DNA of 54,445 nt, from the IMG/VR virus record IMGVR_UViG_3300025138_000051, positions 1 through 54,445 of that record. One strand, given 5' to 3'. This document shows positions 1 to 54,445 of this stretch, piece by piece. The notes under the pieces were generated by a model that searched no databases, was not told the origin of the DNA, and saw nothing but the letters and a program-made list of their open reading frames with translations. Both the position numbers and the translations under genes were made by a program. Each line of letters opens with the position of its first letter. Within the stretch, counting starts at the first letter, position 1. Source of the DNA: a virus. Lineage: Duplodnaviria; Caudoviricetes.

Positions 1-1
1 A

Positions 2-145
2 ACAGAAAATAGATTTGAAAGATGGACTTGGGGTAAAAATGCTCATTCAATAATAGACAATAAAAAAGATGGACAAGTAATTAAAGTTTATAGAACACGT
101 CAGGCTTGTATAAATAATGTAGAAAAATTAAATAATAATAATTAA
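2..145 (+). CDS. partial hypothetical early protein (5' truncated)
   Basis: Open frame from the window start (TENRFERWTWGKNAHS...KLNNNN) ending at TAA 143-145, 11 nt before the next ATG; not in the ORF track. Confidence 0.55.
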   Translation, partial: TENRFERWTWGKNAHSIIDNKKDGQVIKVYRTRQACINNVEKLNNNN

Positions 146-156
146 AAACAAAGACA

Positions 157-378
157 ATGAAAACATTTCAAAAAATCTTATTAGTATTCTGTTGGTTGTT
201 TGTTCACTCAGCAATTATAAAACTAATGATACATATTGTTAGAACAGAAATACAATCAATAACTAATTTAATTGTATTGATCCCTTTACTAATTTTCATG
301 GCGGTATTAATGTATTTCAGCGGTGGATTAGTTTATCATATAGTTAAATCAAAAAATCGTTTGAGCGATTTAAAATAG
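157..378 (+). CDS. small membrane protein, 2 predicted TM helices
   Basis: 73 aa ORF with two hydrophobic stretches and an A-rich leader. Confidence 0.75.
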   Translation: MKTFQKILLVFCWLFVHSAIIKLMIHIVRTEIQSITNLIVLIPLLIFMAVLMYFSGGLVYHIVKSKNRLSDLK

Positions 379-477
379 ACGTTAAGCTCAAAGCGTCCCA
401 AGAGTTTGAAGCTGACCATGAAAAATAGGTTATTTGATGGATTCTCTTGTGGGTCGTATAATATAAATAAATAAACA

Positions 478-678
478 ATGAAAAAAGTAACAACCGATGA
501 TACCAGAGATGTATCAATTTTATTAGTCCGCAGATTGATTGACTTGGGATATATTGAAGATAATGATGATTATTATTTTGATATACAAGATGTAATACAA
601 GATGAAATAAATGACTTATTAAATATAAGTGGAACTGATAATTTTTCAGAAATAATTTTTAAAACAATTAAACAATGA
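478..678 (+). CDS. acidic hypothetical early protein
   Basis: 66 aa, D/E-rich core (YIEDNDDYYFDIQDVIQDEIND). Confidence 0.8.
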   Translation: MKKVTTDDTRDVSILLVRRLIDLGYIEDNDDYYFDIQDVIQDEINDLLNISGTDNFSEIIFKTIKQ

Positions 679-842
679 AAAAAGTATTAATGATTGTGAT
701 GTGTATGCTCATAGCTACACCCACGCTGACAAGTTGTTCATCATCAAGAAGTTGTAAAACTTCTAAAATGAAAAAGAAATGGGCAAAAGATAATTATTGG
801 AAGTCTAACAAGAAACACAAAAAATCAAAATGGGGAAGATAA
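675..842 (+). CDS. small basic lipoprotein (55 aa)
   Basis: Own translation: MKKVLMIVMCMLIATPTLTSC-SSSRSCKTSKMKKKWAKDNYWKSNKKHKKSKWGR. Type II signal with lipobox LTSC; ATGA overlap with the upstream stop. Confidence 0.75.
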   Translation: MKKVLMIVMCMLIATPTLTSCSSSRSCKTSKMKKKWAKDNYWKSNKKHKKSKWGR

Positions 843-1429
843 AATTTAACTTAGAATTTGGGGGGTTTTATAACTCCGTTCACGAAAATGTCATTGATGA
901 TGCTATCAGCAATATGTTTCAAGATTATATAGATTTTGATTCATTCTATGAGTCCGATGATTATGATAATCTTGATTGGAAATCTATTCATGTTCAATAT
1001 TGTAAAATATATATAGACATATTAAACCATGAGCTTGATTTGAATTTGAAGTTTGTTAAATTAAATAGTCCACGCTTCTACAATTTTGAAACTGATAAGA
1101 TTGAAGCTGAAATATCTGGCAAAGAATTTAATAAATTAAAGTCAGAGTATCTAAACTCAAAAGAGTTCATTGACTATGTTAATGAAAGCTCTAAGTCCTA
1201 TGATGGATTTATTAGCTTCTACAATGGCATTGAGGCGGTAAAAGAGAATGATGAAATACTGTTAAATTATATGTTCAATTATATATTATGTTCCATTTCT
1301 GATGACATAGAGATGAGTCTTTATAATGTATTGGACGGGGTTTTTCAGTCAGGTAATGAAATAATTATTCCCTCATTTAGTAAAATGATATCAATTAATG
1401 TTAACAAAATGTTTAAAACACTTGCATAA
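830..1429 (+). CDS. acidic hypothetical phage protein
   Basis: 199 aa ORF, D/E/Y/F-rich; motifs FGGFYNS and SPRFYNFETD. Confidence 0.85.
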   Translation: MGKIKFNLEFGGFYNSVHENVIDDAISNMFQDYIDFDSFYESDDYDNLDWKSIHVQYCKIYIDILNHELDLNLKFVKLNSPRFYNFETDKIEAEISGKEFNKLKSEYLNSKEFIDYVNESSKSYDGFISFYNGIEAVKENDEILLNYMFNYILCSISDDIEMSLYNVLDGVFQSGNEIIIPSFSKMISINVNKMFKTLA

Positions 1430-1452
1430 GTCGTTTACATAATGTACATTTG
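1421..1452 (+). promoter_or_regulatory. Bacteroidota-type promoter (CTTG-N20-TACATTTG)
   Basis: -7 element TAnnTTTG at 1445-1452, -33-like CTTG at 1421-1424, 26 nt upstream of ATG 1479. Confidence 0.7.
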
Positions 1453-1478
1453 AATTAATAACTTAAAAAAAATAAATT

Positions 1479-2099
1479 ATGGCAAATTATTGTTGGAATT
1501 ATGTAGTTTTCAATGGCAAAGCTACACAGATTAAAAAATTAAGAAACAAGTTTAAACAATATGACAAAACGAATTGTTTTCTTGAGTTTGGAGACTATGT
1601 TTTAAACACAGGTAAGCTTGGTGCTACAAAAGAGGAGCTTGAAAAAAAGCATGGAGATGCATATTACTATGGTACACGAGATTGGGAATTTGACTTAAGA
1701 GACTATCCAGATGATGACAGAAATACTTTTACAGTAGCTGGAGACAGTGCTTGGAGTCCACCAATAGAATTAATAAGACAGATTTGTATTTTCTATGGAT
1801 TGTCTGCTGAGATGGACTACGAAGAGTGTATGGAAGATTTCGCAGGTGAAGTTAAGTTTGATGAAACAGGTATAAAAGACCATAAAGAAATGACTTATCA
1901 TGAGTACAGATACCATGATGATATTCCTTCTTGGAGAGATAACCTTGCTATGAATTATGAATATGAAGTTGACAGAGAAGACCTTGAATACGAAATGAAA
2001 ACATATCATAGCTATGCAAGTAAGACTCATATAAAGGAATTTATAGATTGGATTTTAGAAACCAATAGTCCTACTAACTTAAACTATAAAGACTTATAA
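1479..2099 (+). CDS. YubB/DUF1281-like ferredoxin-fold protein
   Basis: N-terminal MANYCWN, YYGTRDW and DSAWSPP match the MPNWC.N / WGTKW / F.TAWSPP pattern of that family. Confidence 0.7.
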   Translation: MANYCWNYVVFNGKATQIKKLRNKFKQYDKTNCFLEFGDYVLNTGKLGATKEELEKKHGDAYYYGTRDWEFDLRDYPDDDRNTFTVAGDSAWSPPIELIRQICIFYGLSAEMDYEECMEDFAGEVKFDETGIKDHKEMTYHEYRYHDDIPSWRDNLAMNYEYEVDREDLEYEMKTYHSYASKTHIKEFIDWILETNSPTNLNYKDL

Positions 2100-2101
2100 T
2101 T

Positions 2102-2344
2102 ATGAAAATTACAATAAACAAAAATCAACAAGCGATTAATTTCAAAAAACATGTCTACCAAATAATAGCAATAGCAAAAGATAAAGCAAAAAATGGTATA
2201 GAAAGGTTTTATTATCCGATACCACGAAATCAGGGGATAGATAGCCATTCATTAATTGAAGAGGTGGAAAAGCAAACTGAGGAAAGCGTGTATGGAGGAT
2301 ACAAGTGCATTAAAGACGGACAAATAAAATTTTCAATAGGATAA
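2102..2344 (+). CDS. hypothetical protein
   Basis: 80 aa, tightly packed in the early operon. Confidence 0.75.
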   Translation: MKITINKNQQAINFKKHVYQIIAIAKDKAKNGIERFYYPIPRNQGIDSHSLIEEVEKQTEESVYGGYKCIKDGQIKFSIG

Positions 2345-2347
2345 ATT

Positions 2348-2578
2348 ATGGCAAGACATTATAACAAAAACACTTATGATTCAGTGATTGAATTAAAAAC
2401 GTATGAGGTTGAAGCTCTGCGTAAAGAAATAAAATCTTTAACAGAAAAACTTCAAAAATCAGACATGATGTTAATGTGGTACAATGACTTTGTAGATTTA
2501 GTACAAGACCAACACAATAATATATATAATTCAGCGTGTGAATATGCTGATGAAAAAGAACATTTAACTTTAAATTAA
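2348..2578 (+). CDS. hypothetical coiled-coil protein
   Basis: 76 aa with a heptad pattern (VEALRKEIKSLTEKL). Confidence 0.75.
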   Translation: MARHYNKNTYDSVIELKTYEVEALRKEIKSLTEKLQKSDMMLMWYNDFVDLVQDQHNNIYNSACEYADEKEHLTLN

Positions 2579-2584
2579 ATAGAC

Positions 2585-2749
2585 ATGGAAAACGAATTAA
2601 TAGATACTTATTACACATGGTATATAGAAGAATGTTCAGAACCATTTAACGAAATGAAATGGCTTATAAATTGTGCGTTATCTTCTGAAACAGAAAGAGA
2701 TAATGTAATGCAAGCACTAAAAGACGTATTAAAACATAAAATTAAATAA
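2585..2749 (+). CDS. hypothetical protein (54 aa)
   Basis: Own translation MENELIDTYYTWYIEEC...VLKHKIK; fills the gap between neighbours almost exactly. Confidence 0.7.
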   Translation: MENELIDTYYTWYIEECSEPFNEMKWLINCALSSETERDNVMQALKDVLKHKIK

Positions 2750-2750
2750 A

Positions 2751-2993
2751 ATGAAATACAAAAATTATGTCAATTCAATTATCAGCGAGATCGATAGTGA
2801 ATTAAAAACTCCTTACAATAGGTATCAAATGATTCTTATAATTAAAAGACATGGCGGTGATGAATTTGAAACCGCAGAAGATGTTTGGGATTTAGCAATG
2901 CAAACAGATGCTGAAATTGCATCTAATCTTCAAAACATGAAAGAATATTATTTAAGAATTAAAGAAGAATATCATTATGAAACGGAGTTATAA
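2751..2993 (+). CDS. hypothetical protein
   Basis: 80 aa, starts 1 nt after the upstream stop. Confidence 0.75.
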   Translation: MKYKNYVNSIISEIDSELKTPYNRYQMILIIKRHGGDEFETAEDVWDLAMQTDAEIASNLQNMKEYYLRIKEEYHYETEL

Positions 2994-3210
2994 CGGAACG
3001 TATACAATAGAACAAGACCACTATACATTAGCTATAATGTACACATATTATTCTGATGATGGAGACTACTTTAATCCTCCAGAGGAAGACTTTGAAATTA
3101 TAGATATAGAATACAATGGCATGGATATTACAGATTTTTTCTGGGATTATTTAGATGGTAGTGGCTTATGGTATGATGCTCTTGAGTATGCAAGAGATAG
3201 AGCGGAATAA
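2977..3210 (+). CDS. highly acidic small protein
   Basis: 77 aa, about 19 D/E versus 4 K/R, aromatic-rich. Confidence 0.8.
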   Translation: MKRSYNGTYTIEQDHYTLAIMYTYYSDDGDYFNPPEEDFEIIDIEYNGMDITDFFWDYLDGSGLWYDALEYARDRAE

Positions 3211-3212
3211 AT

Positions 3213-3250
3213 TTTGCAATGTTAAATATATAAACTACTTTTGTACAAAA
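3213..3250 (+). promoter_or_regulatory. Bacteroidota-type promoter (TTTG-N19-TACTTTTG) with overlapping palindrome TTTTGTACAAAA
   Basis: Exact -33 (3213-3216) and -7 (3236-3243) consensus in the intergenic gap. Confidence 0.8.
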
Positions 3251-3278
3251 CATTGACATTTAATCAAATTTAAAACAC

Positions 3279-3587
3279 ATGAAAAAAAATATATTCGATA
3301 TGTACGCTGATGCGGTTGCTACGCAATTTCATATCACACTTGACCAAATGTTTTCTGGAGATAGAAGAAGAGATATTGTCGATGCAAGGCAAATGCTTTA
3401 TTTCATCTGCATGGAAAGACCTATCAGAATTAGTTATATTCAGAGATTTATGGAAGAGAACGAGTGTCCTGTAAAACACAGTACTATTATTCATGGATAC
3501 AATAGAGCTAAAAGTTTAATTGACAATGACCCTGACTATCAGGAAATTGTAGACCAAATCCAACAAACCAATGCAAAAGTATCATGA
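3279..3587 (+). CDS. stand-alone DnaA C-terminal-like HTH DNA-binding protein
   Basis: RRRDIVDARQMLYFI...HSTIIHG matches the DnaA domain IV signature (R...V..RQ.AMYL...DHSTV.H). Confidence 0.8.
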   Translation: MKKNIFDMYADAVATQFHITLDQMFSGDRRRDIVDARQMLYFICMERPIRISYIQRFMEENECPVKHSTIIHGYNRAKSLIDNDPDYQEIVDQIQQTNAKVS

Positions 3588-3966
3588 TATTCAGGATATA
3601 TTAAAACAAGCTTTGGAAGATCAAAAGTCTATAACAACTATCCTTACAAAAGGCTTAGCGGTTATAGGAAGAGGAGTTAAGATTCAAAAATTTGAAGATA
3701 AGACAGAGATTCTAAACATGGGCAAAGGCGGTATGTATTATTTAGAATGTGATAGTGAAGAGTATGGGTTTTTTGCTGAGCATGGTTGGATTGAAGGCTC
3801 AAAACATATTGCTTTAAATAATTGTCTACATAAATTAAGTCTTGTAGAAGACAGAATAAAGGAAGAGATGAACACCAGAAAGAATGATAAGCACATTCAA
3901 AACATGAAGACCAGAAGAGAAAACCTTTTAAAAAAATACTTCATCATTAAACAAGAATTAAATTAA
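3571..3966 (+). CDS. hypothetical protein
   Basis: 131 aa with a C-terminal helical/coiled-coil region. Confidence 0.8.
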   Translation: MQKYHDIQDILKQALEDQKSITTILTKGLAVIGRGVKIQKFEDKTEILNMGKGGMYYLECDSEEYGFFAEHGWIEGSKHIALNNCLHKLSLVEDRIKEEMNTRKNDKHIQNMKTRRENLLKKYFIIKQELN

Positions 3967-3975
3967 ATAAATATT

Positions 3976-4620
3976 ATGAAACAGAACACAATTTTTGAAA
4001 CTTTAGGTAAGCTTCAAGTTTCAGACAAGACCCAAAAGAAAGGTAGATTCTCTTATCTATCATGGGCATGGGCTTGGCACATCTTAAAACAAAACTATCC
4101 AGATGCTCAGCGTAAAGTATATGAGAATCCTGAAGGAGTTCCATATTTTACTGATGGCAAATTTGCTAATGTAAAAGTTGGAATTATAATCAATGGGTTA
4201 GAGCATATTGATTACCTTCCGATTACTGACAATTCAAACAGGTCTATTCCTTTGGTAAAAATTACATCATTTCAAGTTAACACTGCTATACAAAGATCAA
4301 CTGCAAAAGCTATTGCTCTTCATGGACTTGCATTGTCTTTATGGATTGATGAAGACACAACTAAGTGTTGGGGAACTCCAGATGCACCACTCAAATCAAC
4401 TGATAAAAAGAAAGATACTGATAAATACACTATTCAAATCAATGACCCTGAAAAGTGGGACGATATGATGGATTATGTAGTCAAGTGGAAAGCCAAAGGT
4501 TTAACTTGGATTATAAATAATATCAGTAAAGAGTATATCATTACAAAAGAAGTGGAAAATCAAATCAAAATCAAATTAAATGGAAAAGGAAAAAGTACTA
4601 AAAAAACTACAAAACGATAA
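3976..4620 (+). CDS. single-strand annealing protein, Sak3/DUF1071-like
   Basis: YLSWAWAW and VNTAIQRSTAKAIALHGLAL motifs; upstream of exonuclease and SSB. Confidence 0.85.
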   Translation: MKQNTIFETLGKLQVSDKTQKKGRFSYLSWAWAWHILKQNYPDAQRKVYENPEGVPYFTDGKFANVKVGIIINGLEHIDYLPITDNSNRSIPLVKITSFQVNTAIQRSTAKAIALHGLALSLWIDEDTTKCWGTPDAPLKSTDKKKDTDKYTIQINDPEKWDDMMDYVVKWKAKGLTWIINNISKEYIITKEVENQIKIKLNGKGKSTKKTTKR

Positions 4621-5320
4621 AGATTATTACGGAGAGTTTGGTAGAAAGTATTTGTCCGCTTCAAATGTTCGTAGTTTATTATACGAACCTACACGATATG
4701 GTCAGTTTGAAAAAACTCTTCCGTTAATACAAGGGGGATACTTTCACACATTAATGCTTGAGCCTGAAAAACTTAAAGAGTATCATGTACTTGACTGTAA
4801 AACCAGAAACAACAAAGAGTTTAATGGATACAGAGCTGAGAACAACTTACATCAGTATGATATTTTATTGTCGCATGAGGTCGAAAAGATTAACAGATGG
4901 GCAGATAAAATGACATCGAACTTTGAATTATATAAGATGATATATGACTCTAAGAATAAGTTTGAAGTTCCAAACATCACAACTATTGGTGGGTTAGATT
5001 GGAAAGGTAAATGTGATATTCTGGGCGAGGATTATGTATATGATTTGAAAACTTCAGGAAACGTTCATAAATTCCGTTGGTCATGCAAGGAGTATTGTTA
5101 TGATGCTCAAGCGTATATATACCAAACATTATTTAATAAACCAATGAGGTTTATTGTTATTGACAAAACAACATTAGAAGTAAAAATCGCTGATTGCTCT
5201 GAGGAGTTTATTGATAGCGGTCAACAAAAAGTAGAAAATGCAATCAAAGTTTATAAAAAGTTTTTTGGTGATGAAGCAGATGATGACATTGATAGCTTCA
5301 TATATAGAGAAAAGTTATAG
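4580..5320 (+). CDS. RecE/exonuclease VIII-like PD-(D/E)XK nuclease (DUF3799-like)
   Basis: LSAS, G.YFH...LEP, KGKCD, DLKT and Y..QAY.Y motifs. Confidence 0.85.
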   Translation: MEKEKVLKKLQNDKDYYGEFGRKYLSASNVRSLLYEPTRYGQFEKTLPLIQGGYFHTLMLEPEKLKEYHVLDCKTRNNKEFNGYRAENNLHQYDILLSHEVEKINRWADKMTSNFELYKMIYDSKNKFEVPNITTIGGLDWKGKCDILGEDYVYDLKTSGNVHKFRWSCKEYCYDAQAYIYQTLFNKPMRFIVIDKTTLEVKIADCSEEFIDSGQQKVENAIKVYKKFFGDEADDDIDSFIYREKL

Positions 5321-5438
5321 TAAAAGTATACAAGTAGAAGTTCCAAATACTTGCATGAGTAGAAATGATAAGGACAACCTTATTAGTGCTACAATTAATT
5401 TCTTGGAGCATAACATTAAAATTAAAGATAATGAGTAA
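5238..5438 (+). CDS. possible small overlapping hypothetical protein
   Basis: This frame fills the 110-nt gap between exonuclease and SSB and overlaps the SSB start; true start uncertain. Confidence 0.4.
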   Translation: MQSKFIKSFLVMKQMMTLIASYIEKSYSKSIQVEVPNTCMSRNDKDNLISATINFLEHNIKIKDNE

Positions 5439-5718
5439 CAATCAGAATCAAAAACCTATCTATGTCGGAAGTGGTGTAGAAAAGTTTGACGGGGATCTAA
5501 TCGAAGTTTCAGTTTGTTTATCCGACTTACCATCAGAGCATCGCTTTGAGTACAACGGTAAGTGGTATGCAAAGCTTAAGATTAATCGTAAAAGAGAGAC
5601 AGATGAATATGGTAAAACACATTCAGTGTCTATCAACACGTGGAAGCCAGAGCCGAAACAAAATGAAAAACAAGTAGCTAACCCTGTAGCAGAAAATGAT
5701 GGTGATTTACCATTTTAA
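5431..5718 (+). CDS. ssDNA-binding protein
   Basis: Acidic C-terminal tail NDGDLPF; start revised to MSNNQ at 5431; typical SSAP-exonuclease-SSB order. Confidence 0.75.
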   Translation: MSNNQNQKPIYVGSGVEKFDGDLIEVSVCLSDLPSEHRFEYNGKWYAKLKINRKRETDEYGKTHSVSINTWKPEPKQNEKQVANPVAENDGDLPF

Positions 5719-5738
5719 TTAAATCAAGTGTTGTAATT

Positions 5739-5779
5739 AAGAGGTAGACCGTATGATTGCTCTTACCTACCTCTTTCTT
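5739..5779 (+). terminator. stem-loop after SSB (terminator-like)
   Basis: AAGAGGTAG (5739-5747) pairs with CTACCTCTT (5767-5775); 19-nt loop; weak U tract. Confidence 0.5.
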
Positions 5780-5886
5780 ATGACGTAAATGACAAACAGA
5801 ACAACTAATTTAGGGAACAAGGAATATACAATACTATATATATTTTTTATATATAATTATCTATTTATTTCTGTCATTTCTGTCAT
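5780..5886. other. candidate replication origin: inverted 9-bp tandem repeats flanking an AT-rich core
   Basis: ATGACGTAA ATGACAAAC at 5780-5797; TTCTGTCAT x2 at 5869-5886; near-pure AT tract about 5831-5870. Confidence 0.55.
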
Positions 5887-5913
5887 TAAAGAAGTAAAAT
5901 AAACTATAATTAA

Positions 5914-8313
5914 ATGGAAATAACTATATTTAAAGATATAAAAGAAACTTCACAACCTTTTTACAGAGACGTAAATATTATTCTTGATAGGATAAGAGAC
6001 GGTGCTTCTAAAGACATTATTAAAAGAATACGTTCTGAAAAAGATAAAGAAAAAATAAATAATTTAAAACAACAGCTACCTGCTGTATGTTTCAGTGGTA
6101 AGTTCACAAAACGAAATGATAAATCATTAAGTCAACACAGTGGATTGATTTGTTTAGATTTCGATGGCTATCCTAACAACAGAGAATTACTTCAAGAAAA
6201 AGAAAAACTTGCAAAGAATAAATATGTGTACTCAGTATTTATATCTCCAAGTGGAAACGGATTAAAAGCAGTTGTTAAAATACCACCAATACCAGAAAAC
6301 CATAAGAATTATTTTCTTGGGTTAGAAAAACATTTTTCTTCACAATATTTTGACATCTCTTGTAAAAATGTATCACGTGTATGCTATGAAAGTTATGATC
6401 CTCTAATCTATTTCAATGAAAACGCAAGTGTTTGGGATAAATTAGAAGACAAAGAGTACACAGAAGTTGTAAAGCACGTAGATATACAGACAATACCTGT
6501 CACTGACGAGAATAAAATCGTAGAAATTTTAGTAAAGTGGTGGCAAAAAAAATATCCTATGATGGAAGGAGCAAGGAACAATAACATTTATGTATTGGCT
6601 TCTGCTTTTAATGACTTTGGAGTAAACCAAACCTTGGCTGAGTATATTATGTCAAGCTTTGAAACTTCTTCATTTAAAAAAGATGAAATCAAAAGAACTA
6701 TATCATCTGCTTATAACAATAAACAAAACTTTGGCACAAAGTATTATGAGGACGAAGAAAAAGTCAGCATGATTAAAGTTAAATTAAAGCGTGGTGTATC
6801 AAAAAAAGAAATTAAGACTCAGCTCGATGCAGTTGACCCTATCATTGTCGAGAATGTTGTAAACAGATTAGAAGAAGAACAATCTAATCACAAGTTTTGG
6901 ACAAAGAATGAGAAAGGTGTTATAAAAATAGTACACATTTTATTCAAGCATTTTTTAGAGGAGAATGGTTTTTATAAGTTTAACCCTGAAGGAAGTAAGA
7001 ATTATGTATTTGTAAGAGTAACAAATAATTTGATTGACCATACTGCAGAGAAAGAAATTAAAGATTTTATATTAGATTATTTGTTAGAGGTTGATGATTA
7101 TACTGTTTATAATTACTTTGCAGAACATACCAGATACTTTAGAGAAGAGTTTTTAACCTTGTTAAACTCAATAGAGGTGTATTTTATAGAAGACAGTAAA
7201 GACACATCATACTTATATTATCGTAATGGAGCGGTTAAGATAAAGGAAGACAGTGTAACTATGATTGACTACCTCGACTTAGGTGGTTATGTATGGAAAG
7301 ACCACGTTATAGATAGAGATTTTGCATTTTGTGATAGTGTTCATTGTGACTATCAAAACTTTATAAGTAACATATGCGGTGGCGATGAAGAAAGAACATT
7401 GTCTATGAAAAGCACCATAGGATATATGCTCCATGGCTGGAAAAACTTAGCCTATTGTCCTGCTATAATACTCAATGATGAAGTTATATCTGACAATCCT
7501 GAAGGTGGTAGTGGAAAAGGATTATGGATTAATGGACTAAGCCAAATGAAAAAGGTTGTAGTTATAGATGGTAAGTCTTTTAATTTTGAGAAAAGCTTTG
7601 CATACCAACTTGTTTCAGCAGATACACAAGTCTTAACTTTTGATGATGTACGTAAACACTTTGACTTTGAAAGATTATTCTCTGTTGTAACAGAAGGATT
7701 AACTCTTGAAAAGAAAAATAAAGATGCTATTAAAATACCTTTCAGCAAGTCCCCTAAAATTGCCATAACTACTAACTATGCCATCAAAGGCAAGGGGACT
7801 TCGTTTGAAAGACGAAAGTGGGAATTAGAATTAGCACATCATTATAACAAAGATTACACACCTTTAGAAGAGTTTGGTAAGATGATGTTTGGAGACTGGA
7901 ATGATGAAGAGTGGTGTCAGTTTGATAACTACATGATTCAATGTCTTCAGCTATATTTAGAAAAAGGATTAATAAAAAGTACATTTGTTAACCTTAAAAT
8001 ACGTAAGTTATCAGCTGAAACATGCCATGAGTTTATTGAGTGGTGTGGAGTTTTAGGAGACGCTATGCATGATAAATTAAGGGTTGGCGGTAAAAGAAAC
8101 AAGTCAGATTTGTATTTAGATTTTGTAGAGGACTATCCAGATTTTGCACCTAAATCAAAAATGACAGTGAGCCGTACTCGTTTTAATAAATGGTTGATAG
8201 CATTTAGTCAGTTTAAGTATGATTGTTCACCAGAAGAAGGCAGAGAGGCTAATATGAGATGGATAAGGTTTAGAAACAAACATGAATTAGAAACACAAGG
8301 AGATTTATTTTAA
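5914..8313 (+). CDS. primase-helicase (BT4734/VirE-N-like primase, PriCT-like domain, P-loop helicase)
   Basis: HSGLICLDFD, FISPSGNGLK, GARNN, Walker A GGSGKG, Walker B LTFDD, ITTN. Confidence 0.9.
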   Translation: MEITIFKDIKETSQPFYRDVNIILDRIRDGASKDIIKRIRSEKDKEKINNLKQQLPAVCFSGKFTKRNDKSLSQHSGLICLDFDGYPNNRELLQEKEKLAKNKYVYSVFISPSGNGLKAVVKIPPIPENHKNYFLGLEKHFSSQYFDISCKNVSRVCYESYDPLIYFNENASVWDKLEDKEYTEVVKHVDIQTIPVTDENKIVEILVKWWQKKYPMMEGARNNNIYVLASAFNDFGVNQTLAEYIMSSFETSSFKKDEIKRTISSAYNNKQNFGTKYYEDEEKVSMIKVKLKRGVSKKEIKTQLDAVDPIIVENVVNRLEEEQSNHKFWTKNEKGVIKIVHILFKHFLEENGFYKFNPEGSKNYVFVRVTNNLIDHTAEKEIKDFILDYLLEVDDYTVYNYFAEHTRYFREEFLTLLNSIEVYFIEDSKDTSYLYYRNGAVKIKEDSVTMIDYLDLGGYVWKDHVIDRDFAFCDSVHCDYQNFISNICGGDEERTLSMKSTIGYMLHGWKNLAYCPAIILNDEVISDNPEGGSGKGLWINGLSQMKKVVVIDGKSFNFEKSFAYQLVSADTQVLTFDDVRKHFDFERLFSVVTEGLTLEKKNKDAIKIPFSKSPKIAITTNYAIKGKGTSFERRKWELELAHHYNKDYTPLEEFGKMMFGDWNDEEWCQFDNYMIQCLQLYLEKGLIKSTFVNLKIRKLSAETCHEFIEWCGVLGDAMHDKLRVGGKRNKSDLYLDFVEDYPDFAPKSKMTVSRTRFNKWLIAFSQFKYDCSPEEGREANMRWIRFRNKHELETQGDLF

Positions 8314-9548
8314 TGTTTAAATTTAGAGATTATCAGAAAAGAATTGTTAGACAGGGTTCTAAAATATTAAAGAACCATAACTTGTTATACTTAACTATGG
8401 AAGTTAGAACAGGTAAAACTTTCACAAGTTTAGGCATCTGCAATAAAATTAAAGCTAATAATGTTTTATTCATCACAAAGAAAAAAGCAATTAGCAGTAT
8501 TGAAGATGACTTTAATACTTTAAAACCTAACTACAAAATTACCGTAATTAATTATGAGAGCTTACATAAAATATCTACAGATCAACATTTTGATGTTTTA
8601 ATATTAGATGAAGCACACTCTATTGGAGCATACCCTAAAAAGAACAAACGTTGTTTACAAATACAAAGTTTGATTTTGATTCATGACCCTAAAGTTATAT
8701 TGCTTTCAGGTACTCCTACTCCAGAGTCTTTTTCTCAAATGTATCATCAGGTTTGTTCTATTCCTGGAAACCCTTTCTCAGATTATAAAAACTTTTATCA
8801 GTTTTGTAAACATCATGTAGATGTTAAACAACGTAGAATAAATGGTTTGTTTATGAATGATTACTCAAGAGGTAGAGAATCTATTTTAAAAGAAATGAAA
8901 CCATATACAATATCGTTTACTCAGAAAGAAGCAGGGTTTGTAGTTGATACTAATGAGGAAGTTTTGTGGGTTGATTTAGAAGATTCAACAAAAGAAATGA
9001 TTAAAACTTTGAATAAAGATAGAATACTCAAGGGGTCTGAAGAAGTTGTATTAGCCGATACTCCTGTAAAGCTTATGACAAAAACACATCAATTGTGTTC
9101 TGGGACAGTTAAGTTTGAATCAGGAAAGTCTCAAGTTGTAGATTACAGTAAAGCTAATTTTATTCATAAAAAATTTGGTAATAAAAAAATAGGTATATTT
9201 TATAAATTCAAAGAAGAGTTGAATGCACTAAAAGAGGTGTATAAAGATGACCTATGCATTGATCTTGAGACCTTTAACTCAACTAATAAAACCATAGCTT
9301 TGCAAATTGTTAGTGGGCGAGAAGGTATATCATTACGTCAAGCTGAAGCTTTAATATACTACAACATAGACTTCAGTGCAACCAGCTATTGGCAAAGCAG
9401 AGACCGTATGACTACTAAGGAAAGACTTTATAATAAAATCTATTGGATCTTCTCAAAAGGAGGTATCGAATCAGATATATACAAGGCTGTTATAAAGAAA
9501 AAAGACTACACCTTAAATCATTTTAAAAGAGATTTATTAGATTTGTAA
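8313..9548 (+). CDS. SF2 (SNF2-like) helicase
   Basis: RDYQ, RTGKT, ILDEAH, LSGTP, GREGISL, QSRDR; TAATG coupling to the primase gene. Confidence 0.9.
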   Translation: MFKFRDYQKRIVRQGSKILKNHNLLYLTMEVRTGKTFTSLGICNKIKANNVLFITKKKAISSIEDDFNTLKPNYKITVINYESLHKISTDQHFDVLILDEAHSIGAYPKKNKRCLQIQSLILIHDPKVILLSGTPTPESFSQMYHQVCSIPGNPFSDYKNFYQFCKHHVDVKQRRINGLFMNDYSRGRESILKEMKPYTISFTQKEAGFVVDTNEEVLWVDLEDSTKEMIKTLNKDRILKGSEEVVLADTPVKLMTKTHQLCSGTVKFESGKSQVVDYSKANFIHKKFGNKKIGIFYKFKEELNALKEVYKDDLCIDLETFNSTNKTIALQIVSGREGISLRQAEALIYYNIDFSATSYWQSRDRMTTKERLYNKIYWIFSKGGIESDIYKAVIKKKDYTLNHFKRDLLDL

Positions 9549-9549
9549 C

Positions 9550-9756
9550 ATGAGGTTAATTAAATTTTTATTAATTTGGATTAGTCAAAATTTAGCAATA
9601 CCTTTTTGGGTAGTAGGACATATTCATTTATCTATTCATAATTTTCATGACTTAATTGAACTACTTTCTTCAATAGGTATGAACTTAATAGTAGCAATTG
9701 GATTTGTATTAGATTACAGAAATGACAGAGCAACAAATACAAGTAAAAAAGATTAA
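9550..9756 (+). CDS. small membrane protein with His-rich loop
   Basis: Two hydrophobic segments around GHIHLSIHNFHD. Confidence 0.7.
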   Translation: MRLIKFLLIWISQNLAIPFWVVGHIHLSIHNFHDLIELLSSIGMNLIVAIGFVLDYRNDRATNTSKKD

Positions 9757-9970
9757 AGAGTTAGAGTCTTTAGGTTATTATGTAATTAAATTAACACTTA
9801 CTAATAAAAATGGTATACCTGATTTAATAGCTATACCTAAAAATTGTAATGTAGAATTTATAGAAGTAAAGAAACCAAATGGTAAACTATCAAAGCTACA
9901 AGAATATAGAATAGATGAACTAAAAAAACATGGAGTCAAGGTTGAAGTTTTTAAGGGATATGAATTATGA
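9722..9970 (+). CDS. VRR-NUC domain nuclease
   Basis: E..IQ, GIPDL, FIEVK, LSKLQ motifs. Confidence 0.9.
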   Translation: MTEQQIQVKKIKELESLGYYVIKLTLTNKNGIPDLIAIPKNCNVEFIEVKKPNGKLSKLQEYRIDELKKHGVKVEVFKGYEL

Positions 9971-10244
9971 TATTGAAGACGGTTATACGTCAGCCTTGGA
10001 AAGTATGCCAGCAGGTAAGGCATATAGAATAGCTGTGTTTATAGAAAACAATATGCCCGATGTTAAAGTAAACGATTACCATACTTACATTTTTACAGGA
10101 GTAATTAGTTATTTTGGAGAAGAAGTTCCGTTTATTTTTGAAATTATGCATGCTTCGGGAGATGTCCCTACTTTAACTGATCTGTCTATTATTGAGATGG
10201 ATGAATTTTTAGACTTAATTAACTTAAATTTATTTGTAAAATGA
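9960..10244 (+). CDS. acidic hypothetical protein
   Basis: ORF track gives 9930; the likelier start is MNYDI at 9960, which minimises overlap. Confidence 0.7.
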   Translation: MNYDIEDGYTSALESMPAGKAYRIAVFIENNMPDVKVNDYHTYIFTGVISYFGEEVPFIFEIMHASGDVPTLTDLSIIEMDEFLDLINLNLFVK

Positions 10245-10585
10245 GACAAGCATCTAAAAGAGAAAACATAATAATGGTATATACAAAAGATATGAGTGTA
10301 TCATACAGTGATATAGCATTGTTAACAGATAGTAATGTTAATTATGTTAACCAATGTATACATAATTACCACATTGATTTAGTGTCTTATTACGACATGT
10401 GTTTAGCTCCGAGTTTAGTAGATTCTGATATTTACTTTTTATTTTCTGACAATGGAGCTGAAAAAAGATTAAAATTTAAAAACAATATTGTAACTCCTGA
10501 AAACGAGTTAACAGCGTTAGAGGAGTTGTATGTAAAATTAAATTTAAGCAATAGAATAGCTCATTATGAGTCTGGTGTATTTTAA
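10241..10585 (+). CDS. hypothetical protein with possible N-terminal HTH
   Basis: SYSDIALLTDSNVNYVNQCI resembles an HTH recognition pattern. Confidence 0.6.
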   Translation: MRQASKRENIIMVYTKDMSVSYSDIALLTDSNVNYVNQCIHNYHIDLVSYYDMCLAPSLVDSDIYFLFSDNGAEKRLKFKNNIVTPENELTALEELYVKLNLSNRIAHYESGVF

Positions 10586-10592
10586 AAAAAAT

Positions 10593-10627
10593 TTTGATGT
10601 TTAAATTATTTTTAGTACATTGTACAA
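10593..10627 (+). promoter_or_regulatory. Bacteroidota-type promoter (TTTG-N19-TACATTG) with TTGTACAA palindrome
   Basis: Intergenic; same spacing as the promoter at 3213; -7 box imperfect. Confidence 0.65.
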
Positions 10628-10639
10628 AATCTAACTATA

Positions 10640-10888
10640 ATGAAAGCCTACGAGGAATGTAAATACAATACATTAGATGTAGAGAAAATAATAAGTTTTT
10701 CTTCTTGGTCAGATACACGAAAAATTGATACGTTATTTCATATTGATTGTGTAATGTATTGTAATCTTGGAAAAGAGTCAAGTACTTCAGAAAGACGTAA
10801 AGCAAAATCAAATTCACGAACTATATATAAAGCAATAAAAACACTTGATTATAAATTAGGAGAGTTGTTATTAAAAAATATGGATTAG
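10640..10888 (+). CDS. hypothetical protein
   Basis: 82 aa, first gene after the promoter. Confidence 0.8.
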   Translation: MKAYEECKYNTLDVEKIISFSSWSDTRKIDTLFHIDCVMYCNLGKESSTSERRKAKSNSRTIYKAIKTLDYKLGELLLKNMD

Positions 10889-10889
10889 T

Positions 10890-11081
10890 ATGTCAGGAAT
10901 ATCTCGTAATGATGTAGAGGTCATTAGTCATATAAATTATGTTACTAATAACCTTCACGACCTTACAGATGATTTATACGAAGACTTAATGGAGCGTGAT
11001 AATCAATCGGCCAAAAAGAAAGCAAAATACATTGTTAATCTTATGGAAGAATTAATTCAATCTTTAAGCGATGACATTTAG
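10890..11081 (+). CDS. hypothetical helical protein
   Basis: 63 aa, tightly packed. Confidence 0.75.
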   Translation: MSGISRNDVEVISHINYVTNNLHDLTDDLYEDLMERDNQSAKKKAKYIVNLMEELIQSLSDDI

Positions 11082-11799
11082 TGACAGCAATGAAATACGA
11101 CCAAGGTTAAAAGGAAATAAACGACAGGCTTTTGAAAACCTTAACAAAAAAGAAAGAAGAATATTAATTATAGGTGACCTACACGCACCATTTGTTTTAC
11201 CAGAATATTTAGAACATTGTAAACAAACTTACGCAAACTATAATTGTAATCAAGTTATATTTATAGGAGATATTTTGGACAACCATGCGTTTTCTTATCA
11301 TGAGCCAGATCCAGACGGACTTTCTCCAGGCTCTGAATTAAAAATGGCTAAAAAGTTTATTAAAGATTGGTATGGTGCATTTCCAAAAGCAGACGTTTTG
11401 ATCGGAAATCACGATCGTATGGCCTCTCGTAAAGCAATGACTGGTGGAGTACCTTCTGCATGGATAAAGTCCTATAACGATGTCTTAGGCACTCCTAAAT
11501 GGAACTGGGTAGAGACTATAGTGTATGATAATGTGTTGTATGAACATGGCGAAGGCGGTCAAGCTAAAACTAAAGCCAAGAACAATATGATGTCCAGTGT
11601 TTGTGGACACACACATACAGAAGCCTACACTATGTGGTTTGTTGGAAAGAAATTTAGAGTGTTTGGAATGCAAGTAGGTTGTGGGGTTGACTCCAAAAGT
11701 TATGCGGCTGCATATGCAAGAAACTTTAAAAAACAAGCCATAGGTTGTGGGGTAGTTATAGGAGGTCACACTGCAATAAATTCACTTATGAACCTATGA
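11071..11799 (+). CDS. calcineurin-like metallophosphoesterase
   Basis: GDLH, GDILD, GNHD, EHG and GHTH motifs all present. Confidence 0.9.
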   Translation: MTFSDSNEIRPRLKGNKRQAFENLNKKERRILIIGDLHAPFVLPEYLEHCKQTYANYNCNQVIFIGDILDNHAFSYHEPDPDGLSPGSELKMAKKFIKDWYGAFPKADVLIGNHDRMASRKAMTGGVPSAWIKSYNDVLGTPKWNWVETIVYDNVLYEHGEGGQAKTKAKNNMMSSVCGHTHTEAYTMWFVGKKFRVFGMQVGCGVDSKSYAAAYARNFKKQAIGCGVVIGGHTAINSLMNL

Positions 11800-11927
11800 A
11801 AAAATTTAGACAATATAGAAGTAGACAAGGAAGAACAGATAAAAGTTACAGCGAATCATCTACTGTTCTATTAATCTCTTACCTTGCAATGCTTTTAATA
11901 TTGGTAGCAGTAGGATTAAACTCATGA
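11796..11927 (+). CDS. small tail-anchored membrane protein (43 aa)
   Basis: MKKFRQYRSRQGR plus a C-terminal TM helix; start revised to the ATGA overlap at 11796. Confidence 0.7.
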   Translation: MKKFRQYRSRQGRTDKSYSESSTVLLISYLAMLLILVAVGLNS

Positions 11928-12049
11928 AACCAAACATAACAACACAGGAAAGAAAAGATATTTTACAAAAAATATTGTTACTCAAAAATATGAGTTCACC
12001 TACACCAAAGGTAATAAAACAGATACAACAACTTCAACAACAATTATGA
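11924..12049 (+). CDS. hypothetical protein (41 aa)
   Basis: Own translation MKPNITTQERKDILQKILLL...QQLQQQL; ATGA overlaps at both ends. Confidence 0.7.
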   Translation: MKPNITTQERKDILQKILLLKNMSSPTPKVIKQIQQLQQQL

Positions 12050-12381
12050 ATAAAAAGATAGCCCTTGAATTAAAAGCTCAAGCAGAGGTCGTAGCTAAAA
12101 GATTTTCTCGAAAAGATAGAGAACAAAACTTTAATAATGAAGACTTTAAAGTAGACGAGATAATACCAATGTCTGACCATACAGCTTGTGTATATTATAG
12201 AAAGACTACTGATAAAATAGGAGCTGCATTTTTTTACTACATACCAAACGGTATGTCAAAAGGTTGGAAATATTTTTTTCCTACAGATTCACACCTCAAC
12301 GGTCTTGCTTCGTTTCACTATTATAAGTTAGAGGCCGAGAGGAAAAACTATAGTAAGAATTTAACTTCTTCTGATCTCTAA
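12046..12381 (+). CDS. hypothetical protein, last gene of the + arm
   Basis: 111 aa; GWKYFFPTDSH motif. Confidence 0.8.
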   Translation: MNKKIALELKAQAEVVAKRFSRKDREQNFNNEDFKVDEIIPMSDHTACVYYRKTTDKIGAAFFYYIPNGMSKGWKYFFPTDSHLNGLASFHYYKLEAERKNYSKNLTSSDL

Positions 12382-12622
12382 GCTCAGCAGCAATATTATA
12401 TTCTTCTATACCAACAAAGTATTCCATTAATAAATCATAGACATCATCTTTCATAACCGCTACTGGTTTTGTAGGATTAAAAACCACCTCTACTGTATAG
12501 TCTCTTTCAAGAAGCTCTTCAAAAGATATTTTACCAGTTAATAACTCATAACTTTGAACCATACTTGAGTGCTGGTTGTAATTGTTATCCATAAAATCCC
12601 ATTCTCTGTCTGAATTAATCAT
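12296..12622 (-). CDS. small protein with UVR (UvrB/UvrC)-like motif, last gene of the - arm
   Basis: EEYNIAAELRD matches the E.YE.AA.LRD UVR motif. Confidence 0.7.
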   Translation of the reverse strand: MINSDREWDFMDNNYNQHSSMVQSYELLTGKISFEELLERDYTVEVVFNPTKPVAVMKDDVYDLLMEYFVGIEEYNIAAELRDQKKLNSYYSFSSRPLTYNSETKQDR

Positions 12623-12998
12623 CTTTTATTTTTGGAGGTTTTATTATTGTAGGTTTTTGACCATTTGGCGTTACTATAGTTGGTCTGGGTTTTGGACGAA
12701 CTAAAGGTCTAATGATGACTTGAGGGCTATAAGGTATATTATTATAATAAGGAATAGTATTATTATATTGATAAGTGTTATAAATTTTTGGTCTTAATGA
12801 ATTAACATCTATAAGAACAGTGTCACCAGAATGTGTAATACCTATTACTTTTCTAAAATGAAAAGGTTCATGAGTTACCGAACAACTACTAACAATTATT
12901 AAAAACAGTATCATAAATAAAAAAGTTATTACTGCATTAAAAGGGTGTGCCATTATATTTAATACTATATTTCTTGTGTAATTATACATATCTCTCAT
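12615..12998 (-). CDS. proline-rich lipoprotein
   Basis: Hydrophobic signal plus VSSC lipobox; Pro/Lys-rich C-terminus; true start may be the internal MAHP. Confidence 0.7.
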   Translation of the reverse strand: MRDMYNYTRNIVLNIMAHPFNAVITFLFMILFLIIVSSCSVTHEPFHFRKVIGITHSGDTVLIDVNSLRPKIYNTYQYNNTIPYYNNIPYSPQVIIRPLVRPKPRPTIVTPNGQKPTIIKPPKIKDD

Positions 12999-13001
12999 AT
13001 T

Positions 13002-16000
13002 TTAATTTAATCCTTTAGACAAAGGTTTAGATAACCTTCTTCTTTTTTGTTTATTACTTGAATTTTTTTGTATAGGTTTTGGTCTTTGTAAAACTTTTCT
13101 TTTTCCTCCACTTGTTTTATCTCCTCCGATAACTTTACGACTATCCATATAATCATCATAAGCATCTTGTTGTTTTTTTGTTAAGGGACGTTTACCAAAC
13201 ATATCTTTAAGAATAATTCTTCTTATATCCTTATAAAAAGGTAGTAAACCTAAATTACCTAACGCTTCAACAGCTAATCTTTCTTCTAATTCTTTCTCGT
13301 ATTTAGCTATCGTTTCTGGCTTAGCAGTATCACTATTTAATCTCGTTAGCACTGTACCTGTTCTGATTAATGTTTTTAAAAGAGGCCCGTAAGGCCCAGC
13401 TAATACTTTTGATCCTACCTTTAAAAGATCACCGCTTGCTAAATCATCTTGATTTATTTGACTAAATACCATACTATGTACAAACGGATCGTATTCACCC
13501 TTTCTAAAGTCTTTCATAAGAGGCTCGTTTATACCATACTCAAGCATAAAGTTTATAGGTATTTTAGCAAAGTTTCCAAGTGTACCTCCTGTCATAAGAC
13601 CAAGAGATGATCCTACAAGTTGTCTTACCATCATATCTTCAAGGTCATCGTCTTCTCTTTTATCATCTTTTACATCAAACAATTCATCATCCATTAGACT
13701 TGTAAGCATTGAATACATAACCATATAAGAAGACATTCTAAATGTAACTCCTGCTAATAAACCTAAAGCTTCAGCTTTGCTTAAATCTCCTTTTTTATGT
13801 AAAGCATGGATTGCATGTCTTGCAGTACCAAATTCAAATAAAGTAAATCTTTGCATATAAGAATTAGACAGTTTATATAATTGCATTAAGCCTGAGTCAC
13901 TTACTTTTGGAGTGTTTTTGAGGATACCATCAAAAGGATTAGAAGAAGTAGCCATAACTACAACACTACCATCTGCCTTTTGTGTTGCTTCTTGTCTTGC
14001 TTCTTTAAAATCTACACCTAAATATTTTGATGTTCCATCAGCAATCTTTTTAAAATCTTCAGATGTTAATTTAATACCTGTAGTTTCAGCAAAAGAATCT
14101 GCAAAAGCTCCAAACCACATAGGTCTCGAAAGAACTTGATCTGGATATGACAAAACTTTATTACCCACTTCATTTACTGCAGCGTAAGTTTGTTTAATAC
14201 CACTAAATCTCATAATAGCACCCATAACATTCGACATTTGACTAACTGCTTGTCCAGAAGATCTGCTTGGCTGTACAAAATCTGACATATCAGAGTACTT
14301 AGAAGTTAAAGCATCAGAATCTACTAACTTACTTGTAACACCTGATTGTAAATTTGTTAAAGCATCAAACATTATTTCGGTATTGTAAGGATTTGATGTA
14401 AAAGTTCCAAAAGATTTCATAGCTCTTGTAGCTTTAGCTGGGTTGGACAACATCATTCCAAAGTTACCTATTAATTCAGCAGCAGCTCTTGGAAGTGAAG
14501 CCAATGCTGACTGATAACCTATTCTTTTTACTTCTTGCATCACTTTATCTGAAAGGGTTGCATCTGAATAAGATTGCATAAACACGTTTTCAACTACTTC
14601 ATTTATAGATCGTGTCAAAGCATTAGCAGCCATAATGGAAGATCGAGATGCATTAGGATTGTTTTCTAACTCACTCTTTATTGTATTTACTAAACCACCT
14701 ACTTGCTGTAAGTCTTGTGTCATATAGTAATCCATATTAATTTGTTGAACACCACGAATAGCCGAATACGAAGGATCAAAACTTATAGCTTTTGCTCCAT
14801 CTGTTCTTTCAATTATAGTTTTAGACTTTGTAGTACTATCAACTGTGTTAACATATTCCTTTGCCCTCTTAGCTACTTCTGTTTTAGCATCTCCGTCAGT
14901 ATTTATAACAGAGTGATGATTGTAGTTATTAAGTAAATCAACTTGATTACCATGCATTGTTGAAACAAACACAGCTTTTTGGGCTAATCCATTATTAACT
15001 TCATCATATAAAGCTAAAGCTTTCTTTTCTGCTGGAGTTAAAGATTTTTCTAACTTCTCTAAACTTAATTGATCTCCATCTAAAAATTGTTCTTTTAATT
15101 CTGTAAGTAATTTTCCATCTTTTTCTGAAAGTATACCTACGTTTTTTATTGCTTGCAACGTAGCATCTACAAACTCTAAAGCAGAAGGAGTTTTTTTATT
15201 TGGTTTATCATTCTTAAAGTTAGATAAAAACTCTCTTTGTAACTGTAACATTCTAATTTTATACTTAGATTTTACAATTGCATTTTGAGATCTACCCATA
15301 CGAGTTTTCTTTCTCACTTGATTTACTCCATCAAACTCTAATATTTTATCTGCAGCTTCTACTTTAGCTACTTCTTTTTTAGTTTCAGACTTGTAAGTTT
15401 CAAAAGCTTTACCAAGTCTACCAAATGTATTGTTGTAAATAGTTTTACTATTAAAGTTTCCAAAAATGTCATCAACATTAAATAAAGGGCCAGACCTTAC
15501 TCTTTCTAATACAAAAGATTTGTCAGTTTTCATTGACTTAATTTTTTGATAAGCACTCTTAACGTTACGATATATGCTTTCTTTCTTAACTTTTGCAATT
15601 ACTGGCTCTACTTTAATCTTTCTGTTATTAATATCTACTTTGTTAACCAGCTTCATAGCTGCTGCAGGAACATAACCGTTTTGAATATTTTGTTTTACTT
15701 TTTTCAAAGTTTCGATAGCAGAATAATCCATAGTGCCATCTTTCTTTTCTCTTCCTAAAGACCTAATTTCTTTTTCATTAAGTTCAGAAAGAATCCTTGC
15801 TATTTCTCTTGCTCTTGGATCGCTTATTTTTGAAAGTTCTTTTTTAGATATTTTCACTGCTTTTACACCAGCTACTCCCTCTTCAACATTATAGTCATCT
15901 GGAGTTGGTTTTTGATCAACAGATAAATTTTCATCTACATTAACCTCAGCCTCCACAGCATTTATGATATCTAAGGCTTGTTGCATTGTCGTAGACTTTT

Positions 16001-19000
16001 CTTTTAAATCTAAAACTGCTTTACTTGATCCAAACTCTTCCATTAATTGAAGATAAGAATCCAGTTTTGCATCTGGGATTATTGATGGATTAAAACCAAG
16101 TACTTGGTTTAAAGCTACTTTTAAATCATTTGAAACAGGCCCTATCTTACTTTTAATATTTTCCTTAGCCTTAGTTTTTAATTTTTTAGCTCTTGTAATT
16201 TTAGCTGTAAAGTCAGCGTCAGTCATGACTTTATCTACAAAAGCTAAATAACTATCTACTGATTCTTTAACAAAAGGTTTTACAGCTGCTAATCTATCTG
16301 TCAATACAGTAGTTTGCATAGAAGAAACTTTACCACCCTTTCTCAATGATTTTATTTCAGCAGTAATATTTTTTAAAAAACTCTGATAAGACTTTACTGC
16401 TTTCTTTGCAGCTTTTGCTTGCATTATAATTTGATCTTTAAGTGCAGTCCTTTCATTTACAACTACTCTTTTTTGAGGTACAGTTTTATTTTTACCTTCG
16501 TTTATAGTCCCTAACATTCTATTGTTCTGCTCAGCAAGCTTAAAACCTTTATTTATTGACGCTCTTGATGGTGCTTGAATACCAAGGTCTTCACTTACTT
16601 CACGAACTAAAGCATCATATTCCACTTGATTTAGTTGCTCGGCTAATTTAGTTCCACGTAAATACTCAGTCACTTGCTTAACTATAAAAGCAGGGTTTAT
16701 AGATTTAGGTCTACGTCCAAGAATTTTTTTCTTTATATCTTGAGCTATATTTTTAACACGCTGAGGGTCAGCTGTTACTCGTTGTTCAGCTTGTAAGAAC
16801 TCGTCAACTGAAACATTTTCTTCAGCTGCAACTTCTTTAATAGTATTCATTACATTATTAAATGATTCACTACCTTCTTGTTTTTCTTCTATTAATTTAG
16901 ATCTAACATCTTTTAGTTTCCCAGGATCTCTTGAATCAATTGCATCATTTACTTCCGTTTCGGTCTGCGCCTTTGTTGTGGTGCTGCTTTCGACTTCAGT
17001 CGATTCGGTAGAGACGTTGGCAGTGGGGTCTCCTTCTCCCACCGTTTTGCTATCTTGGGTAGATTCTTGTGCATCCACCTCCGTTGTGCTTGGCTTTTGA
17101 ATGGCATCTGGTTTCGTATTTAATTCATTAGTTACGTTTGTTGTTTTTTCTAAAACAGGCAACGCTACGTCTATAGTGTAACTTTTTTTACCTTTTTTAG
17201 TTCCTTTTCTTTTTATTTTTACCTCAATTCCTGGATAAGCTTTTTTAATTTTTTCAACTTCAGCTTCAGCTTTAGCTTTGTCATCGGTTTGAAAAGCCTT
17301 AAATGCATCTGTACCACCTTTATCTTTTACCGATTCTTGTGTTGCATCACTATATGCGGTTGTTTGCGTAACCACATTTCCGTCAGCATCTACTTTCTCT
17401 GTTAAATTTTTTGATTTATAATAAACATTTAAACCACCTTCAGATATTGTTGTGGTTTCAACAACTTCAGAACCAGGAGGTAAAGAAGCTTCTGCCATAG
17501 TAATCATATTCTTAAACTCATTCCCAGTAGATTCCATTTTTGCTGTAAACTGATTCGTTGGGTTTCCGTTTGAATCATAAATTCTTGTAAAGCCAACAAA
17601 ATTTTTAGAATCTCCACTGCTACTTATAACCACATCTAACTCTCCAGTTTTAGGATTGTTGTATGTAGCTGTTTGCACACCTTTTTCGTCTGGATTTGTA
17701 ATACCACTCAACACAGCTTTTCCATAAGGAAGTTTTTTATCTGAATGAGTTTTACCAAATACATCTGGTGCTGAATCTAATCGAGCTTGTTCAAATAATT
17801 CTTTTTGTTTAGCTTCTATTTGTTCTACAGAAGCATCAGTAACACCTTCGTTTTCTAAAGCTTCAATCGCACTATCTTTGGTGATAGAAATATTTAGATT
17901 TGTTGTATTCCCTTTTGTATCAGAAACTTTAACAGATTGAGCCATTACACCCTCATATTTATCTAAAATTTTATTTATCTGAATATCTATATCTGCTTTT
18001 CTTTTTTTATTTACTTTTAATGTAGGGTCTTGCATATTTGCAGACTCTTGTTCTAAAGCAATTAATTTAGCTCGATCTTCACCTTGTATGTAATCAGGAA
18101 TATCTAAATCAAATTGTGCAGCTTGTTTTCTTAATGTAATTTTATTAGAAAGTTCTGGGTCATTTTTAATGTCAAACTGAGCAGTTCTAATTTCTTCATC
18201 AGTCATCGTGTCAACCATAGCTTCTATGTCAGCTTTAGATGTAGGTGTAACATCTCCACCCTTGCTTATAGTTCCATACTTTGCTGGTTTAAATACATTT
18301 CGAGCAACATCTGTAAGGGAAGTTCCTGTCACAGCTTGAGGTACACTTAATACAGAACTTGCTTGTCCTGTTATACCTTCAAAACCTATTTCAGCCACAT
18401 CAAATTCTTGACCTCCTGTTCCACGATTAACAAAATCTAAATTAGTAGCTGCTCTTGCAGCGGTTTCTCCAGCTGACCCACCTAAAGCTTCTATACCAGC
18501 AGCTTTTAAACCTGCTCTTGTTGCCATTTTTTTAGACACTTGTTTTCCTGCTGCTTTTGCTGTTTTAACTGCTGATCCACCTAATTTACCTGCAACTCCA
18601 CGTGTTAAGCCATCAATTGTTCCAATCACTAAACCTCTTGCTGCAGATTTATTTCTTATACCTTGAAGTGCTTCAGGGTCTTCTAACACTGCTCGTATGC
18701 CATCATCGTTAAACTCTAATCCCTTTTTCTCAACAGCTTCTTTTAAAAACTCTGTAAATGATAAACCTGTTTCAAGTGCAGCTCCTGCTCCCATCAATGA
18801 CCCTGTTATAGCTCCACCTGCACCTGTAATAGCCGCTAAAGGCCCTCCAATAGCTCCTGCAGCTGCACCTACACCTCCACCTACTACTGCTCCAGCACCT
18901 GCTCCTGCAGCCACTGTGGGGTTTACCATTGAGGCAATAGATGAAATTAAAAGTTGGTTTACTACAGAAGGATTAAATGCTACACCTTTAACAAAACCAA

Positions 19001-19655
19001 GTATACCACCACCACTTTCTTCATAAATTTTATTGAAGCTACGCATTTCATCAGACATACCAATGTTATCCATTTCTTCAACAACCCTCATGTATTCTGT
19101 TAAATCTTCTTCTGAAATAGATGCGCCACGAGCATATAAGTTTAGAGCATCGTCTAAGGTTGCACCTTGACCCACCCCTTGTGAGGCAGCTCTCCACATA
19201 TCTCCAAAGAAATCTGTTACAGTGTTTTTACCCACCATTTCTTCAAGCCAAGTATTCTTTTCCCCTACTTGAGTATTACCTCCGTAACGAGTTCCTACAG
19301 GGTCTTGAGGTATAAAAACACTTTCTTCTGTTAAATTTTGTACGTTAAGTCCGTCACTTAATGAACCTGCCAACGGAGAAGATAATCCCGATGAAGATTG
19401 ATCCTCTGGAATTGTTTGATCTTGCATAGTCGTATCCAATCCCATATCTTGGGTAGGAGAAACTTGCGGAGAATCTTTTTTTTTTAATGGCTCAATATAT
19501 TGATTAAACTGTTCTTCGTCTTCAAATGTTCCAGGCTTAAACAAATCAAATAATTCATCAGTCCCATCTTCTTCAATAAAAGTTTTAAATTCTTCTATAT
19601 CCACGAATGTCCCATCGGGCATTAATCCAAATAATTCTTGTAATAATTCCTCCAT
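13002..19655 (-). CDS. giant internal virion/ejection protein (2217 aa)
   Basis: Size, Gly/Ala zipper segment, helical C-terminus and position last in the post-tail cluster; function inferred from synteny. Confidence 0.75.
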   Translation of the reverse strand: MEELLQELFGLMPDGTFVDIEEFKTFIEEDGTDELFDLFKPGTFEDEEQFNQYIEPLKKKDSPQVSPTQDMGLDTTMQDQTIPEDQSSSGLSSPLAGSLSDGLNVQNLTEESVFIPQDPVGTRYGGNTQVGEKNTWLEEMVGKNTVTDFFGDMWRAASQGVGQGATLDDALNLYARGASISEEDLTEYMRVVEEMDNIGMSDEMRSFNKIYEESGGGILGFVKGVAFNPSVVNQLLISSIASMVNPTVAAGAGAGAVVGGGVGAAAGAIGGPLAAITGAGGAITGSLMGAGAALETGLSFTEFLKEAVEKKGLEFNDDGIRAVLEDPEALQGIRNKSAARGLVIGTIDGLTRGVAGKLGGSAVKTAKAAGKQVSKKMATRAGLKAAGIEALGGSAGETAARAATNLDFVNRGTGGQEFDVAEIGFEGITGQASSVLSVPQAVTGTSLTDVARNVFKPAKYGTISKGGDVTPTSKADIEAMVDTMTDEEIRTAQFDIKNDPELSNKITLRKQAAQFDLDIPDYIQGEDRAKLIALEQESANMQDPTLKVNKKRKADIDIQINKILDKYEGVMAQSVKVSDTKGNTTNLNISITKDSAIEALENEGVTDASVEQIEAKQKELFEQARLDSAPDVFGKTHSDKKLPYGKAVLSGITNPDEKGVQTATYNNPKTGELDVVISSSGDSKNFVGFTRIYDSNGNPTNQFTAKMESTGNEFKNMITMAEASLPPGSEVVETTTISEGGLNVYYKSKNLTEKVDADGNVVTQTTAYSDATQESVKDKGGTDAFKAFQTDDKAKAEAEVEKIKKAYPGIEVKIKRKGTKKGKKSYTIDVALPVLEKTTNVTNELNTKPDAIQKPSTTEVDAQESTQDSKTVGEGDPTANVSTESTEVESSTTTKAQTETEVNDAIDSRDPGKLKDVRSKLIEEKQEGSESFNNVMNTIKEVAAEENVSVDEFLQAEQRVTADPQRVKNIAQDIKKKILGRRPKSINPAFIVKQVTEYLRGTKLAEQLNQVEYDALVREVSEDLGIQAPSRASINKGFKLAEQNNRMLGTINEGKNKTVPQKRVVVNERTALKDQIIMQAKAAKKAVKSYQSFLKNITAEIKSLRKGGKVSSMQTTVLTDRLAAVKPFVKESVDSYLAFVDKVMTDADFTAKITRAKKLKTKAKENIKSKIGPVSNDLKVALNQVLGFNPSIIPDAKLDSYLQLMEEFGSSKAVLDLKEKSTTMQQALDIINAVEAEVNVDENLSVDQKPTPDDYNVEEGVAGVKAVKISKKELSKISDPRAREIARILSELNEKEIRSLGREKKDGTMDYSAIETLKKVKQNIQNGYVPAAAMKLVNKVDINNRKIKVEPVIAKVKKESIYRNVKSAYQKIKSMKTDKSFVLERVRSGPLFNVDDIFGNFNSKTIYNNTFGRLGKAFETYKSETKKEVAKVEAADKILEFDGVNQVRKKTRMGRSQNAIVKSKYKIRMLQLQREFLSNFKNDKPNKKTPSALEFVDATLQAIKNVGILSEKDGKLLTELKEQFLDGDQLSLEKLEKSLTPAEKKALALYDEVNNGLAQKAVFVSTMHGNQVDLLNNYNHHSVINTDGDAKTEVAKRAKEYVNTVDSTTKSKTIIERTDGAKAISFDPSYSAIRGVQQINMDYYMTQDLQQVGGLVNTIKSELENNPNASRSSIMAANALTRSINEVVENVFMQSYSDATLSDKVMQEVKRIGYQSALASLPRAAAELIGNFGMMLSNPAKATRAMKSFGTFTSNPYNTEIMFDALTNLQSGVTSKLVDSDALTSKYSDMSDFVQPSRSSGQAVSQMSNVMGAIMRFSGIKQTYAAVNEVGNKVLSYPDQVLSRPMWFGAFADSFAETTGIKLTSEDFKKIADGTSKYLGVDFKEARQEATQKADGSVVVMATSSNPFDGILKNTPKVSDSGLMQLYKLSNSYMQRFTLFEFGTARHAIHALHKKGDLSKAEALGLLAGVTFRMSSYMVMYSMLTSLMDDELFDVKDDKREDDDLEDMMVRQLVGSSLGLMTGGTLGNFAKIPINFMLEYGINEPLMKDFRKGEYDPFVHSMVFSQINQDDLASGDLLKVGSKVLAGPYGPLLKTLIRTGTVLTRLNSDTAKPETIAKYEKELEERLAVEALGNLGLLPFYKDIRRIILKDMFGKRPLTKKQQDAYDDYMDSRKVIGGDKTSGGKRKVLQRPKPIQKNSSNKQKRRRLSKPLSKGLN

Positions 19656-19667
19656 TCTTTATTATTA

Positions 19668-21845
19668 TTATTGAGCATTAAAAGCTGCTGTTATTTCAGC
19701 AGTTGTTGCACCTGGATTAGTAGCTAAAAAGTCAGCTTTAAAAGCTGGATAACTCATTTTAATTTTATTTTTAACTTTCCCTCTGTTTTTGTAAGCTAAT
19801 TCATTTAACTCATTTAAAGCTCTTTGAATCTGTTGTCCATACTTACGAGTCTCTACACCGTTTGGCATATCTCCTGCAGCCATGACTACTATTTCTTTAT
19901 CCACTCCATTTTCTTTAAACTTAATAACAGACTTTCTACCTGTTCCATCTCCAGTGACTTCGGTTCTTACTTCACTTATACCAGCTCTTGTTCTTGCATC
20001 TGAGGCTGCTTGTGTAGTAAAGTCTTCAATAAACTTATTTGAAACTTCTGCAATTTGATCATCATCATCAGAAAAAGCATTACCAATGTTAGGCCCAAAA
20101 GCCGTATCCCCTGGCGCACCATCTCCTGTCCAGAAATTTCTTGAGGTTTGCGAACCAGTAGGTGTGGCTACTGCAGTTTCATCTCCAAGCACTTCAGGTT
20201 TTTGTATATCCTGAGTATAACCTACGTTTCTATTTTCTCCTCTTTCTCCGACAGATATTTTTTCTTGTGTAATAAATCCATCTATTTCAGAAGGTGATAA
20301 AGCTAAATCCCCTCCTTCAGCTTGCGCACCAGGAACAAGTATTTGATATAGCGCACCAATATCTTCTCTTACTGATGTTTCACTTGTGATACTGTCCATA
20401 TCATTCTCATCTCTAATTCTTCGTTTTATTATGGTTGGCTCTCCTGATTCATATGTAATAATAATTTTATCATCATTAATATCAATGTCATTTATTCTTG
20501 GTCTACCACCGTTTTCAATTCCACCTCTTTGTTCATTAATATTAGTAACTAATGTTCTCATTGTAGCTTCAGAAGAAGCAATATCAGGATTAGTTAAAAC
20601 TTTATTTATATCTCTTATATAAGCAGATTTTTTTCTGTTATTTACACCTGCTTTGGCTTCAGTTGGTGATTCAGCTCTTGCTTCTCTACCAGCCATTTCT
20701 TGAGTTTGTTTGATTTTTAAATCAATACGGCTTTCAATAGCACGTTTAGCTATGTTTCGAGCCTGCGTCATTTGTTCTGGTGTAAGCTTAATTTCTGGTC
20801 TACCATTTACATTTTTATATATTACATACTTTGATATACCTTTTTTCTTAGCTTCAGCTTCAGACTGTACCATTTTATATCCTGCACCTGTTAAAACCTG
20901 CATAGCATTCATTGAACTTAAATCACTTTTATCACCAGTAATAGTATCTACTTGATCACTCATGAATTCTTCATAAGTTATTTTAGTTCCATCATCATTC
21001 TTTAAATCCATATACCCTTTTCCATCAGGAGTTTCTGCATCAAATAAATTTCTAAAATCTTGAATAGAAGTTACTTGACCACCACCACTATAAAGATTGT
21101 ATTCTTGTGATGTAGATAAAATTACATCTGCTAAATTCTCTGTAATACCATCAGCTAATGTATTTGTGTTTCTACGATCTAATTTAAAATCAGTAGCTAC
21201 ATTTAAGTAAGCTGTGTTTTGAAAAGCTTCTGGATTTGTTTCTGGATCTGGCATAACTAAATTTCCAGTTCCATCATCTTCCATTGTAACTAAAACCAGT
21301 TCTCCGTTTCTTGGATTTGTAATTAATCTTTTATTTCTTAAATTACCAAAACCAAATGTCCCTTCATTCCAAGTCATTTCCATATCTGAAGCAATGGACT
21401 GACCGTCTTCACCAAGCTCTAATCTTGTCATAGCTTCTTGGTACTTAGCATCAGCTCCTTCAGCGTATAGGCTTAAATTTTTATACCCATCTAATTGACT
21501 TTGCATAATTAATTGATAGTCTTTAGGATCAAGACCACCATTACGGAGCAATTCCATATTAGCCATTAATGTTTTTTTAGAAAAATCTGAACCATTAATT
21601 AAAAGTTTACCTAATGATTGATTATCAACATCAGCAATTTGAGCCAAATCATTCATGGCTTTATTTGTCGCATCTGTTATGGCTTGCTTTTTAGCCTCTC
21701 TGCCGTCACGAATTGCATTTGCACCTGTAGTTAAATCCTTAGCTATCTGTCCCCAATTAACTTGAGTAGCTTGAGTGTCTCTATTTACATATACTGAATA
21801 CTGATTCGCAGCTGCTGCTCTGTCGTTGTTTTCTTTTTCTGCCAT
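19668..21845 (-). CDS. putative internal virion/ejection protein (725 aa)
   Basis: Position between the small Ala/Gln-rich protein and the giant protein; no Cys. Confidence 0.65.
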   Translation of the reverse strand: MAEKENNDRAAAANQYSVYVNRDTQATQVNWGQIAKDLTTGANAIRDGREAKKQAITDATNKAMNDLAQIADVDNQSLGKLLINGSDFSKKTLMANMELLRNGGLDPKDYQLIMQSQLDGYKNLSLYAEGADAKYQEAMTRLELGEDGQSIASDMEMTWNEGTFGFGNLRNKRLITNPRNGELVLVTMEDDGTGNLVMPDPETNPEAFQNTAYLNVATDFKLDRRNTNTLADGITENLADVILSTSQEYNLYSGGGQVTSIQDFRNLFDAETPDGKGYMDLKNDDGTKITYEEFMSDQVDTITGDKSDLSSMNAMQVLTGAGYKMVQSEAEAKKKGISKYVIYKNVNGRPEIKLTPEQMTQARNIAKRAIESRIDLKIKQTQEMAGREARAESPTEAKAGVNNRKKSAYIRDINKVLTNPDIASSEATMRTLVTNINEQRGGIENGGRPRINDIDINDDKIIITYESGEPTIIKRRIRDENDMDSITSETSVREDIGALYQILVPGAQAEGGDLALSPSEIDGFITQEKISVGERGENRNVGYTQDIQKPEVLGDETAVATPTGSQTSRNFWTGDGAPGDTAFGPNIGNAFSDDDDQIAEVSNKFIEDFTTQAASDARTRAGISEVRTEVTGDGTGRKSVIKFKENGVDKEIVVMAAGDMPNGVETRKYGQQIQRALNELNELAYKNRGKVKNKIKMSYPAFKADFLATNPGATTAEITAAFNAQ

Positions 21846-21856
21846 GAACTATAATT

Positions 21857-22618
21857 TTACTGAGCTGGTTTATACATTTTGTCAAATATAGAGTAGTCAA
21901 AGGTTGTATTATCTCTCAAGAACCCTCTTGTTTGTTTTCCACTAAAATCTTGCTGTCTTAATGTATTTTTTATTTGTGCTGCTGATAATTCTCCACCTGC
22001 TGCTGCCTCTATAGAAGTTGCATCTAAACCATCATATAATGCTTCAGCTCTTTTCATACCGCCAGTTTTACCATATAAAGGTGCAATAGATGCTAAACTA
22101 CTTGCGGCCGTACCAATACCTGATATACCACTTGAAATAGCAGCAACTCGTGCTTGATCAGCATCTCTGGCCATTGCAGCCTGATCAGCCGCTTGACCCA
22201 TGTCCATAGCTTTTAAATCTTGGTTTATGGTATTTTGAGCGTCAGCTTTCATTTTTCTATTTTCATACAAAGCTTCTCCTAAACCAATACGAGTCTGTTC
22301 GTTAGCCGCTGCTCCTGCTGCGGTTAAAGCACCAATTCCTCCTTGTAAGTTTCTTTGATCACCTTCTTGTAAAGCTTGAATGGCCTGTTGTTGTCCAGCA
22401 ATATTTTGTCTAAATTGTTCACCATAAGCATCTAATGGCACATTAAGACCTTGATAAAAGTTTTTCTCTGCTCGTTCTCTTGCTGAAGCTTGAAGTTTTT
22501 TTTGCTCTGCTATCGCCTTAGATGATGCTCTTTTTTGTTGAGCGGCTTGACTAAAAGACATGCCTGCACTTGCCAAACCTGAACCAATACCTACTACTGC
22601 TGCTGTTGTTACTGCCAT
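21857..22618 (-). CDS. putative ejection/pilot protein
   Basis: Ala/Gly/Gln-rich with N-terminal and internal Gly-zipper hydrophobic segments (T7 gp14-like character). Confidence 0.7.
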   Translation of the reverse strand: MAVTTAAVVGIGSGLASAGMSFSQAAQQKRASSKAIAEQKKLQASARERAEKNFYQGLNVPLDAYGEQFRQNIAGQQQAIQALQEGDQRNLQGGIGALTAAGAAANEQTRIGLGEALYENRKMKADAQNTINQDLKAMDMGQAADQAAMARDADQARVAAISSGISGIGTAASSLASIAPLYGKTGGMKRAEALYDGLDATSIEAAAGGELSAAQIKNTLRQQDFSGKQTRGFLRDNTTFDYSIFDKMYKPAQ

Positions 22619-22619
22619 A

Positions 22620-23030
22620 TTATAATACTTTAATCATTTCACTCGTATAACTTGAACCTTCTACATAACCTATTTTTTTATAGGTATCAATTAAAGGTTT
22701 GTTTTTTATTAATGCATACGAATATTTATATCCTTTTGTTTTAGCAATTTCAGTTATATGTTCTATTAATAATCCAATTGCTTCTTTTCTTTTTTGTCTA
22801 TCTTTGTAATGTATATTAGATATGATCCAATCACACCAGACAGATTTAGAGTTTGTTTCATACATAAAACCTGCGCATATAGGAGTATCTTTTTCATATA
22901 CAATATATCCTCCTACACCATTTTCTGGTAAAAAGTCTCTGTGAGGTGGTGTCCATCTCCAGTCTTTCCACCACTGACATAATATATTATCATAGTCAGC
23001 AAATTTTAAAGGCTTTACATTTAATTTCAT
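22620..23030 (-). CDS. GNAT-fold protein preceding the ejection genes
   Basis: PICAGFMY...LIEHITEIAKTKGY...YKKIGY pattern; position analogous to T7 gp13. Confidence 0.7.
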   Translation of the reverse strand: MKLNVKPLKFADYDNILCQWWKDWRWTPPHRDFLPENGVGGYIVYEKDTPICAGFMYETNSKSVWCDWIISNIHYKDRQKRKEAIGLLIEHITEIAKTKGYKYSYALIKNKPLIDTYKKIGYVEGSSYTSEMIKVL

Positions 23031-23036
23031 TTAAAG

Positions 23037-23044
23037 CAAAGATA
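23037..23044 (-). promoter_or_regulatory. late promoter -7 element TATCTTTG
   Basis: In the 22-nt intergenic gap, only 6 nt before the ATG at 23030. Confidence 0.65.
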
Positions 23045-23052
23045 GTAAATTT

Positions 23053-23838
23053 CTATGGAAAACTTTTCATCATGCTACTACCAACAGAAAACAACTCTAC
23101 TTCAGTAGTATCGTCATTAACTAAAGTAAATTCCATATAGTAACCACGCATACCGTAACTCTCCGCTACAGTGTTATTAGCAAACAATAAAAAGTTATTA
23201 GCTACAGGAGCAGTTGCGCCCGTTACTGTGGTATCTAAAGTTACAGTTCCGCTGTCTCCTAACTTAGTTACTGCTGTTACTTTTCCTGCAAGCACAGGAG
23301 CTTGGCCATTAACTAAAGTATAAGCGTTTGCACCATTAGTAATAAGGTTTCCTATATTATTATTAAAAGAACAAACTAATGCATTGGCGTTTCCAGCTAC
23401 ACTTGCTATAGTTCCTAAACCATTAGAATATCTTAAAGCAAAATTTGTAACACCTGTGTTGTGTCTTACATAAGCAAACCATTCCCCTTCTTTCTGTTCA
23501 AAGTTTATTTCTGCTACATTTCCTTGACTTAAATCTGTAAGTAAAGATGTGCAATTCCAAACCGCATTACTTTCAAAAGAAAGTGTTTTAAATAATTTAA
23601 TTGTTAGCGATGGCTCAGGATTAAATACACTGGTTACTTGTGAACTACCTTGGATGCCATAATAGTTATTACGTAATGGAGAAGTATTATGTCTATATAT
23701 ATTTCCATTTTGAAACGTATACAAAAAACCATTCATTCCTTTTATATATTCAGGATAGAATGTGTAAAATGACGGCCAACCTTCAACACCTTCGCTGTAG
23801 GTTAATGTAAATGGATTATTTAATGATGGTATAGGCAT
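23053..23838 (-). CDS. tail protein, resembles the C-terminal part of a nozzle/stabilisation protein
   Basis: TLTYSEGVEGWPSFYTFYPE...KEGEWF...MRGYY...ELF.V motifs. Confidence 0.65.
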   Translation of the reverse strand: MPIPSLNNPFTLTYSEGVEGWPSFYTFYPEYIKGMNGFLYTFQNGNIYRHNTSPLRNNYYGIQGSSQVTSVFNPEPSLTIKLFKTLSFESNAVWNCTSLLTDLSQGNVAEINFEQKEGEWFAYVRHNTGVTNFALRYSNGLGTIASVAGNANALVCSFNNNIGNLITNGANAYTLVNGQAPVLAGKVTAVTKLGDSGTVTLDTTVTGATAPVANNFLLFANNTVAESYGMRGYYMEFTLVNDDTTEVELFSVGSSMMKSFP

Positions 23839-23847
23839 AGTTTTTTT

Positions 23848-24888
23848 TTATGGTGTTACACAGTTTCCAGTTGATATTACTACCCCTCTTCTAACTTGAA
23901 TATATGAACTTGAAGCTTGTAATGAATAGAATTTAGGGGTTGCTGTGTCGTTTAAATAAGTCGATCCATTAATTGTAGTAAACACAAAGTTCCCTACATT
24001 TGGTATTGTATTAGTGTCTTCATTAAAAGGAGCTGTAGTACCTGTAGCGTTTCTTGCAAAATATAACGTTTGAGTATCTGCACCACAATTAGGTACACTA
24101 TTAGTTGCTGCGGATGCTGTAAATGAAGGTAAATCTGCTGGACAATCTACTTCCCAACTAAAAGCTGTTCCACACATAGGTGCAGCAATTAATACATTTC
24201 CTAAAGTAGGCGTAACACTTGTTTTAGGAAAGACTAAAGTAAATACTGGAGAGGAAGGTGTTGATGTATCAGTGGCGTATCCAACCTGATTATTTACTAC
24301 ACTAACACTTTGAAGAGTGCCTTGAGCTACATAAGATCCACTTGTTAAAACGTAATTTTGAGGTTGATCTCCTTGACTACATGAACCTCCTGGAGCTGTT
24401 GTGTAGTTCCCAACTAAATTTGCATTTTGATTACCAACATACGTAGGTAGTTGTGTGCCTTGATTATTTTGTCCTGCATAATCTACAGTTGCTCCTGATC
24501 CGTCCACTAACGTTACTCCATTATGATTGTTAAAAGCAGTCAGTCTATTATAATAAGCACTATTGTAAGTTACTAATAAACCATCAGGTATACTTGATCC
24601 TAAAAAACATCTTAATATAACCGCACCTGTGGAGTTGGCTAAATCAACTGAAGCTTGAAACCATCCGTTTTGATTACTTATAGCCGCAGAAACTCCATTA
24701 CCACAGGACACCGCACATGTATCGCATGATTGTGCGTTTAACAAAATACCATTTAATTGTTGTCTTACAATACCTGCATTAGAATAGAATCCATCAGGCG
24801 CAAGAGTGGTCAATGCTGCATTTGTATATATAGCAGATGCAGTAGAGAAAGATGTTCCATTAAAATAATATATTCCTAATTGAGCCAT
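23848..24888 (-). CDS. Cys-rich beta-structured virion protein
   Basis: 346 aa, T/S/N/G-rich, Cys-bounded modules at both ends. Confidence 0.7.
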   Translation of the reverse strand: MAQLGIYYFNGTSFSTASAIYTNAALTTLAPDGFYSNAGIVRQQLNGILLNAQSCDTCAVSCGNGVSAAISNQNGWFQASVDLANSTGAVILRCFLGSSIPDGLLVTYNSAYYNRLTAFNNHNGVTLVDGSGATVDYAGQNNQGTQLPTYVGNQNANLVGNYTTAPGGSCSQGDQPQNYVLTSGSYVAQGTLQSVSVVNNQVGYATDTSTPSSPVFTLVFPKTSVTPTLGNVLIAAPMCGTAFSWEVDCPADLPSFTASAATNSVPNCGADTQTLYFARNATGTTAPFNEDTNTIPNVGNFVFTTINGSTYLNDTATPKFYSLQASSSYIQVRRGVVISTGNCVTP

Positions 24889-24897
24889 TTTATTTTT

Positions 24898-27800
24898 TTA
24901 ACAATTAATTATTTGAATTACTAAACCACTTGTACCAACTTGCATATACTGAGTGTTTGATATTTTATAATAACCTAAAGGTAAGAAATTTACTATTCCT
25001 AAATTACTATCTTCACAATTTGAATTTGTATAGATTGAACTTCCTACTATTGGTAAAGCATTACTTCCGTTATTATGATAATAAGTGCTTGATCTAACTA
25101 ACCCACAAGCATCTTGTGGTTGCTCTGTTCCAGAACTTGCAAGAAATGAAGTACAACTCCATGTACATAAACAACAAGCATCATTAGCTGAATTTGCATC
25201 ATAACATAATTGTTGTGCAGAAATTTCTCTTACGTCATATATCACATATAAATATTGATTATTTGTAGGTAAACTTAAATTTGATACAGTTGCTAAATGA
25301 ATATTAGTTGATGGATTAGTAACAGCACTATTAGGTATTGTAGTTGCAGCTGCTAATAATGAAGCTACTCCTGCAGGTGTGTTTGGATATAAAGTATTAG
25401 AAGATAAGTATCTAAAATTATCTTGAGGGTAACTCCAATCATATGTATCAAAGTTAACTTTGTTAACTCTAATAGTAAAATTCACCCCACTGTAAGGAAA
25501 AGTTCCTTGTGATCTAACACCAACCTGACTATTATAAAAACTAAATATAGTATTATTAGAGCCTAATGTTGCCATGTCACTATCAACAGGACTAATAGAA
25601 GTTGTATCTGCCCAATTGTATTCTACGTGTATAGTTTGGCCACTATTAGTACTTGAATTTATTAAACACTTAAATACTGTTAATGGAGTTTTAACTACAC
25701 ATTCAGGTGTTACACTATAAGTTGCTGTTCCCCCAGGTGTAATTTTTATTGTTGCTGTTGTAGGTGTGGCAGATGATTTAGTCCAACTAAAGTTTCCAGA
25801 TCCTGTAACGCTACCTGAATTATAATTATTACCATTCCATGAAACATTTATAGTTATACTACCTGAAGTAACATTATAAGCTACGTTTGAAGCTCCAATT
25901 ATAGTTCCATACTCATAAGTATTAGAAACTATTTGATTTTGGTTTTTAAAATTTATTTCTACACCACAACCATAAACAGGGTCTGGAACAGGAACTGAAT
26001 TTAAATTAGTACCTATTACATACTCGTCCATAAAAGGATCGTACCCTCCTATTTTTTGTGTATTGAGCTGAAAGTTGAATTGGTCTCTAAACCAAGATCT
26101 CATACCCAAATCAGATATTACTTTTAATCTGTCATTCACAGAATTACCAACCAGTTCGATAACAGCTCCTCTTTTAGTATCTGTAAAATAAAAGTAAGCT
26201 CCATAGTTTGCAAAACTTTCTGGATTATAACTAATACCATATTCTTCTACACGAGCTATTTGCGTCCCTAAAACTTGAGGCACTGAAGCAATAACACCAC
26301 CACCTGTTGAATCGCTAATAATATTTTTAGATGCAAGTACATAACTAATTCTATCTTCTTGCAATGTTAAAATATCTGTTTCTCTTGCAAACAATAATTG
26401 TATAGGGCCAAATGAAGTTTCTAAAGTTTTAAAATTAGCTAATCCTAAATTAAATTCATTAAGATTATTTAATCCTGAACTACTACTGTATACTCCACTG
26501 TATGTTAAATCAGCAAATCTATTTGTTTCTTTAAAATCTTGTTGTGACGCTGCCAATCCTCTTTGACCCATTACTACAGATCTTCCTTCTATTCTATCTA
26601 AATATTTAAAACTTTCTACTCCGTTACCAAACGTGTAACAATCCATAAAATCTAAAGTTACTATAGCTGGTTGAGTTAAAGTTTGATTTTGATCTCCAGC
26701 ATCAGTATCATTATCTGATTGATGTAACATAATTCCTGTACCTCCATTTCTAACTAAAGGCAATGCTCTCGATGCATCATAGTATATCTCTTCATTTGCA
26801 TCAGCTGGCTGTGTTTCAAAAACTAATACTGAATTAGCTCTTTGTACAACTATGTCAGCTTTGACCCTCATTGTTTTGTTACCAATATTAAAAGGTTCGT
26901 CTACTCCAATACCACCACATCTAACACCTAACCATAAAGGACTGTTTACATCTCCTGGAACTGCTTGTATAAATTGAAAAGTCATGGTAAATTTCCCATT
27001 ACAATCTACATTGTTAGCACGTTTATAAGTTCCGCCTGAGCCACTTATTGATGGATCAATACCACTACCAGATGGTGTAGCAAACGCACTGGAATATTCA
27101 CCAGTACATTCTACGTTTTCACAAAGATCTGCTTCAAGATCAACATTAGATGCTGTCCACCAATCTGCAAAATCATTAAATGTTTCCGAAGCAACAAATG
27201 TTTTTTCTATTCTCCAATGTCTTATAGGTGCGCCTAATCCATTACCTCCCCTTCTAAATTCAAACATAACCTCTATTATTGAACCTCCAGGAATATTGTA
27301 ATTTGTAGTTGAGTTATTAGCTTGATCATATGTAAATAACGGATAAGATAAAGCCCATACAGTACCACAAGCATTTTCACTATCACTACCTCGACTTCTT
27401 TCTCCATAATCTATTATAGCGTCATCACTAATTTCAATACTAAAATTAGATGCTTTAAGCTGCATATAAAGTCCTGCTAATTGCTCAGAGTTTGTTCCAA
27501 GCTCTTGCACTCCGTTTAAAAAATCAGAACTTTGAGCATCAACCGCAAGTACAGTTGTTTCAACTAAAGATGTTAATGCACCCCCAGTATCTCTTTTTAC
27601 AATAATTCTATCTCCTGTCTTTACTTTATTGGTGTTATCTCCTTCTAATTTAAAATGAGTTACATTATCAAAAGGATTGGTGTAAAAGAAATTTGTATAT
27701 ATTGTCTCATAACCTGCTTTACTTGGCTTTACTACGAATTTATATTTAGTTGCCCAAGTAGGAGCATAGTTGTTTACTGTTACTTGTATTCTGTTTTTAT

Positions 27801-29694
27801 TTACACTTGATGAAGGGGAGATGTAAATAGTGTTGTATTCAGAAACTAAAACCGTAGAGGCTCTGGCATATTCATCCATATACACAATACCTGTTTCAAA
27901 ATCTCTATTACTATGTAAACTATTTTTATTTATATTACTACTGTACTGTACATTAAATCTTATAAATCTAAAATACTCATACATGTTACTTGTAACACCG
28001 CCCGTAGTGTTAGTATAGTTCATTGCCAATAACTGAATTGTAAATGAAGATGAACCAGGAGTTCCCGATATTTTAAATCCTTGCTGTACGGTAGAAGATG
28101 TAACACTACTTATATTTTTTGTAAAAGCACATGTTATTTGAGGTGGCACTAAAGCTGCATTAAATCTATCTGTAAGAGAGAAACCTTGATCAGCTGTCGC
28201 CATTGGTTCAAAGTTTGTGCTTTCAATAGTTCCAATTGCATTTTCAAAATCAGATGATGTAACAAAATCATATGTATTAGCATAATTTTGTGTAAGATTT
28301 ATTACTACACCTATTGAAGTATCTGCAGTTTTAAAACCAGCATTCGACTGATAACAAGAAGTGCCAGTAGTTCCATTTATTAATGCATGTTCAAATCTAA
28401 TATTTAAAACAATTTGTGACCCTTGTTTTAATTTATCTTCTATTTCAGCTAAATTTACAGTTGCTAAAGAGTTTGCTACTGTGGTTGCAGTTGCAGCGTT
28501 TATAGTATAATTTACACCTGTTGAAAACACAGGCCCTGCTAAATTTTTAAAATCTAATGCTGTCTCTAATAAAGATGTAGAAAAGTCTAAAGGTATATTT
28601 TGCTTATTTCTATTAACTATATCAAAACCATCACTATAATTTCCATATATTAATCGGTTACCCATTATTGTTTGAGCTTGCGCTTTTAAAGGAACATTAT
28701 CGTATAATCTTAGCAATTCATCCGCACCAATAACTGAATATATTTTACTGTTTGTAAAAACATATTCTTGATGAGTGTTATCTGCCCATCCGTAATCTTC
28801 TTTTTTAAACCTTTCAATTACGTATATACTGTTAGTATTTGAATCTTTATAAAGTAAATCTACTTGAACTACCCTGTCACTTCCTGTACTAAATTGTACT
28901 TTAGCTCCATTAAAATTATTAGACATACCTGCATTATCATAAGTTCTTGTATCAAACCTAAAATTACCAGGTTGAAATGCTGCTAAACTAAATAATGATG
29001 TAGCACTGTATTCATTATTTAGATATTTGTATCTATATGCAAAACTTATAAATCTATCTTCTAAATAATTTTGTCCACCAGCCGCATTAATTAATGAAAA
29101 CGTAGGAGCTGGTAAAGGAATACTCCCCGATGGTAGTAAATCTTCAAACCCTGGTGGTTTTAATATTACTGAAATATCTTCTTCTTCTATACCATCTGTA
29201 TTACCTGTAGGAAAATCATAGTTACTTGTAACATTAATTCTCCTTGGAGGATTTTTACCATCAGTAAAAAACAATAAGTTTTCAATTTTATCTACACCTG
29301 TTACTAAATACTCAGGGTCAAACTTTAAAACGTCTAATGTTATTACATGATATATAAGTTGATCAGTTTGTGTATTAAAAGACACAATCATATCTACCGT
29401 TTCGTCTTGAGCTACTGGATTATCTGGATCATGAACAAACCAATATATGGTTTCTAACTGACCATCATCAAATGCACCGAGACACTTAGCTAAAGGAGAC
29501 AAAGGTTGACCGCCATAACTTAATGTTGTCAAAGCAGAATTTCCTCTTGAATTTTCTACAGCACCTATTTCAGTGTTTTCAGTAGAACCTAAACGTACAT
29601 TTATGGCATCAATATATTCACCTGGCGGAAGAAGTCTTTCATCCACAGATTTATTCATTCTACCTGCAATAAAATTTGTGTTTACTATTGGCAT
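24898..29694 (-). CDS. tail nozzle/stabilisation protein (P22 gp10 / crAss muzzle-like) with C-terminal extension
   Basis: GRMNKSVDERLLPPGEYIDAIN, LLFFTDGKNPPRRIN, FAYRYKY, GNRLIYGNY, GNGVES, EYGISYNPES motifs. Confidence 0.8.
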   Translation of the reverse strand: MPIVNTNFIAGRMNKSVDERLLPPGEYIDAINVRLGSTENTEIGAVENSRGNSALTTLSYGGQPLSPLAKCLGAFDDGQLETIYWFVHDPDNPVAQDETVDMIVSFNTQTDQLIYHVITLDVLKFDPEYLVTGVDKIENLLFFTDGKNPPRRINVTSNYDFPTGNTDGIEEEDISVILKPPGFEDLLPSGSIPLPAPTFSLINAAGGQNYLEDRFISFAYRYKYLNNEYSATSLFSLAAFQPGNFRFDTRTYDNAGMSNNFNGAKVQFSTGSDRVVQVDLLYKDSNTNSIYVIERFKKEDYGWADNTHQEYVFTNSKIYSVIGADELLRLYDNVPLKAQAQTIMGNRLIYGNYSDGFDIVNRNKQNIPLDFSTSLLETALDFKNLAGPVFSTGVNYTINAATATTVANSLATVNLAEIEDKLKQGSQIVLNIRFEHALINGTTGTSCYQSNAGFKTADTSIGVVINLTQNYANTYDFVTSSDFENAIGTIESTNFEPMATADQGFSLTDRFNAALVPPQITCAFTKNISSVTSSTVQQGFKISGTPGSSSFTIQLLAMNYTNTTGGVTSNMYEYFRFIRFNVQYSSNINKNSLHSNRDFETGIVYMDEYARASTVLVSEYNTIYISPSSSVNKNRIQVTVNNYAPTWATKYKFVVKPSKAGYETIYTNFFYTNPFDNVTHFKLEGDNTNKVKTGDRIIVKRDTGGALTSLVETTVLAVDAQSSDFLNGVQELGTNSEQLAGLYMQLKASNFSIEISDDAIIDYGERSRGSDSENACGTVWALSYPLFTYDQANNSTTNYNIPGGSIIEVMFEFRRGGNGLGAPIRHWRIEKTFVASETFNDFADWWTASNVDLEADLCENVECTGEYSSAFATPSGSGIDPSISGSGGTYKRANNVDCNGKFTMTFQFIQAVPGDVNSPLWLGVRCGGIGVDEPFNIGNKTMRVKADIVVQRANSVLVFETQPADANEEIYYDASRALPLVRNGGTGIMLHQSDNDTDAGDQNQTLTQPAIVTLDFMDCYTFGNGVESFKYLDRIEGRSVVMGQRGLAASQQDFKETNRFADLTYSGVYSSSSGLNNLNEFNLGLANFKTLETSFGPIQLLFARETDILTLQEDRISYVLASKNIISDSTGGGVIASVPQVLGTQIARVEEYGISYNPESFANYGAYFYFTDTKRGAVIELVGNSVNDRLKVISDLGMRSWFRDQFNFQLNTQKIGGYDPFMDEYVIGTNLNSVPVPDPVYGCGVEINFKNQNQIVSNTYEYGTIIGASNVAYNVTSGSITINVSWNGNNYNSGSVTGSGNFSWTKSSATPTTATIKITPGGTATYSVTPECVVKTPLTVFKCLINSSTNSGQTIHVEYNWADTTSISPVDSDMATLGSNNTIFSFYNSQVGVRSQGTFPYSGVNFTIRVNKVNFDTYDWSYPQDNFRYLSSNTLYPNTPAGVASLLAAATTIPNSAVTNPSTNIHLATVSNLSLPTNNQYLYVIYDVREISAQQLCYDANSANDACCLCTWSCTSFLASSGTEQPQDACGLVRSSTYYHNNGSNALPIVGSSIYTNSNCEDSNLGIVNFLPLGYYKISNTQYMQVGTSGLVIQIINC

Positions 29695-29698
29695 ATTT

Positions 29699-30622
29699 TT
29701 ATTTTATCCACTTATCTTTTCCTCTCATGTTCATCAAGAGACGGCCAGGATGTATATTACTTAATCTTAATTTTGCATTTCTTAAAAGAGAAGACTTATC
29801 TTTTCTTGCTCTGGTTACAACATATTCTTGAACTCCAAGCCTGCCATTTAAAAGAGCAAAACGAATATATGCATATATATAATCTTCAAATAATTTATTT
29901 AAACTAACTGAAGCATCATTTCCATTTTCCATTCCGTCAGAGACGTATTCTAAAACTATAGACATTACTCCTCCAGAAGAACTAAAATTAATAACTCCAC
30001 CTTTTTTATCTATAGTAAATACAGGGTTTACATTTGCTGTTTCAGTATTTAATCCAAACCTTGCTCCTACTGCATAATCAAAATACCAACACCCATCTAC
30101 GTTGTATCCTTCTTGACCGTCAAAGAGACTGTTAGAGTTTAAATAAATACTTCTTCCTCCTGATGTTATTCTTGCTAAATCTACTTCACTATCCTGTGGA
30201 CTAAGAACATTACCATCTTGATCAAATAATAAATTAGAATTATTATCTTGTAAATATGCGGCAGCAAAACTTGTCTGAATATTTTCAGTTAGTGGAAGTA
30301 AAACTCCATTTTTCCATTGAGATATTCTTACCCAATTTACATAATCAGATGGTAAAATAAATCTATAGTTACTATCTAAATCTAATTGTAATATTTTAAT
30401 TTCTTTTAAAGCATCATAGTTCAGCTCTTGTATTCCACGTTTTGCGTGAAACAAGACTTGAAATCTATTTAGATTATTTACTAATTCATGATTACCTTGA
30501 TAGATAAGCATAAAATTATTTACTATGTCTTCTAATGATATATACTGATATGAACCCCAATTTGCATCATTAGGGTTTACCTCGTTATTAGTATAATATT
30601 GATATTGGTTTATATATGCCAT
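29699..30622 (-). CDS. tail ring/adaptor protein
   Basis: ILPSDYVNWVRI and LEYVSDG motifs; directly upstream of the nozzle. Confidence 0.7.
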   Translation of the reverse strand: MAYINQYQYYTNNEVNPNDANWGSYQYISLEDIVNNFMLIYQGNHELVNNLNRFQVLFHAKRGIQELNYDALKEIKILQLDLDSNYRFILPSDYVNWVRISQWKNGVLLPLTENIQTSFAAAYLQDNNSNLLFDQDGNVLSPQDSEVDLARITSGGRSIYLNSNSLFDGQEGYNVDGCWYFDYAVGARFGLNTETANVNPVFTIDKKGGVINFSSSGGVMSIVLEYVSDGMENGNDASVSLNKLFEDYIYAYIRFALLNGRLGVQEYVVTRARKDKSSLLRNAKLRLSNIHPGRLLMNMRGKDKWIK

Positions 30623-30623
30623 C

Positions 30624-31592
30624 TTAACTTGTTTCTTGTGTGTCTAAATTTTCTTGTCCTAACGCATACTCAACAACATCTCCTTCTCTAATTTCTACCC
30701 CAGCGTATTGTAATATTTTCATTATTAAATTAGGCTCATCTGATAATGGTAATTCAAAACTTTGATACAAAGGATCAGAAGCATTGAATATAGGATCATT
30801 TCCAGAAGTCTCTAAATAAGTCCAATTAGGTGTAAACGGATATCTAATATACTGAGAAACTACTTGACCTTGCTCATATATAGTAATAGGATACATCTTA
30901 GCCGCTAAAGCATCCTGAGTGTATGCAGGGTAAGTTAGAGTTGGTTTTGTTAAAAGAGAGTTGTCTAAAAGTGTAATTTTAGAATGAGTTACTTTTTCAG
31001 CTTCTTTAATATCCGAACTATTAAATATAGAATAACTTATTCCTGTTGCAGTTAAATTGGTTGCTTCTAATTCCAGTCGTGTTTGTGAAGTAACTACTTC
31101 TACTACTGCATTAAAAGGAATACCACCTACAACATATCCTACTATATCTCCAGCAACAACACCATTTGTTATAAAGGTAGCATTAGTATCAATAAGTTGA
31201 TTGTTACCTACTACTGCAGTATTTGTTCCCGTAGCTCTTACTGTTTGATAAATTAATATTTTGTTTAGTAAATAGTAATCACTTCCATTTAAAGTTGTGG
31301 TAGGAAGTGTATATAAACTTTTATTTAATTGAGCTGTACTTTGATTTAACAAAGGACTAATAACGCTAAACGTATCTATAACCTCTTCTAAGCCTTTTAC
31401 AATATCTGCATAACCTGTTCCAGAGGTTCTATTATTTTCTCTGTTAATCCAGTTGTTATATTGGTAAAAGTAATCCTCAAACATATCCATTTGCGCTTGC
31501 AAACAATATAAATTAAAGTCTTGAGGAGAAAGGTATCCGTAATTGTTTTTATTGAGTACAGCTAATACTGTATTTCTTACAGAATTTATCAT
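30624..31592 (-). CDS. tail ring/head-tail adaptor protein
   Basis: LNKNNYGYLSPQDFN, YIRYP..P.W, FELP motifs; synteny. Confidence 0.7.
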   Translation of the reverse strand: MINSVRNTVLAVLNKNNYGYLSPQDFNLYCLQAQMDMFEDYFYQYNNWINRENNRTSGTGYADIVKGLEEVIDTFSVISPLLNQSTAQLNKSLYTLPTTTLNGSDYYLLNKILIYQTVRATGTNTAVVGNNQLIDTNATFITNGVVAGDIVGYVVGGIPFNAVVEVVTSQTRLELEATNLTATGISYSIFNSSDIKEAEKVTHSKITLLDNSLLTKPTLTYPAYTQDALAAKMYPITIYEQGQVVSQYIRYPFTPNWTYLETSGNDPIFNASDPLYQSFELPLSDEPNLIMKILQYAGVEIREGDVVEYALGQENLDTQETS

Positions 31593-31607
31593 TGATTTCT
31601 TTTTTTA

Positions 31608-31615
31608 CAAAGATA
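31608..31615 (-). promoter_or_regulatory. late promoter -7 element TATCTTTG
   Basis: Immediately after a terminator, 15 nt before ATG 31592. Confidence 0.7.
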
Positions 31616-31617
31616 GC

Positions 31618-31652
31618 AAAAAAAAAAGAGGCCTATTTTTTTTAAGCCTCTT
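31618..31652 (-). terminator. intrinsic terminator
   Basis: AAGAGGC...GCCTCTT stem followed by a long T run on the - strand. Confidence 0.8.
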
Positions 31653-31676
31653 CTCCTTTTTGGTTGTTAACGTAAT

Positions 31677-32006
31677 TTAAGCAGAGTATTCCACTTCTAT
31701 TTGAGCTATTGCTGTAATAGCAAATTTAGGCTCAAGAACGTAGAAAGGATTTAACCAACTTGTTGCTAATGCTTTTTCAATTGCATCTACAATGCTGACT
31801 AATTGCTCTTTAGTTTTAGCTGCATCCGCTGCTGTTGTAGCAGTGAGTTTAACTCCTAATACTTCTGACGCTGCAGTAGCTCTATGACCTACTAAATTGT
31901 ACAGAATGTTAACTTCAGTGTCTGCTCCCACTTCTATTCCAAGTATGTTTTTAATTGGAATTAAGTGATAAGCTCCACTTAAACTGATTTTTAGAAATTT
32001 TTCCAT
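31677..32006 (-). CDS. small putative virion protein
   Basis: 109 aa, flanked by its own promoter and terminator. Confidence 0.75.
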   Translation of the reverse strand: MEKFLKISLSGAYHLIPIKNILGIEVGADTEVNILYNLVGHRATAASEVLGVKLTATTAADAAKTKEQLVSIVDAIEKALATSWLNPFYVLEPKFAITAIAQIEVEYSA

Positions 32007-32049
32007 CTTTAAAAAAAAAAATAAATGTTATATGAGACTATTCTCAATA

Positions 32050-32057
32050 CAAAGATA
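32050..32057 (-). promoter_or_regulatory. late promoter -7 element TATCTTTG
   Basis: Intergenic, followed by a small TGAGA-ATAG-TCTCA hairpin. Confidence 0.7.
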
Positions 32058-32064
32058 CAAGTTA

Positions 32065-32820
32065 TTATTTATTACTACTTAAGCGTTTTTTTAGCAACTT
32101 GTACGTTTCGATTCCTTCATCAGATTGAAATAAAGATGCCACGATATAATATGGATCTTCACCAAATGGAACTGTTAATAGTTTGGTTTTATTTTTTGGT
32201 AGATTAAAGTAAACATCTTTCCCTGCATTTTTCATAATTAAAAATGAATGGTTAAAAAACTGAACCACATCATTTGTTAATTCTAACATAGGATCATTTA
32301 ATGTTTCTACAAAGTCAAACGGATCATTTTGTGCATAAACCATTACGTCTCTTTTTATTTCTGCCGTAGACATACGATCAACACTTGCTCCTATTAAAAC
32401 TCTTGCTACCGCTAATAAGCTATCCCCTTTTAATTCTTTAGCTTGAATCATTGCTTCTACAGCTTGTTCTACTATTTCTAACTCTTCAGATGCATCACGA
32501 GCTTTATCTACTGCTTCGTATACTCTTCCGTTAGAAGGATGATAGTGTAAAAATTTTTGTAATACTTGATTTTGTTTTGGAACAAATAACATTCCATCTT
32601 CAAATACAATTGGTTCTAATACTGCATTTCCATCCTGCTCGTCTTCAAACGGGCTTTTTTGGTTTCTTGCATATCTTAGTGGTCTGTTAATTCCTTTATC
32701 TTCATCGAAATATAATAAAGGTGAACGTTTTGAGTGGCGAGAAGCCAACATATAACTTAAAGGCGCACGCTCTTGAATTAGTCTATAAGCTACGTCTATA
32801 TACTTTTGTGTGTTTTTCAT
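32065..32820 (-). CDS. head-module protein downstream of the major capsid gene
   Basis: 251 aa; synteny only. Confidence 0.65.
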   Translation of the reverse strand: MKNTQKYIDVAYRLIQERAPLSYMLASRHSKRSPLLYFDEDKGINRPLRYARNQKSPFEDEQDGNAVLEPIVFEDGMLFVPKQNQVLQKFLHYHPSNGRVYEAVDKARDASEELEIVEQAVEAMIQAKELKGDSLLAVARVLIGASVDRMSTAEIKRDVMVYAQNDPFDFVETLNDPMLELTNDVVQFFNHSFLIMKNAGKDVYFNLPKNKTKLLTVPFGEDPYYIVASLFQSDEGIETYKLLKKRLSSNK

Positions 32821-32843
32821 TTGATATAATTTAATTTTAATTT

Positions 32844-32878
32844 AAAAATAATTACCCCCGTCTTTGCAACGAGGGTAA
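32844..32878 (-). terminator. intrinsic terminator after the major capsid gene
   Basis: TTACCCTCGT-TGCAAAG-ACGGGGGTAA followed by TTATTTTT; the G-U pair forms only on the - strand. Confidence 0.85.
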
Positions 32879-32892
32879 ATATTACTTACTTA

Positions 32893-34359
32893 TTATGCAT
32901 CTTGAAATAAGAAGAAGTTGTTTGCTCCTAAAACACAAACAGCTCTTTCAGTCAAGAAGTTTACTTCCATAGCATCTAAAGAAGATGTTTTTGCTCCACC
33001 AGCAGAACCAGTGATCCAAGTCTTGTATCTTCTATCTTCAGTTTCAGAAGCTCTGTAACGAACATGTAAGAAAGGACGCTTAGCATTCTTTCCTAAGATT
33101 TGATCGTAAACTGTAGTTGAACCAGCAGGAACTAACATTCCGTTGATTGCTCCACCTACAAGACCACCTCTCATTGTCGGGTCATTCAGATATTTCCAGT
33201 CAGACTTGTAAAAGTCATAACCTCTTCTAAATCCTGAGAATCCAAGATTTAAAGCCATCTCTTCATCATTGTCAAATAAACCATATGAAGTACCACCAGC
33301 TCCGTAAGAGTTTTGTGATGCTAACATATCGTCAATGTCAAATGAAAAGTCTCTATTTACAAAAAGAACATTTTCTTCAATAGCTCCTTGCTTGTCTAAT
33401 CTTTGGATAATAGAATCAAATTCAGCAAGAGTTGTTGGATTACCTCCACCAAATACATTACCTCTTTGTCCTACTACAAAGAATACACCTTCAGAACCAT
33501 TTAAGTTTGCTGCAGACGCACCAGCACCAACTCCTTGGAAAAAGTCTCCTGCTCCAGAAGTAGCTTCTGCAGGCACAGCTTCAATCATAGCTGTCTCCAT
33601 ATAGTCTTCAAAACGTAATCTTGTGTCATGCTCAGATTTTAAATACCATAGGTATCCGCTTACGCCATCTTCACCTGATACTTCGATCCATCCGATTTGA
33701 GCCATATCAGAACCAGAAACAGAATATTTGTCTTTGATAATGATTGGTTTGTTATCGAAAATGAAATCGTCAGATTCATTAGATCCTACCATACCATCAG
33801 TTCCTTTGTTAAATTCAGAACCATAGATAAAGATATCACACGCTACACCAGCTGCCATTACTTGTCCGCTTGCTTCATAGTAAGCAATTGTTACAACGTT
33901 TGGCGCACCAGCTGTAGGTGCTACTGTAATTACACCTTTGTTCGTTAAATTTGAACCAGGTGTTTTGTCAGAGATCATTACTGTTTGACCAACTCTTAAC
34001 GATGCTGTGTTAGGTGTTCCACCTAAAGCAGGGTTAAAGTTAGAAACATTGTTTGGAATAGTCCATACTGCTGATCTTGTTCCTGCACCAGCTGCTGATG
34101 CAGATGTGCAATTTTGATATTTTACATGCAATCTTCCTTGCTCAGCCCATTTAATAAGGTCAGAGTTAGAAGGCATTTCAGCTCCTACCAATCTTAGGAA
34201 GGAGGATACGCTTCGATTACCATATCTTTCAAACTCTTTTTCATAAGTGTCAGGTAAATACTGATTTAAGAAATTGAAGTCTGTAATATAGTTGCTTTCC
34301 AACGGCACTTGTTGTGCTGAAGGTTGTAAGTCGAAACCAGGGGTTACATTTACTGCCAT
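32893..34359 (-). CDS. major capsid protein
   Basis: 488 aa, follows portal and scaffold, ends at a strong terminator; WAEQGRLH and FRRGYDFYK motifs. Confidence 0.85.
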   Translation of the reverse strand: MAVNVTPGFDLQPSAQQVPLESNYITDFNFLNQYLPDTYEKEFERYGNRSVSSFLRLVGAEMPSNSDLIKWAEQGRLHVKYQNCTSASAAGAGTRSAVWTIPNNVSNFNPALGGTPNTASLRVGQTVMISDKTPGSNLTNKGVITVAPTAGAPNVVTIAYYEASGQVMAAGVACDIFIYGSEFNKGTDGMVGSNESDDFIFDNKPIIIKDKYSVSGSDMAQIGWIEVSGEDGVSGYLWYLKSEHDTRLRFEDYMETAMIEAVPAEATSGAGDFFQGVGAGASAANLNGSEGVFFVVGQRGNVFGGGNPTTLAEFDSIIQRLDKQGAIEENVLFVNRDFSFDIDDMLASQNSYGAGGTSYGLFDNDEEMALNLGFSGFRRGYDFYKSDWKYLNDPTMRGGLVGGAINGMLVPAGSTTVYDQILGKNAKRPFLHVRYRASETEDRRYKTWITGSAGGAKTSSLDAMEVNFLTERAVCVLGANNFFLFQDA

Positions 34360-34377
34360 TTTTTTAATTTTTAATTG

Positions 34378-35517
34378 TTAATTATTTTTAATACTTCTAA
34401 TTTTGAGTCCTCTTCCACTACTACTGTCACCAATTGGGCGAATCTTTAAACCATCTTTTGTTGATAGCTGTGGTGATTTACGTACATCCATATTAATGTT
34501 TTTGGATTTACGTGTAACATCATCCACTGCTGCTGCAACACCTTGGTCATAAAAGAACTGAGCAAACTTTTCTGGATTCATTGCAACCGATAAGGCTTTA
34601 TGGTATCCATTTGCATCTGACATTAAACCATCTTTGTTAATGTATTTATTTACAAAGTTGTTTACGTCTGACTGCTTGTTCATCAATTCATCTGCTGTAC
34701 CTGGTTTATAATTAATCTTTTTTTCACCAACCTCAAATTCAAAACCTTTGAACTCATTGTTAAACACTTCTTTAGTGCGGTTTAAAAAGTAATCATATCG
34801 CTTTTCATTACTTTCAGCAATTGTTTTTGATTCCTCTATATACTTATTATAGTCACTTAATTTTTTTTCTTGATCATCAGATAATCCATCCCTACTTGAC
34901 TCAAGAGGAATTTTATATTTATCTTTCTGTTCAGTAAAAAATTTACGTGCCTTAGCAAGTTCTCTTTTTTTAGCTAATTTTATTTTTCTAATATCTCTTT
35001 CATCATCATCTTCATCATATCCAAACTTGTCATCCATTAAGTCTTGAATATCAATAGCATCCAAACCTTCTTCTTGAATAGACATATAATCAGCTATCAC
35101 TGCGTCTTCTTCCATGTTATCGTAGTCTTTTTGTAATTTATAAAAGTCTTCGATTCCACGACCAGTTTCTTTTTTATACTCAAAATACTTTAAAACATCT
35201 TCAGGTAATTTTTCATTTGATTCTTTGGTCTCAAATAATTGATCAACTGATTCAATGTCTTTATTGTATCTTTCTTTTATATATGAAAGAACGTTATCAT
35301 CATTTACCCCTGATGATTCAGGTATATCTTTAGAAGTATTTTCAACTTCTTTAGTTTCAACTTCTTTTGCTTGTTCTGGAGCTTCTACCTTTACTTCTTC
35401 TACTTTAGCTTCAGGTTTTTCCTGAGATGTAGTTTCTTCGTGTTTTTGCAGTAACTGCTCTTCTATTTCAGCTTTAGATTTTTCGTTTCCACTAACTTCT
35501 TTTACTTGTAATTTCAT
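34378..35517 (-). CDS. capsid scaffolding protein
   Basis: Acidic low-complexity N-terminus, helical, FAQFFYDQG motif, directly upstream of the capsid gene. Confidence 0.75.
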   Translation of the reverse strand: MKLQVKEVSGNEKSKAEIEEQLLQKHEETTSQEKPEAKVEEVKVEAPEQAKEVETKEVENTSKDIPESSGVNDDNVLSYIKERYNKDIESVDQLFETKESNEKLPEDVLKYFEYKKETGRGIEDFYKLQKDYDNMEEDAVIADYMSIQEEGLDAIDIQDLMDDKFGYDEDDDERDIRKIKLAKKRELAKARKFFTEQKDKYKIPLESSRDGLSDDQEKKLSDYNKYIEESKTIAESNEKRYDYFLNRTKEVFNNEFKGFEFEVGEKKINYKPGTADELMNKQSDVNNFVNKYINKDGLMSDANGYHKALSVAMNPEKFAQFFYDQGVAAAVDDVTRKSKNINMDVRKSPQLSTKDGLKIRPIGDSSSGRGLKIRSIKNN

Positions 35518-35533
35518 TTGATTTAATTTTTAA

Positions 35534-35541
35534 CAAAGTTA
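35534..35541 (-). promoter_or_regulatory. late promoter -7 element TAACTTTG
   Basis: Intergenic, 16 nt before the scaffold ATG. Confidence 0.7.
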
Positions 35542-35570
35542 ATACTTATTTAATTATATATTTTAGCTGT

Positions 35571-35705
35571 TTAAATATTACAAAAACGTCTTTTGGATTC
35601 CCATTGAATTTTTTTTGATTTACCTAACATACTTTTTTTACTAACCCTATTGTTAAAATCTTCTCTTGCTTGATTTAATTGTGGGCCTGCTGTTTTTTGC
35701 ATCAT
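35571..35705 (-). CDS. small basic protein (44 aa)
   Basis: Own translation MMQKTAGPQLNQAREDFNNRVSKKSMLGKSKKIQWESKRRFCNI; ATGA overlap with the upstream gene. Confidence 0.65.
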   Translation of the reverse strand: MMQKTAGPQLNQAREDFNNRVSKKSMLGKSKKIQWESKRRFCNI

Positions 35706-36031
35706 TTTTTTATCTTTTTATCAAGAGCTTTAGCACCTCCTTTTTTACCTAAATGTTTTGAAATATATTTTAATATCATCTTACCTCCTTTTAAAATTTT
35801 ACCACCGCCTATCATTCCTCCTCCTACTGCGCCACCTTTCATTTTTGGCTTTGGAAGAGGTTTAAGATTTTTAGCATACTCTCTTAGTTTAGCTGATTGT
35901 GCCTCTGATTGTTTTTTTGTTATTAGTTTTCTACGAGGTTTAGTAGGAACGTTTGTTGCAGTACGTGTAGACTCTTTTGCTATCGCAGCAGGTCTTTGTT
36001 TTTTTCTTTTTTTCTTATCTAATTTACTCAT
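35702..36031 (-). CDS. very basic Lys-rich protein
   Basis: 109 aa, starts 1 nt after the portal stop. Confidence 0.7.
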   Translation of the reverse strand: MSKLDKKKRKKQRPAAIAKESTRTATNVPTKPRRKLITKKQSEAQSAKLREYAKNLKPLPKPKMKGGAVGGGMIGGGKILKGGKMILKYISKHLGKKGGAKALDKKIKK

Positions 36032-36032
36032 A

Positions 36033-38468
36033 TTATCTTGGGTTAAATTCTGCTAAATCAAAACCATCTAAACTATCTTCATTAGATTCAAAAGTTATTG
36101 GAGGTAAGTTTCTTTTTCTTTGCTCAATCATTTTAGATTGCTGCGAGTTAGCCATAGTAATTCTATCTGATTTTCCCTTTTCTTTAGCTTCTTCACGTAA
36201 ATCAATTTGTTTTTGTTCTAAACCTCTTAGTTGCATATTATATGCAAATTCAGTTTCCATTAGTTGTGCTTTTAATGCAGCTTCGTTTTTAAGCTTCTCG
36301 ATATCCATAGCAACTTCTTGTTGTTTTAATTGCATCTTACCTTGGATTTCCATTTGTGCTTTTTGTTGGTCAGCTTGAGCCTGAGCCATTATACCAGCTT
36401 GTTGTTGTTCAGCTTGTGCTGCTTGTTGTTGTTGCATTTGTTGCATTTCTGCATCCTGCTTTCTTTTTCTTTTTACTTTTAATAATTGGTTAGCCATTTT
36501 TAAATTATGGATTTCCCTAATATCAATAGCGTCTTCTAAGCTTATATCATTTTTAGATAAAGCCATTTGTATGTTTTGTTCAAGCATTTGCTTTTGTTCC
36601 TCATCAGGAGACATTTCTAAGAAAACACCAAAATCATATAAATAAAAATCTTTTAAATCTTCTAATATTCTTAAATTGTATTTACCGATTTGCATAGCAA
36701 ATTGATTTTTGAAATCGGAATATTCTAAAATATCTGCAGTTCTTATAACTACACCTTCTGCTAATCTTTTAGTCATAAATAAACTACTGTTTAATATATG
36801 TCTTGTAGCAGTATTAGAACTAAGAGCTGCAAGTTTTTGAACACCTACTAAAGCATCTGGGTTAGGACTTGAAGCATCTCGTGCTTCATTTAATCCTGTG
36901 ACTGTTCTAATCATATCCATATAATGATTATAGTTACCTATAAGCATTTGAAGTTTTCCAGCACCACTACTTGAAGTTAATTGTTGAATAGGTTGTCTTG
37001 CATTATTAAACTCTCCATCTTGAGTATAAGACCTACCTACTACAGAACCTGTTTGGAAGTAAAGTCTTAAAGCATCTTCTGGGTTGTATGCGTTTCCTGT
37101 TCCTAAGTCAACTTCATTTAAACCATCAGCATCAATGAAAACTCCATCAGGAACAACACGTGAAACTACTTGTTGTATTTTTAAATGTGTAATTTGTATC
37201 AAGTCTGCAAAAGGAATCATTCTTCTAACTAAAGACTCGTAAACTCCTTTATACATTCTTGGCGCACAAGCCACATAATTTGGTAAAGCATGTTGAGATG
37301 CAGATTTAGGTCTTACCATATTTTCTGCCAGTTCCCATTTTAGCATAATGTTAGTACCCATAACCATAATACCATCATACCAAACTTCTATATTTTTTTC
37401 TATTCTTTCAAATTTACCCTCCTCTTGCATTTCTGTTGGAGGATTAAATTCATCGTTTTTACTTACTACTTTGAAACTACCGTCCGCCATTTCTTTCTTT
37501 TTATAAACAAAAGAATGAGTCGTTTTATAATTGAAATATAATAAAGTAACAGTGTCACGCATAAACATACTATTCTCATAGTACTGTGCGTTATTATAAT
37601 AGTTGTACCAAGATTGACTATACTTGGATATAGTTTCCATTTCTTCATTTGTAATATCAGGATTTATTTTAACCAACTCTGTCATTGGTATAGTTTTAAT
37701 TTCTCCCCAATAAAAACAATCTTTAAAATAAGGATCTTCTGTATAGCTATAAACAACATTAGCTGGATCAACATAATCTAATTGAACACCTTGTCCTGGC
37801 AAAAATTGATGTTTTGCCATACTAACTCCAAGAGTCATCAAATCGTAATCACATCTTTTTCTAATTTCTTGATATTGGTTTTTATTTAAAATCGTATCAA
37901 TTGCTTCTTCTGCAGCAATTTCTATTGCTGGTTTGTACTTCATTTGCATAAACAACTGAAGTTCTTCGTCATCATTAGGAAGTTCAGATTCTTCTGTTTG
38001 AAAAACATTAACTCCAAAGTCTTGTTCGATTTGTTGAAATAAAGGTCGAGCTATCATCTCACCTTCTATTTGTTTTTGAAACTCATTTCTTTTTTCAGCC
38101 GACATTGCGTCTTCCGCAAATGCTTTTACTTTAAAAAGTCGGTCATTCAATCCATTAACTACTATGTCTACAAATTTAGGAATAACAGGAACTGGTGTCC
38201 AATCTAAATTTAAGTAACTTAAATCTCCGTCTACTGCAATTTCGTTTTTATACTTAGATACAGATTGTTCTCCACGAGCATAAAGTCTAAGTCTGTTAAA
38301 CTCTCCCCATTGATTAAAAAATCTACATGTACTATTATCTTTTCTAAACCACTCGTACTGTATCGCCTGCCCTACTTGTAGGCCGTACTCCATGGTATCT
38401 TTTTGTGCGTCAGTAACAAACTGATCAGGAAAAGCGGCTTGATTAATTTGTATATTTACCTCTTTCAT
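36033..38468 (-). CDS. portal protein
   Basis: 811 aa after TerL; PVIPKFVDIVV and TGLNEARD motifs; Gln-rich C-terminal coiled coil. Confidence 0.9.
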   Translation of the reverse strand: MKEVNIQINQAAFPDQFVTDAQKDTMEYGLQVGQAIQYEWFRKDNSTCRFFNQWGEFNRLRLYARGEQSVSKYKNEIAVDGDLSYLNLDWTPVPVIPKFVDIVVNGLNDRLFKVKAFAEDAMSAEKRNEFQKQIEGEMIARPLFQQIEQDFGVNVFQTEESELPNDDEELQLFMQMKYKPAIEIAAEEAIDTILNKNQYQEIRKRCDYDLMTLGVSMAKHQFLPGQGVQLDYVDPANVVYSYTEDPYFKDCFYWGEIKTIPMTELVKINPDITNEEMETISKYSQSWYNYYNNAQYYENSMFMRDTVTLLYFNYKTTHSFVYKKKEMADGSFKVVSKNDEFNPPTEMQEEGKFERIEKNIEVWYDGIMVMGTNIMLKWELAENMVRPKSASQHALPNYVACAPRMYKGVYESLVRRMIPFADLIQITHLKIQQVVSRVVPDGVFIDADGLNEVDLGTGNAYNPEDALRLYFQTGSVVGRSYTQDGEFNNARQPIQQLTSSSGAGKLQMLIGNYNHYMDMIRTVTGLNEARDASSPNPDALVGVQKLAALSSNTATRHILNSSLFMTKRLAEGVVIRTADILEYSDFKNQFAMQIGKYNLRILEDLKDFYLYDFGVFLEMSPDEEQKQMLEQNIQMALSKNDISLEDAIDIREIHNLKMANQLLKVKRKRKQDAEMQQMQQQQAAQAEQQQAGIMAQAQADQQKAQMEIQGKMQLKQQEVAMDIEKLKNEAALKAQLMETEFAYNMQLRGLEQKQIDLREEAKEKGKSDRITMANSQQSKMIEQRKRNLPPITFESNEDSLDGFDLAEFNPR

Positions 38469-40717
38469 CTATTATTTATTCTACTGCGAGAATCAGTGTT
38501 GTTATATGTTGCAAATTTAATGCTTATTTTCGTCTTTTCTCTTGACGGTGTATATAAGTGTTTTTGGTTGGCCATTATAGCTAATCCAGAGCTTATCGAA
38601 GCATCAAACTTAGTTCTATTATTTATGTCAAATTTTGCCCAATCTTCTAATGTTCTTTGAAAATAAGTATCACCCATATCTCCTTCCGTTCTATAAATAC
38701 CACCCATATCTAATCCTACATATTTTTCTATATACGACTCAATAGCAGACGCATGTGATTGTTTTACATCTTCAGAAGTGTTTGGTATACCCCCTAATTC
38801 TTTTTCAGTCTTAGAAAGCTTATTAATTGTTTTGTCAGGCCTATTTAAACTAAACCCTCTATAACCTCTATTCTTAAAATGATAAAGTAATCGAGGCTTA
38901 TTGTTTTCACACAATATTGGCATCCCATAAAACACACAAGCCATTAATACTTCTTCAAAAAATATTTCAGCTGTTTGAGGTCTGGCTATGTATTCTAAAA
39001 AGAAATGATTACTTGGCATCTCTTCCATAGAAAATTTTGTTAAACCATGTAAAGAACCATTAGATCCTTTTCCAACTACAACACCTGATATGTCATAAGA
39101 ATCACAACCAAACGAACCTAAATGTTCATTTCCTGGAAAAAATCTGCCATTCTTTTTAATAACATTATTTTGTAACGCTACTTTTGGCATGTAAGTTACA
39201 AAAAATCTACCTCTTTTATTTGGAGTCCAAATAACCTTAGTATCTTTAATACCATCTTTCCAACTAAACGAACCTTGTGTTATAAAATGTTCTTTAACTA
39301 AAGAGTCATTATAATCTATTTGTTGATATATTTTTGTTAAATTAAATAAAGATTGTTTACTTTCATCTCTAAATGCATGTGATTCAGTTCGAGGGAATTG
39401 TCTGTAAAATTCATTTAAAGCATCTGGATCTGTACTTAAAGAATTAACTTCATTTTTCCAATAATCAATTGCTCCTTGATAAATTATTTCATCATCAATA
39501 CCCTTTACTGGTTTTTCTGGAGTGTCTAAAACAGGCATACCATACTGATCTATAAAACCTTCCATATTCCATTCCATAGGAACGAAAAGGGAATATAATC
39601 CACTTTTAGTTTGACCATTTTTATTTCGCTTTGAAACATCAGAGTCATTAAAAAGTTGTTTAAAATTCCTACCTCCTTTATCTAAAGCGTTAGATGTAGA
39701 TCCCATCATACATTTTCCAACAATTTTACTACCTAATCTTAAACATGTTTTTGTAACACGCCAGTTATTTAAAATATTATCAGGTCTTTCCCATTTTCCA
39801 GATTCGTCATGTACAAGTAACTTTAATTTTTCACCATCGTAACTATTATCTCCTGTGTTTTTCCAATCAATAGTTGTGTCTAATCCTTCAAGTTGTTCTT
39901 CTTCATCTATTACAAACATATTTTTTTTTGTAATTTTTGCAGCAGGAACTCTATATGCTAATTCTGTTTTTGGCTTATCCATACCATCTTGTATGGGTTT
40001 AAAGAAAAAAGGATAGTTATTTGAAATAGGAACAACTTTATCAGTAAACATTTTTTTAGCATCTGAACCAGTTTTAGATAATATACCTATACGTGCATCT
40101 TTAGCAAGAGTTGCTAAGTTTACACATTCTTCAGAACCCATATATGAAAAACCTGAACGTCTAATTTTTAAATAACAAATACCAAAACTTCTTTTGTCAG
40201 CTTTACAAGCTTCCCAGTATAAGTAAAATATTCTATTAGCTTCACGAAAATCTGGTAAACCTACATCAATTTTTGTCCACTGTAAGTACATATAGTGAGA
40301 CCCTGTTACATATGTAGGAACTCCATTGTTATAAAACCAATGACCAAACTCTCTTCTATTAAACTCTTTTTCTATATAATCAACCCATTGTTCTTTAAAA
40401 CTATTAGGCATTGAATGCCATTGGAATATAGTAGATATTCTTTTAAGTGTTTTTGAATACTCTGAAACCTCCCAGTACTGATTTGATTTTTCAGGTGATC
40501 TTTTGTATATTTCTTTTGGAGTATTTGGAAGAGCAACTTTTAAATTATTTATATTATAGATATCTCCTATTGTGCCGTCACGTGATATAATAACCATGTC
40601 GTACTTTTCATTATAACCATATTGCCAAGATCTTTTACGATTCTTTAACACCCTGGTTTGTTTAGGGACAACACTGTTTACTTTTATATATAAACTATTT
40701 TGATTTTGATTCTGCAA
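38465..40717 (-). CDS. terL: terminase large subunit
   Basis: Walker A variant LKIRRSGFS, Walker B LLVHDESGK, GST coupling motif, nuclease FGCDSYD...KFD. Confidence 0.92.
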   Translation of the reverse strand: MQNQNQNSLYIKVNSVVPKQTRVLKNRKRSWQYGYNEKYDMVIISRDGTIGDIYNINNLKVALPNTPKEIYKRSPEKSNQYWEVSEYSKTLKRISTIFQWHSMPNSFKEQWVDYIEKEFNRREFGHWFYNNGVPTYVTGSHYMYLQWTKIDVGLPDFREANRIFYLYWEACKADKRSFGICYLKIRRSGFSYMGSEECVNLATLAKDARIGILSKTGSDAKKMFTDKVVPISNNYPFFFKPIQDGMDKPKTELAYRVPAAKITKKNMFVIDEEEQLEGLDTTIDWKNTGDNSYDGEKLKLLVHDESGKWERPDNILNNWRVTKTCLRLGSKIVGKCMMGSTSNALDKGGRNFKQLFNDSDVSKRNKNGQTKSGLYSLFVPMEWNMEGFIDQYGMPVLDTPEKPVKGIDDEIIYQGAIDYWKNEVNSLSTDPDALNEFYRQFPRTESHAFRDESKQSLFNLTKIYQQIDYNDSLVKEHFITQGSFSWKDGIKDTKVIWTPNKRGRFFVTYMPKVALQNNVIKKNGRFFPGNEHLGSFGCDSYDISGVVVGKGSNGSLHGLTKFSMEEMPSNHFFLEYIARPQTAEIFFEEVLMACVFYGMPILCENNKPRLLYHFKNRGYRGFSLNRPDKTINKLSKTEKELGGIPNTSEDVKQSHASAIESYIEKYVGLDMGGIYRTEGDMGDTYFQRTLEDWAKFDINNRTKFDASISSGLAIMANQKHLYTPSREKTKISIKFATYNNTDSRSRINNR

Positions 40718-40970
40718 ATCCTTTAGGTAAATTATTAGTTTTTCTTTCTATTCCGTTAATTTTATCTTCTTCTTCTTCAATACGTTTAAGAATATCAAAC
40801 GCATCAAATATTGCAAGCTTCTTAGTTGCAGCTGCATTTTTTAATCTATCAGCAGCAAGTTCATCTTCAGGGTCACCAGTAATAATTTTTTCATTAGCAA
40901 CTTTAATTAGGTGCTTCACAGCCTTTTCACCTGCTTGAATTATTTGTATTTTTAAACTTACTATATCCAT
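40695..40970 (-). CDS. putative terminase small subunit
   Basis: 91 aa helical protein overlapping the TerL start, ends KGFAESKSK. Confidence 0.6.
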   Translation of the reverse strand: MDIVSLKIQIIQAGEKAVKHLIKVANEKIITGDPEDELAADRLKNAAATKKLAIFDAFDILKRIEEEEDKINGIERKTNNLPKGFAESKSK

Positions 40971-41539
40971 TACTTAAATTTATAAAACATTACAAATACT
41001 TTACGTCCTTCTTCCCAAGATTTATTAGGATATTTACTATGAAAATAATTAGATGGATAAGAAACTAATCTATTTTCTTCATAACCAACTACCGTACTTA
41101 ATCTCCATTTATTCAAATCTTCTGAATCTAATTTAAGTATTTTATCATACTCATCATCAGACATATTTTTTGGCATTTCTTTTCCATAAATATTGTGTTC
41201 CCAAAAAGCCGTTCCATTTAATTCTTCTAACTCTCTTGGTGATAAATATAATACTATAGCCCTATCAGGTTTCTGACCTTTAATATTCAAGTCTGAATGA
41301 ATACCCCAAGTTATATCTAATTTATCCGTAGATACTCTAAAAAAACTTAGTATGTTTTCTAATTCTCTTTCTTCTTTTTGTTGTAAAATATCTAAGATAA
41401 AATAATCAAAATCTTCATTAGATTCTAAAACATAAAAATCCTTACCACCAGATATTTTCTTTTGGAAAGGATTATCTAAATATTCTTTAATTATTTTTAA
41501 AAAATCTTTATCGATAACATCATCTAATATATAAATCAT
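40970..41539 (-). CDS. 2OG-Fe(II) oxygenase-fold protein (DUF6445-like)
   Basis: IHSD (HxD), IVLYL, GTAFW, NRLVSY...FHS (distal His) and terminal R..V.F. Confidence 0.8.
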   Translation of the reverse strand: MIYILDDVIDKDFLKIIKEYLDNPFQKKISGGKDFYVLESNEDFDYFILDILQQKEERELENILSFFRVSTDKLDITWGIHSDLNIKGQKPDRAIVLYLSPRELEELNGTAFWEHNIYGKEMPKNMSDDEYDKILKLDSEDLNKWRLSTVVGYEENRLVSYPSNYFHSKYPNKSWEEGRKVFVMFYKFK

Positions 41540-42102
41540 AGTTTTATGGTTATATTATCAGTGTACATTCTGTATAATAAATCTCCTTCTATAACAAATT
41601 CATATTCACTAAAAGGCTCATAACAAATTTGATCTCCTTTTTTTAAACCAAGTTCTTCTAATTGTTTATTTAGATAAACTAATTCTCCATGTAGAGGTTC
41701 ATTTTTAACACCACTACCTATAATATAAGAATCTTTTTTTGCAATAGGTTTTACAAAACAATATTTATCGAAAGCATTCCATTTATTATTTTTTTTATAA
41801 AGAAAAAACTGATCAAAATCTACAATAAATAAATCGTCTTTAATCCAGCTTCTACCGCTTTTTTGCCTACCATACATATCATTATAATATTTAAAAACAT
41901 TATGATGAACTAATATAGTATCTCCAATAGAAACCTCACCTTTATAATTTATAGGGACATTAACTACTTCTGCAAACCTATTTGAAACTGTATGATCTTC
42001 TTCAGAAACACTAATGATTAATTCTTTATCACCATAGTTTCTAATATTATCATATCTTCTGCCATTTACTGGCTTTACTATAAATGAATATGGGGATTGC
42101 AT
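41536..42102 (-). CDS. tandem GroES-like co-chaperonin
   Basis: Two repeats of F(I)VKP...(A/G)E(V/L)V...GD.I pattern. Confidence 0.65.
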   Translation of the reverse strand: MQSPYSFIVKPVNGRRYDNIRNYGDKELIISVSEEDHTVSNRFAEVVNVPINYKGEVSIGDTILVHHNVFKYYNDMYGRQKSGRSWIKDDLFIVDFDQFFLYKKNNKWNAFDKYCFVKPIAKKDSYIIGSGVKNEPLHGELVYLNKQLEELGLKKGDQICYEPFSEYEFVIEGDLLYRMYTDNITIKL

Positions 42103-42326
42103 TAAAAGTTTATATTATATTCCAAAGATATAGGCATAGTCATTTTAAATTCTTTCCAAAGTAATACCTCATCTCCGTTCATAATCCATATTTTATATGA
42201 ATCCATAACTTTATCGTGTTGTATTAAATGAATAACATATGATCCACCTAAAACCTCTTGGCCAACAATATAATGCATTGCGCCAGATTTATAATCTGAT
42301 CCTATGGAGATTTTTCTTATGTCCAA
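42102..42326 (-). CDS. hypothetical protein
   Basis: 74 aa, TAATG-coupled to the GroES-like gene. Confidence 0.8.
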   Translation of the reverse strand: MDIRKISIGSDYKSGAMHYIVGQEVLGGSYVIHLIQHDKVMDSYKIWIMNGDEVLLWKEFKMTMPISLEYNINF

Positions 42327-42335
42327 TTTATTAAA

Positions 42336-42866
42336 TTAAAATGTAGACCCTGTAGTCAAAACTCTATAATAAACATTAATAAACATTTTTCCATCTCCTT
42401 GCGAAGGATTGGCTGATGTTTTTAAGTTTAAAGCTTGTCCAGGGGATAGGGTTACAGAGTTACCGCTTCCTACCATAACTTTAGCAACATTATTAGCAGC
42501 ACTATTTACAGATGCTTTAGGCAAAGTTCCCATTAACACAGAATTATAATCAAATGTTAAGTCATTTCCAAAATTATAAACTGTTGTTCCTGGAACAAAA
42601 TTAATAGAAATAGATAATATATCTATAACCTTGTCTGATCCAGGAGATGCAATTAAAACTTTAGATGTAGAAGCTAAGGTTTGTAACTGTGCTGATGTAA
42701 CCTCTACATGAGCCACCAACGTATCTATCCCAAAAAATGATTGTAGTTGACTAACAGTACAAGACTTAGTCATTAACTGGTTTTCTTTGTCAGTTAAAAT
42801 TAAATAATCATCTAAATCTAAATTTAGTATTTGTGGATATGCCGTTGTGTTACTTATTCTTGCCAT
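42336..42866 (-). CDS. short fibre/spike-like virion protein
   Basis: N-terminus resembles that of 51190-51915; beta-rich C-terminal domain. Confidence 0.65.
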   Translation of the reverse strand: MARISNTTAYPQILNLDLDDYLILTDKENQLMTKSCTVSQLQSFFGIDTLVAHVEVTSAQLQTLASTSKVLIASPGSDKVIDILSISINFVPGTTVYNFGNDLTFDYNSVLMGTLPKASVNSAANNVAKVMVGSGNSVTLSPGQALNLKTSANPSQGDGKMFINVYYRVLTTGSTF

Positions 42867-43124
42867 TTATTCTTTTTTTTCTTCAGGCTGAGTAACCTCT
42901 CCTGTTTGTAAATTTATAGTAGCGTTTTCGCCATATTTTTCAGCAAGTACTTTTTCTTGCTTTTTAAAATCTTTTTGAACTTCACTTAATTCTGCAACTA
43001 ATTGTTGTTGTTGAATTACAGCATCTGCAATCGCAACTTTAGTTTGCATAAATTTTTGATTTAATTCTTGAATGACTACTAATTCATCTGCATTCAATTT
43101 TACGGACTCTTCTTTTTTACTCAT
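42867..43124 (-). CDS. coiled-coil hypothetical protein
   Basis: 85 aa, ends YGENATINLQTGE. Confidence 0.8.
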   Translation of the reverse strand: MSKKEESVKLNADELVVIQELNQKFMQTKVAIADAVIQQQQLVAELSEVQKDFKKQEKVLAEKYGENATINLQTGEVTQPEEKKE

Positions 43125-43156
43125 AATATTAAATTTAATTTGTTATTTATTTTATA

Positions 43157-43164
43157 CAAATATA
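43157..43164 (-). promoter_or_regulatory. late promoter -7 element TATATTTG
   Basis: Intergenic between 43124 and 43181. Confidence 0.65.
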
Positions 43165-43180
43165 CTAATTTTATTTTTGC

Positions 43181-43513
43181 CTAAATAGAATCTTGCCACG
43201 TAAAATACAACTCTTCATTTACTGGACTTTTTTCAACTTGTATGGCTGCAGAAATAGTTGCTTTCATTTCATCTACATCTACAGATCCTTCTAACCAACC
43301 TATCACTACGTTTTCAAAAGCTTCCGTATTTTCATATGGCACAAAAGGATCACCAAATTTATAAGTAAAATCTTGTTCTCCATTTTCAGCACTCATATAA
43401 ACGTCTTCTTGTCCTACATAAGTCCACTGCACTTTGTGTATTACATTGCTTTCGCCTTCTGATTCAACATAAGCTTCCATTTTTGAAATTACCCATTTAT
43501 AATTAATTGCCAT
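43181..43513 (-). CDS. putative tail-fibre assembly/chaperone protein
   Basis: Acidic 110 aa directly after the fibre gene; Y.W.I...V.W...FVPY...VIGWL pattern. Confidence 0.6.
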   Translation of the reverse strand: MAINYKWVISKMEAYVESEGESNVIHKVQWTYVGQEDVYMSAENGEQDFTYKFGDPFVPYENTEAFENVVIGWLEGSVDVDEMKATISAAIQVEKSPVNEELYFTWQDSI

Positions 43514-43517
43514 AATT

Positions 43518-46500
43518 TTATTTTTCTAATTGTTCTATTCTTGCTTTTAAATCTTCTATCATCACTTGTTGCTCCTTTACCGCATTTATTAGTACAGCAG
43601 TTAAATCTGAGTATGCTACTGACTTAAGTCCGTCATCTTCATTTTCTAATATAAGTTCTGGTAAAACAGCTTCAACTTCTTGTGCTATAACACCAACTTT
43701 TTTTACTTCGGTGTTGAAATCAGTTCTGTTGTAATAAACACCTCTCATAGCTTGAACCTTACCAATACAATCGTCTATTTCAACTATATTTTCTTTTGTT
43801 CTTATATCAGATAATTGAGTTAACGTACCATTAATAGTCATGTTGGCAGTTGAAGGGAAAAATCTATATCTAATTGACCCTCCATCTCTCCAGTATACAT
43901 TACCACAATTCATGTCAAAGTAAGTATCGGCATTATTTGTGTGAAATCTAAAGTGATTTGCTGATGCGTTATTTCCTAAATAGAAATCACCTACGCCAGT
44001 AGTTGTTCTTACTAATGAAGTTCCGTTTACATGAAATTTTGCTAATGGTGTTACACCAATACCACAATCTTGATTTATTACAGTAGCAAAATTATTAACT
44101 GATATTCTATAAGCTCCACCAGTTGCAAATTGTATTGTATCCGAAGCTGGGTTAAACATACCAGTGTTTGTATCACTTGTAAAAGCAATACTTGGTTGAA
44201 AAGCATTTCCACTTGTATATCTACCACGTCCTGCTACAATATTCCCTACCGCTTCAAGGTTACCTTGAGATCTAATGTTTGTGGATACGTTTAATTCAGA
44301 TCCATTAGCATCAAGTCTTACATCAAAATCAGATGTACCTGTGTTGCTTGTGTGAAAATCTATATATCTACCTATTTCAGTTACTGCACCAACAATCGCT
44401 ACTCCACCATTATGCCAAGCTCCACTTACTGGTTTTAATACACTGATAGTACCTGTGCTTGTAATTGTTCCACCTAATACAGGTGATGTTGTAGCAATTG
44501 ACGTAACTCCAGAAGAAGTTTTATAACCAGCGTCATTTGGAAATAAATTATTAGGAATATTGCTTGGTGTTGTTTTGAATTGACTACCACTTGATGTGGT
44601 TATTGCAAACGAGTCAGATGATGTCATATCTCCTGTTGCGGAACTTAATTCTGATAAATCAACATTTAAAGTTACACTACCTGAAGTACCGCCACCGTCT
44701 AATAAAGTTCCAGCAGTTACTGCTGTAATATCTCCAGTGTTAGTTGTAAATCCTCTACCGTTAGTTAATTGATTATTATTTGTAATAGTACAATTTAATG
44801 TAACTGCTCCACTTGAACCGCCACCACTCATGTTTGTACCTGCAGTAACACTTGTTATATCTCCCGAATTATTAGTGAATGGCAAGTTACTTATAGTTGA
44901 TTTAGCAACATTATTTGTAGATGCACTACTAACAAGTATTTGATCTGAAGTACTTAGCGTACCTGTAGCTGTGTTAGGTGCATCTAATATAATATTATCA
45001 CTTCCTGCGTAATCTACACTAATAGTAGGCGTTCCACTTGAACCACCACCTGTTAATCCATCTCCAGCAGTTACACCATCTATATCACCAGTACCACCTG
45101 TAGTTACTGCGGTCACTCTTCCATAAGCGTCTACAGTTATATTATCTATTTTAACAGAGTTGGATGTAGAACCATATGTTCCAGCTCCAACACCACCTGT
45201 TGCCATATTAAGTGTGACAGAGCCAGATGTGCCTCCTCCAGTAAGATTAGTTCCTGCAGTTACAGCAGTAATGTCTCCAGTATTAGATGTAAATCCAGCA
45301 TCGTTACTAAATATACTAAGCCCTATTTCATTAGCGGCTTTTCTTCTTTCAGCACCACTATCTAATACTATGAACTCATCAGTACCAGTCATCGTAGCTG
45401 TCATATCAGTAAGTTCTGATAAATCTAAAGTAATAGTAAAGTTAACGTTGGCAGATGAATTAGCGGAAAATGTTTGTGTACCACCGTCAAGACCTGTACC
45501 TGTGGACATTGTAAGCAAACCATTACCAACTGAAGGTATTGAAGATGAGGTTATATATCCTGCACCATTTGTAAGTTGGTTATTGTTTGTAATATAATTT
45601 GCATTAGTTGCACCTGTATAACCAAGTGTGGCTAATGTAGTTGTGGCAGATGTTAGACTTGTAACATGACCATATGTATCTAATGTTACATCTTGTATAT
45701 ATGTATTGCCTGAGTTATTTACAGAACCTTGACTTGATGTATCTGCATGTGATAAAGTTCCAGTTGAAGTTATTGTTCCACCTGTTAATCCACCACCAGT
45801 TGCTACAGAAGTTACACCTGAAACTACTGAACTTGAAGCTGCTCCTATAAAAGTTCTAATAGCAGAAGCATCACTACAAAAACGTATGTAGTTGTCTGTT
45901 GTACTGGTTCTAAATGCTATTGCTCCACCTATAGTACTTTGATTTTGATAATTAGATCTAAATAATCTTGCGTTAATATCAGCAGCTGAATCTCTATAAG
46001 CAATAGTACTTGCTGTTGCAGCAGTTGTTGCGTTTGAAGTTACTGTAAATGTAGTGTTACCACTTTGATTTGCAGTAGCATCCATAGAACCGCTTAATCC
46101 ATTACCACTTGTTCTTCCGTCTATTTGACCATTACCAACTGATGGTAAAGATGATGATGTTATGTATCCAGCTCCATTTGTTATAGCATTATTATTTAAT
46201 GATATATTAGCTGATCCATTAAATGAAACACCAGCTATAGTTCTTGCTGTTTGCAATACAGTTGCAGATCCTGCGTTACCAGATACTGTTGTTTGAACAA
46301 TATTAGGTTTTGTATTAGTTATAGTTAATGTTCCTCCACTTGAAGTAGAAGTGAGTTCAGACTGTATACCATTACCCTGTGCAAAAGTTACTGTTTCGCC
46401 ATTTGTAACAGTACTTGTTTCTGTTCCATTCCCTTCTTTTAACGTCCAAGAAGACATATTACCTACTTGTGAATTATCTACCTTTGTCCATGTTGTATTA

Positions 46501-48947
46501 GCAAACACAGCCCAATCACCTATTGCCCAGTCTGTTATTCCATTTAAGTTAGTAGAGCCTGCAACAGACACTATGTAATAGTCCCCTGATGTGCCGACAC
46601 TACTTTGTAATGTTGGTGTGTTTGTACTTGCGTTCCATGTACCCTCAAATTGAACCACTCCAGTAAGAGCAGTATTAATAGCTGTTTGTATTTGCGCTCC
46701 TGTTGCTAAACTTGAAGAACTACCACTTACTGCGGCAGTTATTGGTGTTACTGTTGTTGTTGTACCACTGCTTACTGTAAGTGTAGATAAATTACCTGAG
46801 TTTACTTGATTAACTTGACCAGTAGCTCCAGTTGATACAGCAGTTACTCTACCGTATGCATCAACTGTAATATTATCTATCTTAGTACTGTTAGATGTAG
46901 AACCATATGTTCCAGCTCCAACACCACCTGTTGCCATGTTTAATGTTACACTACCCGATGTTCCACCGCCAGTTAAATTAGTACCAGCGTTTACCGCTGT
47001 TATATCTCCAACGTTAGATGTAAATCCAGAATCATTACTAAATATACTTAGACCTATTTCACCTGCACGTTTTCTTCTTTCTGCACTACTGTCTAACACT
47101 ATGAATTCATCATTAGTATTCATTGCCGCAGTCATATCAGTAAGTTCTGATAAATCTAAAGTTATTGAAAATGATCCAGAAGTAGTAATAGTTCCACCAC
47201 CATCTAAACCTGTACCTGTTGAAAGAGCTACACTTGTTACAGTACCCGTATTAGTTGTATAACCAGAATCATTAGTCCATTGAGATATGTTGTTACTTGC
47301 TAAACCTAATGTTACTGAACCAGATGTTCCACCACCTGTTAATTTATTTCCTGCTACTACTGCTGTTATATCACCTTGAGGTACACCAGCTATAGCATTA
47401 TCTACATATGTTTTATTCGCTGCGTCAGTTCCAGATGAAACTGTATCAACACCTTGTATGCGTCCTGTTCCTGTAAGAGTAATACCTGTTTTTACAGTTA
47501 ATACGCCAGGTAGGTAGGACGTGGCATCAGCTCTATTAATATATGCATTACTTCTTCCTGCCCATCCACTGCTCCAATTATCAGGAGAAGAGTTAATTTC
47601 CAGTCCTGCCTCAGCATTTAAATAAACTGATTCGCCTGTTTGACCTGTAGCATAAGAAGATGACTCACCTGCATTAAGTACAAGTTGTTGCCCACCATAT
47701 GTTCTTACTTCATTAGTTCTTATACCTGCTGCATTAGAGAAATCAGTTCGCTCTGTAAATGTTTTAAGATTTGCAATTGTTTGCGCACCTGAAGTTCTTA
47801 CTACTGTGCTGTCTACTAATAATCCTGTAGATGATTGTGATAATCCATCACCAGCTCCTACAGTTAAAGTACCTGTTGAGGTTATTGTACCTCCAGATAT
47901 TCCATTACCAGTTGCAACGGATGTTACACCTTGGGCGTCACTATTAGCTGATATAGACGTAACGTGTCCTGTAGCATTTACTGTTACAGTAGCTCTTGCA
48001 TATGAACCTGCAGTCACACCTGAATTAGCATGTGAAATTGTAACCGATCCACTTGATCCACCCCCAGTTATTGGTGAGGTTGTACTTACATTTGTAATAT
48101 CACCTGCATTATTGGTAAAAGGTAAATTGCTAATAGTCGATTTAGAAACATTACTTGTTGAAGCAGCACTAACAAGTATTCTGTCTGACGTAGATAAAGT
48201 TCCAGAAGCCTCAGTTGGAGCATCTAATATAATATTATCGCTCCCTAAATAATCTACGCTTATTGTAGGTGTTCCACTTGTACCTCCACCACTCAATCCA
48301 TCTCCTGCAGTAATACCGTTTATATCGCCAGTACTTCCTGTACTTACGGCAGTTACTCTACCATATGCATCAACTGTAATGTTGTCTATTTTTATATTGT
48401 CAGATGTTGAGCCATAAGTTCCTGCTCCAACCCCTCCAGTAGCCATGTTTAAAGTAACACTGCCAGAAGTTCCTCCTCCTGTTAAATTAGTACCAGCATT
48501 CACTGCTGTTATATCTCCAACGTTAGATGTAAACCCTGCGTCATTGTTAAATATACTTAGCCCTATTTCGTTAGCTGCTTTTCTACGTTCTGCACCAGAG
48601 TCTAACACTATAAACTCATCAGTTCCAACCATTGTGGCTGTCATATCTGTAAGTTCTGATAAATCTAAAGTAATTGTGCCTGAGGTTGAAAATGACCCAT
48701 CTAAACCAACTCCAGTTGATACAGATGTTACAGTTCCTTGAGGATTACTAAACGATGTGTTTAATGTTACTCCACCTTGTAGGCCTATCGAAAGAGTTAT
48801 AGTAGAACTACCAGAATCACTAAAACTATTTACAGAATTAGCGTATCCTGCATTCCATTGACTTGAATTACCACCAGAAGCTGTTATTACTCCTGTTGTG
48901 GTTAATGTTCCGTCTATTGACTGGTTTTCTAAAAATCTAATTGCCAT
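43518..48947 (-). CDS. long tail fibre with C-terminal intramolecular chaperone (peptidase S74-like)
   Basis: G/T/S-rich repeats; LSDIRTKENI...GVIAQEVE...KSVAY...LINAVKE autocleavage domain. Confidence 0.9.
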   Translation of the reverse strand: MAIRFLENQSIDGTLTTTGVITASGGNSSQWNAGYANSVNSFSDSGSSTITLSIGLQGGVTLNTSFSNPQGTVTSVSTGVGLDGSFSTSGTITLDLSELTDMTATMVGTDEFIVLDSGAERRKAANEIGLSIFNNDAGFTSNVGDITAVNAGTNLTGGGTSGSVTLNMATGGVGAGTYGSTSDNIKIDNITVDAYGRVTAVSTGSTGDINGITAGDGLSGGGTSGTPTISVDYLGSDNIILDAPTEASGTLSTSDRILVSAASTSNVSKSTISNLPFTNNAGDITNVSTTSPITGGGSSGSVTISHANSGVTAGSYARATVTVNATGHVTSISANSDAQGVTSVATGNGISGGTITSTGTLTVGAGDGLSQSSTGLLVDSTVVRTSGAQTIANLKTFTERTDFSNAAGIRTNEVRTYGGQQLVLNAGESSSYATGQTGESVYLNAEAGLEINSSPDNWSSGWAGRSNAYINRADATSYLPGVLTVKTGITLTGTGRIQGVDTVSSGTDAANKTYVDNAIAGVPQGDITAVVAGNKLTGGGTSGSVTLGLASNNISQWTNDSGYTTNTGTVTSVALSTGTGLDGGGTITTSGSFSITLDLSELTDMTAAMNTNDEFIVLDSSAERRKRAGEIGLSIFSNDSGFTSNVGDITAVNAGTNLTGGGTSGSVTLNMATGGVGAGTYGSTSNSTKIDNITVDAYGRVTAVSTGATGQVNQVNSGNLSTLTVSSGTTTTVTPITAAVSGSSSSLATGAQIQTAINTALTGVVQFEGTWNASTNTPTLQSSVGTSGDYYIVSVAGSTNLNGITDWAIGDWAVFANTTWTKVDNSQVGNMSSWTLKEGNGTETSTVTNGETVTFAQGNGIQSELTSTSSGGTLTITNTKPNIVQTTVSGNAGSATVLQTARTIAGVSFNGSANISLNNNAITNGAGYITSSSLPSVGNGQIDGRTSGNGLSGSMDATANQSGNTTFTVTSNATTAATASTIAYRDSAADINARLFRSNYQNQSTIGGAIAFRTSTTDNYIRFCSDASAIRTFIGAASSSVVSGVTSVATGGGLTGGTITSTGTLSHADTSSQGSVNNSGNTYIQDVTLDTYGHVTSLTSATTTLATLGYTGATNANYITNNNQLTNGAGYITSSSIPSVGNGLLTMSTGTGLDGGTQTFSANSSANVNFTITLDLSELTDMTATMTGTDEFIVLDSGAERRKAANEIGLSIFSNDAGFTSNTGDITAVTAGTNLTGGGTSGSVTLNMATGGVGAGTYGSTSNSVKIDNITVDAYGRVTAVTTGGTGDIDGVTAGDGLTGGGSSGTPTISVDYAGSDNIILDAPNTATGTLSTSDQILVSSASTNNVAKSTISNLPFTNNSGDITSVTAGTNMSGGGSSGAVTLNCTITNNNQLTNGRGFTTNTGDITAVTAGTLLDGGGTSGSVTLNVDLSELSSATGDMTSSDSFAITTSSGSQFKTTPSNIPNNLFPNDAGYKTSSGVTSIATTSPVLGGTITSTGTISVLKPVSGAWHNGGVAIVGAVTEIGRYIDFHTSNTGTSDFDVRLDANGSELNVSTNIRSQGNLEAVGNIVAGRGRYTSGNAFQPSIAFTSDTNTGMFNPASDTIQFATGGAYRISVNNFATVINQDCGIGVTPLAKFHVNGTSLVRTTTGVGDFYLGNNASANHFRFHTNNADTYFDMNCGNVYWRDGGSIRYRFFPSTANMTINGTLTQLSDIRTKENIVEIDDCIGKVQAMRGVYYNRTDFNTEVKKVGVIAQEVEAVLPELILENEDDGLKSVAYSDLTAVLINAVKEQQVMIEDLKARIEQLEK
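44853..45431 (-). repeat. fibre internal repeat, copy 3 (long form; boundaries approximate)
   Basis: LDLSELTDMT...DAYGRVTAV...ISVDY...NLPFTNN.GDIT. Confidence 0.9.
46827..47161 (-). repeat. fibre internal repeat, copy 2 (short form; boundaries approximate)
   Basis: LDLSELTDMT...DAYGRVTAVSTG. Confidence 0.9.
48095..48670 (-). repeat. fibre internal repeat, copy 1 (long form; boundaries approximate)
   Basis: LDLSELTDMT...DAYGRVTAV...ISVDY...NLPFTNN.GDIT. Confidence 0.9.
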
Positions 48948-48967
48948 AAACTATTTAATTAAAGTTA

Positions 48968-51175
48968 TTAAACAGTCTTACTAATCAATACTCTTACGTC
49001 ATTAGTTGCTATAGGACTGTTTGTTGCTATTGTTACTTGTGATGTGCTATTTCTAACAACTCCAGCATATACTGTGTCATATGTACTATTATCATATAAT
49101 TGTACTACAACATCTCTTGTGCCTAAATTGTGTGTTACTACATAACTTGTAGCAGAACCATTACCAATATTGGTAGAGTATGTTAAATTACTTGCTACAC
49201 ATGATTCAACTGCTGTACAAAAATCAGTTACTTGAGAAGCTGGGATTGCAATTGATTGTTCTGATGCCGCAGTTGCAACACCAAACTTATCAAATACAAT
49301 AGTAGACGTTTCAGTTGCTGATCCATAAGATCCTCCTACTCCATTATTTTTCATTTGTACCCAACCATTTCCAGTTGCAGTAAACGATGCAGAATCAAAT
49401 CCAGCAATACCTTTTGTTGTTGCTCCATCTGTAGATCCTGCTGTAGCAATACTTTGTCCAGATTGTACTATTGTATAATCCGATGCACTTGGCGTTGAAC
49501 CTGCTGCAATTGCATTATTTGCAAATATTAAATCTCCAACTTCTACAACTACTCCTAAAAACGATGTATTGTTTGAGTCTGTTACAGCAAAGTAATCACC
49601 TTGATCTAAAGCTACGTTACTTGCTCCAGTTAAAGCTGGACTATTTGTTATTGCATTATATCCTCCTTGGAATATTCCAACACCAGCCGCTATTGCTTGT
49701 ACCTGTGCTAAGTTAACACCGTCTGTACCTGCAGTACCAGTTTTTACATCTAATAATTTATTGTTTCCAAAATCAACATCTCCTTCAGCATCACCAAATT
49801 GTTGTAAGTGAATATCTGAAAGTAATACTTTTTGTTCTGAATTTAAAGAGGTAACAAAAGGTAAGAAATCTCCTGATGCCATTCCTGTTAGTGTTCCTAA
49901 TTCTTCTAAAGCTAAATTAACAGTAATAACTTGCGCTCCTGCAATATTTGTTGAAATACCAGTACCACCAGCAATATCTACAACTTCACCAGTTGTTACA
50001 GTTTGGTCAGATCCACTATCTGCACGTGCTATCCAATTTGACATTGTACCAGTACCACCAGTGTAAGCCACAGTTACAACACCGCTTCCATTGTTTGTTG
50101 TACTTATATTCGATCCTGCTGCAATAGTTATTGAGCCTTGATTTCCAATTGTTGAGTCACTTCCAGTTGATGCTGATAATGTTAAATTATCAAATGGTTT
50201 ACTGTTTGTAATAGTTATAGTGTCAGTAGCTGATGCTGCTGTCGTTATACCAGTTCCTTGTAAAAAAGAAGCAGTGTTGCCGTTTGTGATTGTTTGTGGA
50301 GTACCACTTGATCCTGCAAGAGTCCAAGAAGTCATTGTTCCTGATCCACCGCTTGCAGCTGCTGTAATTCTACCTTGTGCATCAACCGTAATATCTGCTG
50401 AGGTATAAGAACCTGCAGTAACTGCGGTATTATCTAAGTTTATTGTAACTGTATCTGTCGCACTTACCACTGAACTTAATGCTGTACCACCAGCAATATC
50501 TACAGTGTTTCCACTTGCTATAGTTTGATTTGAACCAGAATCAGCAGTTAATGTCCAACCAGAATAATTATCAAAAGGTAAAAGACTAATAGTTGCATCT
50601 GCAACATTGTTATTTGAAGCAGCACTTACAAGTATTTTGTCTGAACCAGAAAGTGTTCCAGTTGCAGTACTTGGTGCAGCTAAAATTACGTTATCAGTTC
50701 CTGTATAATCAACTTGTATATCATCAGCGTTAGCTGTTATACCAAGTCCGCCTATAACATTTAAAGTAGGTATCGGGCCAGATAAATTTGTACCTGTCAT
50801 ACCTGAACCAGCTACAATAGCTGTTATGTCTCCTTGAGGTATTGTTGGGAATGTTGTTAAATTTCCTGCTCCATCAATATATTGAGAAGACGAACCAACA
50901 ACACTTATGGCTAAAGTTCCTGATCCTGTAATAGGAGAACCAGCTACACTAAAAGCATTACCACCATGAGATTGGGCTACAGATGTAACTGAACCACCAC
51001 TTGTTCCAAAAGTTTGCCAAGCAGAACCATCGTAATATTTCATTACATTAGTATCTGTTCTGTATATCATTTGTCCTTCACCTACTACTGAAGGATCTGC
51101 AGAAAGATTTTGAACTTTAAAGTTCTGTAACTCCCCGTTGGTTAAATCGATGTTTGATAAATATTTTATTGCCAT
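48968..51175 (-). CDS. tail fibre segment protein (735 aa)
   Basis: Repeated W.L.ADSG..QT...G..V.IAGG units, ITVDAQGR, C-terminal VTHNLG domain. Confidence 0.8.
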   Translation of the reverse strand: MAIKYLSNIDLTNGELQNFKVQNLSADPSVVGEGQMIYRTDTNVMKYYDGSAWQTFGTSGGSVTSVAQSHGGNAFSVAGSPITGSGTLAISVVGSSSQYIDGAGNLTTFPTIPQGDITAIVAGSGMTGTNLSGPIPTLNVIGGLGITANADDIQVDYTGTDNVILAAPSTATGTLSGSDKILVSAASNNNVADATISLLPFDNYSGWTLTADSGSNQTIASGNTVDIAGGTALSSVVSATDTVTINLDNTAVTAGSYTSADITVDAQGRITAAASGGSGTMTSWTLAGSSGTPQTITNGNTASFLQGTGITTAASATDTITITNSKPFDNLTLSASTGSDSTIGNQGSITIAAGSNISTTNNGSGVVTVAYTGGTGTMSNWIARADSGSDQTVTTGEVVDIAGGTGISTNIAGAQVITVNLALEELGTLTGMASGDFLPFVTSLNSEQKVLLSDIHLQQFGDAEGDVDFGNNKLLDVKTGTAGTDGVNLAQVQAIAAGVGIFQGGYNAITNSPALTGASNVALDQGDYFAVTDSNNTSFLGVVVEVGDLIFANNAIAAGSTPSASDYTIVQSGQSIATAGSTDGATTKGIAGFDSASFTATGNGWVQMKNNGVGGSYGSATETSTIVFDKFGVATAASEQSIAIPASQVTDFCTAVESCVASNLTYSTNIGNGSATSYVVTHNLGTRDVVVQLYDNSTYDTVYAGVVRNSTSQVTIATNSPIATNDVRVLISKTV

Positions 51176-51189
51176 TATATTATTTTTAC

Positions 51190-51915
51190 TTAGTTAAAAA
51201 ATGCTTTACCTGCAAAAGCAGATTTAAATGTTATTGTTACTTGGTTTAAACTGTTATAATCTACTTCTCCATATACGGTTGTATTTGCCGAATCTACTAC
51301 TGATACTGATGGGTACTTGTTTAAATTATGTGTTACAACCCATGTTGATGCTGCAGTACTTTGTGTAAATACAAAAGTTTTATCAGCTGCCGCTGTAGCA
51401 TTATACGTCAACAAAGATATAAAATAATCTTCGTTCTTCTTCAAGCTACCATTACCAGCTTTGAACGTTAATGTTATGTCGTAAAAATTATTGTTGTTAG
51501 GATCTTTTGCTTCATTATCCCATTGAAATATAGCAAACTGACTCATGTCATTACACTGAGTTATAAGTATATTGCTGGTTTTAAATGGAGTATTATATAA
51601 TGATGATACATCTATAGGTGGTGTAGCCTCGTTACTGTAAGAATCAAACTTACTTAATACAAATGAATTGATTCCACTAAACTGTACAACATCTGCTCCA
51701 TATGGATCGAAACTTATAGTTGCTGGTTTTAATACTCCTTCCGTTTGATACGTATATCTTAGTAATTGACTTTGAGAAGCTTTTTTGTTTATAAAATTAG
51801 CAACATCTCCAGCAGTAAAGTTTTTAGTTTGATTATTATTCTGAGAGTCAGAACCAATCCACTTATCTGCTGATACTATATTTTCATCATTCGGGTATGT
51901 TGCTATTCTTGCCAT
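51190..51915 (-). CDS. proximal fibre/anchor protein (241 aa)
   Basis: N-terminal MARIATYP...IGSD...TKNF motif; C-terminal VTHNL domain. Confidence 0.7.
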   Translation of the reverse strand: MARIATYPNDENIVSADKWIGSDSQNNNQTKNFTAGDVANFINKKASQSQLLRYTYQTEGVLKPATISFDPYGADVVQFSGINSFVLSKFDSYSNEATPPIDVSSLYNTPFKTSNILITQCNDMSQFAIFQWDNEAKDPNNNNFYDITLTFKAGNGSLKKNEDYFISLLTYNATAAADKTFVFTQSTAASTWVVTHNLNKYPSVSVVDSANTTVYGEVDYNSLNQVTITFKSAFAGKAFFN

Positions 51916-51918
51916 TTG

Positions 51919-52374
51919 TTATTTTTTTATTGATTGCCCTTTTTCGTAACTACGTCCTCCGAAGTATGCTGCAACAATTGTGATAAGAAGCATTTTTAAA
52001 AGTTCCTTCCATTCGCTATCTACTGCAAAGTTAATAAATCCTGAGTCAATAAATATAAGCAAGATTGTACTGATTAAAACAAAGGCTAAAGACAGGGGTC
52101 TAATTGATTTGGAAAGTTTATTATCTGATGACATATCTGATGACCATCTTTTTGACACCTCTTCTAACTCAGTGTTTTGATGATCATATATCATTTGTTG
52201 AAGTTTTATTTTATCTTCAACTGATATTTTTGATTCTGTGATTGCTTGTATAGCTTCTTTAGGAGATACAACACCTTCAAGTAATTTACCTAAAGCAGGA
52301 TTTATTACATGAGCAGCTCCCAGTAATATTTTTCCAAAAGTAGTGTCTTTAAATTTCTTTTTTTTGTCTGGCAT
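51919..52374 (-). CDS. holin-like membrane protein (3TM holin type)
   Basis: RW.SDM.SD..LSKSIRP, TM helices and AYFGGRS.EK. Confidence 0.75.
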   Translation of the reverse strand: MPDKKKKFKDTTFGKILLGAAHVINPALGKLLEGVVSPKEAIQAITESKISVEDKIKLQQMIYDHQNTELEEVSKRWSSDMSSDNKLSKSIRPLSLAFVLISTILLIFIDSGFINFAVDSEWKELLKMLLITIVAAYFGGRSYEKGQSIKK

Positions 52375-52383
52375 TTTTTACGA

Positions 52384-52563
52384 TCATTTATTTTTTTTAT
52401 CTTGATCGTATTTTTTTTGAAGTAACCACCATTTATTTATTGTGTAACCTATACTGACTATTAATAATAATAACTTTAAAATCATGTCAAGGTTTGTGAA
52501 TGATAACGCAAGAGTACCTGCATTAAGAACATATAATTTTATATCTGACATCCAGTTATTCAT
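52384..52563 (-). CDS. small membrane protein (59 aa), holin/antiholin-like
   Basis: Own translation MNNWMSDIKLYVLNAGTLALSFTNLDMILKLLLLIVSIGYTINKWWLLQKKYDQDKKNK. Confidence 0.75.
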   Translation of the reverse strand: MNNWMSDIKLYVLNAGTLALSFTNLDMILKLLLLIVSIGYTINKWWLLQKKYDQDKKNK

Positions 52564-52631
52564 TTATTTTCCACATATGTGTAGGTTATTACTAATTCGT
52601 CTGACCAAGAGTTGTTTTGTGTGTTTTCCAT
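52560..52631 (-). CDS. 23-aa micro-ORF
   Basis: MENTQNNSWSDELVITYTYVENK; starts 1 nt after the upstream stop and ends in an ATGA overlap. Confidence 0.55.
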   Translation of the reverse strand: MENTQNNSWSDELVITYTYVENK

Positions 52632-52632
52632 A

Positions 52633-53190
52633 TTACCATATTGCTAAACAAGTATTTCTTGCAGCAGCTGTTGTTGAGGTTGAGTATAATTGAACTATCT
52701 GAATTGGTAAATAATTACCAACTGGGAAATTTTCAAACGTTACAGAATTACCTGATATTGTTTTTACACGAATATTTACATATCTCGGATCAGCTGTTCC
52801 TGCTCCTGGAGTTATATCTTGTAATATAGTTGCGCTTGAACCAACATATAACAAACATCCTTCTGATGAATTAATTCTCGAAGAACCATTTGGCCCTCCT
52901 AAAAATATTTCGTAATCTTCTGGAGAAGTAAATATGTTTGCACTTACCGATAATATTGTTGAAGTATCTATTGCTGTTACTATTGCTGATGTATTGTCTG
53001 TAGTATTGTAAACTATATCATTTACACTTACATTAGAAAAGTCAGCTCCAACATCCACAAGTTTATTTGCCGTAGAGGCTGTTGTTGTTCCAGATAAAAC
53101 TGGAAGGTCTGGTGCTGGAATTGGAATTGTATCACTGGCAATGATCTCTCTTGCTAAGCCTGTGTTTACGGTAATTTTTGGGTATGCCAT
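52633..53190 (-). CDS. virion structural protein
   Basis: Contains a GT.T....NKLVD..A.F....VNDIV module also seen in 30624-31592; G.YLPIQI C-terminus. Confidence 0.7.
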   Translation of the reverse strand: MAYPKITVNTGLAREIIASDTIPIPAPDLPVLSGTTTASTANKLVDVGADFSNVSVNDIVYNTTDNTSAIVTAIDTSTILSVSANIFTSPEDYEIFLGGPNGSSRINSSEGCLLYVGSSATILQDITPGAGTADPRYVNIRVKTISGNSVTFENFPVGNYLPIQIVQLYSTSTTAAARNTCLAIW

Positions 53191-53227
53191 TTTTTTGTTT
53201 TTGAGGGTTAAAAATCTCTTTTACTAA

Positions 53228-53383
53228 TTATCTTTTATAAGGAAATTTACGATTTAAACTATCACGTCTTTCAGAACAACCACAGTCTTTTCCTATTATT
53301 TTTCCTACTCTTTGAACAGCAGAGTGTATCCCTGTTGCTTTTGTTACTTTATGAATTGAATCACCTAATCCTCTTGATTTCAT
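53228..53383 (-). CDS. small protein with GLGD...DCGC...LN motif (51 aa)
   Basis: Own translation MKSRGLGDSIHKVTKATGIHSAVQRVGKIIGKDCGCSERRDSLNRKFPYKR; ATGA overlap. Confidence 0.8.
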   Translation of the reverse strand: MKSRGLGDSIHKVTKATGIHSAVQRVGKIIGKDCGCSERRDSLNRKFPYKR

Positions 53384-53625
53384 TTATTTAATTCTTTACT
53401 GTTTTTATAATATTCATCTTCTTCAACACTACCGCCCATGTTTACTGGATCAGGCATGTTTACTTCAGGAATACCTTGACTTGAACTGGGCTTACAAACG
53501 CATTGTGAAATTGGACATTGGTCTACTTCAAATATTAATTTAGATATTAGCCAATTCCATTTACATTGAAATTTACACCATACGTTCTGCATCCAAATTC
53601 CTAATCTTACAAATAATTTTCCCAT
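53380..53625 (-). CDS. small Cys/Trp-rich protein
   Basis: 81 aa; WCKFQCKW...CPISQCVC. Confidence 0.75.
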   Translation of the reverse strand: MGKLFVRLGIWMQNVWCKFQCKWNWLISKLIFEVDQCPISQCVCKPSSSQGIPEVNMPDPVNMGGSVEEDEYYKNSKELNK

Positions 53626-53629
53626 TTTA

Positions 53630-53773
53630 TTATTTTGAATTATATATTGTTTTTCTTTTTACGTGAGGAACAACTTGAACTGTTGGATTAGTTGCAACTA
53701 TTGCCTCAGGTTTTTTCTTTACTTCCTTCTTTTTTGGAGAAGCAACTTTCTTTTTTGAAATCTTTTTCGCCAT
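53630..53773 (-). CDS. small Lys-rich protein (47 aa)
   Basis: Own translation MAKKISKKKVASPKKKEVKKKPE...; fills the gap. Confidence 0.7.
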   Translation of the reverse strand: MAKKISKKKVASPKKKEVKKKPEAIVATNPTVQVVPHVKRKTIYNSK

Positions 53774-53789
53774 TATATTTAATTTAAAT

Positions 53790-53954
53790 TTATTTTTTCT
53801 TTCTCATATTTTTAAGATTCATAGCAAAATTATATGCTTTAGAACCTTTAGGACATGTTTTACTTCCAAGTTTTTTACCAGTACATTTTCCTAATGTACC
53901 TTTTTTCTTAGCTTTAGCAAATACATCTTGTATGAATCCTTTTTTTTTGCTCAT
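53790..53954 (-). CDS. small Lys-rich protein with Cys pair (54 aa)
   Basis: Own translation MSKKKGFIQDVF...GKCTGKKLGSKTCPKGSKAYNFAMNLKNMRKKK; TAATG coupling. Confidence 0.75.
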   Translation of the reverse strand: MSKKKGFIQDVFAKAKKKGTLGKCTGKKLGSKTCPKGSKAYNFAMNLKNMRKKK

Positions 53955-54169
53955 TACTTTTTAATAAGCTTTCCTAAATGCGCATGCACTTTACCATTTT
54001 TTATACACTGGTGTTCGTAGCTCATAGAATGATCTCCTCCGTAAGAATGTCCATACATTTTTTTAGACATACCTTTACTTTCATCTCTTCTTGATTTATA
54101 AGATTGAGACTTCTTTCCATTTTTTGAACCTAAAGACTCATCGAGTCTTGCATTATATCCTTGTTTCAT
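53954..54169 (-). CDS. small basic protein
   Basis: 71 aa, MKQGYNARLDESLG..., first gene after a promoter element. Confidence 0.8.
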   Translation of the reverse strand: MKQGYNARLDESLGSKNGKKSQSYKSRRDESKGMSKKMYGHSYGGDHSMSYEHQCIKNGKVHAHLGKLIKK

Positions 54170-54185
54170 AACTTTTAATTTTATA

Positions 54186-54193
54186 CAAATATA
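54186..54193 (-). promoter_or_regulatory. late promoter -7 element TATATTTG
   Basis: Intergenic, 16 nt before ATG 54169. Confidence 0.65.
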
Positions 54194-54199
54194 ATAATA

Positions 54200-54445
54200 T
54201 TATTTTTTAGATTTTTTACCAACACATTTCCATCTTTTACGAGAAAGATTATTAGGTGTGTTAGGGTCATTTCTTTTACCAATAGGTAATCCCATTTTTA
54301 TACCATAGCTTCTGGCACAATATGAATCGCCTTTAGAAGTTCCTGGTTTTACTCTTGGGCCACCCCCTTTTGCTTGTCCAGCCTGTCCGTAACTAACTTT
54401 TTTTCCAGAAGCTGTTACTTTTACTTTTGCTTTACCTTGTCGTGG
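54200..54445 (-). CDS. partial basic protein (DUF6321-like; 5' truncated)
   Basis: Own translation ...KKVSYGQAG...PGTSKGDSYCARS...NDPNTPNNLSRKRWKC...; frame open to the window end. Confidence 0.75.
   Translation of the reverse strand, partial: PRQGKAKVKVTASGKKVSYGQAGQAKGGGPRVKPGTSKGDSYCARSYGIKMGLPIGKRNDPNTPNNLSRKRWKCVGKKSKK

Follow-up and report, generated by a model that had tools for sequence, protein, structure and literature searches.

Consecutive fibre genes in a 54,445-nucleotide sequence of a marine Caudoviricetes phage (IMG/VR record IMGVR_UViG_3300025138_000051; the whole stretch is called the window below) encode proteins whose beginnings and ends follow a matching pattern, and the question raised by this locus is whether these end pieces hold one protein to the next. 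The original prediction was that a C-terminal domain carrying a VVTHNL motif (THNL) is a socket that captures the N-terminal plug of the protein encoded by the next gene, giving a daisy-chained fibre through a coupling not yet described. Here we set out the gene layout, its distribution across phages, and the readings that the comparative data favour.

Architecture of the Fibre Locus

The fibre genes lie on the minus strand in the order A, B, C, a 110-aa gene, an 85-aa gene and D according to the ORF list, and ORF, BLASTP and HMM analyses located the predicted matching end pieces on the three consecutive genes A, B and C (Table 1). A regular-expression search of all six-frame ORFs of the window returned the MAI[KR][FY]L-type start in B, C and a 68-aa ORF (9541-9753, plus strand) and nowhere else, while a six-frame HMM scan of the whole window placed THNL in A and B alone; within the window, therefore, such a start comes next after a THNL-ending gene in 2/2 cases.

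Table 1. Coordinates of the fibre genes and their domains in the window.
Feature	Coordinates	Strand	Basis
A, 241-aa putative adaptor protein, start MARIATYPNDEN	51190..51915	-	ORF
A N-terminal anchor motif, residues 1-45	51781..51915	-	BLASTP and hhalign versus D
THNL_A domain, A residues 174-241, ends at stop codon	51193..51396	-	HMM E 4.6e-35
B, 735-aa fibre protein, start MAIKYLSNIDL	48968..51175	-	ORF
B_N domain, B residues 1-61	50993..51175	-	HMM E 1.1e-31
THNL_B domain and preceding helix, last 85 residues of B	48971..49225	-	HMM E 7.2e-39
C, 1809-aa long fibre, start MAIRFLENQSI	43518..48947	-	ORF
C N-terminal peptide MAIRFLENQSIDG	48909..48947	-	resembles B start
Peptidase_S74 intramolecular chaperone domain, C residues 1713-1766	43650..43811	-	Pfam PF13884
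110-aa DUF7936 protein	43181..43513	-	Pfam PF25590, E 2.3e-14
85-aa protein	42867..43124	-	constant position before D in relatives
D, 176-aa appendage protein, start MARISNTTAYP	42336..42866	-	anchor homology with A

From its N- to its C-terminus, protein A comprises an anchor, a central beta domain and a THNL of the A type, and it belongs to a conserved family of ~240-aa proteins (601 at E<=1e-3 among 756 candidates). Its AF2 model has a mean pLDDT of 74, with residues 1-49 at low confidence. Neither A nor B has a Pfam match at E<=0.1, and A has no NCBIfam match either. The predicted anchor common to A and D was borne out both by pairwise comparison of the N-termini (34% identity over 44 aa, BLASTP E 0.001) and by profile-profile alignment with hhalign (97.4% probability, E 1.2e-11, 42 columns), and the motif also matches the neighbouring Elemovirus proteins gp34 and gp33. 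Since A and D use the same MARI anchor, D may be read as an alternative appendage for the same kind of virion site. Among relatives the body of D ranges from 85 to 1108 aa at a fixed gene position, and the 85-aa gene is always found upstream of it (position conserved in 80 related loci); the 85-aa product gave no family match in Pfam and PHROG searches.

THNL itself is a ~65-aa beta-sandwich, and the copies ending A and B are homologous, with 42% identity over 50 aa (BLASTP E 3e-4) and profiles that cross-match at about 1e-5 in the window. The AF2 models have a pLDDT of 81-91 for THNL_A and 92.6 for THNL_B, the latter with one helix and six strands, and like Ig-like phage surface domains THNL is a compact all-beta sandwich within 60-90 residues that can occur in tandem. 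Its fold matches are middling and are generic beta-sandwiches (best Z 6.9), with no Foldseek match at E<=0.001. The four PHROGs matching THNL_A are all of 'unknown function', no curated family covering THNL or B_N was found in Pfam or NCBIfam, and none of eight multi-THNL proteins that were checked has a family covering THNL. The THNL family is very large, with 17,520 representative proteins; of the 149 best representatives, 91 carry more than one copy, with tandem arrays reaching 9, and 44 have their last copy away from the C-terminus. In addition, the THNL_B profile matches residues 171-240 of PDB 9nx3_A, a 'Capsid decoration protein', at E 4.8e-6, and PHROG 2647 'head decoration' matches B residues 456-732, so THNL can be an outward-facing terminal domain. 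Given its tandem and internal copies and the decoration-protein end, THNL is a general Ig-like module rather than a dedicated socket.

A Conserved A-B Gene Pair Across Phages

The B_N domain begins with the peptide MAIKYLSNIDL, followed by a Q-N-L ... G-Q-x-Y ... W hairpin motif. Its first ~12 residues are the most constant (consensus MA+KFLxxIDL), and this starting peptide is shared by B and C, which also have common shaft segments of 46-62% identity. B_N is kept although B varies from 197 to 1035 aa across loci, and it is the only invariably conserved part of B across lineages; measured along B, conservation is 38% in B_N, 41% in THNL_B and 30% in the middle. Searches of B_N against PDB gave nothing significant (four chains at E 0.08-0.41, judged to be chance), and 23 members searched against Pfam gave only weak matches to Mtd_N (2/23, best E 0.0065) and DUF2793 (2/23, 0.023); the matches to the B N-terminus include a PHROG named 'virion structural protein'. 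On the side of A, THNL_A is the sole part conserved across lineages, the rest of the protein extending from a few to ~740 residues. In Rhodobacter phages short Gly-X-Y runs lie upstream of THNL_A within A-type proteins, which suggests a trimer.

The pairing of the two domains was examined from both ends. Among 80 viral contigs picked by the A-type THNL alone, in which THNL_A stands at the very end of ORFs of 73-806 aa, the adjoining ORF starts with B_N in 77 (41/44 after 90% dereplication); one further contig has the B_N ORF 470 nt off, behind an inserted HNH gene, and in the other two B_N was not detected in next genes that have similar starts. Conversely, of 79 new contigs picked by B_N alone, 74 have a THNL_A end on the upstream ORF (45/47 after dereplication), the five misses comprising two with THNL_A nearby and three without upstream DNA. 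Sixteen further loci, taken independently from prokaryote genomes (Proteobacteria, Firmicutes, Bacteroidota, Chloroflexota and two archaeal-labelled MAGs), include 15 with a strong B_N in the next gene, and in the 16th the next gene ends in THNL_B. Four marine relatives have a gene after A that lacks the B_N domain yet retains the start MAI.FL..IDG in its first ~12 residues. The same gene grammar is present in Streptococcus phage T12 (gp61-gp62), Dinoroseobacter phage R5C (gp039-040-041) and the Rhodobacter phages RcCWillis (gp15-16-17) and RcZahn (gp37-38-39), the third gene of RcZahn starting with MADRVLSNYRIEG, as compared with MAIRFLENQSIDG for C in the window.

Given these comparative data, from the seeded viral contigs and the prokaryote-genome loci alike, the A-to-B pairing is far beyond chance. 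Adjacency and enrichment statistics are nevertheless not independent observations of binding, because neighbouring genes are co-inherited. The strictness of the A-B adjacency makes the docking idea directly testable with two small domains of cultured Rhodobacter and Dinoroseobacter phages.

From B to the Long Fibre C

As predicted, C ends in an S74-type chaperone, the PF13884 match lying above the cut-off (E 2.1e-11, 44.4 bits versus 22). C also matches PHROG tail-fibre families (E 1.7e-20), with its C-terminal part matching PHROGs named 'long tail fiber protein distal subunit', and it contains internal repeats (residues 75-304 and 1146-1384, 80% identity; 84-216 and 591-719, 82%). Across 35 related modules, median identity is 36% over the initial 14 residues of C, the only conserved stretch of this protein, and drops to 23% in residues 15-100 and 21% in the final 100. 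The DUF7936 protein travels with the C-type fibre, and in loci L005 and L006 a gene of 120-133 aa with a different start fills the corresponding small-gene slot between B and C.

Plug-like starts, scored as above the 99th background percentile, follow THNL_B in 45 of 114 non-redundant cases, whereas 1151 background genes yielded 12 (Fisher odds ratio 62, p 3e-40, uncorrected for relatedness), and in 49 of the 114 the gene after THNL_B falls below even the 95th background percentile. The rule that THNL ends are followed by MAI[KR][YF]L starts describes the window but is not general after THNL_B, and co-occurrence across genomes, strong both ways at the A-B joint, is weaker, though enriched, at the B-C joint. 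T12 gp63 is not plug-like, and as the module ends with B in this phage and in many contigs, the THNL of B can serve as a terminal domain.

The order A(THNL), B(THNL), C(no THNL), further genes, and D(anchor) holds in every one of the clade's 27 dereplicated complete modules, in keeping with the predicted daisy chain, but a strict one-socket-one-plug arrangement fails in modules L010, L071, L076 and L082 because their three or four fibres with MAIR-type starts outnumber the two THNL domains. Judged by their domains, chainable units do exist: in L128 and L218, a 180-aa protein that starts with a weak B_N and ends in THNL_A lies between A and B, and P0190 combines B_N with three THNL. In the Erwinia jumbo-phage proteins gp099 and gp098, a B_N-like start is combined with a THNL end, with no THNL_A upstream.

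Comparison With Known Fibre Joints

The T4 long tail fibre, gp34-gp35-gp36-gp37, is segmented, joined end to end, encoded by consecutive genes and carries host recognition in its distal segment. Its joints are not known to be THNL/B_N, and the sole link to the present locus is the set of 'distal subunit' PHROG matches in the C-terminal part of C.

Podophages KP32, K11 and KP34 of Klebsiella are described as having a branching domain on RBP1 and a conserved docking peptide on RBP2 (PMC6872550; PMC13352976). As far as these accounts go, the likeness lies in a first protein that bears a virion anchor and a small (here putative) docking domain, a conserved start on the product of the next gene, an attachment order mirrored by gene order, and exchangeable parts; as in systems of the KP32/CBA120/G7C type, the start of the second protein (B) is conserved whatever its body. 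Within the same limits, their docking domain is T4 gp10-like whereas the putative one here is a predicted THNL beta-sandwich, the putative plug of the present system mostly comprises an entire 60-aa domain rather than a docking peptide, and the candidate THNL_A/B_N pair spans phages of many phyla as compared with Klebsiella podophages. The sole link of THNL to the gp10-like fold is a middling one: the THNL_A model aligns with CBA120 TSP4 residues 187-249 (Z 5.5, rmsd 1.9, 54 residues), amid numerous unrelated beta-sandwiches that score alike.

In the account given of the Anabaena myophage A-1(L), the neck fibre is a gp82-gp81-gp80 bead chain (PMC10966104), comparable in its single-operon order and in subunits joined head to tail; gp81 beads make up that chain as a homopolymer, whereas successive different fibres would be joined here. 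The THNL_A, THNL_B and B_N HMMs found no homology in four candidate A-1(L) proteins (KU234533; hmmsearch E>0.1). The published description of the RcGTA head spike has a base protein, the Rcc01079 pentamer, and a head fibre, Rcc01080, whose first ~10 residues, a hydrophobic repeat, plug into the neighbour-encoded base while the remainder is flexible; it differs in its jelly-roll pentameric base on the capsid and in its plug sequence, IALGLGLGL (PMC7296036). Searches of A, B, the B_N alignment and RcZahn gp37-39 against PDB returned no RcGTA chain, the presence of RcGTA in the searched copy being unconfirmed, and relatives of rcc01080 are reported, in a study of Rhodobacter phages, only from RcWaterboi and RcapMu, i.e., other phages. 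Finally, the last 70 residues of PDB 9nx3 (242 aa) are a B-type THNL (phmmer E 2.2e-6 with RcZahn gp38), whereas its N-terminal 170 residues have no B_N match; a full-text literature search for '9NX3' found no paper describing it.

The claim of an undescribed coupling therefore needs dividing: the principle is already known from branched receptor-binding proteins, the T4 long fibre and the A-1(L) neck fibre, but the domain pair appears to be new.

Alternative Readings and Virion Location

The surplus of like-starting fibres over THNL domains in the four modules named above is what a branched hub would produce, in which B, C and further MAIR-type fibres attach by their common N-terminal peptide to one multivalent hub, either the THNL of A or a tail or neck protein, and THNL_B is a distal Ig-like tip, e.g., a weak glycan binder. 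The many contigs in which THNL_B closes the last gene of the module (a non-plug gene next in 49/114), the B-type THNL ending a capsid decoration protein, and the alike starts of B and C, which could compete for the same site, all fit this arrangement. We nonetheless hold it to be unlikely, since the number of THNL ends (two) equals the number of following fibres (B and C) in 27/27 dereplicated modules, THNL_B is conserved like B_N and above the middle of B, which is unusual for a host-recognition tip, and some proteins combine a plug with a THNL_A end. It is more improbable still that THNL and the plug do not touch at all, with THNL a generic Ig-like spacer or decoration and A and B neighbours only as a mobile cassette, binding through other surfaces, attaching separately, or with A serving as an assembly factor for B. 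The tandem and internal copies, the size of the THNL family, its generic beta-sandwich fold matches and the co-inheritance of adjoining genes are compatible with such an arrangement, but across lineages only THNL_A is conserved in A and only B_N invariably in B, other contact surfaces would need reinvention in each lineage, and a virion anchor common to A and D ill fits a pure assembly factor.

A separate matter, compatible with any of these attachment models, is whether the fibre made by the cassette sits on the head or neck, as a decoration or whisker, and not on the tail; we regard a head or neck location as rather unlikely. The THNL_B-like end of PDB 9nx3, the 'head decoration' PHROG 2647 match in B, the cassette genes adjoining the portal gene in R5C, the position after the lysis genes and outside the main tail block in T12 and the window, VIA-align matches of THNL that include neck proteins of DT57C and P74-26, and the head or neck location of the analogues RcGTA and A-1(L) would suit that location. 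Against it stand the tail-fibre PHROG matches of C and its S74 chaperone, of a kind usual in tail fibres and spikes, the position of the cassette genes after the tail genes in RcZahn, and the 'tail fiber protein' label of the B gene in Javan prophage records (annotation only).

Proposed Model and Its Implications

On balance we read the region, at about even confidence, as a conserved and portable accessory-fibre cassette with A as adaptor, B as docked fibre and C as distal fibre. A is probably a docking adaptor for B. Its lineage-specific N-terminus would fix it to the virion, here via the MARI anchor, with D as the alternative appendage, and its terminal THNL_A beta-sandwich would form the docking site to which B attaches by B_N; from the domain and gene-order data we infer this contact, the place of A on the virion and a binding of C by THNL_B. 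Docking of A to B through THNL_A and B_N is the step we favour, by a small measure. In the marine clade C most likely hangs on the THNL_B end of B, by homology, or else several C-type fibres may compete for that end. The outcome would be a segmented A-B-C fibre whose distal, S74-matured and variable C carries host recognition, although the complete chain, while plausible, is less likely than not.

The side-by-side domain pair is probably an undescribed fibre-mounting joint. More tentatively, tailed phages of Firmicutes, Bacteroidota and Proteobacteria, and perhaps archaeal viruses, may share THNL_A/B_N as a universal portable connector, by which any virion protein ending in THNL_A could carry any fibre starting with B_N. 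If so, homologous THNL ends on fibres would allow plug-bearing fibres or small caps to be added, assembly order would be readable from gene order, and tips would be swappable by recombination at the joint. Should THNL_A and B_N dock, 'hypothetical' phage genes in very large number (17,520 THNL representatives) would gain an annotation at once, the carrier protein of each fibre could be named in uncultured phages, and work on the mounting and exchange of fibres would have a compact, lineage-independent connector at hand.

Gene organization of the fibre module

The fibre module is a minus-strand run of six consecutive genes at 42336-51915 of the window, encoding among others the four fibre-module proteins designated A, B, C and D. 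Directly upstream of the run lies the gene for a 151-aa protein with a holin PHROG match, and downstream follow a 74-aa gene, a GroES-like gene, the large terminase and the portal. The G+C content of the window is about 30-38%, and since the nearest homologue of A is located on a 55-kb contig, the window represents a nearly whole phage contig. A megablast search of the module region against cultured phages gave no match; the gene order in Flavobacterium Elemovirus phages is that of the window, including two proteins with an MA[RK]I start.

Genes of the fibre module and two ORFs directly upstream of the holin gene
Feature	Position	Strand	Length	Remarks
185-aa protein	52633-53190	-	185 aa	weak tail-fibre PHROG match (E 2e-4)
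59-aa ORF	52384-52563	-	59 aa	membrane-like; resembles Elemovirus gp36
A	51190-51915	-	241 aa	
B	48968-51175	-	735 aa	starts MAIKYLSNIDL
C	43518-48947	-	1809 aa	starts MAIRFLENQSI; Peptidase_S74 domain
DUF7936 protein	43181-43513	-	110 aa	gene comes after C
85-aa protein	within 42336-51915	-	85 aa	one of the six consecutive genes
D	42336-42866	-	176 aa	

THNL is a beta-sandwich domain of about 65 aa. The original prediction held that it is a socket for the N-terminal plug peptide of the next gene product, so that successive proteins would form a daisy-chained fibre. The sequence features on which it was built were reproduced: the C-terminal domains of A and B are homologous (42% identity over 50 aa, E 3e-4), a six-frame HMM scan confined THNL within the window to these two proteins (THNL_A in A, THNL_B in B), each of which cross-matched the other subtype, and the N-terminal anchor motif common to A and D was recovered by BLASTP (E 0.001) as well as by profile-profile comparison (97.4%, E 1.2e-11 over 42 columns). 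The plug-like starts of B and C and the S74-type end of C were likewise confirmed. In addition, B and C share shaft segments at 46-62% identity, and C is internally repetitive (residues 75-304 versus 1146-1384, 80% identity; residues 84-216 versus 591-719, 82%), which points to recent duplication and exchange among the fibre genes.

At E<=1e-3, 756 candidates yielded 601 relatives of A; among the 120 listed, nearly all had a length of 234-250 aa, and their contigs were marine and measured up to about 60-77 kb. Gene order was kept in 80 related viral loci as A, B, C, sometimes small genes, a gene of about 84 aa, and D, the last carrying the anchor on a body of 85-1108 aa. HMM scoring of 27 dereplicated modules, drawn from 37 complete ones, gave the arrangement A(THNL)-B(THNL)-C(no THNL)-...-D(anchor) in every case (27/27). 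In several marine relatives A and B are separated by an inserted gene of 130-146 aa with a signal-peptide-like start (L021 1732-2124, L024 10689-11129, L034, L036, L041, L064), which the window lacks; its product ends in ...LSLTYKF, presumably akin to an outer-membrane beta-barrel terminus. A gene of 120-133 aa with a different start (MATIFNWDCKTV...) lies between B and C in L005 (5345-5707) and L006 (7072-7473), and a 120-124-aa gene precedes a further MAIR-type fibre in L071, L076 and L082. These small fibre-adjacent genes, like the DUF7936 gene, may encode fibre-specific helpers.

Pairing of A and B across phages

Searching by tblastn with A returned matches to its C-terminal domain in Streptococcus prophages, Rhodobacter phages and Dinoroseobacter phages. 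A THNL-ending gene was followed by one that starts with B_N, the plug-bearing N-terminal domain of B (about 60 aa), and ends in THNL_B in T12 (gp61-gp62) and R5C (gp039-gp040), and a pair of the same type was present in RcCWillis (gp15-gp16) and RcZahn (gp37-gp38). In the alphaproteobacterial phages the pair was followed by a third gene whose start resembles that of C.

HMMs were then built for THNL_A, THNL_B and B_N and used in three independent samplings. In the first, in which 80 viral contigs were seeded with THNL_A only, a B_N gene adjoined the THNL_A gene in 77/80 (41/44 after 90% dereplication); one contig had an HNH endonuclease inserted ahead of the B_N gene, and in the other two B_N was undetected, yet the next genes begin similarly. 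The reverse sampling, with 79 new contigs seeded with B_N only, showed THNL_A at the end of the upstream ORF in 74/79, nearby in two, and upstream DNA absent in three (45/47 after dereplication). The third sampling covered genome assemblies of prokaryotes from several phyla; of its 16 loci, 15 had a strong B_N in the next gene, and the next gene of the remaining one ended in THNL_B. In all three samplings THNL_A always extended up to the stop codon, while the remainder of A could be nearly absent or as long as about 740 residues (ORFs of 73-806 aa from stop to stop). Since THNL_A is always terminal and the rest of A is variable, the conserved unit is formed by the last 65 residues of A together with the first 60 of the next gene product.

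Several loci showed additional features at or around this pair. In L134 and L199 an HNH-endonuclease-like ORF (motif HDHATGAVRGLLCQKCN) is located exactly at the junction between A and B, which spans 470 nt; this suggests a homing element targeting the conserved joint. Streptococcus phage T12 (L002, 3656-5195) and its Javan prophage relatives carry the pair behind the endolysin and immediately ahead of the speA region; the next ORF, of 59 aa, contains KDYVDNKV and resembles a fragment of a fibre. The cassette is there outside the main tail block, as it is in the window, where it comes after the holin. The pair was also present on contigs of 425 kb and 427 kb (L250 and L262), from MAGs labelled as archaea (Pacearchaeota and Thermoplasmatota), which may reflect archaeal proviruses or binning errors.

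THNL and B_N as domains

In the AF2 model of A, with a mean pLDDT of 74, the N-terminus was of low confidence and was followed by a central beta domain and a THNL sandwich predicted with confidence; THNL_B alone was predicted at pLDDT 92.6 as one helix and six strands. Foldseek against the PDB with the full A and THNL_B models returned nothing at E<=0.001, a wide VIA-align search gave only middling, generic small beta-sandwich matches (best Z 6.9), and searching PDB sequences with the profiles of the A family and of B_N, or with B itself, produced no meaningful match. Pfam and NCBIfam hold no model for THNL or B_N, the PHROGs that match these domains are of unknown function, and the ESM Atlas yielded unnamed viral clusters only. 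We found no paper naming the THNL motif as a phage domain; 'thnl' in print was considered and rejected, the matches listed being ThnL enzymes or unrelated uses.

At E<=1e-3 the THNL_A profile matched 17,520 representative proteins, of which 11,190 still matched at E<=1e-10. Among the best 149 of the 17,520, 58 had a single C-terminal THNL, 91 had several copies with up to nine in tandem, the last copy was not C-terminal in 44, and three, including one with a B_N ahead of three THNL, carried B_N as well. The occurrence of single, tandem and internal copies identifies THNL as a general Ig-like building block, of which the commonest single-domain form is the A-type terminal copy. A 670-aa protein (P0121) consists almost entirely of nine tandem THNL, and some very large fibres (<=3215 aa) have 4-7 scattered copies, some with a Peptidase_S74 end too (P0134).

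The junction between B and C

Counting all loci with redundancy, a B_N-like domain followed a THNL_B end in 48/177 adjacent pairs, versus 31/2236 after other genes. Since a fixed register under-scores starts that are one or two residues shorter, a core-peptide PSSM was allowed to slide; 45/114 non-redundant genes after THNL_B then scored above the 99th percentile of 1151 background genes (passed by 12/1151 of the background by construction) and 65/114 above the 95th, giving an odds ratio for a plug-like start of 62, with kinship among genes ignored, but 49/114 were not plug-like. These last genes count against a general rule for the step from B to C. The C starts of the marine clade fit M-x-I-[KR]-F-[LK]-...-[IV]-D-G almost always by eye, although the PSSM, trained on all clades, passed 12/27 of them and gave a low score to the window's own C, which also fits by eye.

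Further counter-examples to a general rule were provided by modules that stop at B, as in many contigs and in T12, and by L010, L071, L076 and L082, in which three or four MAIR-type fibres stand against two THNL domains. The jumbo phage pEa_SNUABM_22 of Erwinia (L084, 4989-7284) encodes two consecutive virion proteins, of 541 and 198 aa, both combining a B_N-like start with a THNL-like end; the upstream THNL_A-ending gene is absent, making this pair an exception to the pairing rule. Across 35 dereplicated modules, B was better conserved at its ends (38% and 41%) than in the middle (30%), and C was conserved only in its first 14 residues (36% versus 23% and 21%). This pattern fits putative conserved interfaces at either end of B, with the variable C recognizing the host.

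Discussion

Together, these data confirm and extend the original observation and partly support its plug-and-socket interpretation. We somewhat favor a model in which A would act as an adaptor and fibre B would dock, through B_N, on the terminal THNL of A. In the marine clade C would then probably hang from the homologous THNL of B, or several C-type fibres would compete there, and D would be an alternative appendage at the anchor site used by A; a full A-B-C chain in that clade is possible but rather doubtful. Short Gly-X-Y runs ahead of THNL_A in Rhodobacter phages suggest that A may be a trimer. In L128 and L218 a protein encoded between A and B has both a plug and a THNL_A end, as would be expected of a chainable connector.

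Two other explanations of the gene pairing have to be weighed. The cassette may merely be co-inherited, with THNL and plug making no contact. Complex prediction for THNL_A (A 172-241) and B_N (B 1-65), one copy each, gave 0.03 and 0.09 versus a mark of 0.32, and was counted neither for nor against binding. Alternatively, a common hub might bind all plug-bearing fibres and THNL_B would be a distal tip; the modules that stop at B and those with more MAIR-type fibres than THNL domains speak for this reading, and the equal number of THNL ends and following fibres in the 27 dereplicated modules speaks against it. Location is a separate question from the adaptor model; the structure might be a head or neck fibre instead of a tail fibre. 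The sole solved sequence relative, PDB 9nx3, for which no describing publication was found, is a 'capsid decoration protein' of 242 aa that ends in a B-type THNL of 70 residues. Structure matches included residues 187-249 of CBA120 TSP4 (Z 5.5) and several phage neck proteins.

The docking principle itself is already established in four systems, namely Klebsiella podophages, A-1(L), RcGTA and T4. The T4 long fibre is assembled from products of consecutive genes. In Klebsiella podophages, a branching domain of RBP1 is described as joining a conserved docking peptide of RBP2 (PMC6872550; PMC13352976), and the A-1(L) neck fibre as a head-to-tail chain of beads, in which gp81 uses its N-terminal hairpins to dock on the C-terminal domain of gp82, a protein of 241 aa (PMC10966104). 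For the RcGTA head fibre, residues 2-10 are described as plugging into a base protein encoded by the neighbouring gene (PMC7296036). As far as tested, none of the four shows homology to the THNL_A/B_N pair, and the A-1(L) neck-fibre proteins were rejected as homologues of THNL or B_N after a homology test. The A-1(L) neck-fibre bead protein, of 168 aa (Nostoc phage A1, L247, 9380-9886, minus strand), starts MSSNKFIGILNG; such a start is like the MA+KFL..I.L plug in style, but homology is not detectable. Judged from sequence, THNL_A and B_N apparently represent an undescribed and very widespread candidate connector between adaptor and fibre.
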